Source: an uncultured virus (IMG/VR IMGVR_UViG_3300000425_000001) (Duplodnaviria > Heunggongvirae > Uroviricota > Caudoviricetes). From it: a DNA stretch of 64,000 nucleotides. The DNA lies in the IMG/VR virus record IMGVR_UViG_3300000425_000001; one strand, 5' to 3'. Every line of letters starts with the position of its first letter. Within the stretch, counting starts at the first letter, position 1. Under the pieces are notes generated by a model, which made no database searches, was not told where the DNA came from, and was given only the letters and a program-made list of their open reading frames with translations. Position numbers and translations under genes: made by a program. Shown here piece by piece: positions 1 to 64,000 of the stretch.

Positions 1-1706
1 TATGCTGCGGCTGTGCCAGCTACTTGACCTTCTGGTAGTTGATCCAGTGCTGCACCTACAAAGTATGATTCAATTGCTGTTTTAATTGCACTATCACCGC
101 CATACATTAGGTCATATGTAACAGCATCAATTAAGAATTCTACATCTCTACGACACTTAGCTCTATCGTATGTATCATCAAATGTATCCCATATGCCGCC
201 TGTTTGTGCTGCAATCCATGCTTCTAGATCATATGCAAACCATTCTTTACCGGCTTGTAATGCATCTTTTACGTTTTCTGCTCTAGCAAAAGGATTGTCT
301 GGATTAGCAAATGATAGTGTAGGAGTTGTGTAGGTTGGATCTAAACTGCCTTCGCCGATAAGATCTATAACTGTATTAAAGTATGCGTCATTAAGACCTT
401 CACCAGCAAAAGCACTGTCTGTTGCATCACGAAGATAACCAATAGCACCTAGTGTTGCATCAAGTTGATTTGAAATAACAAACTTTGAATTTGCTCTTTG
501 ATATGCTAGACCGTTTGTTACAGCGTTATAGTTTGTAACTAGTTCACGGTCATAACCTGCGCCTTCGAGAATTAATACACTGTCTCTGGCACACTTGTCT
601 TCATCAAAACCTGCTCCAGTTTGATATGTGTTTTTAACAAAGTCAACTGTTGCTTTTTGAATTCTTTCTTTTTCAGCTAGAATTAAGGATCTAGCAGTTG
701 TTCTTGCGTCGTCTTGATTTGTAAATGTTGGACCAGTTACAATACCTTGTCCAACTTTAATAGGAGTTGCATCTTTAATTGTGTAAACCGCGTCAGTATC
801 TGAGAACACAGCAGCGTTCTGAATATATGGAATGTTTACAAGATCATTAAAGATCATTGAGTTTCTTGATTGGATTGCACCAGCCGAAGCGCTAAACAAT
901 GCTTCACTATAGCCATCGGAGATAAGACCATAGTTACCAAACGATGTGTTTGAGTTAGTTAGTGAGCAAAAGCCGCCGCTTTCACAAAGAATCGATATGT
1001 CACAGGAGATAGTAAAGATCGAAACAAGCTGTGTGTTACCTCTGTTGAGGTGATGCACACCGATGCCACCCTGGTTATACTGTGTATAAGCGTCAACAAC
1101 CATTGAACGTAGACCAGTAACAACTGATCCATCAACACGCATACCTGTACCTGTTGTAGTGTATGATGTACAGTTTTGTACATATGGAGAACACATAATT
1201 GATCCAGCACTTCCATCCGGGGGGAACGATACCGCAGCACTTGGAGCAATGTAGTTGTTAAAACGCATGTCTTTGAGGAAACAACCGTTGTTAACCCAGA
1301 AAATATCCTTGTCTGGATTTTTAGGTTGTACAAAGGAAGTTCTAAGTGAGTCGCCAACAATAGCAACAAACGCAGGAAGTTTTACAGGATTGTCAACTGT
1401 GTGCTGTCCTGCTTTTACATATAGTGTTGATCCTTCTGGGATATTTTTTAGAGCGTAATCAATAGTAGCAAACGCATCGCCGATTGTTTTACCGTCGTTT
1501 TCATTTGAACCATTCATTGTAACATAGAAAACGTTATCAGCAGCATCTCTTGCGCCAAATTCTCTAATTTGTAATTCACCATCTTGTTCTCTTTTTAAGA
1601 ACATTTTGCCGTCATATGTGTTTACGGCAATTTCACCTAATTCTAACTGTTCTAAGGAAGGTACTTTTTTCGGCTCAGCACTTCTCTTAAGTCTAATTGT
1701 TGACAT
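1..1706 (-). CDS. Large virion structural/fibre protein, truncated by the window edge and missing from the ORF track
   Basis: ATG at 1706 with upstream GGGG SD. Frame reads MSTIRLKRSAEPKKVPSLEQLELGEIAVNTYDGK..FYVTMNGSNENDGKTIGDAFATIDYAL..VAIVGDSLRT and continues to the window edge with KCxRD repeats (FDEDKCARD, YDRAKCRRD) of the kind seen in giant T4-like phage structural proteins. Confidence 0.85.
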   Translation of the reverse strand, partial: MSTIRLKRSAEPKKVPSLEQLELGEIAVNTYDGKMFLKREQDGELQIREFGARDAADNVFYVTMNGSNENDGKTIGDAFATIDYALKNIPEGSTLYVKAGQHTVDNPVKLPAFVAIVGDSLRTSFVQPKNPDKDIFWVNNGCFLKDMRFNNYIAPSAAVSFPPDGSAGSIMCSPYVQNCTSYTTTGTGMRVDGSVVTGLRSMVVDAYTQYNQGGIGVHHLNRGNTQLVSIFTISCDISILCESGGFCSLTNSNTSFGNYGLISDGYSEALFSASAGAIQSRNSMIFNDLVNIPYIQNAAVFSDTDAVYTIKDATPIKVGQGIVTGPTFTNQDDARTTARSLILAEKERIQKATVDFVKNTYQTGAGFDEDKCARDSVLILEGAGYDRELVTNYNAVTNGLAYQRANSKFVISNQLDATLGAIGYLRDATDSAFAGEGLNDAYFNTVIDLIGEGSLDPTYTTPTLSFANPDNPFARAENVKDALQAGKEWFAYDLEAWIAAQTGGIWDTFDDTYDRAKCRRDVEFLIDAVTYDLMYGGDSAIKTAIESYFVGAALDQLPEGQVAGTAAA

Positions 1707-1762
1707 ATTTAGTTCCCCTATGCAGACGTGTATAATTATAGTAGTAGTTTATATACACATTC

Positions 1763-1768
1763 TATTTA
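1763..1768 (-). promoter_or_regulatory. Late promoter motif (GA)TAAATA
   Basis: TAAATA on the minus strand ~55 nt upstream of the 1706 start. Confidence 0.65.
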
Positions 1769-1874
1769 TCAAAGTCTTTTAAATCTATAAAGAAATATGC
1801 TATTTTAATCACATTTCTTCTTATAGTGTATATATGTCTATGAGGCAATATTGTGTATTAAAACAGGTTTTTTA

Positions 1875-3194
1875 CTAAAATGTACCTCCGTCTATATTTC
1901 CATCAATGCTATCAGCATAAACAGATTCTGTAAAGGTAGCACTGCCATTAACAGTTAGATTGCCCTTTTTATTTCCGTTTGTGTCGCCGATAATTACTTC
2001 ACCTTGATTGATTTCAAAATCAACTCCAGGTATTCTTACTTTGTCTATTGCTTCATTACCAATTGTAACTTCATTGTTTACAATAGGAGTTGACGGCTCT
2101 GCATTATTGCCAACAATAATATTATTTTCACCGTCAGTTAGTGTTTGTGCTGCATCATTACCAAACACTGCATTAAAATTTGCATCACTTGTAACATTGC
2201 CAAGACTGTTAAAGCCTAGTGCAATATTTTTCTGTCCTGTTTCTGTTGGATCATTCTTACCATCTGCTAGATCGTTTAACGAGAATAATCTGTCGTCAAT
2301 GGTTATTGTTCCAGAAAAATCTATGTTTCCTAAAATATCTACATTCTGTGTTACATTTAAATTTGAGAGTAGGTTGGCATCGCCGCCGAGGTAAAGTGTT
2401 TTTGCGATGCCAACCCCTCCGTCTACCACAACCGATCCACTGGTTATGCTGGTAGAGTCTAAGACATTGTCAAAATTGCCAATGCCTGTTACGTTTAAAT
2501 CTTCTTCGAGATTTAAATTACTTTGTTGTATGTTTACACTGCCGGTTCCATTGGCTATTAGGTTCATTGAACCGTCTGGATCTGCTTCGGTAACAAATAT
2601 ATTGTTTTCTTCTAAGACAATATTACCAAACTGGGCTCTTTGACCTTTAACGCCAAAGTCGCCTATGTACACTGCTCCGGTAATATATATTACGTTCGAT
2701 CCATTCAATTGTGAAGGCAAGTTACTACCGATAAAATTTAAAATACCTGATTGATAATCAAAGAACCATTCGTCATTATTACCCGAACCAGATGCAAATA
2801 ACTGTGTGCCTGTTGACTGTGGCGCTGACGCACTTGGTGCATCTGCATATACTTTAATTTGATAGGTTGAACCAAATTCAGGAGGTATCCAATTTACTAC
2901 ACTGGTAATCCAAGTTCTATTTGGACTAGCTGTAATATCTTCTAAACACTGCACTGCGGGGGTTCCGTTACTAGTATTATCATCGTCATATACTTCTAAA
3001 AGTGCGTTAGCTGTGGCAGGTTTAACATTGGGTATTAGATCCGAATCTACCCAGATTGTATCACCTCTAATTAAAAGCGGACTTGGAATAGATTCGTTAA
3101 CCGCTGCCTTGATCGAATTAACATCAGTTTTAGAAAAACCGTAACCTATCTTTTTCCATAAAAAGTCTAACTTCTGTGCGTCTTGAATTGCCAT
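1875..3194 (-). CDS. Virion structural/fibre-associated protein, 439 aa
   Basis: G/N/T-rich beta-repeats (GSVVVDGGVGIAK), C-terminal IDGGTF motif, abuts the upstream 1504-aa gene. Confidence 0.7.
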   Translation of the reverse strand: MAIQDAQKLDFLWKKIGYGFSKTDVNSIKAAVNESIPSPLLIRGDTIWVDSDLIPNVKPATANALLEVYDDDNTSNGTPAVQCLEDITASPNRTWITSVVNWIPPEFGSTYQIKVYADAPSASAPQSTGTQLFASGSGNNDEWFFDYQSGILNFIGSNLPSQLNGSNVIYITGAVYIGDFGVKGQRAQFGNIVLEENNIFVTEADPDGSMNLIANGTGSVNIQQSNLNLEEDLNVTGIGNFDNVLDSTSITSGSVVVDGGVGIAKTLYLGGDANLLSNLNVTQNVDILGNIDFSGTITIDDRLFSLNDLADGKNDPTETGQKNIALGFNSLGNVTSDANFNAVFGNDAAQTLTDGENNIIVGNNAEPSTPIVNNEVTIGNEAIDKVRIPGVDFEINQGEVIIGDTNGNKKGNLTVNGSATFTESVYADSIDGNIDGGTF

Positions 3195-6100
3195 TTATGC
3201 TTCCCCTATACTTAAACTAGAAATAATTTGCCCTGCTTCTAGTTTAATTCTTACCATACATACATTGTTTGTTGCGTTACTTAAATTTTCTGCGCCCAGT
3301 GTCATATCAAAGCTACCTGAAATAGTTTGATTAAGCGGTATAGCATCAGCACCTGTGATAGCTACTCCATTAGTGCCGTTACCACCAGACGTGTCAATAG
3401 CTCCTGGTATGCCTGAGCCGTTATATTGTATACTACAATCAAGCCACCCATTTAAACTACTTGCTGCATCAATAGCTGTGCCAGGTGCTGCAATCCAGAT
3501 GCCTGCAATTCCCTTAGTAGGTGCTCCGCTATCTGTAGCTATATTAATTGAAAAATTAGCCACAACTTGTCTTCTAAATGCAAATGTAAACCATTGCTGT
3601 CCTGTATCGTTTGATCTGTTTGGTCCTACTGGTAAGAATCCGGTGCTATAGTCTACAACATTGTGCATAATTTTACCTATGCGCAGTGTCGACTCTTGTG
3701 TACCTTCTACACCTGGATCCGAAGACTCGGTGTAACGATTATCAGTATAATAGTTTGTTCCAGTGCTTGCAAAGGGAGGATTATCTTGTGCACCTTGCGA
3801 TGCAAAGTTAAATATTCTTACACCGTCGTCGGTATATACTCCATTGCCTAAACTGTTAGAAACATCAATTGCAACTTCGCTAATTCCGTACTGTGCTGAT
3901 TTATGAAAATTAATATGTGTTTCAGATCTTGTTGCAGCAATAGAAAGTCCATTTACGTTATAAATGTCATATTTTATTGTATCAACAGTTCTATAGTTTG
4001 CTGTAGTTAGATTAACTTCAATATCAGCTAGAGGCTGTTGTGCTATAGGATTAAATCCAACATTTGCATTAGGAATATTAGAAGCATTTATTAAAGGATT
4101 AGCTGAGTCATTAATATCAACGTATGAATAAGTTTGTGTAGGAACTACTGATTGACTAGTGCCTTCGAAGTTAGCCGCAGAATAAACTCTTAATACACTA
4201 CTTGTATTTCTATATGTTTGTCCTGTAAGTTTAGAAACTTCAATGTCTGTAAGTATAACAGTAGGGTTACCTGTACTATAGTACGGAATTCCAGATATAT
4301 ATCTAAATGTACCATTTGTTCCTGCAACAACTGTGCCACCGTGTAATTCAGGAACATCGGTTAAATCATCTTTAACAAATTCAATTTCATTAGTTTCAAA
4401 AGTTCCTGCATTAGCCTGATGTTGTATTTTAAAACTGTTTAGACCTATGCTAGTGTCTGCTGATGCTTTGACCAATTTAGCTTTATATCCATGAAATGCA
4501 GTAGGATAAAAGATACTTTGATCAAACGATGTGCTTGTTCCGTTGGCTCTTAATAGATTATAATCCGATTCACTTGTAATTTGTATAGTGTCTTGTCTGC
4601 CCACTGTGGTGTTTAGAATTGATTGTACATTTTTTGAACCGTCTAATACTCCATTAAATACTGCACTAACTTGTGGAGTAAGCAATGCATAATCACTTTC
4701 TTGTCCTGCGTCTGCATATGTAAAGCTAGAAATAATTGTTGATTCAATATCTCCTGATGTTTTTGTAGTTCTGTTTACATTCTGTCCTGCTATTGTTACT
4801 TGATTGGGTGTAAGAACAGTTGCGCCTGCGCAAAGACGAGGCGATGTTCCTGTTGATCCGTTTGTTCCTGTGCCAGCAAATGATATTGATTTAGTATCTA
4901 TTCTATCCGGATCTAAAGGATCATTTTCGTATACTTTTAAACTTTTTGTAATACTTACTCCTGCTGAAATAACGTTAGGGTCAGCAGTACTATGTGCAGT
5001 AAGTGTAAGCGTAACAGATGTATTACCCGTACCAGTTTGAGATCCGTCTGGATAAGAATGTGCCAATCGAGGTGCGTCGGCTCCTACTGGATTTCCTGCA
5101 CCGTCTATTACTTCTTTTCCGCCGCCGCCTGCTAGCGGATCTCCGTTAACAAGTATAGTTACACCATCGACGTCAAGTGTACCAACTAGATCATTAGTTG
5201 TTCCATCTCCCCAATCAATTTCGTAAGTTGCTTCATTTGGAAATAATCCTGCTGTGTTTGTAGTAAAGTTTTCTAAATATATAGACGATCCTTCGATTAC
5301 AAATAAACTATTGCCGGATAGTGCAGTTCCTGTGCCTACTGGTAGAGTATTAAATAACTCATAGTCTGCTACGGGGTCGGGAGTATACACTGTAATAAAA
5401 TCAGTTTTTACTTCCTCGGCATCAGTGCCTGCACTACCCGGACTTTGGGCGTCTGTATTGCGAACTACTACCTTCACTGAGAACAAACCCCCTAATGGTG
5501 CGTCGTATGTAAATGAAACTGAAGAAGGATTAGCACCTGTACGCACATAATCATGTGCATCAGATGGTCTATTATATCCTGGGATTTGTGATTCTAGTTC
5601 TGCAAACCTTCTACCTACATCCCAGTCTACTTCTACACGGTTCCATGTACCGTCGACGTCTAAATTTAATGTCACTACCTGTCCACTGCCTAGTGCAGAT
5701 GGAACAGCAGCGTAATCAACACTTCGTATAAATGTGTTGTTTCTAATATTGTTCATTGCTTCGTTTAGCATGTCTACTGCTTCTGCAAGATCGATATCTG
5801 AAGCAATCTTGTCTAGTTTATCTTCAATACGAAGATCGTTGTTTGTTTCAAAATTTTCTTGGCTAATAGTTGCGCTCCTTACAAATGCTCCGTCATCAAA
5901 TGTACTGTCGTTGGGATTACCCAGTTCGATGTTATCACCTGTGTTAAAAGCAAGATTCTCAAAGAAGAATCTAACCATACTGCCTTCAGTGATCAGTCTT
6001 GCATCAGCGCCAGCAGTTGGAACTTCCGCCGATGGATTATCTAAAAATGTTAGAGAATCATTATTAATCTGATTTACAGTGTATCCGTTTAGTGTAAACT

Positions 6101-7709
6101 GTCTAGTGTATATGTCTTTCCAGTATTTTCCCGGATCGCCGATAGTAGTACCATCTGATGCATATCCCAGTCCTGGTAGCGGAGCAGGTGATCCAGGATC
6201 TAATGTTCCATTTGAATTGATATCAGGAACAATATTTGTGTTAACGTCTGCATTAAATGTAATGTTGTCTGTATTAGCATCACCTAAAACAAGATCACCA
6301 TCAGCAGTAATTGATCCTGTTGCATGAATGTTTCCTAGTACTTCTAGATCACTATAAAAATTTATTATTCCAGAACTTGCAGTAAAATTAAGATCATTAA
6401 CAGTGGATGTAATATCATTACCGTCAATATTGACGTTGTCTATTTGTGCATCAACACCATTAATTCTCAAAGTACTATTCAGTGTAGGCACAGTAATTGA
6501 GTCTTCTACACGCATATTAGGACGTACAACTACGTCATTTTCAAAAGCATCAATGAGTAGATCACTGCCTGATTCTTCATTTCTAATTCTATTTTCATCA
6601 ATTCTAATATCGTTGATAATTAGTCTATCTGCATCTACAGAATCAACAACATTTAAGTTATCATAAACAAATATTGTTTTGCTTGGATCTACTGTATTGA
6701 GATTGTTTGTAATAACTTCGTGTGACTCAACTGTATTAGCAACTGTTAGATCATGATCAATATAAAAATAACCAAATGTGTTTACACTGCCGTGTAAGTT
6801 GATTGTGTTTACTGTCGAATCGCCTAGGTTGTTTACACGTAGATTTAAGTTTCCTGTGTATGCTTCAATAGAAGCTTCGGTATCAGCATTAAGTTCTAGC
6901 TCTCGATCAATAATTACCTTAGCATCAGCACCGTCTACTTTTAGATCACGCAGAATAGTCACTTCACTTTGCATGATAATTTGAGGATCTTCAGCTGCTG
7001 CTGATGAAGGATCACCAGCTTTTAGAATAAAATCTTGATCTTGTACATTTACTTCTATAATATTATCGTGTATAAAGACATCATCAATCTGCATTTGCTC
7101 TGAAGTAACCAAGCCATCGTTTGCTCCGTCAATTTCAAAAACAGTTTTACCATCTAGATCTACAACTTTAAATGTTCTGCTGTTGGGTATAACAATTTCA
7201 GAGGCGTCTAAAACAATTTCTTCACCTTCAAATGGCTGTATTATAAGGGGTGCTGCATCTGTTGTTAAGAACTGATCTCCTGACGAGTCTTCAAACATAT
7301 TCATGCCAGCTATTTCAGCAGTATTAGTAATTATTGTGCCGTTGGTTGCAGTAATATCGTTTTCAACAACAAGACTATTTGTTATGTTTACATTACCGTC
7401 AAGCGTAATAAAGTCAGCAGTAGATCCAGCTAATATATTAATATTACCTGCTGTGCTTCTAATTGTATTTGTATTCAGTAGTAAGTCGCCTACATCAATT
7501 TCTAATGTTTCAATGCTGTTACTTACATGTGCATTTCCCGTTACGTCTAAAGTGTACGCTGGAGTTTCGTTATTAAGACCTAGTCTATTATTATTAACAT
7601 CAAAGTATGTTAATGCAACATCGTCAACAGTGTTGCCTAGTTTAATATCAAATCCGTCTCTATACAGAGCAGCCTTCAAGACTTGACCAGATATACGCCC
7701 TACAGCCAT
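3195..7709 (-). CDS. Large virion structural protein, 1504 aa, with PKD/Ig-like segments
   Basis: N-terminal MAVGRISG, beta-rich repeats, PKD-like YEIDWGDG motif. Confidence 0.75.
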   Translation of the reverse strand: MAVGRISGQVLKAALYRDGFDIKLGNTVDDVALTYFDVNNNRLGLNNETPAYTLDVTGNAHVSNSIETLEIDVGDLLLNTNTIRSTAGNINILAGSTADFITLDGNVNITNSLVVENDITATNGTIITNTAEIAGMNMFEDSSGDQFLTTDAAPLIIQPFEGEEIVLDASEIVIPNSRTFKVVDLDGKTVFEIDGANDGLVTSEQMQIDDVFIHDNIIEVNVQDQDFILKAGDPSSAAAEDPQIIMQSEVTILRDLKVDGADAKVIIDRELELNADTEASIEAYTGNLNLRVNNLGDSTVNTINLHGSVNTFGYFYIDHDLTVANTVESHEVITNNLNTVDPSKTIFVYDNLNVVDSVDADRLIINDIRIDENRIRNEESGSDLLIDAFENDVVVRPNMRVEDSITVPTLNSTLRINGVDAQIDNVNIDGNDITSTVNDLNFTASSGIINFYSDLEVLGNIHATGSITADGDLVLGDANTDNITFNADVNTNIVPDINSNGTLDPGSPAPLPGLGYASDGTTIGDPGKYWKDIYTRQFTLNGYTVNQINNDSLTFLDNPSAEVPTAGADARLITEGSMVRFFFENLAFNTGDNIELGNPNDSTFDDGAFVRSATISQENFETNNDLRIEDKLDKIASDIDLAEAVDMLNEAMNNIRNNTFIRSVDYAAVPSALGSGQVVTLNLDVDGTWNRVEVDWDVGRRFAELESQIPGYNRPSDAHDYVRTGANPSSVSFTYDAPLGGLFSVKVVVRNTDAQSPGSAGTDAEEVKTDFITVYTPDPVADYELFNTLPVGTGTALSGNSLFVIEGSSIYLENFTTNTAGLFPNEATYEIDWGDGTTNDLVGTLDVDGVTILVNGDPLAGGGGKEVIDGAGNPVGADAPRLAHSYPDGSQTGTGNTSVTLTLTAHSTADPNVISAGVSITKSLKVYENDPLDPDRIDTKSISFAGTGTNGSTGTSPRLCAGATVLTPNQVTIAGQNVNRTTKTSGDIESTIISSFTYADAGQESDYALLTPQVSAVFNGVLDGSKNVQSILNTTVGRQDTIQITSESDYNLLRANGTSTSFDQSIFYPTAFHGYKAKLVKASADTSIGLNSFKIQHQANAGTFETNEIEFVKDDLTDVPELHGGTVVAGTNGTFRYISGIPYYSTGNPTVILTDIEVSKLTGQTYRNTSSVLRVYSAANFEGTSQSVVPTQTYSYVDINDSANPLINASNIPNANVGFNPIAQQPLADIEVNLTTANYRTVDTIKYDIYNVNGLSIAATRSETHINFHKSAQYGISEVAIDVSNSLGNGVYTDDGVRIFNFASQGAQDNPPFASTGTNYYTDNRYTESSDPGVEGTQESTLRIGKIMHNVVDYSTGFLPVGPNRSNDTGQQWFTFAFRRQVVANFSINIATDSGAPTKGIAGIWIAAPGTAIDAASSLNGWLDCSIQYNGSGIPGAIDTSGGNGTNGVAITGADAIPLNQTISGSFDMTLGAENLSNATNNVCMVRIKLEAGQIISSLSIGEA

Positions 7710-7833
7710 AACTTCTTCCCCCGGGGATCACACGTCCCTCCAACCAAATTCTCATCCCGAAGGCTCTTTGCCGGTTGACCACAGTATGTCCTGAAGATAA
7801 GCCCTCATAGCTGCCCTTCATTAATATTATTTA
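7710..7833 (-). promoter_or_regulatory. Late promoter TAAATA (7828-7833) plus GC-rich structured 5' leader
   Basis: Stems TGAAG/CTTCA, TCAACCGG/TTGGTTGG with an internal CC-TTCG-GG, and GGGA/TCCC next to the SD. Confidence 0.6.
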
Positions 7834-7855
7834 TCGTATTTTAAAAAAAGTTAAG

Positions 7856-8536
7856 TTATTTGTTAAAGTTGTGCAGTACAGTAATAGGTTTTCCTAGAGG
7901 TACATGCGAAGTAAATTCTAGATAATAACCTGTTTCTCGTGCAGTGCCCGATCCTACTGCTGATTCTGTTGCAGTAAACACAGTACCAACAGTGTTAACA
8001 TCTGCACCTACTAGAGTAAAGTCAGTAGTTGCACCACCTTCACCGTCATCAAGTGATGTAATAATATAATCAGTGCCGCCTACTATTGCAGTTGCAGCAA
8101 CTTCTGCACCTGTTTGGTGTGATGACGGATTTTGTACTAGGTTATAATTAGTTGTTGATATTTGAAAAACGTTTTCAATTAATACAATCATTGCTTGAGC
8201 ACTATCAGGTGCAGCATAATCGTTATCTTGATTGTCTAGTGGTCCGAAAATTGTTTCTGTACCACTAGCGCCATTTAGGGTTTGCTGTACAATTGCTCTT
8301 GGTTCTTTATAACGAACCTTTCTCCATTGACTGTCTTGATAAAATTCAAATTCTTCAACGTCAGTGTTGTATCTCATGTGTCCATTTTCAGGAAATTGTG
8401 GACGACTTTCAGTATTTCCTTTTGGAATTAACATACTATTCTGTGTGTCCATTACGACTTCACCGCGTCCAGTATAGATTATACCTTTGCCGTTTGCATT
8501 TTTTTCATTTGATGTCTGACGTTTTACGTATCTCAT
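7856..8536 (-). CDS. Hypothetical virion protein, 226 aa
   Basis: IPKGNTESRP..GHMRYNTDVEEFEFY motif typical of T4-like fibre/structural proteins; start overlaps the upstream stop. Confidence 0.7.
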   Translation of the reverse strand: MRYVKRQTSNEKNANGKGIIYTGRGEVVMDTQNSMLIPKGNTESRPQFPENGHMRYNTDVEEFEFYQDSQWRKVRYKEPRAIVQQTLNGASGTETIFGPLDNQDNDYAAPDSAQAMIVLIENVFQISTTNYNLVQNPSSHQTGAEVAATAIVGGTDYIITSLDDGEGGATTDFTLVGADVNTVGTVFTATESAVGSGTARETGYYLEFTSHVPLGKPITVLHNFNK

Positions 8537-8874
8537 TATAGCTCCAAGAAACTTACAGTTGCAGAAAGATTAGTTGGGGAGTCACAGTTTAAAATAATTC
8601 TGTCACCCTCTTCGATAATGATTTTTTCAGTATCAAACGTAAACGTTTCACCTGCTGCCATTGGCATATTGCCTAGCACTTTATTTATTGCACCGATTGC
8701 ACTGCCCTGTTTTACAAAATGCATATCAAAAACTGTTGCATCTGCTGTTTCGTCTTCAGGATCTGGTGTAGCAGTATTACATACCATTATAACTGTAACG
8801 GCATATCTTGCTTCTGCTGGTACTTCTAATAGTACTGTATCTGTTTGTAGTATTAATACACTTTGTATTGCCAT
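8536..8874 (-). CDS. Hypothetical virion protein, 112 aa
   Basis: ORF with AAGG SD in the structural operon, beta-rich. Confidence 0.7.
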   Translation of the reverse strand: MAIQSVLILQTDTVLLEVPAEARYAVTVIMVCNTATPDPEDETADATVFDMHFVKQGSAIGAINKVLGNMPMAAGETFTFDTEKIIIEEGDRIILNCDSPTNLSATVSFLEL

Positions 8875-8885
8875 TTTTTTTACCT

Positions 8886-9857
8886 TTAAAATATAATTCC
8901 GTATAGAATAGATTTACTTCTACTAACAAGTTCATCAGTAACACCGTCTTGGTTTGCAAAGAAAATACCTGTACCACCAATTTGTTGCGGTCCTGCAAAT
9001 ACCTTTACACCGTTTGTAGGGTTGTCCGGAGTACTAAGAGGATTTGGATTAGCTGTAATCGATAACACATGATTTACTCTTACCGTTGTCGTTGCAGCAT
9101 GTGTTAACACTAAATCTTCGCCGCTGTTAGCTGCTTTAATTTGATTACCTTCAAACTCTACACGTTGTATTTCTACTGTATCTTCTAGGAACGTTGTTGT
9201 TAGTGTTCCGTCTATTCTTACTTCTACACGACTAGCAGTACCGCTAGTTTCTTGGTCTAGAGATTCAACTGAAGTTTCTGTACTAGTGCCGCTAAAAATT
9301 TTACTTAGGCCAACTGTACCTAGTACAGCATCGTCAACGTATTTCTTGTTAGGAATATCATCATCGTCTAAAAGATTTAGTTCATAGTCTGTAGTACCTG
9401 CAACACTAATTCTGCCAGTGCCTGCACCGATTAGATTTAGAGTCTCGCCTGCGGTTGCAATTGCATTTACTTTAATGCCGACTAACTCTCCGTCAGTATT
9501 AGTAAATGTAAATCCACCGTATTCAGTTGTTAATGCTTCAATAGGATTTTCATCATCACCGGGATCGGTCCAAGGTATTGATTCGTCAAATAGTATTCTT
9601 GCATTAGGTAATGTACCTCTGTCAATTTCAAGGCCAGCTGTACCCGACGAACGTGATATTCCTGTGCCTACTTCGCCTTTGTTGATTATAATTAAATTGT
9701 CTTCAACTTCTAGATCAGTTGTTTGTAAACTAAAGTTTTCGCCTTCGACTTGTAAGTTACCATCAAGAGTAGCTGTGCCGTCAGCACCTAATGTTAGACT
9801 GCCGCCAGCTGTCTTAATTGTAAAGTCCCCATCGGGTATATCAAAAAACTTACTCAT
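8886..9857 (-). CDS. Virion structural/fibre protein, 323 aa
   Basis: LEVEDNLIIINKGE..AGLEIDRG and DDIPNKKYVD fibre-type motifs; GAGG SD. Confidence 0.75.
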   Translation of the reverse strand: MSKFFDIPDGDFTIKTAGGSLTLGADGTATLDGNLQVEGENFSLQTTDLEVEDNLIIINKGEVGTGISRSSGTAGLEIDRGTLPNARILFDESIPWTDPGDDENPIEALTTEYGGFTFTNTDGELVGIKVNAIATAGETLNLIGAGTGRISVAGTTDYELNLLDDDDIPNKKYVDDAVLGTVGLSKIFSGTSTETSVESLDQETSGTASRVEVRIDGTLTTTFLEDTVEIQRVEFEGNQIKAANSGEDLVLTHAATTTVRVNHVLSITANPNPLSTPDNPTNGVKVFAGPQQIGGTGIFFANQDGVTDELVSRSKSILYGIIF

Positions 9858-9876
9858 GTTTTGCCTCTATAAAGTA

Positions 9877-9900
9877 AGTAGGGGAAACTAATCCCCTACT
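9877..9900 (-). terminator. Intergenic hairpin AGTAGGGGA-N6-TCCCCTACT (weak terminator or stabiliser)
   Basis: Perfect 9-bp inverted repeat after the stop at 9914; poor U-tail on the minus strand. Confidence 0.5.
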
Positions 9901-9913
9901 ATATTTTTTATTT

Positions 9914-10363
9914 TTAGTCTACTGGATCGTCTGACTCAAAGTCGTCTGCATCCGGTGCTAAATCATCGTTGTCAAGTGTAGCATCAACACCTGCTTCTTC
10001 CATTTCAACTGCACCGTCGTCGTCAGCATCACTGAAGTTCCATGGTAGTGATTCACCTGTGTCAACTGTTACTTTACGAGCTGTAATTTTCACAACCTGT
10101 TTTAATGCACCTGCATCATCTTTAACAGTCATAGTCATTTCACCTGCTGACAATGCTGCCGGTGTGTCAGTATCTGCTGCTGACACATCTACTAGGAAAC
10201 AATCTTTGATTGCTGTGCCGTCTGTACAACGGAATTTTTTCGATCCCAGTTGTTTTACAATCCAGCCATTGACTGATCCTGTTCCGTTGTGGAATTGTAC
10301 TTTAATTTCATTACCTTCAGCAGTTGGTGTGCCGAAAAATCTTTTATTTAGTGGACGTCCCAT
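9914..10363 (-). CDS. Hypothetical late protein (MGRPLNKRFFG...), 149 aa; start revised from the ORF-track 10432
   Basis: AAGGAG SD directly upstream of the ATG at 10363; acidic C-terminal tail. Confidence 0.75.
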   Translation of the reverse strand: MGRPLNKRFFGTPTAEGNEIKVQFHNGTGSVNGWIVKQLGSKKFRCTDGTAIKDCFLVDVSAADTDTPAALSAGEMTMTVKDDAGALKQVVKITARKVTVDTGESLPWNFSDADDDGAVEMEEAGVDATLDNDDLAPDADDFESDDPVD

Positions 10364-10447
10364 TTTGTTTCTCCTTGACGTTCTAGGTCTACGCTGTGGG
10401 TAGCAGCATAAGTCCTCTCTCGAGGCGCTCATTAGACAAAGTATTTA
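10364..10447 (-). promoter_or_regulatory. Late promoter TAAATA (10442-10447) plus structured leader
   Basis: CCTC-GAGA-GAGG GNRA hairpin, TATGCTG/CAGCGTA stem, GAC/GTC closing pairs next to the SD. Confidence 0.6.
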
Positions 10448-10836
10448 TCTCGTTTGTTCGGAATATAATTTATAAATTCACGTACATAATCAAAATGCTG
10501 GCTTAATGTAGAAAATAATTCAGTGTTTAAATTATGGGACACTGCATTGTAGCTTGTTTTACCTATATTAGAATAATAATCGATGTTAATACCGTAATCG
10601 GGGAATATTCCTGTAACAAACAAACAGGTATCGCCTAGTGTTTTAGCATCGCTAGTACGTTTCATTTGTAGGAAAGAATGTGCAAAGGAATGATTTGGGA
10701 GAAAGTCTATTTTGTTTACATGGCTTGCTAAAAGGATAACCACATAGTGTTCAATTGATTCTGGTAACTCAATACCAGTATGTTGTCTAGTTTCTTGTAC
10801 TACATCATAAAATGCAGATACATATTCATCTTGCAT
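10432..10836 (-). CDS. Hypothetical protein (MQDEYVSAF...), 134 aa, bacterial-looking; start revised
   Basis: The track start at 10857 lies in the U-tail of the gp23 terminator; the ATG at 10836 sits 4 nt after TATAAATA; LGDTCLFVTGIFP..YYSNIGKTSY motif. Confidence 0.65.
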   Translation of the reverse strand: MQDEYVSAFYDVVQETRQHTGIELPESIEHYVVILLASHVNKIDFLPNHSFAHSFLQMKRTSDAKTLGDTCLFVTGIFPDYGINIDYYSNIGKTSYNAVSHNLNTELFSTLSQHFDYVREFINYIPNKRDKYFV

Positions 10837-10856
10837 GAAGTATTTATAAAAAGTCA

Positions 10857-10881
10857 AAAAAATAGGCGCCGAAGCGCCTAT
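10857..10881 (-). terminator. Rho-independent terminator after the major capsid gene
   Basis: ATAGGCGC-TTCG-GCGCCTAT followed by a T-run; UUCG tetraloop as in T4 terminators. Confidence 0.9.
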
Positions 10882-10902
10882 CTTTTATTAAGTTGTTATA
10901 AC

Positions 10903-12069
10903 TTAGCTAAAGCTTACGTTACTTGATGTAACGCCAACTTTACCTAGGTAATCAGCTGCGTTACCTAGTGACGAAGCAGTATTCGTTAGCTCAACATATC
11001 CATAACGTGTCATGAACGAAACTGTTGGCTCGAATGTTGCTGGGTCTAGGACAACACCTGAACTCATTAGTGGGATATAAGGGCAATAGAACGCTGCTGC
11101 GTCTGATTCGCTTGTTCCTTTGTATCCGATTAGTACATCTGCATTATCAGTTGCATATGTGTTTACATATACACGCATTGCACTGTTTAGAGTACCAACC
11201 ATTTTAGTGTTAGTTGGTGCTTCAAATGTGCCTTCAGTTGTTCTTGCGAACGCTGAAGTTGTTGCAGATTGTAGAAGTGTTAGTGTAAACGGCGAAACAA
11301 CACACCAGTTACCAGCGCCACGACGTGTACGCTGTGCAATTAGGTTTGATACTCTGTTGATTTGAACAGCAAGTGCTGCGTGCTCGTCACCAACAAAAGT
11401 AGCAGTACCCGAAACTGCATTTTGGTCATATGTTTCAATTGCGTTACCAGCAAGACTATCTAGGCTTCCTAGTACTTCTTGATCGATCTCAGCAGTAATC
11501 TCTTGTGCAAGAGCTGCCATGATTTCTGCTTCAACGTCGATGCCATGCATTGCTTGTGAATCTTGAGCAGCTTCAAAAGTCCAACGTGCGCTTAGTTTGC
11601 GTGATTTGGCTTCTACTGTCTGCTTTAAGATTTGAATCGACATCTGGTTTCCAGCAACGCCTTCCATACTAGCTGTTGGGCTAGGGGCTGCGTCTGAACC
11701 TGGGTTACCAGAATACGCTTCAGCAATCTTGAATGGGCTGAATGCTTCATCCCCTGCTGTTGCTCCGTTATCTGTATTTGAATAACGCACACGTAGTGTG
11801 TGAATTTGTGCTACAGGACCAGTCATTGGCTGAACGCCAACTAACTCATTTGCAATAACTGTTGGCATTACACGTCTGATAACTGGTAGGATAACACGAT
11901 TAAGTGTTGCGATGTTACCGGCAGATGTCGCACCAGCAGTTGCGCTCTCTGAAAGATACTTGCGAGTATTTTCGAGCGTAGCTGCCATAACGCCCTTCTT
12001 GTTGCCGTTTAGGCCTTCAAGAAGTGCTGTTTTTGTGTCCTGCCAGCGACTTTCTAGTAGTTCTGACAT
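10903..12069 (-). CDS. gp23: Major capsid protein, T4 gp23-like
   Basis: IRRVMPTVIANELVGVQPMTGP, VEAKSRKLSARWTFEAAQD, EITAEIDQE, FYCPYIPL and FMTRYG motifs. Confidence 0.97.
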   Translation of the reverse strand: MSELLESRWQDTKTALLEGLNGNKKGVMAATLENTRKYLSESATAGATSAGNIATLNRVILPVIRRVMPTVIANELVGVQPMTGPVAQIHTLRVRYSNTDNGATAGDEAFSPFKIAEAYSGNPGSDAAPSPTASMEGVAGNQMSIQILKQTVEAKSRKLSARWTFEAAQDSQAMHGIDVEAEIMAALAQEITAEIDQEVLGSLDSLAGNAIETYDQNAVSGTATFVGDEHAALAVQINRVSNLIAQRTRRGAGNWCVVSPFTLTLLQSATTSAFARTTEGTFEAPTNTKMVGTLNSAMRVYVNTYATDNADVLIGYKGTSESDAAAFYCPYIPLMSSGVVLDPATFEPTVSFMTRYGYVELTNTASSLGNAADYLGKVGVTSSNVSFS

Positions 12070-12084
12070 TGGTATATCTCCTTA

Positions 12085-13182
12085 TTATAATCCAGCTAGA
12101 CGTTTAATGTCTACGACATTGTGATCGTCTGCTTTAGAACTAGTGATGTGTGATTGTTCACGGTTGCCTGTGATTGATTTGCCTTCTGTAAGTGGTGCCT
12201 TGGTTTTCTTTGCTGGAGTATTACTATCAATAACTGATGGTAGGTATTTTTCAAACGATGCTGTTAAGCGAGGCGTTTGAACTGTTTCCAGTAAGTCTGT
12301 CATTATTGAACGTTGATCCTTGCTTAAAGGAGCAATTAAGTCGTTCATAATTTTTTCTCTTTTAGCTGCTTCAACTAAGCGTGATTTCTCTTTGCTTGCT
12401 GATTCAGCTAAACTTTTAGCTTTTGATGCAAACGCCTTAGCTTCGCTAAGTTGCTTGTTTTTAACATCAATTACTTTAAGTAGTTTTGAAGTTTCTGATT
12501 TTTCATTTAAATATGAAGAACCATACTCATTTGCGAATGCTTCAAAGATTTTACGTCCAAAGTCATTTCTGCGTGCTGTGTCAATATCTTCTTTAAGTGA
12601 ACTAATCTCTTTGTTAAGAGTTTTAGCAACTGTTTCGGATACTAATGCTGCACTATCTTGAACGAAATCTTTCTTGACTTTAGCAATATGTGTCTTGGCT
12701 TCGCGCACAAGACGCACTTTAGTTTCTGCTAAATCTTTTTTATCTTCGTAAAATTCTGCAATTTCTGAAGCTAATGATTCAACAATAAATTCTTCCAACT
12801 TAGCATGATTTTCTTGCATTGCACGTTTATCTGCACGTAGCTCTGCAATCTCTGTTTTAAGTTGGTCAACTACAAATCCTTTTAAAAGATCTGCATTTTC
12901 ACGCATAGCAATTGCATATTTTGCTTTTGCTTCACTTAGTTGTTTTCTGTCTTCAGCAAATTCAGCAATTTCACTTGCTAAACCTTCTGACAACATTTGA
13001 TCTATTGCTTCAACCATTGTCTGCTTGTCATGTTCGTACTTCTGTGCGAACTCTTCACGCAATTCCGCAGTAGCCGCTTGACGGTTTTCTGTTACTTTTG
13101 CATTCCAAGCTTCTTCAACTTCAGCTCTGAGTTCTTCGCTAATTGCATCATTCTCGAAAAGTTTTGTCAGTGCTTCTAACAT
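12085..13182 (-). CDS. gp22: Prohead core/scaffold protein, T4 gp22-like
   Basis: Coiled-coil, A/E/K-rich, GRKIFEAF motif, located between protease and capsid genes. Confidence 0.85.
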   Translation of the reverse strand: MLEALTKLFENDAISEELRAEVEEAWNAKVTENRQAATAELREEFAQKYEHDKQTMVEAIDQMLSEGLASEIAEFAEDRKQLSEAKAKYAIAMRENADLLKGFVVDQLKTEIAELRADKRAMQENHAKLEEFIVESLASEIAEFYEDKKDLAETKVRLVREAKTHIAKVKKDFVQDSAALVSETVAKTLNKEISSLKEDIDTARRNDFGRKIFEAFANEYGSSYLNEKSETSKLLKVIDVKNKQLSEAKAFASKAKSLAESASKEKSRLVEAAKREKIMNDLIAPLSKDQRSIMTDLLETVQTPRLTASFEKYLPSVIDSNTPAKKTKAPLTEGKSITGNREQSHITSSKADDHNVVDIKRLAGL

Positions 13183-13195
13183 GGTTTTTTCCTTA

Positions 13196-13819
13196 TCATT
13201 GGAGTCTACTGATTATGTTAATCAGAGATTCCTTTAAATACTTTTGTGCCTTTGTGTCTTCTTTGGTTGCCTGTGCTAATTCGTATGCCTTATACCCTCC
13301 ACGTGCATTCATTAGATGCTCGTATATTGGTGTTGGATATGCACCGGGAGCGGAAGGTTGTGCTACCGCATCCACAGTGATAATTTCAAAATCGGAAACA
13401 TTGCCGCTTCCGTCTTCACTAACATTACCGCTACCACGCGATGATACACCTAGTTTAACGCCACTTTCTAGCATTGTTTTAACTAACTGTCCCATTGGAG
13501 TAGGCAGTACTTTTAGTTTACCGTAACCGTTTGGTCCGTCCATCCACATATCTGTAATCATGTGGCTTACGCGGTCAAGGTTAATGTTAAGGCCTTCTGG
13601 ATGATCAACTTCTCCGAGAGGCGTGTATCCGCCTTGAATCTGATCGTTAAGAGTTTTGACAGCCCTGCCTATTTCTTCTACAGGATACACACGCTGATTA
13701 GCATTACGTATCCCGCCTTGAATGACAATTCCCTTCATAAAAAGGTCCTTGCCATTTTCAGCAGACTCAACAACCATCTTAGCTTGGTCGAATGTCAAGT
13801 GCTCTCGTAGGTTTCTCAT
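13196..13819 (-). CDS. gp21: Prohead protease, T4 gp21-like
   Basis: NANQRVYP, LGEVDHP, LGVSSRGSG and DAVAQPSAPGAY motifs. Confidence 0.95.
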   Translation of the reverse strand: MRNLREHLTFDQAKMVVESAENGKDLFMKGIVIQGGIRNANQRVYPVEEIGRAVKTLNDQIQGGYTPLGEVDHPEGLNINLDRVSHMITDMWMDGPNGYGKLKVLPTPMGQLVKTMLESGVKLGVSSRGSGNVSEDGSGNVSDFEIITVDAVAQPSAPGAYPTPIYEHLMNARGGYKAYELAQATKEDTKAQKYLKESLINIISRLQ

Positions 13820-13838
13820 TCAATCGTCCTTGTCTTGC

Positions 13839-14882
13839 TTACTTTGCTCGCTTGCTCAACTTATTAAGTGTTGAACCTGCTGCTTTGTCAGCAGTTTCCG
13901 GCTTACCTTTTGTTTCAGCGCCGTGACCTGGCTCTTTCTTCTTGAAAGATGTTTTGCCAGCTTTACCACCAGGAACGTTAATGTTCTTAGTGTTCATTGC
14001 TGCTGGTGCTTGCTTTTGAACTGGATTACCTTTGATAGTTGTTCCTGCTCCTGCTTCACCGCTTTCTTCTGTATCTGTGCGTAGGATATTTGCAGTTGTG
14101 CCGCCCATATCGTTTTTGCCAGCTACAGCTGATTTTGTGTTAGTACCGTTGTCGCCATGCTTTGCTGGTGCAACTTTTTCTACATACTCGCGCATTTGCT
14201 CTGATGGTGATTTTTCAGCTTCGTCAACTTCTTCGTCTGACTCGTCTACTTCTTCGTCTGACTCATCAACTTCTTCGTCTGACGCTTCGTCAACTTCTTC
14301 GTCTGCTGATTCATATGTAAATGCTTCTTTTTCTTCGTCGTCGTCGCCTTCGTCGTCCATGTCCATGTCCATATCCATTTCGTCGTCGCCTTCGTCGTCC
14401 ATGTCGCCTTCATCACCAGCCATCATTTTTTCAAACTCTGCTTTAAGGTCTTCTAGTGCGTCTTCTAGATCTTCTACACGATCTTCTACGTCACCTTCAT
14501 CATCCATGTCCATGTCGTCGTCGCCATCCATGTCTGGTTCCATGTCGCCCATCATGTCGTCTGCAGGATCACCGCCCATCATTGGATCAGCTTCTACTTC
14601 AAACTCATCTAGGTCAAAGCCTTCTTCTAGATCATCATCTGACTCATCAACTTCTTCGTCATCTGCTTCGTCTAGGTCTTCGTCTGATTCATCTACTTCT
14701 TCATCCGATGCTTCATCAACTTCGTCATCTGACTCGTCAACTTCCTCTTCGTCTTCTAGTAGAGATTCATAAATATCTCTTGATTTTTCTACCACAATCT
14801 CGTGGAATAATGCTTCTGCACCTTCTTTGTCTTCATTGACTAAAAGTTCAAGCATTGCTTCAAACTTGCTACGATCTGCCAT
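13839..14882 (-). CDS. Highly acidic prohead core/scaffold-like protein, 347 aa
   Basis: D/E-rich EEVDES repeats, basic C-terminus, AGGAG SD; occupies the position of T4 gp67/gp68. Confidence 0.75.
   Translation of the reverse strand: MADRSKFEAMLELLVNEDKEGAEALFHEIVVEKSRDIYESLLEDEEEVDESDDEVDEASDEEVDESDEDLDEADDEEVDESDDDLEEGFDLDEFEVEADPMMGGDPADDMMGDMEPDMDGDDDMDMDDEGDVEDRVEDLEDALEDLKAEFEKMMAGDEGDMDDEGDDEMDMDMDMDDEGDDDEEKEAFTYESADEEVDEASDEEVDESDEEVDESDEEVDEAEKSPSEQMREYVEKVAPAKHGDNGTNTKSAVAGKNDMGGTTANILRTDTEESGEAGAGTTIKGNPVQKQAPAAMNTKNINVPGGKAGKTSFKKKEPGHGAETKGKPETADKAAGSTLNKLSKRAK
14221..14310 (-). repeat. Imperfect 21-24 bp coding repeats (DEEVDES/A); a second block lies at ~14640-14750
   Basis: Repeated tcgtcaacttcttcgtctgac-like units. 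Confidence 0.8.
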
Positions 14883-14896
14883 TGTTTTCTCCTGTT

Positions 14897-14942
14897 AAAA
14901 AATAAATACCGCTTGCACGGTATGGACTGTCATTATTATTTA
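14897..14942 (-). promoter_or_regulatory. Late promoter TAAATA (14937-14942) followed by a GCAA-loop hairpin and T-tract in the head-operon leader
   Basis: ATACCGT-GCAA-GCGGTAT followed by TTATTTTTT. Confidence 0.6.
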
Positions 14943-15003
14943 CTCTATTTGTGAAAAATTGGTACGAAACGGCACAATTTGACACCTAAAGTATAGTTAA
15001 ATA

Positions 15004-15735
15004 CTAGGTTAAATTGTGTATTTGCATAAATTCGTCAACATATATATGCTTTATGTTATTGATATTTACCAATTCTTTTGGGATAAATCCGTCTCGATCT
15101 ATTACTCTTATGTAATTAATTTTAGGATTTTCATTAACAGTAATAGTAGTTTGTTTCAACCAATTACCATAAAACGTTGCTCTGTCACTGGTTTTTTTGT
15201 AATTTAATGTGTCAGCATACATATTGTTTACTAAACGTCCTTTGTCAAGACCTTTGTAATCAAAACCTAATATGTATATTGTGTCATACGAATGTTGACT
15301 GGCTAACCACATTGCAGTTGGGCCGCTACTCCATCCTTTGCTCGGATTAAATAAATTTAGTCCTTCGATTTTTAAATAACTTCTATTAGGATTAGTATAG
15401 ACTGGATTGTTTAACTGATAGCCTTGTTTTGATATTTCTATTACCATTCTAGTGTCTACAGCAATTAAAAAATCTGGTGTAAATTCTCTATACAGTGCAT
15501 TACATCCGTATATTTTTCCAAAATTTCTTAGTTTATCCAGCTGTATAGGAAATCTACTAGTACCATTACCTATAACAAATGCAGTTGACCCGTTGATTTT
15601 TGGCTCAACCGGTTTGCGTATAATAGTTTGATTAAACTCTTTTTTATGACGTTCAGCTTGTTTGGCCAAGCGTCTTGCTTGTTTAATTTTACGCCATTCT
15701 GTTTTTGTATATTGACTCTTGTCTATCTTTGGCAC
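15004..15735 (-). CDS. Putative glycosyltransferase (DUF115/Maf or sialyltransferase-like fold), 243 aa
   Basis: FVIGNGTSR, GCNALYR, PDFLIAVD, SSGPTA and IYILGFD motifs; GTG start overlaps the upstream stop. Confidence 0.65.
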   Translation of the reverse strand: MPKIDKSQYTKTEWRKIKQARRLAKQAERHKKEFNQTIIRKPVEPKINGSTAFVIGNGTSRFPIQLDKLRNFGKIYGCNALYREFTPDFLIAVDTRMVIEISKQGYQLNNPVYTNPNRSYLKIEGLNLFNPSKGWSSGPTAMWLASQHSYDTIYILGFDYKGLDKGRLVNNMYADTLNYKKTSDRATFYGNWLKQTTITVNENPKINYIRVIDRDGFIPKELVNINNIKHIYVDEFMQIHNLT

Positions 15736-15980
15736 TACATACCTGCCTCTGCATTTGCAGATGCACCGTACATCTGTCTAACAAAATGAAGATCTTTTAT
15801 TTTTTCTTCTTTGTGTAAGTCAGCTGCTTTTCTAATACGATTTATCTGACGCAGAGTAAGTCTAGTTTTACGTGTGTCATCATAGTTTACTGGAGAAGTA
15901 TCATGCTCTGGCTCGTACCTATCATTCTCGACAGGTTCGATTGTTTCTTTATCAAAGTAAAATAGTTCTCTTAGTATCAT
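15735..15980 (-). CDS. Small head-module protein, 81 aa
   Basis: DTRKTRLTLRQINRIRK..VRQMYG; lies directly after the portal gene; TAAATA-N5-ATG. Confidence 0.75.
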   Translation of the reverse strand: MILRELFYFDKETIEPVENDRYEPEHDTSPVNYDDTRKTRLTLRQINRIRKAADLHKEEKIKDLHFVRQMYGASANAEAGM

Positions 15981-15988
15981 AATATTAT

Positions 15989-17734
15989 TTATATCGTTTG
16001 GTCTGTATTTGATGCAGGACTACCGCCTAAATCTTGATCAGTTGTTGTGTCAGGTCCATCGCCTTCAGATCCTTGTACCGGATCTTCACCGTCATCAGCT
16101 GTATCTTCTATGCCGTCTAGATCACCTTCAATGCCAGCACCACTGATGCCAGCGCCGCGCATTTCTGCACTTGCGTCGTCTAGCATTGGTTCTAGATCTT
16201 CTTCATTTTCCTCACGCCATAGACGTTCGTTTTCTGCAATCTCTTCGTCAGTCATGCCTAGGAATCTTTTTAGTGCAAACCTATTGGAGATGAATGGCAA
16301 CGCTGCCATTTGTGTATATGTCGGAACTCTTGCATTGTCAATTTCACTTTGTCTATAGCTTGCAAAGTTTTGTGGAGGTTGAAACTTTAAACTAAACATA
16401 GCAGTATCAATGTTAACACCCTTGTCTAGCATATATCGTTTAAATTCTTGATCAAACTCTTCTGCAATTAAGCCTTGCAAACGTTCACAATAGGTATTGA
16501 AGCGAAGTTCTTGTATGTATGCAGTACCAACACGCCCGTCATTATATTGGCTACTTGCATCATCCGCTCCGGTTGGTAAGTAACTGCTAGGGATACGTAG
16601 GCCACGTACAAGTTTATTAGTGAAGTATCTAAGATCATCAATCTCTCCTAAGTTAGTTCCGCCTGGCAGTGTTTCAACTTTTGATCCACGACCTTCTGCT
16701 GTTTGAGGGAAGAAGTAATCTTCATTGATTGACAGAGGGTTGTATGAGCTGTCAATTACATTTTGACCACCGCCTGTTTGTGACGGAATACGTCTTTGAT
16801 GTATTTCTGTCTTTACACGTTCCACAAACTGCATAGCAAGGTGACTTGGCATGTTTCCTACATCAACATAAAACACTCTGCGCTCAGGAGCACGTTGTAC
16901 ACGATAGATAATAATCGCATCTTCAAGTAATTCTTTTTGCTTGTAGACTTTGAAAACAGTTTCTAAAAGACTATTACCGAAAGGATAGTTTTTGTCTAGT
17001 CCTTCTGACAGACTGAGATGTACCATATGACTAGCATCAATACAAATTTCATTTTCTTCATTTTGCCAACGGTTGCCAGTAGGAATAGGACCTTTGCCTG
17101 TCATGTTTGTTGTGCCAGCGCCGGGATATCCTGCACCCGTTGGGCCAGTTCCTGTTGTATCAAATGGTGTTGTTGCAACCATATCTTTAAAGTTTACATT
17201 AAAGTCTTTGATCACATACTGCTCAGGTAGTTTACCTTCTGATTCATTTACAATAATTTTTGTTACATTGCCCGGATCAACATGAAACCATTTTTGTGTT
17301 TCCGGATCGCGAACAAAAAATTGATCACCATACTTGAATGCATTTCTAAACAGTCTAAACATGCGTGTTTCAAAGTTTTGTATCTTACTCCACTGCTGTA
17401 GATACTGTGATATAATTGTTACTTCACTGTTGGTTGCTTTTTGTTTGAAATCAATTTTGAAGTGTGTGTTGTTCTGTTCATTAAGCTGTGTACAAAACTC
17501 TGCTAGAATGTCTAGTGCAGCATTAACTTCCGAGTCTTGGTCCATTGTGTTGTACTGACCGTAGCGCTCGATACGATTGGGTGTGCCAACATATACATCA
17601 GGCAAGTAGCTTGAATAGTTTGATCTAGCAGGACCAGGCATGCTGTTACTACCGCCAGTAGTAGAAAAAGGAGAATAACTTCCGCTTGGGTTGTTGCTAG
17701 TTGCAACAGGAGTAAAGTACTTTTTCCAACTCAT
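15989..17734 (-). CDS. gp20: Portal vertex protein, T4 gp20-like
   Basis: LLEDAIIIYRVQRAPERRVFYVDVGNMP, EDYFFP..EGRGSKVETLPGG and LRIPSSYL motifs. Confidence 0.96.
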   Translation of the reverse strand: MSWKKYFTPVATSNNPSGSYSPFSTTGGSNSMPGPARSNYSSYLPDVYVGTPNRIERYGQYNTMDQDSEVNAALDILAEFCTQLNEQNNTHFKIDFKQKATNSEVTIISQYLQQWSKIQNFETRMFRLFRNAFKYGDQFFVRDPETQKWFHVDPGNVTKIIVNESEGKLPEQYVIKDFNVNFKDMVATTPFDTTGTGPTGAGYPGAGTTNMTGKGPIPTGNRWQNEENEICIDASHMVHLSLSEGLDKNYPFGNSLLETVFKVYKQKELLEDAIIIYRVQRAPERRVFYVDVGNMPSHLAMQFVERVKTEIHQRRIPSQTGGGQNVIDSSYNPLSINEDYFFPQTAEGRGSKVETLPGGTNLGEIDDLRYFTNKLVRGLRIPSSYLPTGADDASSQYNDGRVGTAYIQELRFNTYCERLQGLIAEEFDQEFKRYMLDKGVNIDTAMFSLKFQPPQNFASYRQSEIDNARVPTYTQMAALPFISNRFALKRFLGMTDEEIAENERLWREENEEDLEPMLDDASAEMRGAGISGAGIEGDLDGIEDTADDGEDPVQGSEGDGPDTTTDQDLGGSPASNTDQTI

Positions 17735-20641
17735 TTATCTTCCTGACCTTCCGCCATTGCGGCCTCTATTTCTTACATTAGTAGGTACTTTAGTAACATC
17801 TGAAGGGACGCCGCCGGTGTTCTGAGATATCTTTCTCAAATATTTTTCTTCGTTTGCTTCGTGTTGTACTAGTAATGCTATGTTACTATTTAACTCTTTT
17901 AGTATATCTGAATCTATACCCTGGCTGCCGACGCCAGAGTTTTCAAATAGAGATCCTGCATTTACTCCTGTGCCTCGACGTAGCATACCATTGTTGTCTT
18001 TGGATAACTCGTCGTTAATTTTTTCTAAGTTGTCGCCCATTTTCATTAATTGAGTATTGAAATTTCTCATGTCAACTATTTTTAAATCAGCTTGAAAGGA
18101 AGCCATGTTTTCTTGTAGACCCTGTACTGCACCTATACGCTCAAATGCACCTGCAATTCTTTCAATGCCAGCTGATGCATTTGACAATCTTTCTATAGTT
18201 TCAATTTGATCTTTGGTCATTGCGGGTGAAACAGTAGGGACTTTTTTTGGTGGTAATGCGTCTGCACCAGATGTTCCTACTGTATCGCCTTCTTCTGATA
18301 GTACTGCGTCTGCACTAGCTGTTCCTACTGCATCGCCTGCCACATAGCCTAATGCGCCGCCACCGAGGCCGCCAAGGATACCACCAATAGCGCCACCGAC
18401 TGCTGTTCCTAAAAACGGAACAATTGAACCTATTGCTGCTCCTGCTGCTGCTCCTGCAAGAGCTCCGCCATAACCACCAGCTGCGCCGCCGACGCCGCCA
18501 GCAACTGCGCCAGTAGACTCGACTTTTTTATCTCTAGCAGAAAGCTCGTCGTCATTAGAAATACTTAATAATTCAGCACCTACTAGCAATGCACCTAGTA
18601 TTCCGGCTCCGCCTTTAAGCCATTTGGGCATCTTAAATTTTTTATCAGCTGTTGGGTCAACATCTGGCTTTTTAGGCTTGTCTTTTTCTGGAGTTGTTGA
18701 TGCTGCTTCACGATCTAGTTTTCGCTTTCGGGCTTCTAGTGCAGTGCCTGACAGCGGTTTACCGTTTCTGTCTAATAATTGATCTGGTCTATAGTTGGCT
18801 GGTTTTTTTGGCCAGAGGCTTTTTGCACCTTTGACCATAGCACTCGTTACTCCTTTGAGAAGGAATAAACTTTTAATGCCAGCTGTTAGTGCTAGAGCAA
18901 TTGGATTTCCTAGTAAAAATAATGCACCAATGCCTAATACTATTTCGTCTATCCATGTATCGTTATCCATAGCAGACTTAATGCCGGATACTATAGAATC
19001 AATCAACATACCACCTAGAGGTGCTAGACCTTTTAGAATGTCGTCTAAAGCGCCGCCTTCACGCTGGCCGTAGTTAGGATCGCGAGGATCTTCAATTTTT
19101 TCGCCCATTAATACGTCAAGAATACTGTTACCGATGCCCTTTAATGCATTACTTATTGCTTTTTTTGGATCTTCTGCAAATGCTTCTAAGAAGTTGCTGA
19201 TAGATGTTGACATACTGGTTAGTCCGTTGTTGATTACGGACATTGTTTTCTCGTCGCCCAGTGCCTTTACTAGATTATCAGTTACATCTTGAACTGTTTG
19301 AAGTATTCCTGAATCGATAAATGCAAGTTTTAAGTTAGTTCTTATGTTATTTAATGTTTCGTTAAATGCAAGCACACTATCTTCTCGTGCCTTCATTGCT
19401 GCTTTATCTGCTTTTTCTTTGTTATATTGTTCCTCTGTTAAGAATCTTAAATCCTTTGTTTGTTCTGTAAAGTCAAGTATACCTCTAATACCTGCGTCGC
19501 TTTCGGCAAGAGCTTGAATAGTAGTACCGTTTGCTGCTGCAAATGCTTCCATTTCTTCTCTAACTGTAAACATAAAGTTATTCATTTCACGAGGATCCAT
19601 ATCCTCAATATCTCTTGACTTGGCTCTAAATGTATTACTTAATGAACTGAGTCTTGCAGCAAGATCTGAATTAGGAATTCCGTCTGCCATATCAAGCAGT
19701 GCATCTTGCATTGCTGCGCCGCCCATTGTTAGATTAGCCAGAAATCTTTTTTGTTGGTCATCGTCCATGCTTGCCATTGCAACTCTTGAACGATAGTCGC
19801 TAGCGGCTTGTTTCATTTCGTCTTTGAGTTGATCGCGGCGTTTGCCTGTGATCACCGACAGGTCAAACAACGTGTTTGAAAATTCAGCAGCCGACTTTGC
19901 TGTAACTTTGTCTCTAATTCTGCCCATAGTAAAGATATTACTATTCAGTTCTGCTAGGTCAATCAGTGTTTCATTTAGTTCAGTAGACGTAAAACCCAGC
20001 TGCATCAACTCTCTGCCTGGTCCATCTCTAAATTCTTTTGATAGTGCGGCTAAATTTTTAGCACCACTGGTTGTTGTAGCACCAAATAACTTTAGGCTTT
20101 GACTGTTTTCCATAATCAACTGTCTAAAGTCGTCAATAGGAACACCAGCTTGTGCAGCCATTATACTAAAATCATACAAACCTTTTGCAGCGGTGCCGCC
20201 GATGGTACTAAATTCACGATATGTTTCAACATTATCGTCAATCATCTGTGTTAGAGGAGTTAATACTGTGCCAACTAGAGGTAATTCTTTTGCAAAAGTG
20301 CTTAGGGTATTACCGCCAAACAACAGTTCGCTGCCAAAAGCAGTCATACGATTTGCTACATATCCAAGACTATTACCTAAAAGTCCAAGACCTTTGTTTA
20401 ACATCGAAGTGTTGTCTTTTAAAGAATCTGTATTGTTGTCTAACGCTTTTCGATTTTCTTCAACTATTTCTATACCGTCTTTTAATGACTTTGAAAGTTC
20501 TTTTGTTTTTTTATTAACTTCTTTAGGATCAAAACCCTTGGACCTTGCAAGACGATCCATGGTTTTTAAAAGTTCGGCTAGAGTTTCCTCACTAGCAACA
20601 CCACCTTTACCAAAATTGGTAATTTCAACTTCTTCTGCCAA
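17735..20641 (-). CDS. Tape-measure-like tail protein, 968 aa
   Basis: Long helical A/L/K-rich protein with hydrophobic and glycine-zipper segments (GAAAGAAIGS..GGAIGG); TTG start. Confidence 0.7.
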   Translation of the reverse strand: MAEEVEITNFGKGGVASEETLAELLKTMDRLARSKGFDPKEVNKKTKELSKSLKDGIEIVEENRKALDNNTDSLKDNTSMLNKGLGLLGNSLGYVANRMTAFGSELLFGGNTLSTFAKELPLVGTVLTPLTQMIDDNVETYREFSTIGGTAAKGLYDFSIMAAQAGVPIDDFRQLIMENSQSLKLFGATTTSGAKNLAALSKEFRDGPGRELMQLGFTSTELNETLIDLAELNSNIFTMGRIRDKVTAKSAAEFSNTLFDLSVITGKRRDQLKDEMKQAASDYRSRVAMASMDDDQQKRFLANLTMGGAAMQDALLDMADGIPNSDLAARLSSLSNTFRAKSRDIEDMDPREMNNFMFTVREEMEAFAAANGTTIQALAESDAGIRGILDFTEQTKDLRFLTEEQYNKEKADKAAMKAREDSVLAFNETLNNIRTNLKLAFIDSGILQTVQDVTDNLVKALGDEKTMSVINNGLTSMSTSISNFLEAFAEDPKKAISNALKGIGNSILDVLMGEKIEDPRDPNYGQREGGALDDILKGLAPLGGMLIDSIVSGIKSAMDNDTWIDEIVLGIGALFLLGNPIALALTAGIKSLFLLKGVTSAMVKGAKSLWPKKPANYRPDQLLDRNGKPLSGTALEARKRKLDREAASTTPEKDKPKKPDVDPTADKKFKMPKWLKGGAGILGALLVGAELLSISNDDELSARDKKVESTGAVAGGVGGAAGGYGGALAGAAAGAAIGSIVPFLGTAVGGAIGGILGGLGGGALGYVAGDAVGTASADAVLSEEGDTVGTSGADALPPKKVPTVSPAMTKDQIETIERLSNASAGIERIAGAFERIGAVQGLQENMASFQADLKIVDMRNFNTQLMKMGDNLEKINDELSKDNNGMLRRGTGVNAGSLFENSGVGSQGIDSDILKELNSNIALLVQHEANEEKYLRKISQNTGGVPSDVTKVPTNVRNRGRNGGRSGR

Positions 20642-20662
20642 CCTTAATTCCTATAAACTGCG

Positions 20663-20701
20663 TATTTAATAAATATAGATATATACTTTACAATGTATTT
20701 A
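20663..20701. promoter_or_regulatory. Overlapping opposite-strand late promoters
   Basis: TAAATA on plus at 20670-20675; on minus at 20696-20701 and 20663-20668. Confidence 0.65.
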
Positions 20702-20714
20702 TCTGGAGTAAACC

Positions 20715-21596
20715 ATGCCTGAGTTCGATCCTTCGACTTTTATACCACCGGAAGCACCTAATCCGTTAAAAAAACACTTTAGGCAACCAAAAGTCTACAT
20801 TACTTTACCTAGCAAAGGCATGTTTTATCCTGAAGGTAGTTTAAATATGCCCGAAACAGGTGAAATACCTGTGTATTCGATGACTGCTTCTGATGAACTT
20901 ACTATGAAAACCCCAGATGCACTGTTAAATGGCCAAGCAACTGTTGATGTAATTAAAAGTTGTATACCATCTATTGCAAATCCTTGGCACATGCCCAGTA
21001 TTGACCTCGATGCTGTGTTGATTGCTATTCGTATTGCAACATATGGCGAACAATTGGACTTTCCAGTCGAACTTCCAAACACTGACATAGTTAAAGACTA
21101 TGCAGTTGACCTAAGAATACTGTTAAACAAGTTAGTCAGTGTAACATTTGACAGCGAATGCACTGTTCAGGGCATGAAATGTACTGTTAGACCGTTGACC
21201 TATCAAGAATTTACCAAGAGTAGTTTAAAAACCTTTGAAGAACAGAGAATATTTGCTGTAGTTAACAATGACGAAATGTCAGAAGAAGATAAACTGTCTA
21301 AATTTGCCAGTAGTTTCAAAAAACTAACTGAATTAACAGTTGATATGATGGCTCAATCTGTTACAAGCATAACAACTGACGAAACTACTGTAACAAATGC
21401 TGATCATATCAAAGAGTTTGTAATAAATGCTGACAAAGACGTATTTAAAACACTACAGACACACTTTGATACTCAGCGAGAGAAGTTTTCCATCGAACCT
21501 ATGAAGATTACTCCTAGTGAGGAAGAAAAAGCACAAGGCGCACCGGAACAGTTTGAAGTTCCTATTGCATTTGATCAATCAAATTTTTTCGTATAA
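20715..21596 (+). CDS. Baseplate hub/tail assembly chaperone, T4 gp26-like
   Basis: NPLKKHFRQPKVYITLPSKG, DLDAVLIAIRIATYGE; adjacent to the tape-measure-like gene; GGAG SD. Confidence 0.75.
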   Translation: MPEFDPSTFIPPEAPNPLKKHFRQPKVYITLPSKGMFYPEGSLNMPETGEIPVYSMTASDELTMKTPDALLNGQATVDVIKSCIPSIANPWHMPSIDLDAVLIAIRIATYGEQLDFPVELPNTDIVKDYAVDLRILLNKLVSVTFDSECTVQGMKCTVRPLTYQEFTKSSLKTFEEQRIFAVVNNDEMSEEDKLSKFASSFKKLTELTVDMMAQSVTSITTDETTVTNADHIKEFVINADKDVFKTLQTHFDTQREKFSIEPMKITPSEEEKAQGAPEQFEVPIAFDQSNFFV

Positions 21597-21607
21597 AGAT
21601 CTTACCA

Positions 21608-21820
21608 ATGCCCCTGGCTGACCTCCTGGCACATACCAAACAAATAGAAAACGAAGGCTTAGAACTGCGCAATGAGATACTAAAACTTATTTGGTATATG
21701 AGAGGCAGCGTTAGTCTAGACGAAGGATTTACTATGGGCTATCAAGATCGAAAAATGATAGGCGAAATAGTAAAGGAAAACATGAAAACCACCAAAGAAA
21801 GTGGTTTACCTTTCTTTTAA
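21608..21820 (+). CDS. gp51-like small assembly protein, possibly made as a -1 frameshift extension of the upstream gene
   Basis: LIWYMRGSVS..DRKMIGEIVKEN; no SD; the -1 frame is open back to the slippery T TTT TTC at 21584-21590. Confidence 0.65.
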   Translation: MPLADLLAHTKQIENEGLELRNEILKLIWYMRGSVSLDEGFTMGYQDRKMIGEIVKENMKTTKESGLPFF

Positions 21821-22359
21821 TTTCCTACTTTACCGTAATTTTTTAATTTTTGACTTTTATCAAAGTTTTTATCAACTACAGTGTTGGTTTTTGGTAGAGT
21901 TTTTTGTAATTGTGCAATTAATCTACGTTTTTCTTTGGCATTTAGTTTTAGTGCAGCAGATTTAGTTGAACTGTAGGTACTAGACGCTTTAGTTGCTGTT
22001 TTTCCAGGAGATCCTGAAGCCTTTGCTGGTGCTGTAACGCCTTTTCCAGACATTTTTTGTTGAACTTTAGCTTGGAATATCTTTTTAATACGTGCAGGAG
22101 TCATAGGTGCTTGAAGATCAATATCACTAACATCAACTTTTTTCGATGATAGGTATTTTACTACGTCATCAGTAGAAGCTGTTTTGAATTTTTGCCCTTG
22201 TGTGCCCAGATGAGCTGCAAAGTCCTGTATCAGTTTATCCACAGATGCTTTTGCGTCTTTTTTGCCAGCTTTTTCTGCTCGCTTGATCATTCTTCCCTGT
22301 TTGGTTATAGGAATAAACTCATCAAGTTGTGATTCATTAAGTATATCGTCAAGTCTCAT
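21817..22359 (-). CDS. Basic hypothetical protein, candidate internal head protein, 180 aa
   Basis: K/A-rich; N-terminal ILNE/QLDE motifs; TAAATA-N5-ATG. Confidence 0.7.
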   Translation of the reverse strand: MRLDDILNESQLDEFIPITKQGRMIKRAEKAGKKDAKASVDKLIQDFAAHLGTQGQKFKTASTDDVVKYLSSKKVDVSDIDLQAPMTPARIKKIFQAKVQQKMSGKGVTAPAKASGSPGKTATKASSTYSSTKSAALKLNAKEKRRLIAQLQKTLPKTNTVVDKNFDKSQKLKNYGKVGN

Positions 22360-22371
22360 ACTATTATTTAG

Positions 22372-22863
22372 TATATCTGCTTCACAGATATAAGTTTTCG
22401 CTAATCGCTCAAACTATACACTCCGTTTTATGATATATAAGTAAGAAACTGAATAACATGAAGTTTTAAATATTCATGTAGATCGTTTCAGTCAGACGGA
22501 ACCTGTTACGGTTCCGTCGTCTCAAAGAAAAACTTCATGTGAGTCTTATCCAGCCGAGACCTGGAAGTAGGTTTTTTCTGCTACACAATGGGCTCTGACC
22601 TTTCCCAACCTACGTCGACATCGTAATAATATGTTTTTGTAAGCTAACAAGTTAATGTTAGTATACAGAATACATATTACTACTACCTCTCGCTTCGTTC
22701 CTATTGCTAAAGAGTTTTTATGTGTAATGTGCAGTTTTTTCGACAGCCAACAATCAGTCTATGCCAATCAAACACCCTACTACCGGATGCCGCTCAGCAT
22801 GTTACGTGTGCTCCTATACGGTAGCCTTTTCCACAGCGGTATTTTTGATCTGGCCCGCCAACC
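22372..22863 (-). ncRNA. Candidate large structured ncRNA (or structured DNA element) downstream of the GIY-YIG gene
   Basis: Longest intergenic gap in the window, with many nested inverted repeats (9-bp and 12-bp perfect stems, a ~60-nt hairpin) and possible pseudoknots. Confidence 0.6.
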
Positions 22864-23313
22864 TTATGTGTTGGATTGTTTTGCCTTGATTTGATGTTCT
22901 AGCAATGCCTGTTTGAGTTTGTCTGACCCGCCAACTCTAACATTGATGATACCGTTGTAGTATTCATCTGTTTCGAGTACACGCCTGTCAAACTGTTCTT
23001 TAGCCTCTAAGTAGGACATTTCGCCCCTGCCTTTACATAGGTATAGTATTTCTCTTGTAAATTTATCTTGGCCTAACTTTTCTACGTCTTCATTTAGCCT
23101 ATCACTAGATCCCCAATAGGTTTTCCAGTCTGATTCTTTTGTTCCGCGTCGTTTATTTTTTTTGCCTTTTAAGGGTGGCTTAGTAGTTTTAAATTTTGCT
23201 AGTTTTTTGCCTATGTATTTGCGATCATCAGTTAAATTGGTTATAATGTAAACAAATCCTTCATACTCGTCTGGTATTTCTGTGACTTCTTCACCATTAT
23301 ATGTCCAATTCAT
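22864..23313 (-). CDS. GIY-YIG family endonuclease, 149 aa
   Basis: GFVYIITN..RKYIGKK, YWGSS, FTREIL, catalytic-type E in YLEAKEQ, and YYN. Confidence 0.9.
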   Translation of the reverse strand: MNWTYNGEEVTEIPDEYEGFVYIITNLTDDRKYIGKKLAKFKTTKPPLKGKKNKRRGTKESDWKTYWGSSDRLNEDVEKLGQDKFTREILYLCKGRGEMSYLEAKEQFDRRVLETDEYYNGIINVRVGGSDKLKQALLEHQIKAKQSNT

Positions 23314-23320
23314 ACAATGT

Positions 23321-23542
23321 TTATCGATTTTTGTATTGCTTGCCTTTAAATTTGGTTTTGTACTCTTTTTGATTCTGCCTAATTTCAGTATTTCGTTCTT
23401 TTGCTATTGATCTAATGTCTCTAAGTGCCTTTTGTACAGTAGCATATGAACGAACTGAATTATTTCGTTCCCACCATTCATTTGCTGCAAAATATCGCAG
23501 ATATGCCTGTACTAATTCTTCGTGAAAGTTGTCTTCGTTCAT
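23321..23542 (-). CDS. Small basic helical protein, 73 aa
   Basis: ATGA overlap with the hemC stop; VQKALRDIRSIAKERNTEI. Confidence 0.7.
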   Translation of the reverse strand: MNEDNFHEELVQAYLRYFAANEWWERNNSVRSYATVQKALRDIRSIAKERNTEIRQNQKEYKTKFKGKQYKNR

Positions 23543-24378
23543 TTTATAGCAAATCCTGCCTTTAAACCTAATTCTTTGTAGCTAGATAACAAGCCTTCTA
23601 CCTTGCATGAAGTATTATTCTCATAATTCCATGCATTAATAGTTAACAAAGTTCCGCATACATTGGTAATAGATCCGATTGCAGTATCACAGTCACCGTC
23701 TATGACCTTTAACATTTCTCTTTCGGCCATAGCACATTGATATGTTTCTAAATGATTGATTTGATCCATTAAAAAATTAATTTCTGCGTCTTTTTTAGTT
23801 TGCACAGCAATAACACCCTGTCCTACAGCCGGTACTAGTTCTTCTAATGCCATAATTTTACTAATTTCATGACCTAGATTCATTGTATCAAGACCTGCCA
23901 TTGCTAAAATAGTAGCATCATACTCATTATCACGAATTTTTTGTATTCGTGTGTCGATATTACCTCGTATTGGCAGTATTTCACTGTTAGGAAACATTTT
24001 TGCAAGTTGTAACTTACGCCTAGGACTGCTTGTGCCTATTTTACACCCGTCTTCTAGGTTACCAATCACAGCATCACGTGGATCATGACGTTTCATAACA
24101 GCAAATATGTCTGTATCACTGTGTAGATCTTTAGGAAGGTCTTTAAAACTATGCACAGCTATATCAATATTATTATCCAACAGTTGTTGTTCGATTTTAG
24201 TAACAAATACACCTTTGCCTCCTATTTCAGCAATGTTCTTTTTGGCGTATATGTCACCGTCTGTTTTGATTGTGATTATTTCAACATCATAATCGCCTAC
24301 AGAGTTAATTTTACGTTTAACAATGTCTGCATATGCTAGTGCAAGTTTACTGCCTCTAACTCCTAGTCTAATTTTCAT
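23539..24378 (-). CDS. hemC: Hydroxymethylbilane synthase (porphobilinogen deaminase)
   Basis: RGSKLAL, GGKGVF, DIAVHSFKDLP, GTSSPRR, RGNIDTRI, PAVGQG and the cofactor Cys in DGDCDTAIG. Confidence 0.95.
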   Translation of the reverse strand: MKIRLGVRGSKLALAYADIVKRKINSVGDYDVEIITIKTDGDIYAKKNIAEIGGKGVFVTKIEQQLLDNNIDIAVHSFKDLPKDLHSDTDIFAVMKRHDPRDAVIGNLEDGCKIGTSSPRRKLQLAKMFPNSEILPIRGNIDTRIQKIRDNEYDATILAMAGLDTMNLGHEISKIMALEELVPAVGQGVIAVQTKKDAEINFLMDQINHLETYQCAMAEREMLKVIDGDCDTAIGSITNVCGTLLTINAWNYENNTSCKVEGLLSSYKELGLKAGFAIK

Positions 24379-26147
24379 TCTACTATTTCCAAATCGTTTG
24401 CATAAGAAGTAAAGCCATTTTCTTTAACAACCTTCAACACATTGTTTACTCTACCTACAAGTTCATCTTTGTGAGATATGAGGAAAATATTTTTATTACG
24501 TTCTCTAGTCATCTTTTTCAATACACCGATTGAATTTTCAACTCCTGCACTGTCCATACCGCTATCGATAAGCTCGTCAATAAACAACAAGTTGATGTTT
24601 TGATATAAACTTTCCCAAACATCGCGGAATGCAAAGCTCAGTCCTAAGATAAGCCTGTTGCGCTCTCCTCGACTTAGGTTATCAAAGTCTAGATCTTGAC
24701 CTAGTTGTGTAATTTCTACATTTAGGTCATTCTGGAATTGAACCTGATGCGGTAATCCAAGTGTATCTAGATAATAGGTAAGTCTGTTGTTGAGATATGC
24801 TAGGTTTTGATCAATAATCTTCTTGCGAATAAAACTATCCTTGTTTGTGAGCAGTTTTAACAAGAACTCTTGGTGTTCTTTAAACTCAGTTAGGTCGTTT
24901 ATTGAATCCCAATTAAGCTCTTGTATAGCAGTATTTTCTAGATCAGTAATTTGAACAAGATACGGATCAACTTCCACTTCTCTGTTTGCTAGTGCACTCT
25001 TTAGATTGTCAACATTGTTTCTATGTTCGTATGCTTCTTTAGCACTATCATAAAATGTTGTAGGCTTACCATTGATGTCACCAATTTCTTCAAGTGCTAT
25101 AATAACTTCTGAACACTTTGCATTAATTTCTTGTGCATATGCTGTTGCATCAGCAAGTTCTTTGTTTTTACGCTCTGCAATTTCAGCTTTTTTATCTGCA
25201 TGAAGTTCTTGACCACACGTATAACATGTTGCATCTTCTAGTTCTAGAATATCTTTATTTGCTTTTTCTACGCTCTTGTTTGCTCGTTGCAGTGCTGGTT
25301 CTAGGGTGCTTAGTTCTTTTCTAAGAGCTAGTATAGAGTTATTGTGTTCTGTCCAACTTGCTAATTTTTCGTGTGCTTCTAATTCTGTTTCAATATCTAA
25401 TTTTTCTAATTCTTCGATAGCAGATACAAGTTTTTTAAGGTCAGTATTTTTCTTAGCAACCCAGGCACGTTGATTATTTTTTAAACTATCAATTGTAGTT
25501 TGTATTTTTTGATTGGCACTTTCGATTGCCTGAATTTTAAATGTCTCTTCTGTGATTGCTTGCTTGGTTGTTTTTACTTGCTCTTTGAGTGACTCTGCTT
25601 TTTCGCTTAGAATTGTAATTCCAAGCAGTTGTTCGATAATAGCACGTTGGTCGTTTGCTCTCATACTTAGGAAAGGTTCACTATAGGTGTTGAGTGCAAC
25701 AATATGCTTAAACATATCGTGACTCATTCCTAGTAATTCTTGAATAGATTCCTGTGTTTTACGACTGTCGCCTTGTGATTCGTCTTCTTCGACTTTTTCA
25801 GTATTATTAACATAAAACTTTAAAATATTTGGAGAACGACCTCGTTCAATCCTGTATTCTATGTTATTTTTTTCAAAAGACAGTGTAACTAACATTCCTT
25901 TTGAGTTAGTTTTATTAATTAGATTGTTTCTTTTAATATTAGTAAGTGCTTGACCATACAGTGCATAGCTAAGAGCATTAATAATAGTAGTTTTTCCAGT
26001 GCCGTTACGACTTCCGCTGTCGTCTCCGCCTTGATCTAAGTTTTCACCAAGAACAAGCGTAAGACTTTGCTGATCAAAGTCTACACCTTGACTGACGTTG
26101 CCTACACTCATGAAGTTTTTTACAGTTAAATCTTTGATTTTGATCAT
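24375..26147 (-). CDS. gp46: Recombination ATPase subunit, T4 gp46/SbcC/Rad50-like
   Basis: KNFMSVGN, Walker A NGTGKT, zinc hook CYTC, signature LSRGE, Walker B LLFIDE, ISH. Confidence 0.96.
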   Translation of the reverse strand: MIKIKDLTVKNFMSVGNVSQGVDFDQQSLTLVLGENLDQGGDDSGSRNGTGKTTIINALSYALYGQALTNIKRNNLINKTNSKGMLVTLSFEKNNIEYRIERGRSPNILKFYVNNTEKVEEDESQGDSRKTQESIQELLGMSHDMFKHIVALNTYSEPFLSMRANDQRAIIEQLLGITILSEKAESLKEQVKTTKQAITEETFKIQAIESANQKIQTTIDSLKNNQRAWVAKKNTDLKKLVSAIEELEKLDIETELEAHEKLASWTEHNNSILALRKELSTLEPALQRANKSVEKANKDILELEDATCYTCGQELHADKKAEIAERKNKELADATAYAQEINAKCSEVIIALEEIGDINGKPTTFYDSAKEAYEHRNNVDNLKSALANREVEVDPYLVQITDLENTAIQELNWDSINDLTEFKEHQEFLLKLLTNKDSFIRKKIIDQNLAYLNNRLTYYLDTLGLPHQVQFQNDLNVEITQLGQDLDFDNLSRGERNRLILGLSFAFRDVWESLYQNINLLFIDELIDSGMDSAGVENSIGVLKKMTRERNKNIFLISHKDELVGRVNNVLKVVKENGFTSYANDLEIVE

Positions 26148-27157
26148 TCTAAACCATTGTATATATCTAGTAGCATTTTTTTACTGAACTGCTCTGTGTC
26201 TAATTCGCTAATTTCACTTGACACAATTTGATCTACACTAGCCATGTTACTAATGTCTAGATCTGTGTTAATTTCTTCAGTCTGCCTTTGACTGATTAGT
26301 GTAATTTCTCTACAACCATAGTCTCTAATATACGTTTCTTTTATCAATCCTGCTTCTTCGAAGCTAATTGGAATATCTAGTGTAACACGTAGATGCATCT
26401 TGGGCTTGATGAGTTTACTTGCAGGGTCGAGTAATTTACTAAGTGTTGTATTTCTATATTTCGGACAATCTTCCCAGTCGATATACAGCGGCTCGCTATT
26501 GTTTTCTTTATCTAAGATCATCATTCCTCTAGCATCATCTCCTGCATCAGCATAGTTGTGAGGAAATGTATTGCCTAGATAGTGTACGTGTCCCTGTTTT
26601 TGGCGCTTATGAAAGTGACCTGAAAACACATATTCTTGATGCTTGAAATGTTCAGCTTTTAGTTCACCGTGATCAGGCATCTGTACCATAGCGTTCATAT
26701 AAAAGCTAGGAAGCTCAAAATGCCCAAACAAATATTTGCTTTTGATTTTAGACATTTTCTTCCATTCATCACCAACTAACCAAGGGACTAGTGCAACATC
26801 GTCTTGCTCCCAAATTTCGTCAATAACAGTAACACCCGGAATATGCTTTGCAAATTCAGTGCTCTTCACATCACGCTTGTCTTTGTAGTACAGATCGTGA
26901 TTGCCAGCAAACATGTAAAAATTATCAAATGCTGCACCGACTTTTTCTAGACTACGAATGCCTGCATCCATAGTAGTTAAGTTTAGACTGTTTCTGTTGT
27001 GATTCCAGTCACCACAAAAAAGTGCAGTTTCACAACCATGCTCTTTTGCAGTTTTAATATACCAATCAATAAAATCTTCACAATCTTGATTGTGCATTTT
27101 ACTATTGCTTTTAAGACCAAAATGTATGTCAGTAAATACTGCCGCTTTTTTAAACAA
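26144..27157 (-). CDS. gp47: Recombination nuclease subunit, T4 gp47/SbcD/Mre11-like
   Basis: Metallophosphoesterase motifs DIHFG, GD, GNHD, GHFE, SGHFH; TTG start with GGAG SD. Confidence 0.95.
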   Translation of the reverse strand: MFKKAAVFTDIHFGLKSNSKMHNQDCEDFIDWYIKTAKEHGCETALFCGDWNHNRNSLNLTTMDAGIRSLEKVGAAFDNFYMFAGNHDLYYKDKRDVKSTEFAKHIPGVTVIDEIWEQDDVALVPWLVGDEWKKMSKIKSKYLFGHFELPSFYMNAMVQMPDHGELKAEHFKHQEYVFSGHFHKRQKQGHVHYLGNTFPHNYADAGDDARGMMILDKENNSEPLYIDWEDCPKYRNTTLSKLLDPASKLIKPKMHLRVTLDIPISFEEAGLIKETYIRDYGCREITLISQRQTEEINTDLDISNMASVDQIVSSEISELDTEQFSKKMLLDIYNGLE

Positions 27158-27180
27158 CTATATGCTCCACTTCTCTTTAG

Positions 27181-27209
27181 AGTATAACAGGAAAATGCTA
27201 GGTTGTCAA
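27181..27209 (-). promoter_or_regulatory. Sigma70-type promoter for the gp47-gp46-hemC operon
   Basis: TTGACA (27204-27209), 17-nt spacer, TATACT (27181-27186). Confidence 0.85.
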
Positions 27210-27210
27210 A

Positions 27211-28056
27211 CTATTTCTTTTTAGTGTATGCTGTAGGATCTGCTTCTTCGTTTCGTCTAATCGAAGCTTCCCATTCGCCTTCATGCAGTCTAGTATGACT
27301 TGGTTTGAGATCGTTCATCTCTAAAATGTCATCTCGAATGTTTTGATTGCGTTTTTCTAGATTAATAACACGAACAAAGCTATTAGTAACAGCAGCGGTA
27401 TAATAAGCAAAGGGGTTATTGGATTTGGATTCATCAAATTGTAGTCCTATTTGTGATAATTGAAGGATTGCTTGTCCTTTCATTTCGTCATTGTATGTAT
27501 ATCCGCGAACATTGCCGCGAGTAGCATAACGATCTACAAGCTTCATCCACATCATGGCAAGATTGTTAGTTGCTTTACCGTGTGTTTTTGAAAAATTACC
27601 GTTTTCCATGCCACCTTCCCAGTGTGATTTTCCTACACATATTAATTCTCCGTCGTCGTTGAATTTATAGTGCACAAATGGAGGAAAATTTAATTTTGTT
27701 TTAGTATCTGCTATTGTTTTTGGATTCTTTTTCCGGCCGGGCTCTTCTGGAACATGATCAAAGGTCATTACACGAAAAATTAGTTCTTCTTTGGTAATTT
27801 TTCGATAATCAACTTCACAGTCTGCTTGTTTGACCTTTTCACCTGCTGTCTTGCGAGCTTCATAATCTTCAGTTGATAGTTTTTTTGCTTTATTTCTTTT
27901 TGCTTCAGCAATAGTTCGTATATTAATTGCATCGACACTTAGTAAAATTATATCAAAATCTGCATACTCAGGTGCTACATAACTGTTAAATGTGTTTTTA
28001 GATCTGTGTATTTCTAATAATAAGTCTTTGTTGTTTAAATAATTTCTTTTGCGCAT
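27211..28056 (-). CDS. gp55: Late-transcription sigma factor, T4 gp55-like, 281 aa
   Basis: NYLNNKDLL, GYTYNDEM and FDESKSNNPFAYYT motifs; synteny with gp47/gp46. Confidence 0.88.
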   Translation of the reverse strand: MRKRNYLNNKDLLLEIHRSKNTFNSYVAPEYADFDIILLSVDAINIRTIAEAKRNKAKKLSTEDYEARKTAGEKVKQADCEVDYRKITKEELIFRVMTFDHVPEEPGRKKNPKTIADTKTKLNFPPFVHYKFNDDGELICVGKSHWEGGMENGNFSKTHGKATNNLAMMWMKLVDRYATRGNVRGYTYNDEMKGQAILQLSQIGLQFDESKSNNPFAYYTAAVTNSFVRVINLEKRNQNIRDDILEMNDLKPSHTRLHEGEWEASIRRNEEADPTAYTKKK

Positions 28057-28076
28057 TTGTTTTCCTTGTTAAAACT

Positions 28077-28105
28077 ATTATAATATACTCTGATAATTAT
28101 GTCAA
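28077..28105 (-). promoter_or_regulatory. Consensus sigma70 promoter for gp55
   Basis: TTGACA (28100-28105), 17-nt spacer, TATAAT (28077-28082). Confidence 0.9.
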
Positions 28106-28106
28106 C

Positions 28107-28112
28107 TAAATA
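28107..28112 (+). promoter_or_regulatory. Late promoter TAAATA for the baseplate operon
   Basis: TAAATA followed by AAGGA SD and the ATG at 28132. Confidence 0.7.
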
Positions 28113-28131
28113 GTTATAACAAGGAAAACTC

Positions 28132-28878
28132 ATGAGTACAAACGAAAACACCGGACAACAAAACGCAAACGCCTCGGTAAGCGAATTTGATGCCAGTCAA
28201 AAAAGACGTGGTGACCTACCTATAGATGCTCAAGCTGTAAGAAGACAAACTGCTGTTGTACAAGGACCAGTTGATGATACACCACATGACTGGAGAGTAA
28301 GCCTAGAAGTTCCGACACTTCTTTTAAGAGACAGTGAAATTTTATCACCGTTGAGTCTAAGTAATAATAGGATGGTGTTTCCATTTACTCCTACTATTAT
28401 ACTAGGGCATAGTGCAAATTATTCTCAAATTAGCCCGACACATTCTAACTATCCGTTTTATGCTTACCAAAACAGTCAAGTTGATACAATAACAATCAAC
28501 GGTGATTTTTTTACTGAAAATGAAGAGGATGCAAAATACTGGTTAGCCTGTATACATTTTTTAAGAACAATGACTAAAATGTTCTACGGCGACGAAGGCA
28601 GTAACAGCGGCAAACCGCCACTGATGTCTAGACTAAACGGATATGGTAGTTATGTCATGAACAATGTACCTATACTAATTACTAGTTTTACAACAGACCT
28701 ACCTGCAGATGTAGATTATATACCATGTACAATCAACAACAAAGAAAATTATGTTCCTGCGCAGTCGACTATCACAGTTCAAGTAGCACCAAACTACGCA
28801 AGACGTTCTGTTGCAGGATTTAATCTACAGGATTATGCTAACGGCACTCTTGTTGGTAAACAAGAAGGATTTATCTAA
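28132..28878 (+). CDS. Baseplate/tail-tube-initiator-like protein, 248 aa
   Basis: DWRVSL, VFPFTPTI, PTHSNY and NVPILITSF motifs; first gene of the baseplate operon. Confidence 0.6.
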   Translation: MSTNENTGQQNANASVSEFDASQKRRGDLPIDAQAVRRQTAVVQGPVDDTPHDWRVSLEVPTLLLRDSEILSPLSLSNNRMVFPFTPTIILGHSANYSQISPTHSNYPFYAYQNSQVDTITINGDFFTENEEDAKYWLACIHFLRTMTKMFYGDEGSNSGKPPLMSRLNGYGSYVMNNVPILITSFTTDLPADVDYIPCTINNKENYVPAQSTITVQVAPNYARRSVAGFNLQDYANGTLVGKQEGFI

Positions 28879-29171
28879 TGTCAGCATTTAGTTTTTACAA
28901 TAATACAGACGTTACTGCATCGGGTTATTTGGATATTCTAACACCAAGGCCTGTTCCTGTGTCTCCTACAGATATACTGTATGAAATTACAAATGTATAC
29001 ACCTACAGACCAGATTTACTTGCATATGACTTATATGGATCTAAAGACCTTTGGTGGGTTTTTGCACAAAGAAATCTAGATATCTTAAAGGATCCTGTGT
29101 TTGACTTTGTAGCAGGTACAAAGATTTATCTTCCGCAGGGAAATAATCTAAAACAAAGCCTAGGAGTTTAA
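28878..29171 (+). CDS. Baseplate wedge protein, gp53/LysM-like
   Basis: RPDLLAYDLYGSKDLWWVFAQRN motif. Confidence 0.8.
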   Translation: MSAFSFYNNTDVTASGYLDILTPRPVPVSPTDILYEITNVYTYRPDLLAYDLYGSKDLWWVFAQRNLDILKDPVFDFVAGTKIYLPQGNNLKQSLGV

Positions 29172-32100
29172 ATGGCAATAAATTTATTAAACCTAGCAGT
29201 AAATGCAACAGCAGTATCAAACAAAATGCCATCGACTGTTACTAAAGCAATCGGCTCGGGTATTTTTAAAAAAGCACTATCATCCGGATTAACAAGTGAC
29301 CCGGGTGCAAACTTAAACCTCGACCTAGGCAAGCTAACCGATGATAATTCTAAATTTTTAGCAACAATGGTTACTGCAACTGATCCTAATATTAATGCTG
29401 TACAGGCTCTAGTCGATTCTGCTAAAGCATCTATTAATCCTAAACTTGCTAATGCTGTATCTGGATTCGATGCAACGTCTGTTGTATCAAGCATGGGGTT
29501 GTCTGCACTACAAGGAAAACTACCAAGTCTAAATGATGTAATAGGATCACAATTTGGTAATTTAGGCATAGACCAAGTTGCAAAAAGAGTTGGATATGCA
29601 ACCAATGTTGCACTACCCGGATTACCTACTTCTATTAGTAATATTACTAGCCCGTTATCAAATGTTCTTAATTCTGTGGGTGCAGCTTCTCCTCTAATGA
29701 ATACTGTAAGTTCTTTTAATACACTAAAAAATGCTAATTCGCCTATAGGAAAGATAAATGCAGGTCTTAATTTAGTTAATTCAGCAAAGCAATTAAGCAA
29801 ATCTAATCCACAGGATATTGTAAAAGGTCTTGCTTCTAATGCAATATCTAATGCAATTGGAAACAAACTTAACGTATTGAATAATGTCGGTGGTCTTCTT
29901 GGCAATGTTACCAGCCTTGGAAAAAGCCTTAGCGACTTTTCGGGATCACAAAATATTAAACTATTTGATCCTTCAGATTGGATAAATCCTGACATTGAAT
30001 CACTGGCTACACAAGCTTTTGCTGATATTGAAAATCTAGCAAATGATTTAACTTCAAATTTTAACATATTTGATTCAGTATTAACAAGTCAAAACATACC
30101 TAAAAAAGTAGGATCAGACGGATCTAGAAAATTAGGTAATGTATTAAGAGAATACAACACATACAATTATATACTTACATTGGGAATTTTATCACCCAAC
30201 GAATTAAACTTTCCAGAATCATATGTTAAAAATGGCATGAAGCACATTATTTGTAAGTCTGCAGGCGGAACCGGTAGCAATCCAGGAGTCAAGCGTCAAC
30301 GTACTGCATCTGAAGATGCGTTAGGTGCTGATTTAGAATATTTTATTGATAATCTAAGCATTGATTCTGTAGTTAATGCTAATCCGAACACTGGCGTTAC
30401 ACTTGGCACTAGTATTTCTTTTGATATAATTGAACCATACAGCATGGGACAATTTTTAGAAGTTATTAGAGAAAGTGCAGCTGAGCTTGGTTTTGGTAAT
30501 TTTCAAAATCTACCATTTTGTGTAAAGATTGAATTTACTGGATATGATGCATTTGGAAAACCTACACAATCAGTAGCAGCTCCGAGTTATCTTCCTATTA
30601 AAATTAATAACATTGATTTTGAAATCGACGGCGAAGGAAGTAGATACTCGGTAAGTGCAGTTATATATACTGAACTTGCATTTGAAGACAGTGTTGATAT
30701 AATTATGTCTGACGTATCTGCTTCTGGAAAGCGGGTGCACGAAGTATTAGAAACAGGCGAAAACAGTATTACAACATCAGTAAATGCACTGTTTGAACGT
30801 GCTGAAAATAATAATTTAATATCCGGTTATGACAGATATGTAATACTTTTCCCTAAAGATTCAGCTGATGTATCGGAAGCGCTAAAAGGTATAAGCGTAA
30901 CATCTAGCGAACTGCAAACATTTAATGAAGAAGAAAGTCAACGACGTGAATCTGTAAGCTATGACCCGCGAGACGAAACACAAGGTATAACAGTAAATCG
31001 TTCTGCTTCAAATGCAACAAAGTATTATAGAAATTTAAAAATCTGGGGAAGTAGACCAGAAAATATTAATGCTATTGGTCTAAGTCTAGTTGTAGATGAT
31101 GTTGCTAGACAAAAAAACATAATGAACAAAGCACAACGCTATGAATTAGCAAATGATGGTCCGGGACAAGTTGAAGAAGTTGTACTGCCTGAGGTTGGCA
31201 ATGTTCTCGGCTACCAGTACAAACAAAATTATCGCATATCAAAAATAATAGAAGATGTCTGTGCAGATTCTGAATATGTACAGGATGCAATAAACAGTTC
31301 TCCAGCAGGCGGACTAAAAAGCTATTATAAAATAGAACAGATGGTTTTTATTGAGGATGAAGCAGGAGTAAATCCTGATCTAGGTCGTCCTAGAATGACA
31401 TATGTGTACTGTATTGTTCCTAGCTTTATATGTGAATCTAAAGTAATGGCATCAAAAGAAGCACCAACTGCTATAGCAGAAAGAAAATCGGCAGCTGATA
31501 AAGAATACAATTACATATATTCAGGTAAAAATGAAGATGTATTAGACTTTAATATTAATTTTGATAATGCATTTCGTGAACTAGTGTTAGCTGACTTTAG
31601 CAAAGGCGCAGTGTCCGGCGGCGAAAGCGGAGAAAATATTTCTAGAACAGAAGACCAAGCATATTCTGCTGGTAATTCAGCTGTAAAAGATGAAGCTGTA
31701 GGAACTACAGTACTAGGCACACAAAATCAATACGAATTCTATAACGGTGCACAAAAAACATCAGACCCTGAATCACTAGCAAAGCGCAACAGAGCAGAGC
31801 AATTTCATTCTAGATTGATTAATTCTCCGCTAAACATGATCACAGCTGACCTATCAATTTGGGGCGATCCTTATTATCTACCAACTGACGCAGGAAATAG
31901 TAGACAAAAACTAGTAGGTAGAACAATGACCTCGGACGGAAGAGCTGATACAAGATTAAACGAATTAAGTATTGTAATTAATTTTAAAACACCACTGGAT
32001 TATCCTCAACTAAACGGATCGTTCTTAATGGGCATGCCAGAACTAGTTAAGCCGTTTAGCGGATTGTACAATTGTTGGGGTATAACACATACATTTAACA

Positions 32101-32228
32101 AAGGTCAATTTACGCAAAATCTTTCTTTACAACGTATTTCTAATCAAACCAATACGCCAACAGGAACCGGTATTATAAATGGAACTAGTGCTAGATTTAT
32201 AGGTGACAGATTAGTAGGTGGACTATAA
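29172..32228 (+). CDS. Baseplate hub-like protein, 1018 aa, with a low-complexity N-terminal third
   Basis: IIEPYSMGQF, KEYNYIYSGKNEDVLDF, IWGDP and SGLY..ITHTFNKGQFTQNL hub-type motifs. Confidence 0.65.
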   Translation: MAINLLNLAVNATAVSNKMPSTVTKAIGSGIFKKALSSGLTSDPGANLNLDLGKLTDDNSKFLATMVTATDPNINAVQALVDSAKASINPKLANAVSGFDATSVVSSMGLSALQGKLPSLNDVIGSQFGNLGIDQVAKRVGYATNVALPGLPTSISNITSPLSNVLNSVGAASPLMNTVSSFNTLKNANSPIGKINAGLNLVNSAKQLSKSNPQDIVKGLASNAISNAIGNKLNVLNNVGGLLGNVTSLGKSLSDFSGSQNIKLFDPSDWINPDIESLATQAFADIENLANDLTSNFNIFDSVLTSQNIPKKVGSDGSRKLGNVLREYNTYNYILTLGILSPNELNFPESYVKNGMKHIICKSAGGTGSNPGVKRQRTASEDALGADLEYFIDNLSIDSVVNANPNTGVTLGTSISFDIIEPYSMGQFLEVIRESAAELGFGNFQNLPFCVKIEFTGYDAFGKPTQSVAAPSYLPIKINNIDFEIDGEGSRYSVSAVIYTELAFEDSVDIIMSDVSASGKRVHEVLETGENSITTSVNALFERAENNNLISGYDRYVILFPKDSADVSEALKGISVTSSELQTFNEEESQRRESVSYDPRDETQGITVNRSASNATKYYRNLKIWGSRPENINAIGLSLVVDDVARQKNIMNKAQRYELANDGPGQVEEVVLPEVGNVLGYQYKQNYRISKIIEDVCADSEYVQDAINSSPAGGLKSYYKIEQMVFIEDEAGVNPDLGRPRMTYVYCIVPSFICESKVMASKEAPTAIAERKSAADKEYNYIYSGKNEDVLDFNINFDNAFRELVLADFSKGAVSGGESGENISRTEDQAYSAGNSAVKDEAVGTTVLGTQNQYEFYNGAQKTSDPESLAKRNRAEQFHSRLINSPLNMITADLSIWGDPYYLPTDAGNSRQKLVGRTMTSDGRADTRLNELSIVINFKTPLDYPQLNGSFLMGMPELVKPFSGLYNCWGITHTFNKGQFTQNLSLQRISNQTNTPTGTGIINGTSARFIGDRLVGGL

Positions 32229-34771
32229 TGAGTGATACAATTATTATAGCAATCGGAACTGCTGACATTGACGATACTTCTAAAACAGCAGAAAATGTTA
32301 CAGGAATTGTTGAAAATGCAAAAACAAAAGGATATACAAATATAATCATTGTTCCACCGAACCCTGATCCAGAAATTGGATTTCCTGACCTACATAATCT
32401 AGTTAAAAATGCAGCAACATCCGCCGGCGCAACTGCATATCCAGTAGACGGTCTTTATCACGGTAAAGAACAGCCTGAATTATTAACAAAAGAAAATGCT
32501 GCTAAAATAAAAAATGCATACCCTGGAGCAGTAATTGTAGGAGATTCAAATGCCGCAAGAATTAATTCTTTTAATGCGTCTAGCACAATTAAAAAAGAAG
32601 GAACCACAACTGATATATTAGATATTACAACCAGTGAAAATCTAGGTGAAGCTATTGAGGAAGATCCTCTAAGCTTGGATGCATTTGTTCTTGACTCGAT
32701 TGACAGAGCATTACTTGATCATATAGCAGAAGGCGAATCCGGAAGATTGGGCTATTTTGCACATTATTCAAACAGTTCGAATCCATCATTAACTACTAAA
32801 ACTCTACGACAAGTACAAATGTTTCAAGCACGATTACTAAAAGATAATGGCGGTACCAGTTGTGCAGTAGGCAGATATCAGTTTATTAAAGCCCCCCTTG
32901 CTGAAACAATTAGATCTTTAAAATTAGATATCGATCTTACTCGATACAGCCCTGAAATACAAGATGTAATTTGCATTAAAAGACTATACAATCTAAGACA
33001 ATATAAAAAATGGAAGCTAGGAAAGATTACTGATATTGACTTTATGATAAATTTATGTAAAGAGTTTGCAAGTATTCCTCTTCCAGTTCCGGTTAACGGT
33101 AAAGCAAAAGGTGAAAGTTATTACTCCGGAGTATTAGATAATTCCGCTCACGGAAAACCAGATGAATTTTTACAAGGCTTAAAGGACTGTAAAAAAGGCG
33201 GCAATGGAAAAACCACTAGAGTAGATGCTACAACAAATAGCAATAACACAGCAAATCCTTCTGTCGGCGTATCAGATAAAAGAGCAACAGAACACGCAGT
33301 TAGTGCAGGACAAGTAACATCCGGCGGCAAGCGTGTAAACTCGTATCCGTCTACTCCTTCAGAATTGCCAGCAGTTGGTGATGTTTACAAATATGAATTA
33401 ATAGATCCGCAAGATGATAGATATGATTTTAGACTAGGTAAAAAAATACGAGACGTAGCACATCTCGGTGAAAAAGCTATAAAAGATATGCCTGATTATG
33501 CACCACCGGGCGACAATTCGGGTGTTGTAGACGACAGCTTAGATCCGTTCGGCGGCGCAGGCCCAACAATACCTAATCCATTAGATGCATTTGGCGGAGC
33601 AGGCCCAACAATACCTAATCCATTAGATGCATTTGGCGGAGCAGGCCCAACAGTTTTAGATTCGCTAGGTGATGCTATTAATATAGATCCACTTGAAAAA
33701 TTAGAAAATGTAAAGCAGATTAAAGATCAGCTAGGTAAAGTAGGAATTTCAGATATATCAGCAGTATCAAATATTGCCGGTATGTGTGAAAATGTATCTG
33801 GGCTTGCAACTGATTATGTAAAATCATATGCAAATATTGCTAATAGTTCTATAAGAAATATTTTTGGCAATGCAGTATCGAATTTTTCAGATGCACAGTT
33901 AGGTGACCTAAAGTCATCTCCGACTAAGTTTTTTGATGAGATATTAAAAAATGATGGAGGTAGTAAATTTTCACCAGCTGGATTTTTAGGAATTGCAGGC
34001 AAGGCGAATTTCCAAGCAATTGCAGACTCAACTGGGCTAGACATTGTTAACAATGTTAATTTATTAAAAGACCCAATTACCTCAGCTAGAACCGCCGCAG
34101 AGTTTTTTAAAAATAAAGCATCTAAAGTTGATCTATCAAGTGCACGAAATGTATTTGTACAAGCAACCGGTGTTGATCCTTTCCTAGAAACTGATCCTAA
34201 CAAAAGATACGAGTTTATGAATCAATTTAGAGATGTTGAAAATAAATCATCAGTCTGGAAAAATATATTAACACCATCTTTAACTGCTGATGCTTCGCCT
34301 GTTATAGCTGCACAGTCTGACAGTCTAGAAGGAATATCAGATAAACCTCTGCCACAAACACGCACATCTGGCACTGCTAGTCAACGCAGTAGTATTTCTC
34401 GAGAAGAAAAAGAACTAGAAAACATAACCGACAGGCAAGAACTCCTAGATATTGTAAATAACTCACACACTGCAAGAGATGGTAGAATTTATGATCAAGA
34501 TAATGTTGATGTAGGCGAAGCCCCAGAAGATAGTAAAATTAAAGTTGATTATCAAGGAGAAGTTGAGTATGATGATCCTAGAAAAAGATTTGCAAATGAC
34601 GGCACAGGCCGTGTTGAGGATGTAATTGAAAAGCTTACAGCACCTACAAGATTTTTTAGAAATACAGATGCTGCTGTTAGACAGATTGACAGATATAAAC
34701 TCGATATCACTCAATTTGCAATTGTAGAAACGCCCAACGGCAGAGCGCAAGTAAGACTATTACGATACTAA
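32228..34771 (+). CDS. Multidomain virion-associated muralytic protein, 847 aa
   Basis: Lysozyme-like LLDHIAEGES..AVGRYQFI..EFASIP segment, GH19-like segment and SGNH-like N-terminus. Confidence 0.65.
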   Translation: MSDTIIIAIGTADIDDTSKTAENVTGIVENAKTKGYTNIIIVPPNPDPEIGFPDLHNLVKNAATSAGATAYPVDGLYHGKEQPELLTKENAAKIKNAYPGAVIVGDSNAARINSFNASSTIKKEGTTTDILDITTSENLGEAIEEDPLSLDAFVLDSIDRALLDHIAEGESGRLGYFAHYSNSSNPSLTTKTLRQVQMFQARLLKDNGGTSCAVGRYQFIKAPLAETIRSLKLDIDLTRYSPEIQDVICIKRLYNLRQYKKWKLGKITDIDFMINLCKEFASIPLPVPVNGKAKGESYYSGVLDNSAHGKPDEFLQGLKDCKKGGNGKTTRVDATTNSNNTANPSVGVSDKRATEHAVSAGQVTSGGKRVNSYPSTPSELPAVGDVYKYELIDPQDDRYDFRLGKKIRDVAHLGEKAIKDMPDYAPPGDNSGVVDDSLDPFGGAGPTIPNPLDAFGGAGPTIPNPLDAFGGAGPTVLDSLGDAINIDPLEKLENVKQIKDQLGKVGISDISAVSNIAGMCENVSGLATDYVKSYANIANSSIRNIFGNAVSNFSDAQLGDLKSSPTKFFDEILKNDGGSKFSPAGFLGIAGKANFQAIADSTGLDIVNNVNLLKDPITSARTAAEFFKNKASKVDLSSARNVFVQATGVDPFLETDPNKRYEFMNQFRDVENKSSVWKNILTPSLTADASPVIAAQSDSLEGISDKPLPQTRTSGTASQRSSISREEKELENITDRQELLDIVNNSHTARDGRIYDQDNVDVGEAPEDSKIKVDYQGEVEYDDPRKRFANDGTGRVEDVIEKLTAPTRFFRNTDAAVRQIDRYKLDITQFAIVETPNGRAQVRLLRY
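33539..33652 (+). repeat. 42-bp tandem repeat, ~2.7 copies, encoding LD(P/A)FGGAGPTIPNP
   Basis: Units start at 33539, 33581 and 33623; units 2 and 3 are identical over their shared length. Confidence 0.95.
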
Positions 34772-34790
34772 TAACTAAGGACAGACTTTA

Positions 34791-37643
34791 ATGAGTTATT
34801 CAAGAACCACAGTACAAGACGGACCAATAAGCAATAGCGGTCCTTTTGAGGCTATTATTGTAAATCATTTAGATCCCTATATGCAAGGTACCCTTGAAGT
34901 TGAACTTATTAGGCGTACATCTTCGAGTAATATTCCCGAAAGAAGCGGACAGCTAATGATTGTAAAATATCTGTCCCCATTTTACGGCGTTACACCTGCT
35001 ACTGGTCTAAAAGAAAACGATGATTTTCAGAGTACACAAAAAAGTTATGGATTTTGGGCTGTACCTCCAGATGTAGGATCTCGTGTTTTGGTAATTTTTG
35101 CTGAAGGCATTACGTCGTATGGATATTGGATAGGTTGTGTACAAGACAGCAACATGAATATGATGGTGCCAGGTGGAACTGCATCAACTGTGTTGCACAC
35201 AGAATCTACACCCGACGACCTAAAGGATAAGAAATTACCAGTTGGTGAATACAATAAAAAATTAGAAGATCTTGCTGCTGCTGACCCACAGTTTTTTAAA
35301 AAACCATACAATAAAGATTTTACAGAAATATTGCAAGTACAGGGACTAATTGACGACGAGACAAGAGGAACAACAACCTCAAGTGCTAGAAGAGAAGCCC
35401 CGTCAATGGTATTTGGTATGAGTACCCCAGGTCCACTTGACAAGCGTAAAAATCATCCTAAAGCAAAATACGGTTATGACATAGATGGAGTAGATATTCC
35501 CTATAATAGACTGGGCGGATCTAGTTTTGTAATGGATGACGGAGATCAAAACCTAATTAGAGCAACACACGCAGAAGATGGTCCTCCTATATACGTTAAC
35601 AAACGAATCAAAGAAGAAGGCGGTGACGAAACTATTCCTCAAAACGAAATGATTAGATTTAGAACTAGAACAGGGCATCAAATAATGATGAACAACAGCG
35701 AAGACCTAATCTATATTGCAAATTCACGAGGGACCGCATGGATTGAAATGACATCAGACGGTAAAATAGATATACATGCTCAAGACAGTATAAGCGTTAT
35801 GAGTGATACAGATATTAATTTTACAGCAGAGCGAGATTTTAATGTAGAAGCCGGACGTAATATAAACATGAAGGCATCTGCACGATGGAGTGACGGTAAG
35901 CATTTTGAACAAGAAAAACAAAGCGGAAGAGTACAAATTGAAAGTGCATTCAATACTAGTATTTTAGTAGGAGCAGAACACACAGTAACAGTTGGTGCCA
36001 ATAGTCATTTATCTGCAGGCGATAGTATATTTTCACATGCAACTAGAAATACACATCTATCCAGTAACTCGCATATGTTTATTGAAGCAATAGACGGTGC
36101 TCTGCACACAAAAGCAGCCCACTCGATATATAGAACTGCTGGTTCAAACGTATATGATGATATCGCTGGCAACTATTTGCTAACAGTTGAAGGGTCAATT
36201 AATAATAGAGCAGGTATTAGTATTTTAACAAATGCAGTAGAAAATATAAACACCACAGCTGGTATAGACATGTTCAACAAAACAACAACCGGATCAATAC
36301 ATAATACTGCTGAAATAAGTATGTTTAATAAAACTGTTACAGGCGAAATGCATAATATTGCAGAAACTGATATTTTTAATCATAGTAAAACTGCAAATAT
36401 TAATAGTCTTGCAGAGCTGTCTATTTTTGAAGAATCCGGAACTACGCACCATGTAGTTGTGGGACAAAGTTCTTATCATACAACTGGGTCAAATGTTAAT
36501 ATACAAGCTGCTGGTGTAATAGCAGCAGACGCAGGAGAAATACATTTAAATAGCGGACTATCTGGCAGTGCAACTGCTGCCACCGCAGGCATAGATGCAC
36601 TGTTACCTGCTAATGCTGCAAAGGCAATCGAAGCCGGCAGTCCTCAAATGCCCGATACAGTAAAGCCGCTATCAGAAATAACGTTACCGTATGTATTGCC
36701 AGGTGTTACACAACCTGTACCTTATAAATCGATTGTGCCTAGGGCACCACAACATGAACCTTGGCCACACCATGAAAATATGAATCCTTTAGGATTTAAG
36801 AGAGATCAAACTGATAGGGAAGAACCTGGTATGTTAGCATCAGCTGATAGATTTATATCTCCAGACACATTCCTAAGAAATTCATCAGTAGCTGAAGCAA
36901 GTGTACGAGTTAGCGGCAGCGGCGGTGATATAATGTCAGATAGCTTACCAGACGAAGAAGGCTTCTCGGGCCCAGTTTGGATAAACGACGAAGGTGATAG
37001 TATTAGAGTTGGACCAGACGGAGTTATGGCTGAAATTGATGCCAGAGCTAGAGGATTTAAACCATATGAACCACCAAAGATCGAAGGCTATGACGAAACA
37101 GAACGTGTTTATTATCAAGCAGCTATTAAAAAAGGAAAAGACAGCGGAAAGTTCCGTTGGTATCCTCTAGAACCAAAAATGTTACAATTATTAGATAAAA
37201 CTGCAACTATTTGTGATGTAAAAGTTATGGTTTTCAGTGCTGGTCAAATGCCTAGATCAGAATGGAGAAGAACTCCAGGAGCTCGAGCAAGCGGCAATAA
37301 AAGATACATAGGTACTCAAAAAGTAAACACCGGATCACTGAGACACGATTACGGAAGTGCAGCCGACATATATGTATACGACTTTAAAACAGGCAAAACA
37401 CTTATTCAAGACAGTCCTAGATTCTTACAATTTATTGAAGAATTTTTTGCAAGCGGCGGCAGAGGTGTTGGTGCAAAAAATGGGTATATGGGCGACAATG
37501 CTATGCATGTTGATATTGTTGGTACAGATCGCGGCGGCGGCAATATTTGGCTTTCTTCCCCAGCAGTAAAATCAGCATATGCTAGAGGCGTAAAAAGACG
37601 TACTTCTCCAATACGCAGTGCATTTTATCATGAATTTAGATAA
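34791..37643 (+). CDS. gp5: Baseplate central spike, gp5/VgrG-like, with a C-terminal M15-like peptidase
   Basis: OB-fold DP..G.LEV, SYGFWAVPPDVGSRVLVIF, RTRTGHQI, beta-helix repeats, HEPW; C-terminal RHDYGSAAD..MHVD. Confidence 0.8.
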   Translation: MSYSRTTVQDGPISNSGPFEAIIVNHLDPYMQGTLEVELIRRTSSSNIPERSGQLMIVKYLSPFYGVTPATGLKENDDFQSTQKSYGFWAVPPDVGSRVLVIFAEGITSYGYWIGCVQDSNMNMMVPGGTASTVLHTESTPDDLKDKKLPVGEYNKKLEDLAAADPQFFKKPYNKDFTEILQVQGLIDDETRGTTTSSARREAPSMVFGMSTPGPLDKRKNHPKAKYGYDIDGVDIPYNRLGGSSFVMDDGDQNLIRATHAEDGPPIYVNKRIKEEGGDETIPQNEMIRFRTRTGHQIMMNNSEDLIYIANSRGTAWIEMTSDGKIDIHAQDSISVMSDTDINFTAERDFNVEAGRNINMKASARWSDGKHFEQEKQSGRVQIESAFNTSILVGAEHTVTVGANSHLSAGDSIFSHATRNTHLSSNSHMFIEAIDGALHTKAAHSIYRTAGSNVYDDIAGNYLLTVEGSINNRAGISILTNAVENINTTAGIDMFNKTTTGSIHNTAEISMFNKTVTGEMHNIAETDIFNHSKTANINSLAELSIFEESGTTHHVVVGQSSYHTTGSNVNIQAAGVIAADAGEIHLNSGLSGSATAATAGIDALLPANAAKAIEAGSPQMPDTVKPLSEITLPYVLPGVTQPVPYKSIVPRAPQHEPWPHHENMNPLGFKRDQTDREEPGMLASADRFISPDTFLRNSSVAEASVRVSGSGGDIMSDSLPDEEGFSGPVWINDEGDSIRVGPDGVMAEIDARARGFKPYEPPKIEGYDETERVYYQAAIKKGKDSGKFRWYPLEPKMLQLLDKTATICDVKVMVFSAGQMPRSEWRRTPGARASGNKRYIGTQKVNTGSLRHDYGSAADIYVYDFKTGKTLIQDSPRFLQFIEEFFASGGRGVGAKNGYMGDNAMHVDIVGTDRGGGNIWLSSPAVKSAYARGVKRRTSPIRSAFYHEFR

Positions 37644-37658
37644 TAGATAAATATTATT

Positions 37659-38099
37659 ATGAGCACACTAGAAAAAAATCTTTACAAAAGAGTACAAGTT
37701 TCTACTAACAATAGAACACAAACAGTAACTAGAGGAAGTGCTTATAGAGGATTTTCTACAGTAAACGATAAAGTAGAAGGTTTTGCTTTATATGATTTTG
37801 AATTAATCAAGCAAGATATCATTAATCATTTTCACATACGCCAAGGTGAAAAATTAAGTGATCCTAACTTTGGTACTATTATTTGGGATATGTTATTTGA
37901 ACCCTTTACAAACGAAAATAGAGATGCTATTATAAGGAACGTTGCAGATATCATCAATTATGATGATAGAGTAACAGCTGAACAAGTGGTAGTTGATACA
38001 TACGAAAGTGGCATTGAAGTTAGTGCATTACTAGTGTTTGTACCATATAATATATCAGAACAACTGCTGTTTAAATTTGATAAAGAAGCACTTAACTAA
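37659..38099 (+). CDS. gp25: Baseplate wedge subunit, gp25-like
   Basis: YRGFS, IKQDIINHFHIRQGEKLSDPNFGTIIWDMLFEP, DDRV. Confidence 0.9.
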   Translation: MSTLEKNLYKRVQVSTNNRTQTVTRGSAYRGFSTVNDKVEGFALYDFELIKQDIINHFHIRQGEKLSDPNFGTIIWDMLFEPFTNENRDAIIRNVADIINYDDRVTAEQVVVDTYESGIEVSALLVFVPYNISEQLLFKFDKEALN

Positions 38100-38155
38100 T
38101 TAAATGCAACTATAATTATTCCTGATAAATATCATACAACATGAAGGAATAATCT

Positions 38156-41100
38156 ATGTCATCAACCGATAGACAATCTCGAGTAATTGCTACTGAAGAT
38201 TGGAAGAAAATTTACCAATCTTTTAGTAATGCAGATTTCCAAAGCTACGACTTTGATAATTTACGCAGAACAATGATTAATTATCTGCGCCAAAACTATC
38301 CGGAAGATTTTAACGATTATATCGAAAGTTCAGAGTATCTAGCACTGATCGACATGATTGCATTTTTAGGACAAAATTTATCCTTCAGAATTGACCTAAA
38401 TGCCAGAGAGAATTTTCTAGAAACAGCAGAACGTAGAGAAAGCGTACTAAGACTAGCTAAACTTATTTCTTACAATCCCAAGAGAAATATACCAGCATCG
38501 GGCCTGTTAAAATTTGACACAGTATCTACAACAGAAAACATAATCGATAGTACAGGAAAGAATCTACGTGAAACAACAATTTTGTGGAATGACAGAGCCA
38601 ACCCAAACTTTTATGAACAATTTATAAAAATTATAAATGCTGCTCTTCCTAATGCAGAAGGTGTAGGATCTCCGACTACTACCGCTAACATTGAAGGTGT
38701 AGTAACTGAACAATATAGATTCAATGCATTAAATCCTGATATTCCAGTATTTGGTTTTAGTAAATCAGTTGAAGGCGTTAACACTCGTTTTGAAATTGTT
38801 AGTACTGGCATAGAAAATGAAACAATTATAGAAGAAGCACCATTGCCGGGTAACAATCCTTCGTTTTTGTACAGAGATGACAGTCAAGGCGCAGGAAGTA
38901 CTAACACCGGATTTTTTATGCATTTTAGACAAGGTCAGCTTGAAAATGCAACTTTTAATTCAGGAAATCCTGTACCTAATCAAATTGTAGGTATTGACGA
39001 CACTAATATTAATAATAATGACATATGGTTATATTCGGTTGACTCTAATAATTTTGAGTCTTCATTATGGAAAAAGTTAGATTCGGTAGAAGGTAATAAC
39101 ATAATTTATAACAGCTTGTTCAAAGATACAAAAAATGTTTATGCAGTAACAACAAGAGCTGATGATAGAATTAACCTAGTATTCAGCGATGGCGTTTTTG
39201 GTAATCTACCATCAGGTAACTTTAGAATCTATTACAGAACCAGTGACAATCGAAACATGGTTATTAACCCCAGTAGTTTACAGACAATTAATATTGAAAT
39301 ACCATATATTAGTAGAAATAATTCACAAGAAACGCTAACAATTGGACTTAGCTTAAAAAGCACTGTGTCAAATGGTCGTCCTAGTGAAACAAGTGCAGAT
39401 ATAAAGCAAAATGCGCCAGCAAGCTATTATACGCAGAATAGACTGGTAACAGCAGAAGATTATAATATTGGTCCCTTAGGTATTGACCAAGATATTATTA
39501 AAACAAAAACAGTTAATAGAATTTCCAGTGGTATCAGTAGATATTTTGATCTAACAGATCCAACTGGAAAATACTCTACTACAAGTTTATTTGCATCTGA
39601 TGGAGTACTGTATAGACAAGAGTATTTAGATAACTTTAATTTTACATTTACTACTCAATCTGATATTGAAGGAATAATTTATAGTCAAATAGAAAGTAGA
39701 ATTGCAAGTAAATCTGTTCAAAACTTTTATAACGAAAACTTTGACAAAGTTAATGTTAGCGATCTAAATGCAATATGGAGACAGTCTACAGCAAAGACCA
39801 ATAGGTCTACAGGGTATTTTGAACAAATTTTAGATCTAGATGAAATTTTTATTAGTGCTAATGGCAATTCTGCAGAATCGAGTGTTTATAGTGTAGGCAC
39901 ATATACTACAAATGCACTAAAAAATATTAAGCCTGGTGCAATGTGTAAATTTACAGCACCTGATGGTTATCATTTTATGAAAAATGGTACACTAATGTTG
40001 GGAACAGCAGATCACCAAGGCAGTAGCAATTATATCTGGTCCACTGTAAAATCTATTGACGCAGATGGTACTGTAGTCGACGATGATGGGTTCGGTCCTA
40101 TTGTATTCAACGATATTATTCCTAATGGTGCAATTTTAAATCAAATTTTACCAAAATATGCAATCTCTATAGTTGATGACGTAAAAAAACAAATTATAGA
40201 TAGAACATTTGCATATAAAGATTTTGCATTGAGATTTGATCAATCATCGAGCGAATGGAAAATTATTACAAGTGATAATCTAAACACATATGCTCCGTTT
40301 AGTCTACAACGTCAAGGAAATACATCTAGAACTAATCAAGATAACAGTTGGATATTCTATTTTCAAACAGATGGACAAACATTTAACGTATCATACAGAA
40401 ATTTAAGATATGTATTTGAAAGCGAATCTGAAATAAGATTTTTCTTTGACAGTGCCGATAAAGTCTATGATACAAAAACAGGAAAAATTGCTCAAGACAA
40501 AATTACTATTTTAAACATTAATACAAAACCAAATAGTCTTGAAGCATTTAACAAAGATTTTGACTGGAGTATTTCAAACGCATATAAAGATTCAGAAGGA
40601 TACAACGATACTCGTCGTGTGCAGCTAGCGTTTTATGACAGTGATGACGATGGTATCGCTGATAATCCAGAATTGTTTAAAGAAATTGTAGACGAAACAA
40701 GTTTTGTATTCCAAAAAAAATACAGTTCAGTTGACGGAGTAGAAAATTACAAGTACTTTGACAATTCCACTGGTACAGTAAAAGTAAGACAAAATGATGC
40801 ACTTGACCCAATTAATGTAAATGCTGAAGTTGACGGACAGGTGTTTTATATAGTAGATTTTGATTTATTTAAAGTACTCAACAAAACACAAAATAACATG
40901 ACAATTACAGATGAGTATAGAGCATTTATTGGCAGAGCGGGACTAAAGTTCCATTATGTTCATGTAGCAGATTCTAACTATAGAATCGACCCAGCAAGTA
41001 GTAATATTTTAGATACATATGTACTAACAAAAGATTATGACACTCAAGTTAGAAAATATGTAAACGGTGGCATCGCATCATTACCGTTACCACCTAGCTC

Positions 41101-41698
41101 AGATGAACTATTTAGAAACTACGGTACTAGTATAAACGAAATAAAAAGCGTAAGCGACGAAGTAGTATTTCATCCGGTAACTTATAAAATGCTATTTGGC
41201 GAAAAGGCTGATCCAAGACTACAGGTTGTTTTTAAAGTTGTAAAGAACAAGGGAATTGCACTAAACAACAATCAATTAAAGTCTACAATTGTACAATTAA
41301 TAAATCAATTTTTTGCAATTGAAAATTGGGACTTTGGTGATACTTTCTATTTTCAAGAACTGAGTGCTTATATTATGAACAATTTATCTCCTGATTTATC
41401 GAGTATTGTTGTAGTGCCAAAACAAGCAGATCAAGTGTTTGGCAGTTTGTTCGAAATAAAATCCGAATCAAATGAAATATTCTTAAATGCAGCAACAGTA
41501 AATGATATTGAAATTATTGACGAACACACATCAACTAATTTACAAGCATCAGGGCTAGTTATTACAAGTATATCCAGTACAATACAAGGTGTACAAACTA
41601 GAAGTACAACTGCTCCTACTACACTACCCAGCAGTAGTGCAACAACTGGTTCAATAGGAAATATTGCAAATAACAATGACGAAGGAAGTACCTACTAA
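38156..41698 (+). CDS. gp6: Baseplate wedge subunit, gp6-like, 1180 aa
   Basis: DFDNLRR, ENFLETAERRESVLRLAKLISYNP, FSDGVFGNLP and QNRLVTAEDY motifs; TAAATA at 38126. Confidence 0.88.
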   Translation: MSSTDRQSRVIATEDWKKIYQSFSNADFQSYDFDNLRRTMINYLRQNYPEDFNDYIESSEYLALIDMIAFLGQNLSFRIDLNARENFLETAERRESVLRLAKLISYNPKRNIPASGLLKFDTVSTTENIIDSTGKNLRETTILWNDRANPNFYEQFIKIINAALPNAEGVGSPTTTANIEGVVTEQYRFNALNPDIPVFGFSKSVEGVNTRFEIVSTGIENETIIEEAPLPGNNPSFLYRDDSQGAGSTNTGFFMHFRQGQLENATFNSGNPVPNQIVGIDDTNINNNDIWLYSVDSNNFESSLWKKLDSVEGNNIIYNSLFKDTKNVYAVTTRADDRINLVFSDGVFGNLPSGNFRIYYRTSDNRNMVINPSSLQTINIEIPYISRNNSQETLTIGLSLKSTVSNGRPSETSADIKQNAPASYYTQNRLVTAEDYNIGPLGIDQDIIKTKTVNRISSGISRYFDLTDPTGKYSTTSLFASDGVLYRQEYLDNFNFTFTTQSDIEGIIYSQIESRIASKSVQNFYNENFDKVNVSDLNAIWRQSTAKTNRSTGYFEQILDLDEIFISANGNSAESSVYSVGTYTTNALKNIKPGAMCKFTAPDGYHFMKNGTLMLGTADHQGSSNYIWSTVKSIDADGTVVDDDGFGPIVFNDIIPNGAILNQILPKYAISIVDDVKKQIIDRTFAYKDFALRFDQSSSEWKIITSDNLNTYAPFSLQRQGNTSRTNQDNSWIFYFQTDGQTFNVSYRNLRYVFESESEIRFFFDSADKVYDTKTGKIAQDKITILNINTKPNSLEAFNKDFDWSISNAYKDSEGYNDTRRVQLAFYDSDDDGIADNPELFKEIVDETSFVFQKKYSSVDGVENYKYFDNSTGTVKVRQNDALDPINVNAEVDGQVFYIVDFDLFKVLNKTQNNMTITDEYRAFIGRAGLKFHYVHVADSNYRIDPASSNILDTYVLTKDYDTQVRKYVNGGIASLPLPPSSDELFRNYGTSINEIKSVSDEVVFHPVTYKMLFGEKADPRLQVVFKVVKNKGIALNNNQLKSTIVQLINQFFAIENWDFGDTFYFQELSAYIMNNLSPDLSSIVVVPKQADQVFGSLFEIKSESNEIFLNAATVNDIEIIDEHTSTNLQASGLVITSISSTIQGVQTRSTTAPTTLPSSSATTGSIGNIANNNDEGSTY

Positions 41699-44600
41699 TG
41701 GCAAATACACAAAGCGAATTTGGGTTACCAACTCCAGGCGACGATAAAAGACAAAGTGCAAGATTTCTTCCTAGATTTTTTAGATCAGAAGCAAACTTAA
41801 AATTTCTACAGGCAACAATTGACCAACTAATACAGCCTGGCGTTGCAGAAAAATTAAGTGGATATGTTGGCAGAAAAACAGCCAAAGGTTTCAGAGCTAC
41901 AGACACTTACATTCCAGAAACAAGCCTACAGCGCCAGTCGTATCAGTTAGAACCTAGTTTAGTCATCAAAGACAATGTTGATAATGTAAAATTCTTTAAA
42001 GACTATAATGATTTCACTAACCAACTTAAATTTTTTAATGTTGATGTTAGTGATCATAGTGTTATTAATGAACAAGAATCATATCCGTGGAACCCTAATA
42101 TTGATTGGGACAAGTTTGTAAACTTTAGAGAATACTATTGGCTACCCAACGGACCGTTGAGTGTACCAGTTCAAGGTCAAAGTGAAGAAGTTACTAGCAC
42201 CTACACAATTACAGCAGAAGACCAAGGTGATAATTTTGCATATGTATTCAGCAATAGACTAGCACGTAATCCGAGTGTAAAATTGTTTAGAGGACAAAAA
42301 TATAGATTTGAAATAGACTGTCCAGACCATCCAATTGCTATTGTTGTTACTAGATCGTTTACTCCAGGAAATGCAGTAATTGTTGCAACTCAAGAAGGTA
42401 TTCGCAGTGACGGTCTTTTTGGTGCCGAGTTATTTGGAGTAAACTTCGACGCAGGAGAATTTATTGTACTTCCCGAAGCCGGAGGCGTAACGTTTGAAGA
42501 CGATGATAACGTAAGTACGCTTTATCCTGATGGCATCCGTAAGCTAGGCGAAGCCGGCGAAGAAATTGCAAATGTCTATATGACCAAAGGTGCTATTGAA
42601 TTTACTGTTCCGTATAATGCACCTAGTAAACTGTATTATATTAATTCTGATGATATTGATATGAGCGGCGAATTCAGAATATATGATATAGAAGAAAATA
42701 CATATCTAAATGTACGTGACGAAATTATCGGTGCTAAAACTTATTCAAGTGCCAATGGCGTAAAGTTTACAAATGGTCTAAAGGTATTTTTTAGAGGACA
42801 GACAACTCCTGAATATTATGCTCAGGGTAATTACTATGTTGAAGGCGTTGGCACAAGTATACAATTAGTTGCAGAAGATGATCTAATACTTCCTCAAGCA
42901 TATACGTCAACTGAAGTGATCGAATATGATACTGATAAATTTGATAGGTTACCATATTCAACAGCTACAGGATATCCGGATCTGAAAGATTATATAACAG
43001 TTAACAGAGCAAGTGTCGACGGCAATGCATGGGCACGTTCGAATAGATGGTTCCATAGATCTGTAGTTGAACAAACAGCACTTTTTAATAATATCACATC
43101 GGATGTAGATCAGTCAACAAGAGCATCAAGACCTATTATAGAGTTTGAACCTGGATTGCATCTATATCAATACGGTACTGAATTTAAACAAGATATCGAT
43201 CTAATAGATACATTTACAACAGACGTATTTTCTACAATTGAAGGTAGTATTGGCTATAATGTTGATGGTGTAGATTTAGTAGAAGGTATGCGTGTATTAT
43301 TTACTGCTGACACAGACATTAGAGTCTCGGGCAAAATATACGAAGTTAAGTTTGTAAGAATAGTTAACGATAATGTAGTTAGTTTAATAGAAACAGACGA
43401 CACATTGCCGTTAGAAAATGAAAATGTACTGGTTAAGCAAGGTACTAAAAATAAAGGCAAAGTATACTTCTTTAAAGACGGCTGGAAAGAAGCACAGGAA
43501 AAAACAAAAACTAACCAATCACCGATGTTTGCTCTTTATTCTAATGCAGGTGATGCATTTGGCGATATGGAAATTTATAATAGTTCTACATTTAGAGGAA
43601 CTAAACTATTTTCCTATAAGCAAGGCAACGGCACAGCAGATTCTGAACTAGGGTTCTCCCTGTCATACAGAAATATAGACAATACTGGTGACATATTATT
43701 TGACTTTAATCTAGAGTCTGATTCTTTTACATACCAAGAAAATGAAATTACAAATACAATTTTTACAAAAACTGGTTTTCTTAAAAAGTACACAACTAGA
43801 GAAAACTTTACCTATGCCAACGGCTGGAGTAGTATACCATATATAACATCTCAATGGGTAATTAGAGAATATCAATCGTCAATTGAAAACCAAAACGGTT
43901 TTGAAATAGATGTATACGACGATGCCAGCACAATTTTAGACTTAAAAATTAAAGTTTTTGTAAACAATATATTACAAAATAATGATTTGTATACTTTAAT
44001 AAAAGTTAATGATAAATTAATTGTTGAATTTAGTTCTGCGATTCCTGTAGACGATTTAATTATCATAAAAACACAGTCGTCTACACCAAAGAATGAAAAT
44101 GGATATTATGAATTTCCAATCAACCTAGAAAAAAATCCTCTAAATGCTGACATCTCTACATTTACACTAGGCGAGGTATCTGACCATGTAAAAACTATAG
44201 TTGACGATGTTGGTGATTTTGATGGAGTATATCCTGGGTACAGCAATCTAAAAGATTTAGGTGACCTTGACCGTTACGGTAAACGATTTATCAAACACTC
44301 AGGACCGTTAAATTTACCGATGTACTTAACACTTGATAAGAAATATAATATTGTTAAGTCGATAGAGTATTCTATGAGAGAATACAGTAAGTTCAAAAGA
44401 AGTTTTATTCAAGCCGCTTCGACACTGGGATTTGATGGCGATACAAAACAACATGTGGATCTTATACTAAAAGAATTAAACAAAGACAAAACCAAAACAC
44501 AGCCCTTCTACTTTTCAGATATGATAGGTTATAAAGGTCATGTCAGAAACGAATATGTTGTATTTGATGATGCAAATCCGTTTTATCCACTAAGTTCAAA

Positions 44601-47600
44601 TTTTAATTTAAAAAATCTCAACACAAGTTCTGTTTTAATTTACCTGAATGGTAAGCAATTAATGCATAACAAAGATTATATATTTACAGATGAAAGTTTT
44701 ATACAATTATTAGTTACACAGCATATCGATGACATAATAGAAGTATACGAATATAATAATACTGATGGCTCATTTGTGCCGCCTACTCCAACAAAGTTAG
44801 GTCTATATCCCAAGTATGAACCACAGATTGTACATGACGATATGTGGCTATCGTCACAAGGTACAGCTAACGAATCTGACCCGTACCAAATTTATGGCCA
44901 AGATCCAACTAGTGATACAGTGGGTTGGTTTTATCCATTATACTTAAATAGAGCAGCAGCAAAATTAGCAGACGAAAATGGCGAAACAATACAAGTCGAA
45001 ATAAACGGCAGTAGTAAATTATATTATTCTCCTAAGTCTGCTTATACTCGATCAAACGAGCCTAGTGCATCATTGACAGTTTATCCTGTCGGCGAAGCAA
45101 TTATTATCGGTCACGACGGTAGCCGAATATTGGCATACAAGGATTATAGAGACAATCTAATATTAGAACTAGAAAAAAGAATTTTTAATAATATTAAATC
45201 AAACTATGAAACTAATATTTTTAACAAAGACGACTTTGTTAGCAGTAAGTTTAGACAGAGAATTTCAAGATCTAAAATTGATAAAATTTTATTAAAAGAT
45301 TTTATATCATGGAATACTAATATAGGTGTTGACTATACTTCGAATATCTTTTATAATACCAAAGACCAGTTTACATACAATTATAGCAAATCAACCAGTA
45401 AAGTTGACGGAGCGTTTTTACCTGGATATTGGAGAGGTGTGTTTGTAGAATTATACGACACAGACCGTCCGAATACACATCCTTGGGAAATGCTTGGTTT
45501 AACAATTAAGCCAAATTGGTGGGAAGACACATATGGCAAAGCACCATATACAAGCAACAACTCTATACTATGGAAAGATCTAGAAGAAGGAAGAATCAAA
45601 GACCCTAGCTTGTCAATTCAAGTAGATCAACGATATGCACGTCCTGGCCTATCTACTTTTATTCCTGTTGACTCACAAGGAAATTTACTATCTCCTATTA
45701 GTTGCGGATATGCAAAGAATACAGTTCTTAGAGATACTGATACTGTGTTTAAGTTTGGCGACAGTTCTCCGGTTGAGTCAGCATGGCGCAACAGCAGTGA
45801 ATATCCGTTTAGTTTAATAAAGGCAATGCTATTAAATCAGCCTGCAAAGTTTTTAGCTTTAGGATTTGATGTTTCGAGAACTACAAAGAATTTAACCAAT
45901 CAGATAGTTTACTCTAACACAGGTAGACCTGTTGAACTAGACAAACTAATATTTCCTAACACATACAAAGACACACAAAAAGTATTAACTAGTGGAGTTG
46001 TAAATTTTATTCATGCACTGATAGGTAGTAATGTTTTAAAAACCTATGACGAGTTTCAAACTGATATTAAGTCTATTGAAAATAAAATTGCATTTAGACT
46101 TGCAGGATATACTGACAAAACAAAATTGAACATTGTTTTAGATAGTAAAAATCCTGCTGCTCAAAATACTGCAAGTATCTTTGTACCGGATGAAAACATC
46201 TCAGTTTATACAAATACCAGTTCACCAATTGACAGTGTCGTATACAGCGGAGTTAGAATTGAAAAAACATCAAATGGTTATATTGTAAGTGGATACAACG
46301 ACGACGAACCAACTTTTAAATACTATGCACCCGTATCTACAAACAGAGATGCAACTATTGTAATAGGCGGCACTCTAGAAAGTTCGGTAAATTGGTCTCC
46401 TACACAATTTTATGTAAAAGGCCAAATAATTACCAACGACAATGATATATATCGTGCAACCAATGACTTTACAAGCGGTAATAGTTTTTCAGCCGAAAAT
46501 GTTATAAAAATTCCTGAAATACCAGTAATAGGCGGTACACGAGGTACAATCAAAAAAGAGTTTAATTATAATAGCGTACTTGAAATAAATTATGGCACTG
46601 TTTTAAAAACTTTACAGGATGTAGTTGATTTATTAATCGGTTATGGAAAGTATCTAGAGGTTAATGGATTCGAATTTAATTATTTTGATCAAGAAACAGA
46701 AACAATTACCAATTGGGTAAATTCAGCAAAAGAATTTTTAGCATGGACTGCACAAGATTGGGCAAACGGTACTTCGATTGCACTAAGTCCAGCAGCGTTT
46801 CAAGTTGAGTTTAAAAGAGATTTTTCAGTTGTTGACGATATCTATGATAATTTTTATAGATATAGCTTATTAGACGAAAATGCACAACCTCTAAATAGAA
46901 AATTTAGTAGTATTCTGCGTGACAACAACAGCTTTAGCTTGACAGTTAAAAATTCAGATAACGGAATTTATAATTTAAAATTACCACTAGTACAAAAAGA
47001 ACACGTGATAATTATTGACAATGAAACTGTTTTTAATGATTTAATCTATCAGCCTAGTACAGGATACAGACAGGAGCGTCTAAAGATAATAGGCTATAGA
47101 AGTGATGGATGGAATGGTAGTTTAAATATTCCTGGCTTTGTATATGATGACACAGATCTAACTATTTGGGAACCATGGCAGGATTATCCAATTGGTAGTC
47201 TTGTAAAGAACAAAGAATTCTATTATGTTGCAAAATATAATGCACCTGGCACACAGGATTTTGATTACTCCTATTGGTCGCAGTTAAACAGTGAGCCAGA
47301 ATCTAAACTAATAACAAATTTTGATTATAGAATTAATCAATTTGCTGACTTTTATGATGTTGACAGTGACGGATTTGACGAACAACAAAACAAACTAGCA
47401 CAGCATCTAATAGGCTATCAAAAAAGAGACTATCTTGCTAACATTATTAATGATGATGTTTCTCAATATAAATTTTATCAAGGCATGCTTCAAGATAAAG
47501 GAACAATGAAAGCTATTGACAATTTCTTTAACAGTCTAAGAGGCGAAGCTAATAGTGTTGAAGTATATGAAGAATGGGCAGTACAAGTTGGCAAATACGG

Positions 47601-50600
47601 CTCGTATCAAAATATTGAACAAGTTGAAATACCCTTGGATGAAGCTAAATTTAGAGAATCACCTCAGGCAATTGAAATATTAGACTATATGCCCAACGAT
47701 GTATTTGATTCAGTATACAGAGTCATGACACATGAGTTATTAGATAAACCGATTGATATGTCGGGTGAATTATTTCCTACTAAGGTACTAGAAGAATTTA
47801 CAGAAAGCCGCGGTTATGTACACGAGGATGATGTAGAATATAAAACACAGTCAATTGAAGACCTAAAAATAATTGACAACAATCAACTTAATGCAGGCGA
47901 ATATATCTGGATAACAGACAAAACACCCAATGACTGGACAGTGTTTCAGATTGTAGACAGTGAATTTGTTGTAAGAGAAATGTTAGTAAATACCGAACTA
48001 GACGAGCTTGGCAGAACTACAGCAACACTTACAGTAAGACAAAACTCTCTATACTCTATTGTGGCAGGAGATTTAGTTGCAATTACAGGAGCACAGATTT
48101 ATTCAGTATATGGATATTTCGAAGTACTCCAAATTGACTACGAAACTATAGTTATTGCTATTCCTGACACCAACGACTTCTTGGATTTTACTAATGAAGA
48201 ATATAGTTTAAGTGTGTTAAGAACTGTTAGAGTAGAAAACTTTGAACAATATAATAATATTGCACAAAATAGTATTTTTGAAAATCAAAAAGTATGGATC
48301 GACAGTTATGATAACAATTCTTGGGCAGTATTAGATAACAAACCAGTGTACAGTTCTATTACGCAAGAGTTCAATCCTAATGATTTAGAGGATTCGTCAA
48401 ATCTAGCCGACATTGATCAAGATTTTGCAAAATCAATTTCAGTTACAGTGGACAACAAAGAAGTATACGTATCGTCACCAAACAGTAACGGTGGCGAAGT
48501 ATTCTATTATAGACGAAATCAAGACAGTGATGATCTAGGACTAGCACAAACACTAGGCAACTCTAATGATTTTTATGACGGATCCGAAGCTAACTATGGT
48601 GAAAGTATTTCAGTATCTCATGATGGAAAGTACCTAGCAGTAGGTGTACCTAATGCAAGTTTTGCTAAAACATTTTATAAAGGCGAATTTGACGAAACTA
48701 AGAATTATACCAAGTGGGATATTGTAAAACATAAAGAAACATTATGGGAAGCAAATACAAGTATTATTGCCAAACAAGATGCAACAACATTTAGTACATT
48801 TGACAATTATGCACAGATTAAAGAACGCACCAGTGACGAAACTATAAACTTGTTAAGTACTGGTAATCCTGGACTACCAAACACTGATGTAGATCATTTT
48901 ATTTTGCGAGCTCCGACAGATATGTTCCAGGGTAGTTCAATAGGCGACGTTGTGAGTCTTAGATGGAATGAAAAAACAAAACTTAATAATGATATAATAT
49001 ATGCTCCTTGGGATAACAAAATTGACAATCTCAATCAAACAGTTATACAAGATTTTCATACAATTGTTTCCAAAATTGAAGCAATCGTAACTATACGAAA
49101 TATTTCACAAACACCTGCACTGGGTAGTTCTCTAAGATTGTTTACAAATAACCTAGGGGTTAGTACTGCTGTAGTTGACTATGTAAAAGTTTCTGATAGT
49201 AATGCAGTTATATACCTTAAAAATATAAAAGGTACCTTTAACGATTCTGGAATAGCATATGTCGAAAATCTAAATACCAATGAAATTAATAGCTTGGGTG
49301 AGTATACCAAAGTAGAATATGGATTTGAAGAAGAATTTAACGGCTTTTGGAAAATAAATGTAGAATCTTATAATAACGGCGAAACGTTCTTTGAAGAAGG
49401 TAAAGGATTAGTATATGCTGATCTATTCAAGCAAGAAAATTATAGCGAAGCTACAAAAGATAGAAATTCGTATTATAATATATCTAATACCGAAGTGTCA
49501 GTGGGCAACTTTATTCAAGAAAACCGCAGAGCTAGTACTATTGAACAAATCAGTTCACCTGACAACCTAAGTAATAAATTTTTAGTAAAAGTTGGTCAAT
49601 CTTTTGAGCCAGAGATTGGTAGTAGTTATAACTTTTATATGAATAAAAACAATGACTCCTCTGATGAGTTTGCAGACACTGGGTTTACGTTTGATATTTT
49701 AAATAAAGAACAAACAATTACTGATATATGGGATGGATATATCGACTTTGAAAGTGATGTTAATGTTGCACAAATCGGTGAACAAGAGTTTGAAGTGGGC
49801 GATGTTATTATTGATCATCAGTTTGCACTTGATACTAATTTATTAATAAGTGAAACTCCTCTAGCACCGTTTAATAAAGCTGAAGTAGTGCATGTTAAAA
49901 CTTTTGGCAGTACACAGGAAAATCGTAGAAGAGTATATATTAAGATTATTCAAGGCGACTGGCAGTTAAAACAAAACGTACAATCAGTAAGACTGATTAG
50001 AGAACGTGGAAATGCAGACATTGGTAGAATCCGCACAGTCAATAACCAAGTTGACTACGGAAATAGCGTAATAGTACCAACCGGAGATTTTGTCGGTAAG
50101 TTCTTAGTTTTTGAATCTGAAAACGATTTTGAATTTACTCAAAACTTTTCACTTATTGATAGAGAATATTATTTCTATACAGAACTATTTGGTATTGCAG
50201 GAGCACCTACTCAGGCAGATACTCCTAGTTCCCTAAACAGAAACTGGAAGCAAGTTTATAACATCAGTACACCTCAGGGCGATGCAGTAAAAGCTAGTGC
50301 AACCCTTGATAACGGAGTAGAGAATCAAGGATTAGTAATTATATACTATAAATCTGCACCTAATCAATATATAAGAATACAGCAGATTGTTAGTGAGCAA
50401 ACGTTTGGTATACCCGATGCACAGTTTGGTAAAACAGTAAAAATTATTTCTACAGATACTGGATACAAACTATATGCAGCAAGTAATCACAGCATAGAAT
50501 ATTTTGAAAACAGTCCTTTAGATCAAAATAGATTTAGAGGAAACTGGAATAGAACATTATCATATAGTGTAGGAGATATTGTATTTTATAACGGAAAATA

Positions 50601-53600
50601 TTACCAAATACAACAAAATATAACCCCAGCAGATCAAACAGATGGGTCGATTCTCAATATAAATGTATTTGATCCGATAAACTGGAGAAGGATGATTGAT
50701 CCTAATTATAAAGGCAGTTGGTCAAGTGCACACAGCTACAGAATAGGCGACGTTGTGGTATATAACAACAATTATTATGTAGTACAAACCAACTTTGCAT
50801 CCAATAGCCCGGCGCCGGATACTGCATCTGCTCTATGGATTGCTACTTCTGATATAGTATACCAAAATTATTTAGAGCCAGTTGCAAACACAGGATACGA
50901 AGTTCGTATTGATAATTTTGTATTAAATGAAACTGCAACTGCACTTGCTGTAAAAGTATCTAATGTTGCACCTGACAGTTCGGTAACAACAGAAATTCGT
51001 ATTTACGGCAGTACACTATCGGGTAGATTTGTTAAAACACAAACAATAACACCACCGTCGAACGGAACTGAATTTGGTATGTCTTACGATTTCAATACAG
51101 ATGGTAGTTTCTTGGCAATATCAGAACCACACAACAGCGACAACGGTACAAATGTAGGCAAGGTATATCTATATAATAATATCAATGGTATCTATGACCT
51201 AGCACAAACACTAGAACCTCCTAAAAATTCTGTATCACTAAACTTCGGATACTCAGTATCATTTAGTGACAATGTATTATCTATTGCAAGCTTTGCTGGC
51301 ATTGTTCTTACTACGACTATTTTCGATGCAGATGAAACACTGTTTGATTTAGACCAAACAGAATTCCAAAAGGTTAACTATGATCCAGGTGTAATTTATG
51401 TTTACGAGCAGGTAAAGGATAAATTTATATTTGCTGAAAGCATACCATATGATAATGTTACCAAAGAGCTTCGTGAACAAGTCTTCATTAATGCAAATCA
51501 TATATATGTAGGTGTTCCTGCAAAAGAAAATAATGTATATGTAGGTGGCTTATATGACTATAGGAAAAAAGTTGGGGCCAGAGGATGGAATGTCAGCAGA
51601 GAACTAATACATCCAGTTGATCTTGACAAAATACAAGGTGCATTCTTGTACAACAAGCGAACAAATTCAATTATCACTTATCTAGATTATATTGATCCGA
51701 TACAAGGAAAAATTGCAGGACCAGCAGACAAAAATATCAACTTTAAAGTACCGTTCGATCCGGCATATTATAATGTCGGCGATGCTGCTGATACATTTTA
51801 CTGGGAAGAAAATCATGTAGGCATGGTATGGTGGAATACTGGCACATCTACATTTACCTATCCTTACCAAGGAGATATTAACTATCAACGAGATAACTGG
51901 AATGAACTACAACCAGGTGCTAGTGTTGACGTATGCGAATGGGTAGAAACTGATCTACTGCCGAGCGAATGGGACACAGTGTCCGAAACACCTGACGGTA
52001 TTGCACAGGGCGTTACTGGATCTACACTATATGGTGATTCGCAGTATAGTAGAAAGTTTGTATTTGATGAACCCAGTCAAACATTTTCACAAAAATATTA
52101 CTACTGGGTTAAAAATGCAAAAATTATTCCGGCAGTGGCACATAGAACATTAACAACACTAGACATTGCTAGATTAATTGCATCACCAAGACAGCAGGGG
52201 TATAGATATCTAAGCATGTTATCAGGTAATAGAATTGTCCTAAATAACTGTAATGGACTTGTATACGATACTGATATTGTGCTAGCAATACGTTATAGTA
52301 ATACTAATATTGATAAACAAAACAGTCATAGTGCATACAAATTAATTACTGACGGATTAAGCACAAGTGGCCCGTCACCTGACATAGAATTAAAATGGTT
52401 TGATAGCTTGATAGGTTTTGACGTAAACAATAGACCAGTGCCTGATATAAATCTAACACAAAAACAAAAATACGGTGTGCAGTCGACACCGAGACAAGGC
52501 ATGTTTAAAAATAGACAAGAAGCCTTAAAAGAGTTTATCGAACGAGTAAATGTAGTTTTACAAAAAGAGTTAGTTTTAGAAAAATATAATATTAGTGCAA
52601 TAGATAAAAAAGATCCGTTGCCTACATTTGAATCGGGAATATATGATGTAAAAATTGATACAGCTGATCAACTATCACTTGTTGGTACAAAGGTTAAACA
52701 AGCTAAACTAGATCCTATTATAATAAACGGAAAAATTACAAAAATTAAAATTGTAGATCCGGGCAGAGGATATAAGATTGCACCAACGTATAAAATAAAT
52801 GGCATCGGAGAAGATGCAAGACTAGATATTATAATTAATAATCTAGGTCAAATTACAAAAGTAAATGTAGTGTACGGCGGCAAAAACTATTCTGATAATA
52901 CTAAGATTATTGTAAGACAACACAGTGTGCTTGTTGAAGCTGACAGTGAAGTAGATAATAAATGGAGCATCTATGCATACGACGATGAGCAGTTAGGCTG
53001 GAATAGAATCAAAGTACAAAGCTATGATATAACAAAGTACTGGTCATATGTTGATTGGTATGCAACTGGATATAGCGTGCTTACTAATCCTGATTATACT
53101 GTTAACGGTACTTATGAATTACCATTCATTAATGACAGATTGGGCGATATTATCAAGGTTAATAATGTTGGTTCCGGAGGATGGACTCTACTCGAAAAGG
53201 TTAACACAAACACAGAAAATAATTATGAAACTGTTGGTAGAGAATTAGGCACAATACAATTTAATAATAATCTATACCGCGACGATACCAGTAATTCAGG
53301 CTTCGATAATAAAAGCTTCGACTCCTTCTTGTTTGACATTGATCCTAGATTTGAGTTAAGAGTAATACTAGAAACTATTCGTGATTCTTTACTAATTAAA
53401 GATCTTAGAGTAGAATACAATCAGTTGTTTATTGCAACATTGAGATATATTCTTACTGAACAAAATCCGGACTGGTTCTTTAAAACCAGTTTCATCAAAG
53501 TCAAACATCTAGCAGGCACGCTAGAGCAAGATCTAACATATAATGTTGACAACTTAACAAACTATAAAAAATATATCGAAGAGGTTAAGCCTTACAAAAC

Positions 53601-55776
53601 AAACATCAGAGAGTTTGTAAGTAATTTCCAAAAAGTTGAAATGTCTAGTACTAGTGTAACTGATTTTGATTTACCGGTCTATTATAACAATATCACTAAC
53701 AAGATCTCAGCAATTGATACTAAATTAGAAAATGGATTATTACCTGCTGACAATGATCTGCTTGCACAATATCCAAGAAAGCATTGGGCAGATAATATTG
53801 GAGCAAGCATTGTTGATATTTCTATACTCAATCCTGGCACAGAGTATACTACTGCGCCAAAAGTTGAAATTATCGGTAATGGTACTGGTGCAACAGCACA
53901 AGCCTTTGTTGGGTATGGTACAATAACTAAGATTGTAATTACAAATAAAGGCAAGGGTTATACTGATATTCCAACAGTAAAAATTACTCCGCCACCTAAC
54001 AGTGCCGGAATACCTGCAACTGCTATTGCAACACTGGGCGACATGCTAACAAGATCAACTAATACTACAATCAAGTTTGATAGAAATAGTGTTACACCAT
54101 TATTGAGCATCGAAGCTATGCAAACAGTTGAAACGTTTACAGGCTCCGGAAGTAAAAATACATTTGATTTAATTTTTCCAATTAATTTAGATCAAAATAC
54201 AATTAGCATTTCGGTTAACAATCAGGAAGTATTAGCCAGTCAGTATAAAGTCCATAATATAAAAGATACGTCTAAAAGTTATACTCGCTATACCGGACAG
54301 ATTGTATTTGATGTAGCTCCGGCAAATGAAGCATCAATATCTGTTAATTATCATAAAAATATTAGTATGTTAAATGCAGTTGATAGAATAAAAGTTGCAT
54401 ATTCACCAACTGCAAATGCGTTCGGTAATGATATTGCACAACTTATGGATGGAGTTGATTATGGTGGCGTAGAAGTTAAAAGCTTTGAATTTGACACAAA
54501 CTTTGGTTGGGATACCAAGGGTTGGTTTGTTGATATCTGGGATGAGATTGAAAATACACAAGAAGATGAAATAATATTTATGGACGATTCGAGTGCTATT
54601 ATTCTTAATAAACCTCTAGAAGACAACGTTGCATACAATGTTTACAGAGTAGGATATGACGAAATTGGAAATATTGCAACAAATACAAGACTTGACGATC
54701 CTAATTACGGAACACCTCAGCAAACTAACCTTGATGCAACATGTCTTACTCTAATTGGCGACGGCAGTACACAAGTTTTATACCTAGATGATTTGCAATC
54801 CACGATTACTAAATCAGCAAATGAGGATAGAGTTGCATTTATTATCAGAAAAACCACCAGTGACGGTAGTATACTTTATGATGCAAGAACTTATGATTTA
54901 GACCTCGACGGCGGCAACTTAAATTACTCAAATGCCAAAGGCATCACTGCTGAAGAAATTATAGTCGACGGTGACAGCTTTGTAACTCCAACTACAAGTA
55001 AAAGTGTTGAAGAACTTGTTCCAGGACAAGTGCAAGATACACTAGATATTCAAGTTAGTACACTGGGCGACGACTCGACAATAGTACGCTATAGAATATT
55101 CAAGGATATCCTCAACAGAACAACTTACAGCAGAATTGATACACCTCCTACTAAACTTGCAAAACCGATTACTCAGTTAAATCTTAGCATCGAAGTAGAA
55201 GACGGAACTAATCTAATTGAACCTGATAGAAACAAGAATATTCCAGGTGTGCTGTTTATCAATAAAGAGCGTATTGAATACCTTGTTAAAGAAGGCAATG
55301 TACTAAAACAACTTCGCCGAGGTACACTGGGCACAGGTGTTGCAACAATACATCCCAAAGGCGAACAAGTATATCTAGCAGATATTAGTAAATATGTACC
55401 GTATATAGATACTACACAAAGTCAGACTGCTACAAATACCAGCACAGTGAATCTAAACTTTTTACCGCTGTCTACAGACGAATTTGAAGTATTTGTTAAT
55501 GGTATTAGACTAAACGGAAAGCCATTTGCAAAGTTTGATGCCAGTATAGGTCTTGATTCTCCAGAAGCAGATTCGGTAGTACCTGCTGATTATATAATAG
55601 AATATTACAATGATCAACAAAATGCAAGAATAGTAATACAAAGCCCATCGATATTAAATATCGAACAAAAGAATATAGTTATTGTAAGGAAAAAAGGCAA
55701 TATATGGCAACGTCTAGGCGAGTCAATAACCGAAACTGAAACAAGTATCGGATTTTTCCTTAGAGCAGGAAACTAA
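41698..55776 (+). CDS. Giant baseplate wedge/structural protein, 4692 aa (gp7 position)
   Basis: Uninterrupted ORF after gp6; YIEEVKPYKTNIREF, FG-GAP-like and CBM-like repeats. Confidence 0.8.
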   Translation: MANTQSEFGLPTPGDDKRQSARFLPRFFRSEANLKFLQATIDQLIQPGVAEKLSGYVGRKTAKGFRATDTYIPETSLQRQSYQLEPSLVIKDNVDNVKFFKDYNDFTNQLKFFNVDVSDHSVINEQESYPWNPNIDWDKFVNFREYYWLPNGPLSVPVQGQSEEVTSTYTITAEDQGDNFAYVFSNRLARNPSVKLFRGQKYRFEIDCPDHPIAIVVTRSFTPGNAVIVATQEGIRSDGLFGAELFGVNFDAGEFIVLPEAGGVTFEDDDNVSTLYPDGIRKLGEAGEEIANVYMTKGAIEFTVPYNAPSKLYYINSDDIDMSGEFRIYDIEENTYLNVRDEIIGAKTYSSANGVKFTNGLKVFFRGQTTPEYYAQGNYYVEGVGTSIQLVAEDDLILPQAYTSTEVIEYDTDKFDRLPYSTATGYPDLKDYITVNRASVDGNAWARSNRWFHRSVVEQTALFNNITSDVDQSTRASRPIIEFEPGLHLYQYGTEFKQDIDLIDTFTTDVFSTIEGSIGYNVDGVDLVEGMRVLFTADTDIRVSGKIYEVKFVRIVNDNVVSLIETDDTLPLENENVLVKQGTKNKGKVYFFKDGWKEAQEKTKTNQSPMFALYSNAGDAFGDMEIYNSSTFRGTKLFSYKQGNGTADSELGFSLSYRNIDNTGDILFDFNLESDSFTYQENEITNTIFTKTGFLKKYTTRENFTYANGWSSIPYITSQWVIREYQSSIENQNGFEIDVYDDASTILDLKIKVFVNNILQNNDLYTLIKVNDKLIVEFSSAIPVDDLIIIKTQSSTPKNENGYYEFPINLEKNPLNADISTFTLGEVSDHVKTIVDDVGDFDGVYPGYSNLKDLGDLDRYGKRFIKHSGPLNLPMYLTLDKKYNIVKSIEYSMREYSKFKRSFIQAASTLGFDGDTKQHVDLILKELNKDKTKTQPFYFSDMIGYKGHVRNEYVVFDDANPFYPLSSNFNLKNLNTSSVLIYLNGKQLMHNKDYIFTDESFIQLLVTQHIDDIIEVYEYNNTDGSFVPPTPTKLGLYPKYEPQIVHDDMWLSSQGTANESDPYQIYGQDPTSDTVGWFYPLYLNRAAAKLADENGETIQVEINGSSKLYYSPKSAYTRSNEPSASLTVYPVGEAIIIGHDGSRILAYKDYRDNLILELEKRIFNNIKSNYETNIFNKDDFVSSKFRQRISRSKIDKILLKDFISWNTNIGVDYTSNIFYNTKDQFTYNYSKSTSKVDGAFLPGYWRGVFVELYDTDRPNTHPWEMLGLTIKPNWWEDTYGKAPYTSNNSILWKDLEEGRIKDPSLSIQVDQRYARPGLSTFIPVDSQGNLLSPISCGYAKNTVLRDTDTVFKFGDSSPVESAWRNSSEYPFSLIKAMLLNQPAKFLALGFDVSRTTKNLTNQIVYSNTGRPVELDKLIFPNTYKDTQKVLTSGVVNFIHALIGSNVLKTYDEFQTDIKSIENKIAFRLAGYTDKTKLNIVLDSKNPAAQNTASIFVPDENISVYTNTSSPIDSVVYSGVRIEKTSNGYIVSGYNDDEPTFKYYAPVSTNRDATIVIGGTLESSVNWSPTQFYVKGQIITNDNDIYRATNDFTSGNSFSAENVIKIPEIPVIGGTRGTIKKEFNYNSVLEINYGTVLKTLQDVVDLLIGYGKYLEVNGFEFNYFDQETETITNWVNSAKEFLAWTAQDWANGTSIALSPAAFQVEFKRDFSVVDDIYDNFYRYSLLDENAQPLNRKFSSILRDNNSFSLTVKNSDNGIYNLKLPLVQKEHVIIIDNETVFNDLIYQPSTGYRQERLKIIGYRSDGWNGSLNIPGFVYDDTDLTIWEPWQDYPIGSLVKNKEFYYVAKYNAPGTQDFDYSYWSQLNSEPESKLITNFDYRINQFADFYDVDSDGFDEQQNKLAQHLIGYQKRDYLANIINDDVSQYKFYQGMLQDKGTMKAIDNFFNSLRGEANSVEVYEEWAVQVGKYGSYQNIEQVEIPLDEAKFRESPQAIEILDYMPNDVFDSVYRVMTHELLDKPIDMSGELFPTKVLEEFTESRGYVHEDDVEYKTQSIEDLKIIDNNQLNAGEYIWITDKTPNDWTVFQIVDSEFVVREMLVNTELDELGRTTATLTVRQNSLYSIVAGDLVAITGAQIYSVYGYFEVLQIDYETIVIAIPDTNDFLDFTNEEYSLSVLRTVRVENFEQYNNIAQNSIFENQKVWIDSYDNNSWAVLDNKPVYSSITQEFNPNDLEDSSNLADIDQDFAKSISVTVDNKEVYVSSPNSNGGEVFYYRRNQDSDDLGLAQTLGNSNDFYDGSEANYGESISVSHDGKYLAVGVPNASFAKTFYKGEFDETKNYTKWDIVKHKETLWEANTSIIAKQDATTFSTFDNYAQIKERTSDETINLLSTGNPGLPNTDVDHFILRAPTDMFQGSSIGDVVSLRWNEKTKLNNDIIYAPWDNKIDNLNQTVIQDFHTIVSKIEAIVTIRNISQTPALGSSLRLFTNNLGVSTAVVDYVKVSDSNAVIYLKNIKGTFNDSGIAYVENLNTNEINSLGEYTKVEYGFEEEFNGFWKINVESYNNGETFFEEGKGLVYADLFKQENYSEATKDRNSYYNISNTEVSVGNFIQENRRASTIEQISSPDNLSNKFLVKVGQSFEPEIGSSYNFYMNKNNDSSDEFADTGFTFDILNKEQTITDIWDGYIDFESDVNVAQIGEQEFEVGDVIIDHQFALDTNLLISETPLAPFNKAEVVHVKTFGSTQENRRRVYIKIIQGDWQLKQNVQSVRLIRERGNADIGRIRTVNNQVDYGNSVIVPTGDFVGKFLVFESENDFEFTQNFSLIDREYYFYTELFGIAGAPTQADTPSSLNRNWKQVYNISTPQGDAVKASATLDNGVENQGLVIIYYKSAPNQYIRIQQIVSEQTFGIPDAQFGKTVKIISTDTGYKLYAASNHSIEYFENSPLDQNRFRGNWNRTLSYSVGDIVFYNGKYYQIQQNITPADQTDGSILNINVFDPINWRRMIDPNYKGSWSSAHSYRIGDVVVYNNNYYVVQTNFASNSPAPDTASALWIATSDIVYQNYLEPVANTGYEVRIDNFVLNETATALAVKVSNVAPDSSVTTEIRIYGSTLSGRFVKTQTITPPSNGTEFGMSYDFNTDGSFLAISEPHNSDNGTNVGKVYLYNNINGIYDLAQTLEPPKNSVSLNFGYSVSFSDNVLSIASFAGIVLTTTIFDADETLFDLDQTEFQKVNYDPGVIYVYEQVKDKFIFAESIPYDNVTKELREQVFINANHIYVGVPAKENNVYVGGLYDYRKKVGARGWNVSRELIHPVDLDKIQGAFLYNKRTNSIITYLDYIDPIQGKIAGPADKNINFKVPFDPAYYNVGDAADTFYWEENHVGMVWWNTGTSTFTYPYQGDINYQRDNWNELQPGASVDVCEWVETDLLPSEWDTVSETPDGIAQGVTGSTLYGDSQYSRKFVFDEPSQTFSQKYYYWVKNAKIIPAVAHRTLTTLDIARLIASPRQQGYRYLSMLSGNRIVLNNCNGLVYDTDIVLAIRYSNTNIDKQNSHSAYKLITDGLSTSGPSPDIELKWFDSLIGFDVNNRPVPDINLTQKQKYGVQSTPRQGMFKNRQEALKEFIERVNVVLQKELVLEKYNISAIDKKDPLPTFESGIYDVKIDTADQLSLVGTKVKQAKLDPIIINGKITKIKIVDPGRGYKIAPTYKINGIGEDARLDIIINNLGQITKVNVVYGGKNYSDNTKIIVRQHSVLVEADSEVDNKWSIYAYDDEQLGWNRIKVQSYDITKYWSYVDWYATGYSVLTNPDYTVNGTYELPFINDRLGDIIKVNNVGSGGWTLLEKVNTNTENNYETVGRELGTIQFNNNLYRDDTSNSGFDNKSFDSFLFDIDPRFELRVILETIRDSLLIKDLRVEYNQLFIATLRYILTEQNPDWFFKTSFIKVKHLAGTLEQDLTYNVDNLTNYKKYIEEVKPYKTNIREFVSNFQKVEMSSTSVTDFDLPVYYNNITNKISAIDTKLENGLLPADNDLLAQYPRKHWADNIGASIVDISILNPGTEYTTAPKVEIIGNGTGATAQAFVGYGTITKIVITNKGKGYTDIPTVKITPPPNSAGIPATAIATLGDMLTRSTNTTIKFDRNSVTPLLSIEAMQTVETFTGSGSKNTFDLIFPINLDQNTISISVNNQEVLASQYKVHNIKDTSKSYTRYTGQIVFDVAPANEASISVNYHKNISMLNAVDRIKVAYSPTANAFGNDIAQLMDGVDYGGVEVKSFEFDTNFGWDTKGWFVDIWDEIENTQEDEIIFMDDSSAIILNKPLEDNVAYNVYRVGYDEIGNIATNTRLDDPNYGTPQQTNLDATCLTLIGDGSTQVLYLDDLQSTITKSANEDRVAFIIRKTTSDGSILYDARTYDLDLDGGNLNYSNAKGITAEEIIVDGDSFVTPTTSKSVEELVPGQVQDTLDIQVSTLGDDSTIVRYRIFKDILNRTTYSRIDTPPTKLAKPITQLNLSIEVEDGTNLIEPDRNKNIPGVLFINKERIEYLVKEGNVLKQLRRGTLGTGVATIHPKGEQVYLADISKYVPYIDTTQSQTATNTSTVNLNFLPLSTDEFEVFVNGIRLNGKPFAKFDASIGLDSPEADSVVPADYIIEYYNDQQNARIVIQSPSILNIEQKNIVIVRKKGNIWQRLGESITETETSIGFFLRAGN

Positions 55777-55799
55777 TAAATACAGTATAGGAAAAAATA

Positions 55800-56414
55800 A
55801 TGGATAGTATAAACGAATTAAACGGAGTATCAGTTCAAGGGCATATTAAAATATATGACCCTTCGAACGGCGAGATCTTTGTACAAAAAAGAAATGCTAT
55901 ACACTACGAAAACATGAGTTTAGCACTGGCAGAAAGTATTGCAAATATGAGTCAGGGTTTTATATATGAAATGAGTTTCGGTAATGGTGGTACAAGTGTT
56001 GATCCAACAGGTATTATTGCTTATCTAACACCAAACTCAACAGGCGCAAATGCAAGTTTGTATAATCAAACTTATTCTAAAGTAGTTGTTGATGACGGAT
56101 TACTAAACAAAGATCCTAACAACAACTATCTTGAAACTAGACATGTTAGCGGTACAAATTATACTGATGTATTAGTAAGTTGTTTGTTAGACTACAGCGA
56201 ACCAACAGGACAAGATGCATTTGATAATGCAACTGACATGGAAGGTAATTTTGTATTTGACGAATTGGGATTGAGAAGTAAATCAAGTGAAAACGATGTA
56301 TTGGGTAGATTAATTACACATGTAATCTTTCACCCAATACAAAAATCACTTAATAGACTAATACAAATTGATTATACTGTGAGAATCCAAAGTCTTTCAG
56401 GAGGTAATGCATAA
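55800..56414 (+). CDS. Baseplate-associated protein, 204 aa
   Basis: GHIKIYD..KRNAIH and FDELGL..THVIFHPIQKSLNR motifs; TAAATA at 55777. Confidence 0.7.
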   Translation: MDSINELNGVSVQGHIKIYDPSNGEIFVQKRNAIHYENMSLALAESIANMSQGFIYEMSFGNGGTSVDPTGIIAYLTPNSTGANASLYNQTYSKVVVDDGLLNKDPNNNYLETRHVSGTNYTDVLVSCLLDYSEPTGQDAFDNATDMEGNFVFDELGLRSKSSENDVLGRLITHVIFHPIQKSLNRLIQIDYTVRIQSLSGGNA

Positions 56415-58780
56415 TGCCATATGAAGTACGATATAGTGATGAAGCTAATAAAGGTATTATACTAGTTGAAGATAACTTAATTAATATTGAAACTAGTATG
56501 CAACTACCTGGTAAAAGAGCAACAGGATACGGTAAAGCAGTAGCTGAAAACTTTTTACATTTATTAGAAAATTTTGCATCACCAAACGAACCAATAAATC
56601 CAGTTGAAGGACAACTATGGTACGACACTGGCGGCGCCGAAAGTCAGTTAAAAATTTACGATAGTACACAGTGGAAAACAGCAAGTGGATTTACTAAATC
56701 TGCTGCTAGACCAACAGCTTCACAATCCACCGCAGGTGACTTATGGGTTGACACAACTAACCAACAGTTATTTGTATATACCGGTGCAGCATGGGTTTTG
56801 ATCGGTCCTGAAACTTCTCTAGGCCTACTCACCGGCGGCAGAAAAGAAGAAATTATTACTACTACAGAAGAAACTGTAGAAATATTTACGCTGTTTATTG
56901 AAGGTGTACCGTATGCTATTCTAAGCTCACAGAATTTTACTCCTAAAGCTAAAATTGACGGCTTTAGTGCAATTTCAAAAGGCCTTAACATACGAGACGA
57001 AACTCCGTTCGAAGAAAACAATCCAATTAAGTTGCAGGGCGTTGCTGAAAAAGCAAAATCATTAGTTGTTACAACTGCAACTGGGTCACAAAATGTCCCA
57101 GCTGAAAACTTTATTAGAAGTGATGCTTCCGGCACTATGCAAAATCAGCTGAGAGTAAAAACCAATGACGGTATTAAAGTTGGGGCAGAAGATCATTTAA
57201 ACATTAAAGTACTAGCAGGCGATACAGATAGTATTCAATTTATTGCCAGTAAAAATGCATCAAATATTAAGTTTTCGCTAAGAGACGGTAATAAGTTCAA
57301 TGACGTACTCACTGTTGCAAGTAATGGTACTTTTGGTGTTAACAACACTAACCCAGATGAAGCATTACACGTTGTTGGAAACGTTAAGGTTACACCGATA
57401 ACTGACGATCCAACAAGTGGTGTTATAACAGTAGAAAACACATCCTCAAGTACAGATATTAACTCAGGATCTATTGTTGTTGCCGGCGGCGCAGGCATTG
57501 CAGAAAATCTTAATGTAGGTAACGATGTTTCAATTATAGGTGTTACAACTGTAGCTAATAACGTTTTACCTGCTACAACAGAAAATATAAATGTCGGCTC
57601 AGAAACACAATTGTTTAATACTGTGCACGCATTAAACTTTAAAGGGTCGTTAGAAGGTGACGTCACTGGTACAGTTAATGGTACAGCAGACAAAGCAAAT
57701 AAACTAGCTAATGCTACTACCTTTAGTGTTTCAGGAGATGTTGAAGCACCTAGTTTTGATTTCGATGGAAGTACAGGTGAAGAAAAGACCTTTAATATAT
57801 CGATCAAAAACACATTTATTTCCAGCAGAGATGCAGTAGCAAATGTAGCAGGAACAGATGAACTTTTGGTTAACGTAACTTCAGGTAATACAGGTGTACG
57901 TAGAGTTACAAAAAACGATTTTATTAAAACAGTTCCAATTACGCCTGTTGGTTCTATACTACCATTTGGTGGTAACACAGCACCGCCTGGATGGTTAATT
58001 TGTAATGGAGAAATTGTTAATAAGTCAGCGTATGCTCAGCTATGGGGTGTAATCGGTCATAATTTCTTAGATCCAACTCTACTAGCAGACGGCGGCTCAG
58101 CAACATTTGCACTTCCGGACATGCGTGGACGTATGCCGCTCGGTGTTGACAACATGGGCGGAACCCCGGCTAATAGAGTTACAAGTTCAGTACAAAGCTT
58201 TACAAATCTACAGGGTATTAATACTATTGGTACAGGTAGTAATGCAGTATTTTCTGTACAAACAAGTGAAGGAAATTATTCAGTACAAGTTACAAACCCA
58301 GGACAAGGTTATGAAGTTAATGACAAGATCACAATATCAGGTATAATATTTGGTGGTGCATCACCTGCGCATGATTTAACTATTACTGTAAATTCAACTC
58401 AAGCTAGAGGCGTTAAAACATTTAGTATTCAGGGTACTGCATTTACTGGTATAGGTGCTGACAAAATTGGTGCAAGCCTTGGTAGTCAATCTACTGAAAT
58501 TGAACTTAGAAACCTACCCGAACACGATCATCAACTTCGTGGTGATACTAGCCAATATTATGCTATCTCTCAAAGAGCAGAAGATCCAAATAATCCTGGA
58601 ACCTTGCTTACTGATACAGATGCAGAAGCAATATCAATTGAAGCAGGAACATCAGGCTTTCAAGGCGTGTCAACAAGCGGCGGAGTTAACACGTCTGCAG
58701 GACTTAGTGTTCCGTTGAATGTAATGAACCCATACTTGTCATTGAATTATATTATATACTACGGAGAAGTTTCAGAATGA
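56414..58780 (+). CDS. Tail fibre protein with phage tail-collar domain, 788 aa
   Basis: PVGSILPFGGNTAPPGWLICNG..FALPDMRGRMPLG and C-terminal MNPYLSLNYIIY. Confidence 0.85.
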   Translation: MPYEVRYSDEANKGIILVEDNLINIETSMQLPGKRATGYGKAVAENFLHLLENFASPNEPINPVEGQLWYDTGGAESQLKIYDSTQWKTASGFTKSAARPTASQSTAGDLWVDTTNQQLFVYTGAAWVLIGPETSLGLLTGGRKEEIITTTEETVEIFTLFIEGVPYAILSSQNFTPKAKIDGFSAISKGLNIRDETPFEENNPIKLQGVAEKAKSLVVTTATGSQNVPAENFIRSDASGTMQNQLRVKTNDGIKVGAEDHLNIKVLAGDTDSIQFIASKNASNIKFSLRDGNKFNDVLTVASNGTFGVNNTNPDEALHVVGNVKVTPITDDPTSGVITVENTSSSTDINSGSIVVAGGAGIAENLNVGNDVSIIGVTTVANNVLPATTENINVGSETQLFNTVHALNFKGSLEGDVTGTVNGTADKANKLANATTFSVSGDVEAPSFDFDGSTGEEKTFNISIKNTFISSRDAVANVAGTDELLVNVTSGNTGVRRVTKNDFIKTVPITPVGSILPFGGNTAPPGWLICNGEIVNKSAYAQLWGVIGHNFLDPTLLADGGSATFALPDMRGRMPLGVDNMGGTPANRVTSSVQSFTNLQGINTIGTGSNAVFSVQTSEGNYSVQVTNPGQGYEVNDKITISGIIFGGASPAHDLTITVNSTQARGVKTFSIQGTAFTGIGADKIGASLGSQSTEIELRNLPEHDHQLRGDTSQYYAISQRAEDPNNPGTLLTDTDAEAISIEAGTSGFQGVSTSGGVNTSAGLSVPLNVMNPYLSLNYIIYYGEVSE

Positions 58781-60663
58781 GCTATCAACTAAACAAAACA
58801 GACGGTACAATATTAGTAGACCTAATAGATGGTAAAATTGATAGTAACAGCACTAACTTAACATTAGTTGGTAGAGGGTATAGAGGATACGGCGAAGTTT
58901 TTAATGAAAATTTTATTAAACTATTAGAAAACTTTTCAAACACTGCTGCTCCGAGCAATCCACTAAGAGGGCAGTTATGGTGGGATACGTCAAACGAGAA
59001 ACTAAAACTATATACTGGCACACAATGGAAGTCTACCGGCGAACCTTTTGTGCAAGCAACACAGCCTGATGACTTAACTGAAGGTGACTTTTGGTTTGAC
59101 AATAGAAATGATCAGCTTTATTTCTTTGACGGAACAGGTGATCCTCTATTAATCGGACCAGGATATACAACCAGTCAAGGTAAAAGTGGTCTTTTTGTTG
59201 AAAATATTAGAAGTACAACTGGTTCAAACGTAGCAGTTGTAAAGTTGTTTATAGCTAGCTCAGAAGTTGGGTTGTTTAGTAACTCAGAATTTATTCCAAC
59301 ACTACAAGATCAAGTAGCACAGTTGGTCAATGATGATAACCCGAATGGGATTATTTTTAAAGGCTTTAATGTTTACGAAAAAGAAAACTTTAGATTTATC
59401 GGTATTGCTGAAAGTACAAGTAAACTTCAAACACAAGACGGTAGCTTATTAACAGCTGACCAATTTTTAAGAACAGACCAAGATGGATTGACTCTAGGAA
59501 GCCTTGATATACGAAACACACAAGGTTTGCAGTTTTCAACAGTTGACAATGCATATGTTAACATGCGTCCTCAAGGCACCGACTTCTTTATAGAAAACAG
59601 CTTAACAGCAAGCGACCTAAGACTAAGAGTACGTTCAGGTGCTAATCAAGGTCAAATTGTTGATGCAATTCGAGTTGATGCAAGTGAAGGTAGAATTGGC
59701 ATATTTAATGTTGGTAGACTACCACAGTACACACTAGACTTAGAAGGCGACATGCGTATCACAGGCAACCTAACAGTTGAAGGTGAACAGTTGAGTGTTG
59801 AAGTTACATCTCTACAAGTTTTGGACAAATCGATTAAACTTGCTGTTACTGCCGAAGGCATAGCAGGTCCTGACACCGTTGCAGACGGCGGCGGCATTGT
59901 ATTGAGATCTAATCAAGGTGACAAGTCAATAGTCTGGCGCCAAGATACTAACAGTTGGACATTTAATAAAAATATTGATATCCTAGACCCATTAGGCGGA
60001 TTGTCGATAGCAGGTGTAACTAAAATTGCAGGCTCAAGTTTGCAGAACATTACTTTTGCTGACGATCTTGTGAGACTCGGAACACTTGTTAGTCTTAATG
60101 TTGATAACTTAAACCTAGATGGCAACACAATTACTTCGACTACTGTGCTAAACATAAACTCACAGGGCGAGCTAAACATTACCACAGGCGGTGATATTAA
60201 CCTAGTACAAAGTCGTAAAATAAGAAATGTTTCACCCCCTGAATTAAACCAAGATGCTGCAAATAAAATTTATGTTGACAGTTCGTTCTTAACAGCACCG
60301 CTTACACTAACATTTGATGTTACTGGACTAGACACAGACATATCATATCTAGATACACTAGCTAGTTATATACAAGACCTATTTCCAGCAGAGTCACGTA
60401 ACATTGGCAAGGTAGCAAAAATACACACGACCAGTTATTCAAGTGTTGAAATTAATATCGACGGCGCTAAAAACGTTGAAACTGTTGCTGTTGATGCCGG
60501 TGGTACGCTCAACCAGCCAGTTGTACGAGATATTGCTTTTAGTAATATTCAATTTGCTAATCCGAATCGTCAGTTACTTGAATATGAAATTGAAGATTAC
60601 TTCGATCCAGACACTGGTTTAACTAGCCCAGCGTGGGTTTGGCAGAACACTACACAGTACTAA
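58777..60663 (+). CDS. Tail fibre-like protein, 628 aa
   Basis: Shares the N-terminal GYGE..NENF.KLLENF..P..GQLW.DT module with its neighbours; DAANKIYVD. Confidence 0.8.
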   Translation: MSYQLNKTDGTILVDLIDGKIDSNSTNLTLVGRGYRGYGEVFNENFIKLLENFSNTAAPSNPLRGQLWWDTSNEKLKLYTGTQWKSTGEPFVQATQPDDLTEGDFWFDNRNDQLYFFDGTGDPLLIGPGYTTSQGKSGLFVENIRSTTGSNVAVVKLFIASSEVGLFSNSEFIPTLQDQVAQLVNDDNPNGIIFKGFNVYEKENFRFIGIAESTSKLQTQDGSLLTADQFLRTDQDGLTLGSLDIRNTQGLQFSTVDNAYVNMRPQGTDFFIENSLTASDLRLRVRSGANQGQIVDAIRVDASEGRIGIFNVGRLPQYTLDLEGDMRITGNLTVEGEQLSVEVTSLQVLDKSIKLAVTAEGIAGPDTVADGGGIVLRSNQGDKSIVWRQDTNSWTFNKNIDILDPLGGLSIAGVTKIAGSSLQNITFADDLVRLGTLVSLNVDNLNLDGNTITSTTVLNINSQGELNITTGGDINLVQSRKIRNVSPPELNQDAANKIYVDSSFLTAPLTLTFDVTGLDTDISYLDTLASYIQDLFPAESRNIGKVAKIHTTSYSSVEINIDGAKNVETVAVDAGGTLNQPVVRDIAFSNIQFANPNRQLLEYEIEDYFDPDTGLTSPAWVWQNTTQY

Positions 60664-60702
60664 TAAGATAAATATATATAACAACCCAGAGGAACAACCA
60701 GT

Positions 60703-62226
60703 ATGGCATACCAAATAGATAGATTTGATAACTCACAACTAACAATTGTAGAGGACGGCACACTAGATCAAACAACTAACCTTAAGTTTATAGGTAAAAA
60801 CTATGCAGGCTACGGCGAAATTCAAAACGAAAATTTACTTTTCTTATTAGAAAACTTCGCAGGCGGCAATGCACCTACAAGAGCTATTAGAGGACAAATT
60901 TGGTTTGACACAGCACAGAATAAAATTAAATATTTTGTTGCAGCAGACAATGCATCGCCGGGTGTAGGATACTGGAAAGCAACAGGCGGCTCAGAAGTTA
61001 ATGCATTAACACCAAATGGGTTATCTGAGGGTGATTTTTGGTGGAATAATAGTACACAACAGTTGTACGTTTTAAATGCTAACGGTGATTTTGTATTAGT
61101 TGGTCCACAAGTAGCTGGCTCGGGTGTTACGAATATGGTTAGTGCTGAAGTGCAAGACACAACTGGTGCATCGAGAAGCATTATTCAGTCAGTTATTGAC
61201 GACACTGTGGTTTATATTATTAGTGCTAACGAGTTTACATTAAATGCAGTTAATCCGATTGAAGGTTTTGATAGAATTCGCAAAGGTCTAACACTAAAAT
61301 GGACTATGAATGCAGACAACGGAGTTACAAACAGTGCTCAAATTACTGATAGAGTGTTTCAATGGCACGGTACAGCATCTAATGCTGATAGACTAGGTGG
61401 TATTGATGCAGCTAACTATGTAACTACACTAGCACCTAGCTTTACAAACACAGTATCATTTGACGATGTTGGTCTAACCATCGGTGAAGGACTAGATCTA
61501 AGACTGTCCATTGAAAACGGCGATAAAGCAGTAATTGAAAACCAAACTGGTAACAGTAGTGAAATAAGATTTAAAGCAACTAACTTGTCCGGTGTAGGAA
61601 CAACATCAATTGTTATTAAACACAACGAGTTGGCTCCATTTACAAATAATAGTATCAGACTAGGTAATGCAAGTTATAAATTTAGTGAAGTACATTCTAC
61701 TGAATTTAAGGGTATTGCAGATCAAGCTGCGCTATTAGCAGTAGACGATAACGATCTAGTTCCTTATCAGTCTGCTACGTCAGCACCAACAGCAAATAAA
61801 ATTGTTTCAAGAGACAGCTCCGGTAATATAGCAGCGAATGTTATTATTGGTACAGCAACACAAGCTCGTTATGCTGACCTTGCAGAAAAATATACAACAG
61901 GTGAAGAACTAGCACCAGGTACAGCAGTAACAGTATGTGTGCATGACGGATATGAAATTGCACCAGCAAGTGCAAGTGACCACTGTATTGGAGTAATATC
62001 AACAGATCCTGCACTAATGATGAATAGTGAAGCTGAAGGACAATATGTTGGTCTTAAAGGACGCTTGCCTGTACGAGTAAGCGGTCCTGTTAGAAAAGGG
62101 CAAGCAGTGTATGCATGGAATGATGGAGTATGCCGTACAATTACAACTACTGCATTTGTTGGCATTGCACTAGAAGCAAATAACGAAGAGGGTGAAAAGC
62201 TAGTAGAGTGTGTTCTAAAAGTATAA
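60703..62226 (+). CDS. Tail fibre-like protein with a C-terminal chaperone/auto-processing (peptidase G2-like) domain, 507 aa
   Basis: Same N-terminal module; YADLAEKY..IGVISTDP..VGLKGRLPVRV; TAAATA at 60669. Confidence 0.8.
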   Translation: MAYQIDRFDNSQLTIVEDGTLDQTTNLKFIGKNYAGYGEIQNENLLFLLENFAGGNAPTRAIRGQIWFDTAQNKIKYFVAADNASPGVGYWKATGGSEVNALTPNGLSEGDFWWNNSTQQLYVLNANGDFVLVGPQVAGSGVTNMVSAEVQDTTGASRSIIQSVIDDTVVYIISANEFTLNAVNPIEGFDRIRKGLTLKWTMNADNGVTNSAQITDRVFQWHGTASNADRLGGIDAANYVTTLAPSFTNTVSFDDVGLTIGEGLDLRLSIENGDKAVIENQTGNSSEIRFKATNLSGVGTTSIVIKHNELAPFTNNSIRLGNASYKFSEVHSTEFKGIADQAALLAVDDNDLVPYQSATSAPTANKIVSRDSSGNIAANVIIGTATQARYADLAEKYTTGEELAPGTAVTVCVHDGYEIAPASASDHCIGVISTDPALMMNSEAEGQYVGLKGRLPVRVSGPVRKGQAVYAWNDGVCRTITTTAFVGIALEANNEEGEKLVECVLKV

Positions 62227-62238
62227 AGGAAAAATACA

Positions 62239-63294
62239 ATGGCTGTCGGTGATCCAATTACAGCATCAAGGTTTAACCTTTTACAAAAAAGATTAGCATC
62301 TATACTAGGTAGTGGTAATGCACAGACAGGCTACGGCCAGGGTATATCCGGGTACGGCGGTCGAGTATCCAGTAGCGAAGTTTCGGTACTAGCTGAAAGT
62401 AATAGAAATATTGCAACAGCTGAAAATATCAACGAACTTTATACAGACATTTTAAGAGCAAGAATTCATCAAATCGGGTTTGACAACGAAGAAATTACAA
62501 ATGCTGTACGTACTGCTAGGCTAAAGCCTAACTTGAATCTTATTGCAGACGAAACTAGTAATTTTTTCTCAAATCTAGCTGTTGAAGCTGATGACCCCGA
62601 TGGTGAACTGCTAGGAATGCGTGATTTTGAGCGTATGATGGATCGTGTAGAAGAGGATAAATTTCTTGTTCACGAATCGATGGCAATCGAAGAAACAGGT
62701 GAAAGCTTTTTTAGAGTACGAAAGTGGGACTTTAGATTAACACACGAAGTTAGAGTGCGTTTTAGAAATGCAAATCACCGTAGACATTTTTTTAATAGTG
62801 GCGGACAAATACTAATAAGTGCACTATTAAACAATCCTTCGGGAAATAAGTCGTTAGACTGGGCACAAACTCTATCGTTAGCCGGAATATTTAAATTTGG
62901 ACATAACTATTCAGAAAGTACTAGTACTGATACAGTGTCTCCTCCGACCTTACTTACAAACATAGGAAATTACCAACTTTCAACAGAATACGATGTATAT
63001 ACTGGTACAAATTTAGTCGGGCCATTATTTGTTAAACAAAGCCGCGGCGAATACGATGATGGAAGATATACAGATAATAGTTTTACGATAAGTGCAAAAG
63101 AAATTAATGCATCAGAAATACAATTTAGAATGGTATACGATGACGTATCTGCTGATTCTTTTGAGTATGTACAAGGAACAATGCGTAGTTTTGTAAATCA
63201 TTATCGTTCTAGAGGTACTTTTGAATCCGAAAATGATATATACTTAAACGTGGAAGTTCCTGCCCCGTATTACGAAAACATAACAACTTTTTAG
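62239..63294 (+). CDS. Virion structural protein, 351 aa
   Basis: ITASRFN..GYGQ..ARIHQ..RRHFFNSGG; AAGGA SD. Confidence 0.75.
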   Translation: MAVGDPITASRFNLLQKRLASILGSGNAQTGYGQGISGYGGRVSSSEVSVLAESNRNIATAENINELYTDILRARIHQIGFDNEEITNAVRTARLKPNLNLIADETSNFFSNLAVEADDPDGELLGMRDFERMMDRVEEDKFLVHESMAIEETGESFFRVRKWDFRLTHEVRVRFRNANHRRHFFNSGGQILISALLNNPSGNKSLDWAQTLSLAGIFKFGHNYSESTSTDTVSPPTLLTNIGNYQLSTEYDVYTGTNLVGPLFVKQSRGEYDDGRYTDNSFTISAKEINASEIQFRMVYDDVSADSFEYVQGTMRSFVNHYRSRGTFESENDIYLNVEVPAPYYENITTF

Positions 63295-63302
63295 GATTAT
63301 CT

Positions 63303-64000
63303 ATGGCCAATATAGTAACAGCAGAACGTTTTAACAATCTCCAAACACGCATTACACGAATATTAGGCTTTGGCGACGGAGACTTTGGATATAAACAAGG
63401 TTACAGCGAACCAACAGGGAACTATGGTCCTGCTGAATCCAGTTCTCCGGTATCAGCTAATCCATTAAGCAATAGGAATATCGCTACTGCTGAAGATACA
63501 AATCAATTATATATTGATTTATTAAGAGCAAGAATACATCAAATAGGTATTGATAATGCTGAAATTACTAATATTGTAAAAAATACTCGTATTGTAAAGG
63601 ATAGAAATGTCATTGCAGAAGGTGAAAGTTTCTTTGTAGACGACGACGGAACAGAAACCGTTGACCCGGAAGGATTTGCCAAAGGATTTGTAGACTTTGA
63701 ACTGTTAATGGACGCAATTGAAAATGATAAATTTCTCTGTCATTCTACACAAGGTGTTGTTGAAACCGGAGAGTTAGCTAATTCAGGATTTCCGGCTGTA
63801 TCTCAGAGAACGCTTGGGTGGAATACTACTATTGAATTTGTTGTAAAGGTTGTATTTAACGATTTTGATCACAGACGTGCATTCTTTAATAGTGGCGGCG
63901 AAATAAGATTAGAAGCAGCCCTAGACTTACCCGAAGGTGCTAAATCAGGTGACTGGGCTGACATGCTTAATTCGTCGGGAGTTATTAAATTTGGGTACGA
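63303..64000 (+). CDS. Paralog of 62239-63294, truncated by the window edge and missing from the ORF track
   Basis: MANIVTAERFNNLQ..NRNIATAED..LLRARIHQIG..RRAFFNSGGEI; open to the window end; AGGA SD. Confidence 0.85.
   Translation, partial: MANIVTAERFNNLQTRITRILGFGDGDFGYKQGYSEPTGNYGPAESSSPVSANPLSNRNIATAEDTNQLYIDLLRARIHQIGIDNAEITNIVKNTRIVKDRNVIAEGESFFVDDDGTETVDPEGFAKGFVDFELLMDAIENDKFLCHSTQGVVETGELANSGFPAVSQRTLGWNTTIEFVVKVVFNDFDHRRAFFNSGGEIRLEAALDLPEGAKSGDWADMLNSSGVIKFGY

Follow-up and report, generated by a model that had tools for sequence, protein, structure and literature searches.

The locus described here lies in a 64,000-nt stretch of DNA (the window) from IMG/VR record IMGVR_UViG_3300000425_000001, an uncultured virus of the Caudoviricetes. 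On the minus strand, a 73-aa gene precedes the gene for a 149-aa GIY-YIG nuclease, and this is followed by a gap that, as the initial annotation stated, begins at the nuclease stop codon (TAA, 22864-22866). The reading frames bear it out: stops abound in each of the three minus-strand frames across 22360-22866, and the gap's sole plus-strand ORF (22655-22894, 79 aa) is without a Pfam match. It is not the only large gap in the window, as had been claimed, because 1370-1874 (505 nt) is likewise free of ORFs of ≥60 aa. The genes and features considered below are collected in Table 1.

The nuclease had been described as a minimal protein, essentially one domain with a Lys/Arg-rich insert and no separate DNA-binding domain, and our searches bear this out. 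A single domain, PF19835 SegE_GIY-YIG, takes up residues 3-123 of the 149 (Pfam E 3.2e-36; PHROG phrog_447, E 1.4e-39), the protein stops 26 residues past it, and the basic insert is present and conserved among relatives. Residues Y22, Y33, G35, R87, E88, E103 and N120, which we take to be the conserved GIY-YIG catalytic residues, are invariant in 12 relatives. Sequence searches returned no relative of solved structure. The C-terminal tail varies in length and is partly encoded by the leader of the RNA described below, and this leader persists where the GIY-YIG gene is absent. We considered whether the gap might be what remains of a C-terminal domain once carried by a longer Seg protein, and rejected this because the short form is conserved (146 aa in the Melnitz homologue; PHROG profile length 148) and the gap shows covariation of the RNA type. 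The product of the 73-aa gene has no Pfam or PHROG match.

Table 1. Coordinates of genes, RNA elements and sequence motifs at the locus (positions in the window; paired strands separated by a slash or "with").
Feature	Position	Strand	Remarks
73-aa gene	23321-23542	minus	upstream of nuclease slot in T4-like contexts; tblastn matches in many loci
GIY-YIG nuclease gene, 149 aa, SegE-type	22864-23313	minus	last codons and TAA inside RNA 5′ end
10 AGGCA motifs, RNA strand	22886-23561	minus	across nuclease gene and upstream 73-aa gene
RNA 5′ domain	22742-22874	minus	long-range helix H1 around three hairpins; H1/H5 pseudoknot
H1	22874-22869 with 22752-22747	minus	99.3% paired; 5/6 pairs doubly changed
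H2	22859-22855/22839-22835	minus	98% paired
H3a/H3	22834-22806	minus	hairpin inside H1
H4	22800-22794/22767-22761	minus	96.8% paired
H5	22759-22755/22746-22742	minus	96.9% paired; 5/5 pairs doubly changed
H12, second pseudoknot	UACAC 22726-22722 with 22586-22582	minus	94.7% paired; 5/5 doubly changed
Junction strand and H6	22687-22726	minus	UACAC strand, then hairpin H6
H6	22714-22711/22690-22687	minus	96% paired; 4/4 doubly changed; conserved loop GGAACGARG
H7, variable-length hairpin	22623-22683	minus	0 to ~90 nt among relatives
H9 enclosing H10	22567-22618	minus	region with ambiguous closing helix H8
H9	22613-22608/22572-22567	minus	100% paired
H10	22607-22604/22592-22589	minus	96.3% paired
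Box A, CUCACAUGAAG	22533-22543	minus	first copy of co-varying direct repeat
H11	22495-22518	minus	9 bp, 6-nt loop, between box A and box B; 98.9% paired
Box B, CUACAUGAA	22473-22481	minus	second copy of direct repeat
Local hairpin and U-rich tract	22440-22479 (22479-22473 with 22462-22456)	minus	similar hairpin and U-rich tail in relatives
3′ module	22372-22415	minus	G-A hairpin then terminal hairpin; kept in most relatives
Tandem G-A pair hairpin AGUUU-GAGCGnnAGCGA-AAACU	22415-22393	minus	part of 3′ module
Terminal co-varying hairpin	22392-22372	minus	part of 3′ module

The minus strand of 22372-22880 encodes a conserved, heavily folded structured RNA. A first sequence pattern returned 19 matches, 18 of them homologous, a second at least 120 stretches, and the RNA profile was matched by 138 of 140 loci, mostly from IMG/VR; 102 distinct full-length sequences were aligned. 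The initial annotation had proposed a structured non-coding element here and suggested looking for covariation downstream of nuclease homologs, and such covariation is abundant. Across the 102 sequences, the 71 proposed pairs are 93.2% paired, as against 33-46% when the partners are slid, and both sides have changed at 43 of the 71, a result that none of 500 shuffles equalled. Conserved G-U pairs are frequent in the alignment, which identifies the minus strand as the RNA strand and agrees with the earlier proposal that the RNA is co-oriented with the nuclease gene.

The fold contains two pseudoknots, one of which arises because the H5 loop contains the 3′ strand of H1. Several pairings noticed in the window sequence alone are supported by comparison: in the 102-sequence alignment GTAGGTT/AACCTAC is fully paired and CCGCT/AGCGG is 98% paired with double changes at 4 of its 5 pairs, and in another covariation analysis the terminal hairpin ranked top. 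The perfect 9-bp hairpin (H11) is also conserved, with changes that are mostly none or one-sided, and occurs in all 102 aligned sequences, including ones retrieved by a pattern free of H11. The ~60-nt hairpin (H7) is a real hairpin of variable length, with short GAAA-loop forms at two loci (L009 and L010), but is missing from some relatives. A proposed loop pairing, GTCAGA/TCTGAC, which would join UGACU at 22494-22490 to the loop of H10, AAAGGUCAGAG, is compatible with the fold (97.6% paired), although the changes there are one-sided only. Other suggestions fell away: TCCAG/CTGGA, GTCGA/TCGAC and AGATC/GATCT are jointly 75.8% paired, a value equalled by 46 of 500 shuffles, and a 12-bp inverted repeat (22456-22467/22529-22540) was seen in the window sequence only, the relatives inspected having a local hairpin there. 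To our knowledge, few RNAs are so large and so intricately folded, with pseudoknots that are conserved, and those of this kind have repeatedly proved to be ribozymes, guides or scaffolds.

Folding energy lies below that of shuffled sequences on both strands (z -3.2 minus, -2.9 plus; 0 of 100 shuffles equally low), and the stretch is single-copy in the 70-kb record. ARAGORN reported no tRNA or tmRNA in the window, and Rfam 15 gave no match there at gathering score, so that the RNA is without a match to a known family in that release. At E ≤10 the only Rfam matches, with E 4.9-7.5, were to a microRNA model, on both strands, and to an HDV-like ribozyme model; the latter, the best ribozyme score, has an E of 7.5 and is at chance level. 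A small peptide encoded in the 5′ domain (frame KVGGP...) was also considered and discarded, since the changes are compensatory within the helix and not synonymous.

The RNA family is undescribed and large, and is carried by uncultured marine T4-like, partly jumbo, phages. Cultured phages gave no blastn match to the RNA; of 16 pattern matches in genome contigs, 13 were due to chance and the 3 true ones lay on phage-like contigs in MAG bins. Our literature searches found no description of the RNA, and four of its motifs had no match in 6 supplement files of a catalogue of phage structured RNAs (PMC10690425); the catalogue's files 1, 2 and 4, which are not among these 6, may list the family. Contigs from 4 marine metatranscriptome runs, all of one study, run from the RNA 5′ domain across the GIY-YIG stop codon, as those covering 22805-23312 and 22693-22879 do; contigs of this kind are uninformative on ends, strand and membership in a single transcript. 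At 90% likeness they leave 23606-25600 uncovered and 22270-22603 almost so, a pattern that cannot prove absence. Simple promoter and terminator scans of the minus strand gave nothing above chance.

Boxes A and B, on either side of H11, change in lockstep. Their 7-mers are identical in 95 of 102 sequences, representing 11 haplotypes, while shuffled A/B pairings averaged 38.7 identical and never exceeded 50. For the variable box columns, the top mutual-information partner is the equivalent position of the other box; no third column has high mutual information to the boxes, and among 76 sequences no 7-nt internal complement occurs at a consistent place. Lockstep evolution suggests that the boxes base-pair, either with a partner from elsewhere or with DNA of the same locus. 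Readings of the box haplotypes as codons, anticodons or stop/start junctions were weighed and are not put forward. We also asked whether the hairpin segment is a mobile insertion with a target duplication, and dropped the idea as the 102 aligned sequences include no empty site; three sequences missed by the hairpin regular expression carry a variant hairpin there.

Downstream of H11, the local hairpin and U-rich tract may constitute a weak intrinsic terminator, which the simple terminator scan passed over because its stem is AU-rich. The 3′ module that follows is likewise found after other RNA classes. Indeed the entire 3′ architecture (box A, hairpin, box B, hairpin, G-A module) is common to sister classes whose 5′ cores differ and whose box sequences are quite different. 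In these classes the boxes were recognised by position, and a scan for the longest direct repeat gave 8-mers against shuffled maxima of 9-12, which is not significant alone.

The RNA is preceded by a strand-specific array of AGGC motifs. AGGCA occurs 62 times in the whole window, against 39 expected, and 10 of these fall within 22886-23561. Across 52 non-redundant loci, AGGC density climbs to 1.6 per 100 nt directly ahead of the RNA, while the opposite strand has ~0. Synonymous resampling yielded 2.6 and 0.8 motifs where 9 and 4 are observed, with 0 of 2000 resamplings as high, and the Melnitz nuclease homologue, which is without the RNA, has 1 motif; these two results rule out the array as a by-product of protein sequence. 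The array is imposed on synonymous sites of whichever genes lie upstream. Peaks at a 24-nt AGGC spacing partly reflect homologous positions in related genes, and we claim no such periodicity. Because the array spans the nuclease gene, that gene lies inside the element and does not merely adjoin it. We know of no close precedent for either feature, the direct-repeat boxes evolving in lockstep or the strand-specific AGGC array.

The initial annotation had envisaged a nuclease-ncRNA system in which the RNA could supply specificity to the GIY-YIG protein, possibly through a variable guide-like segment in a conserved scaffold. In a census of 90 RNA loci with 700 nt of upstream sequence, a GIY-YIG gene was present upstream in 82 (70 directly, 12 farther off). 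A resolvase-like nuclease occupied the same upstream slot in 5 loci, an endonuclease VII gene lay downstream of the RNA in 1, and 2 loci, in another genome context, had no nuclease match beside the RNA. The distance between nuclease and RNA varies among loci; at one of them (L091), a GIY-YIG fragment lies 94 nt ahead of the RNA. The best 80 relatives of the nuclease (69-89% identity) comprised 45 with the RNA, 29 without a profile match, each having at least 150 nt of downstream sequence, and 6 that were not assessable, giving a denominator of 74. The majority of the 29 are followed by other RNA-like cores, and at least six different cores accompany a nuclease clade that is 70-78% identical. 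The Melnitz nuclease, at 74% identity, has a downstream gap of just 148 nt, without a match to the RNA. More broadly, the nuclease family is found in 816 cultured-phage records, cyanophages among them, and in differing contexts: in S-RIM8 a relative lies ahead of tRNA-Arg (~200 nt before the tRNA gene), and in ACP17 a relative is a lone gene on the opposite strand. No filled/empty pair of close relatives was found within the RNA family.

Part of the proposed system therefore stands: the RNA is co-oriented with a nuclease gene that adjoins it in 88 of 90 loci. The partnership is not supported, since there is no obligate pairing: 8 of 90 RNA loci lack a GIY-YIG gene, the nuclease is without the RNA in 29 of 74, and cultured phages carry the nuclease in other settings. 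Because the RNA is paired with varied nucleases or none, and the nuclease occurs without the RNA, specificity supplied by the RNA is not supported. Nor was a variable guide-like segment seen in the 102-sequence alignment, in which the variable parts are length-changing hairpins. The fallback of an independent large ncRNA is the best fit.

Taken together, these data lead us to favour, with moderate confidence, an autonomous RNA gene whose leader has come to house a free-standing endonuclease of the homing type. Judged by sequence comparison, the RNA is the resident, autonomous element: its fold and sequence are constant whatever the upstream gene, and it occurs in other genome contexts too. Its product is a multi-domain, doubly pseudoknotted molecule of ~420-500 nt, presumably read as the tail of a transcript that also bears the 73-aa and nuclease genes, starting within the last codons of the upstream ORF and ending at the hairpins of 22479-22372. 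Members of the SegE-type family are taken as homing endonucleases, and the nuclease would be a SegE/SegB-like enzyme of this type, lodged much like T4 SegB in its tRNA cluster. The conserved RNA gene probably serves it as a landing site, and the enzyme is presumably not RNA-guided. The RNA itself might act as a stable folded molecule whose identical, exposed boxes each pair with the same kind of nucleic-acid partner, and the AGGC-rich leader could conceivably be a zone for protein loading or processing. Several observations count against a lodger. Nuclease and gp46 identities to the window are roughly in step, which fits vertical descent, and the AGGC array places the nuclease gene within the element. 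A nuclease stands beside the RNA in 88 of 90 loci, far above the usual patchy spread of homing genes, and the occurrence of two unrelated nuclease folds in one slot makes a functional need for a nuclease possible.

The identity of the boxes admits a different reading, in which the locus is a cis-acting R-loop or origin-type element. Since A and B are identical, the template strand at box B is complementary to A, and box A could be presented to it so as to stabilise an RNA-DNA hybrid. Lying just before the terminal hairpins, the hybrid might prime replication; alternatively, it might be cut by the neighbouring structure-specific nuclease, leading to recombination-dependent replication next to gp46. 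This is the only partner that requires just that A equals B, and it fits the 95/102 identity, the 11 haplotypes, the differing boxes of sister classes and the lack of an internal complement. Two of the three nuclease families beside the RNA are of junction-resolvase types, gp46 adjoins the locus, and the DNA past box B is locally the most AT-rich (GC 0.30 at 22300-22499). We nevertheless consider such an element distinctly unlikely, as the transcription units meeting at the site converge and do not diverge, and the RNA is also found away from replication genes, in two further genome contexts; structure-specific cleavage, moreover, is not known for SegE-type proteins. A broader form of this idea would treat the entire 1.2-1.5 kb unit (AGGC leader over two genes, doubly pseudoknotted core, twin boxes and nuclease slot) as one undescribed machine making an RNA-positioned DNA break or replication start, a box pairing with own-locus DNA or a matching target and the neighbouring nuclease cutting the resulting structure. 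We think this unlikely but give it some weight; if true, marine T4-like phages would have a programmed way of breaking DNA or starting replication. Should the RNA have no function of its own, it might be the cis-regulatory 3′ end of the nuclease mRNA, limiting a potentially harmful nuclease, with structure, boxes and AGGC motifs governing processing, stability or termination of an early transcript. The RNA does begin inside the ORF, the AGGC array lies within the mRNA body, RNA-library contigs join gene and RNA, and an own promoter was not found in most loci, although a late-promoter-like TATAAATA stands ~60 nt upstream in L010. However, a stability element would need far less than ~420 nt, two pseudoknots and single strands that hardly vary, and the RNA is retained where the upstream genes are of quite another kind or the context is another, which makes this reading rather improbable.

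We regard as very unlikely a ribonucleoprotein in which the minimal GIY-YIG nuclease has the RNA as its scaffold or is targeted by it, perhaps via the boxes. A bare catalytic domain with a basic insert would suit it, as would the upstream GIY-YIG gene in 82 of 90 RNA loci, with an ORF overlapping the RNA 5′ end, and the fact that close relatives lacking the RNA mostly have another ORF-free, box-bearing stretch downstream; HEARO/IscB provides the precedent of a nuclease-associated RNA that proved to be a guide. Yet the same RNA class also stands beside an unrelated resolvase-like protein, or none, the clade of 70-78% identical nucleases has at least six RNA cores, the nuclease family is widespread in cultured phages without such an RNA, and the alignment has no long variable unstructured segment, the boxes being 7-11 nt and nearly constant. 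Scarcely probable, finally, is a self-processing ribozyme or spliced element in which the core recognises the boxes as equivalent cleavage/ligation sites and releases or removes the ~60-nt hairpin segment separating them. Identical sequence at two hairpin-flanking sites, pseudoknots with conserved single strands, and adjoining nuclease genes such as are found with group I introns all speak for it, but no guide sequence co-varies with the boxes and no Rfam ribozyme or intron matches. A group I core has a P3/P7 pseudoknot with P4-P6 and P8 elements and sits inside a split host gene, whereas here no hairpin intervenes between the two 3′ strands of the H1/H5 pseudoknot, which closes around three hairpins, each on its own. 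Flanking exons are absent, and some loci, L021 among them, have no downstream gene on the RNA strand.

For the preferred reading, a lodged homing-type nuclease, the closest comparison is with T4 SegA-G. SegB is located in the T4 tRNA gene cluster, and the window nuclease is likewise a SegE-type GIY-YIG protein wedged beside a conserved structured-RNA gene, with relatives scattered over many phage contexts that are unrelated to one another. A linker-joined, separate DNA-binding domain is present in I-TevI and the T4 Seg proteins; in contrast, the window nuclease is just 149 aa without a separate C-terminal one, is not sporadic (82 of 90 loci), and has an ORF that overlaps the RNA. The HEARO/IscB omega-RNA is similar in that a structured RNA steadily adjoins a small nuclease of a homing-endonuclease-type family. 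Here, however, the fold is GIY-YIG and not HNH/RuvC, the RNA is downstream of the gene, no guide segment is visible, and RNA and nuclease are each found alone. The ColE1 RNA II pre-primer is a long folded transcript that pairs with template DNA; by analogy, an upstream segment of the window RNA could pair with the template near its 3′ end, which would explain the need for identical boxes, although the two RNAs have no sequence relation and no antisense regulator is seen here.

The Ssn proteins are described as single-domain GIY-YIG single-strand DNA nucleases (CDD cd10448) with dispersed hairpin repeats flanking their genes (PMC11893778). As far as that source describes them, they share with the window a single-domain GIY-YIG protein and a conserved hairpin near its gene, but the window protein is of the PF19835 SegE type and its hairpin is single-copy within a G-U-paired RNA, not a dispersed repeat. 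GOLLD and ROOL, large phage- or prophage-associated structured RNAs for which the account consulted gives no function (PMC12286853), resemble the window RNA in being large, intricate, phage-borne, strongly covarying and non-coding. The window RNA is smaller than these, has no Rfam sequence or structure match, and comes with twin boxes, an AGGC array and a nuclease slot. Polynucleobacter-1 (RF01718) appears in PMC2864571 as a motif that may be cis-regulatory, from Burkholderiales and fresh-water/estuary samples. Although the window RNA has a different 5′ core, without an RF01718 match, one of 20 relatives scanned (L213) carries a full-length RF01718 copy (107.8 bits) directly after a homologous nuclease gene, followed by the box-hairpin-box 3′ architecture seen in the window. 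The orphan motif Polynucleobacter-1 thereby gains a setting, as one interchangeable core of such RNAs.

The gap 3′ of the GIY-YIG nuclease gene contains a real and widespread RNA, doubly pseudoknotted, lying on the nuclease strand and belonging to a family outside Rfam. A pattern search of IMG/VR with the 9-bp hairpin recovered 19 loci, 18 of them homologous to the gap, and a second pattern, from a different part of the RNA, recovered at least 120 stretches. Of the 140 loci collected by then, 138 matched a profile built on the first alignment, the two misses being the cultured phage Melnitz and one chance hit. RNAalifold predicted 48 pairs from 11 sequences, with compensatory changes at 22. 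Our pair model (71 pairs, 14 helices) was counted on 102 distinct sequences, aligned with MAFFT without fitting to the structure. In this alignment 93.2% of cells were paired, as opposed to 33–46% when the 3′ partners were slid by 1–3 columns, a control that is somewhat flattering because the model was partly derived from the same sequences. Two-sided changes occur at 43 pairs (798 cells), and none of 500 shuffles reached the observed pairing or covariation. The structured RNA proposed in the initial annotation is thus borne out by its homologues and their covariation.

Pseudoknot 1 places the 3′ strand of helix H1 inside the loop of H5, with double changes at 5 pairs in each helix. Pseudoknot 2 (H12) joins a junction strand to the H9 internal loop, and all 5 of its pairs are doubly changed. 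Pairing of the H10 loop with UGACU, 3′ of the invariant hairpin (H11), is found in 97.6% of cells and shows one-sided variation only, and two alternative forms of the closing helix H8 compete, each more than 93% paired. H15, around box A, is only 50% paired in the 102-sequence alignment and is not claimed. Several helices conserve G-U pairs that would become A-C mismatches on the opposite strand, which assigns the RNA to the minus strand and upholds the earlier argument on this point. Other proposals fared less well: conservation of TCCAG/CTGGA, GTCGA/TCGAC and AGATC/GATCT was not found on comparison, and the 12-bp inverted repeat was seen in the window sequence only.

As described earlier, a large gap directly follows the nuclease gene. 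It has stops in all three minus-strand frames, but it is not quite the only large gap in the window, a second being listed in the table. No tRNA or tmRNA was found in 22372–22863, nor did covariance-model comparison with Rfam 15 match the window RNA to a known family, at gathering scores or with E values up to 10. The fold beats shuffles on both strands (z −3.2 and −2.9).

Coordinates of features, in the window unless another locus is named
Feature	Coordinates	Strand	Description
GIY-YIG nuclease ORF	22864-23313	minus	149 aa; residues 3-123 match Pfam PF19835 SegE_GIY-YIG, E 3.2e-36
H1 5′ strand	22874-22869		in last codons of nuclease ORF, with conserved AAGGCAAA motif
Box A	22543-22533	minus	direct repeat of box B
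Box B	22481-22473	minus	direct repeat of box A
RNA 3′ region	22372-22470		possible kissing or alternative pairings
AGGCA motifs	22886-23561	RNA strand	10 copies
Porphobilinogen deaminase gene	23539-24378	minus	hemC-like; Pfam E 1.7e-66; between gp46 and 73-aa gene
Second ORF-free stretch	1370-1874		505 nt; neither strand has an ORF ≥60 aa
Stop-codon-bridging contigs (examples)	22805-23312, 22693-22879, 22710-22879		metatranscriptome
Locus L091, GIY-YIG fragment	2062-2160 (oriented)		33 residues; 94 nt before RNA
Locus L091, full GIY-YIG copy	878-1300 (oriented)		~950 nt upstream
Locus L213, RF01718	1465-1611		directly 3′ of homologous GIY-YIG gene; also L209 group
Cyanophage S-RIM8 (L238)	2465-3183		nuclease homologue ~200 nt 5′ of tRNA-Arg

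The 5′ start of the RNA precedes the gap, and its H1 5′ strand and AAGGCAAA sequence are also present at loci without a GIY-YIG gene. At about 20 loci the 3′ two-thirds are the same and the 5′ domain is different. The RNA is modular, and its form is kept regardless of upstream content. After the invariant hairpin come a local hairpin and its U-rich tail, a conserved tandem G-A hairpin and a strongly co-varying terminal hairpin. Many relatives have ACUUCGU at the tip of the hairpin that follows box B, and its complement ACGAAGU occurs in the following spacer and the terminal-hairpin loop.

Boxes A and B, which flank the invariant hairpin, obey an identity rule. The 7-mer of one matches that of the other in 95 of 102 sequences and through 11 haplotypes (shuffled pairings gave a mean of 38.7 identical rows and a maximum of 50), and 2 of the 7 non-identical pairs are alignment slips. 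Where rows depart from the majority sequence, the same change is seen in both boxes in 37 of 44, and the best mutual-information partner of every variable box column is the equivalent position of the other box. No complementary partner of the boxes was found within the RNA. Sister classes observe this rule although their box sequences are unrelated, and base pairing is therefore favoured over protein recognition.

A strand-specific AGGC(A) array spans the 700–800 nt 5′ of the RNA, with a mean of 10 AGGC copies per 700 nt. Among 52 non-redundant loci, AGGCA density rises from ~0.1 to 1.6 per 100 nt toward the RNA, is at background within it and is ~0 on the opposite strand. Synonymous-codon resampling gave far fewer copies than observed for the window nuclease gene (9 against 2.6 expected), the 73-aa gene upstream of the nuclease slot (4 against 0.8) and a resolvase-like gene in that slot at locus L046 (13 against 3.2), with 0 of 2000 resamplings as high in each case; the excess is therefore independent of the encoded proteins. 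It is absent from gp46 (5 against 5.9) and short of significance in the resolvase-like locus L009 (5 against 2.5), and the Melnitz nuclease homologue (74% protein identity), which is without the RNA, has 1 copy.

The source virus record is 70 kb, and window genes include a T4-type baseplate protein, porphobilinogen deaminase and a gp46-like recombination nuclease subunit whose closest relatives are in Pseudomonas jumbo phage PA5oct (50% identity). The porphobilinogen deaminase gene is absent from this position in all related loci compared. Contigs from four runs of a single marine metatranscriptome study cover the nuclease gene and the 5′ domain of the RNA, and some of them bridge the stop codon; being assembled, they attest to presence in RNA libraries but not to transcript ends, strand, abundance or the existence of one continuous transcript. 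We found no published description of the RNA in the literature searched, nor in the portion searched of the supplements to a catalogue listing more than ten thousand candidate phage RNAs. Prokaryote genome collections gave three true matches, all on phage-like contigs binned into MAGs. These contigs (73–335 kb; MAGs named Crocinitomicaceae and Neomarinimicrobiota) carry gp46, the 73-aa gene, the GIY-YIG gene and the RNA in that order, and probably represent phage sequence misplaced in bacterial bins.

The nuclease family conserves its catalytic motif residues and varies in its C-terminal tail. At least 591 relatives were confirmed in IMG/VR; among the best 80 (69–89% identity), 45 have the RNA downstream, 29 with at least 150 nt downstream lack a profile match and 6 could not be judged. 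Most of the 29 are followed by other ORF-free stretches (400–780 nt, about six similarity groups), several of which close with the architecture seen here and carry boxes of different sequence (GCAUGAUG, AGAUAAUG, ACAUGAUG, GGGUAAUrAC). The first domain of one group is a full-length Polynucleobacter-1 RNA (RF01718, 107.8 bits), and this orphan motif of 2010 thereby gains a phage context. At L213 it opens a longer box-bearing non-coding stretch. Among cultured phages, blastn found no match to the RNA; the protein family, phrog_447, occurs in 816 records at 30–46% identity, in addition to Melnitz, in unrelated settings: the Acidovorax phage ACP17 homologue is a lone opposite-strand gene, and that of Melnitz lies within a run of small genes. 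This clearly GIY-YIG family bears the label "NAD synthetase" in PHROG (phrog_447) and in many phage entries of GenBank, apparently an annotation error that has spread between records.

Neighbouring nuclease genes were counted at 90 RNA loci with at least 700 nt upstream. A GIY-YIG gene is directly upstream at 70, and at 12 it lies 100–1100 nt away, usually with a small ORF between. A resolvase-like nuclease occupies the same slot at 5 (PHROG RusA-like, E 1.2e-17 for L009), 1, in a tail-fibre context, is followed by an endonuclease VII gene, and 2, in another genome context, are without a nuclease match. L091, one of the 12, has both a full GIY-YIG copy and a fragment that looks like a decayed or duplicated copy.

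Under two rival readings, the RNA could be the partner of the nuclease, or a box in the RNA could pair with template DNA at the other box to form an R-loop. The R-loop ranks first among the rivals because that template DNA is the only partner complementary by construction. The presence of a nuclease at 88 of the 90 loci, the failure to find an empty/filled pair of close relatives and the AGGC array, which places the nuclease gene inside the element, all count against a mere lodger, and for these reasons we grant the two readings jointly a small but appreciable chance. The protein family and its many contexts in other phages point the other way, as do the replacement of GIY-YIG in situ by another nuclease fold, the decayed appearance of the L091 copy and a nuclease tail whose codons run into sequence of the resident RNA. 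We infer from these that the GIY-YIG gene encodes a homing-type endonuclease of the free-standing kind and has settled in the RNA leader, much as T4 SegB is located among tRNA genes, a cluster echoed by the tRNA-Arg neighbourhood of the S-RIM8 homologue.
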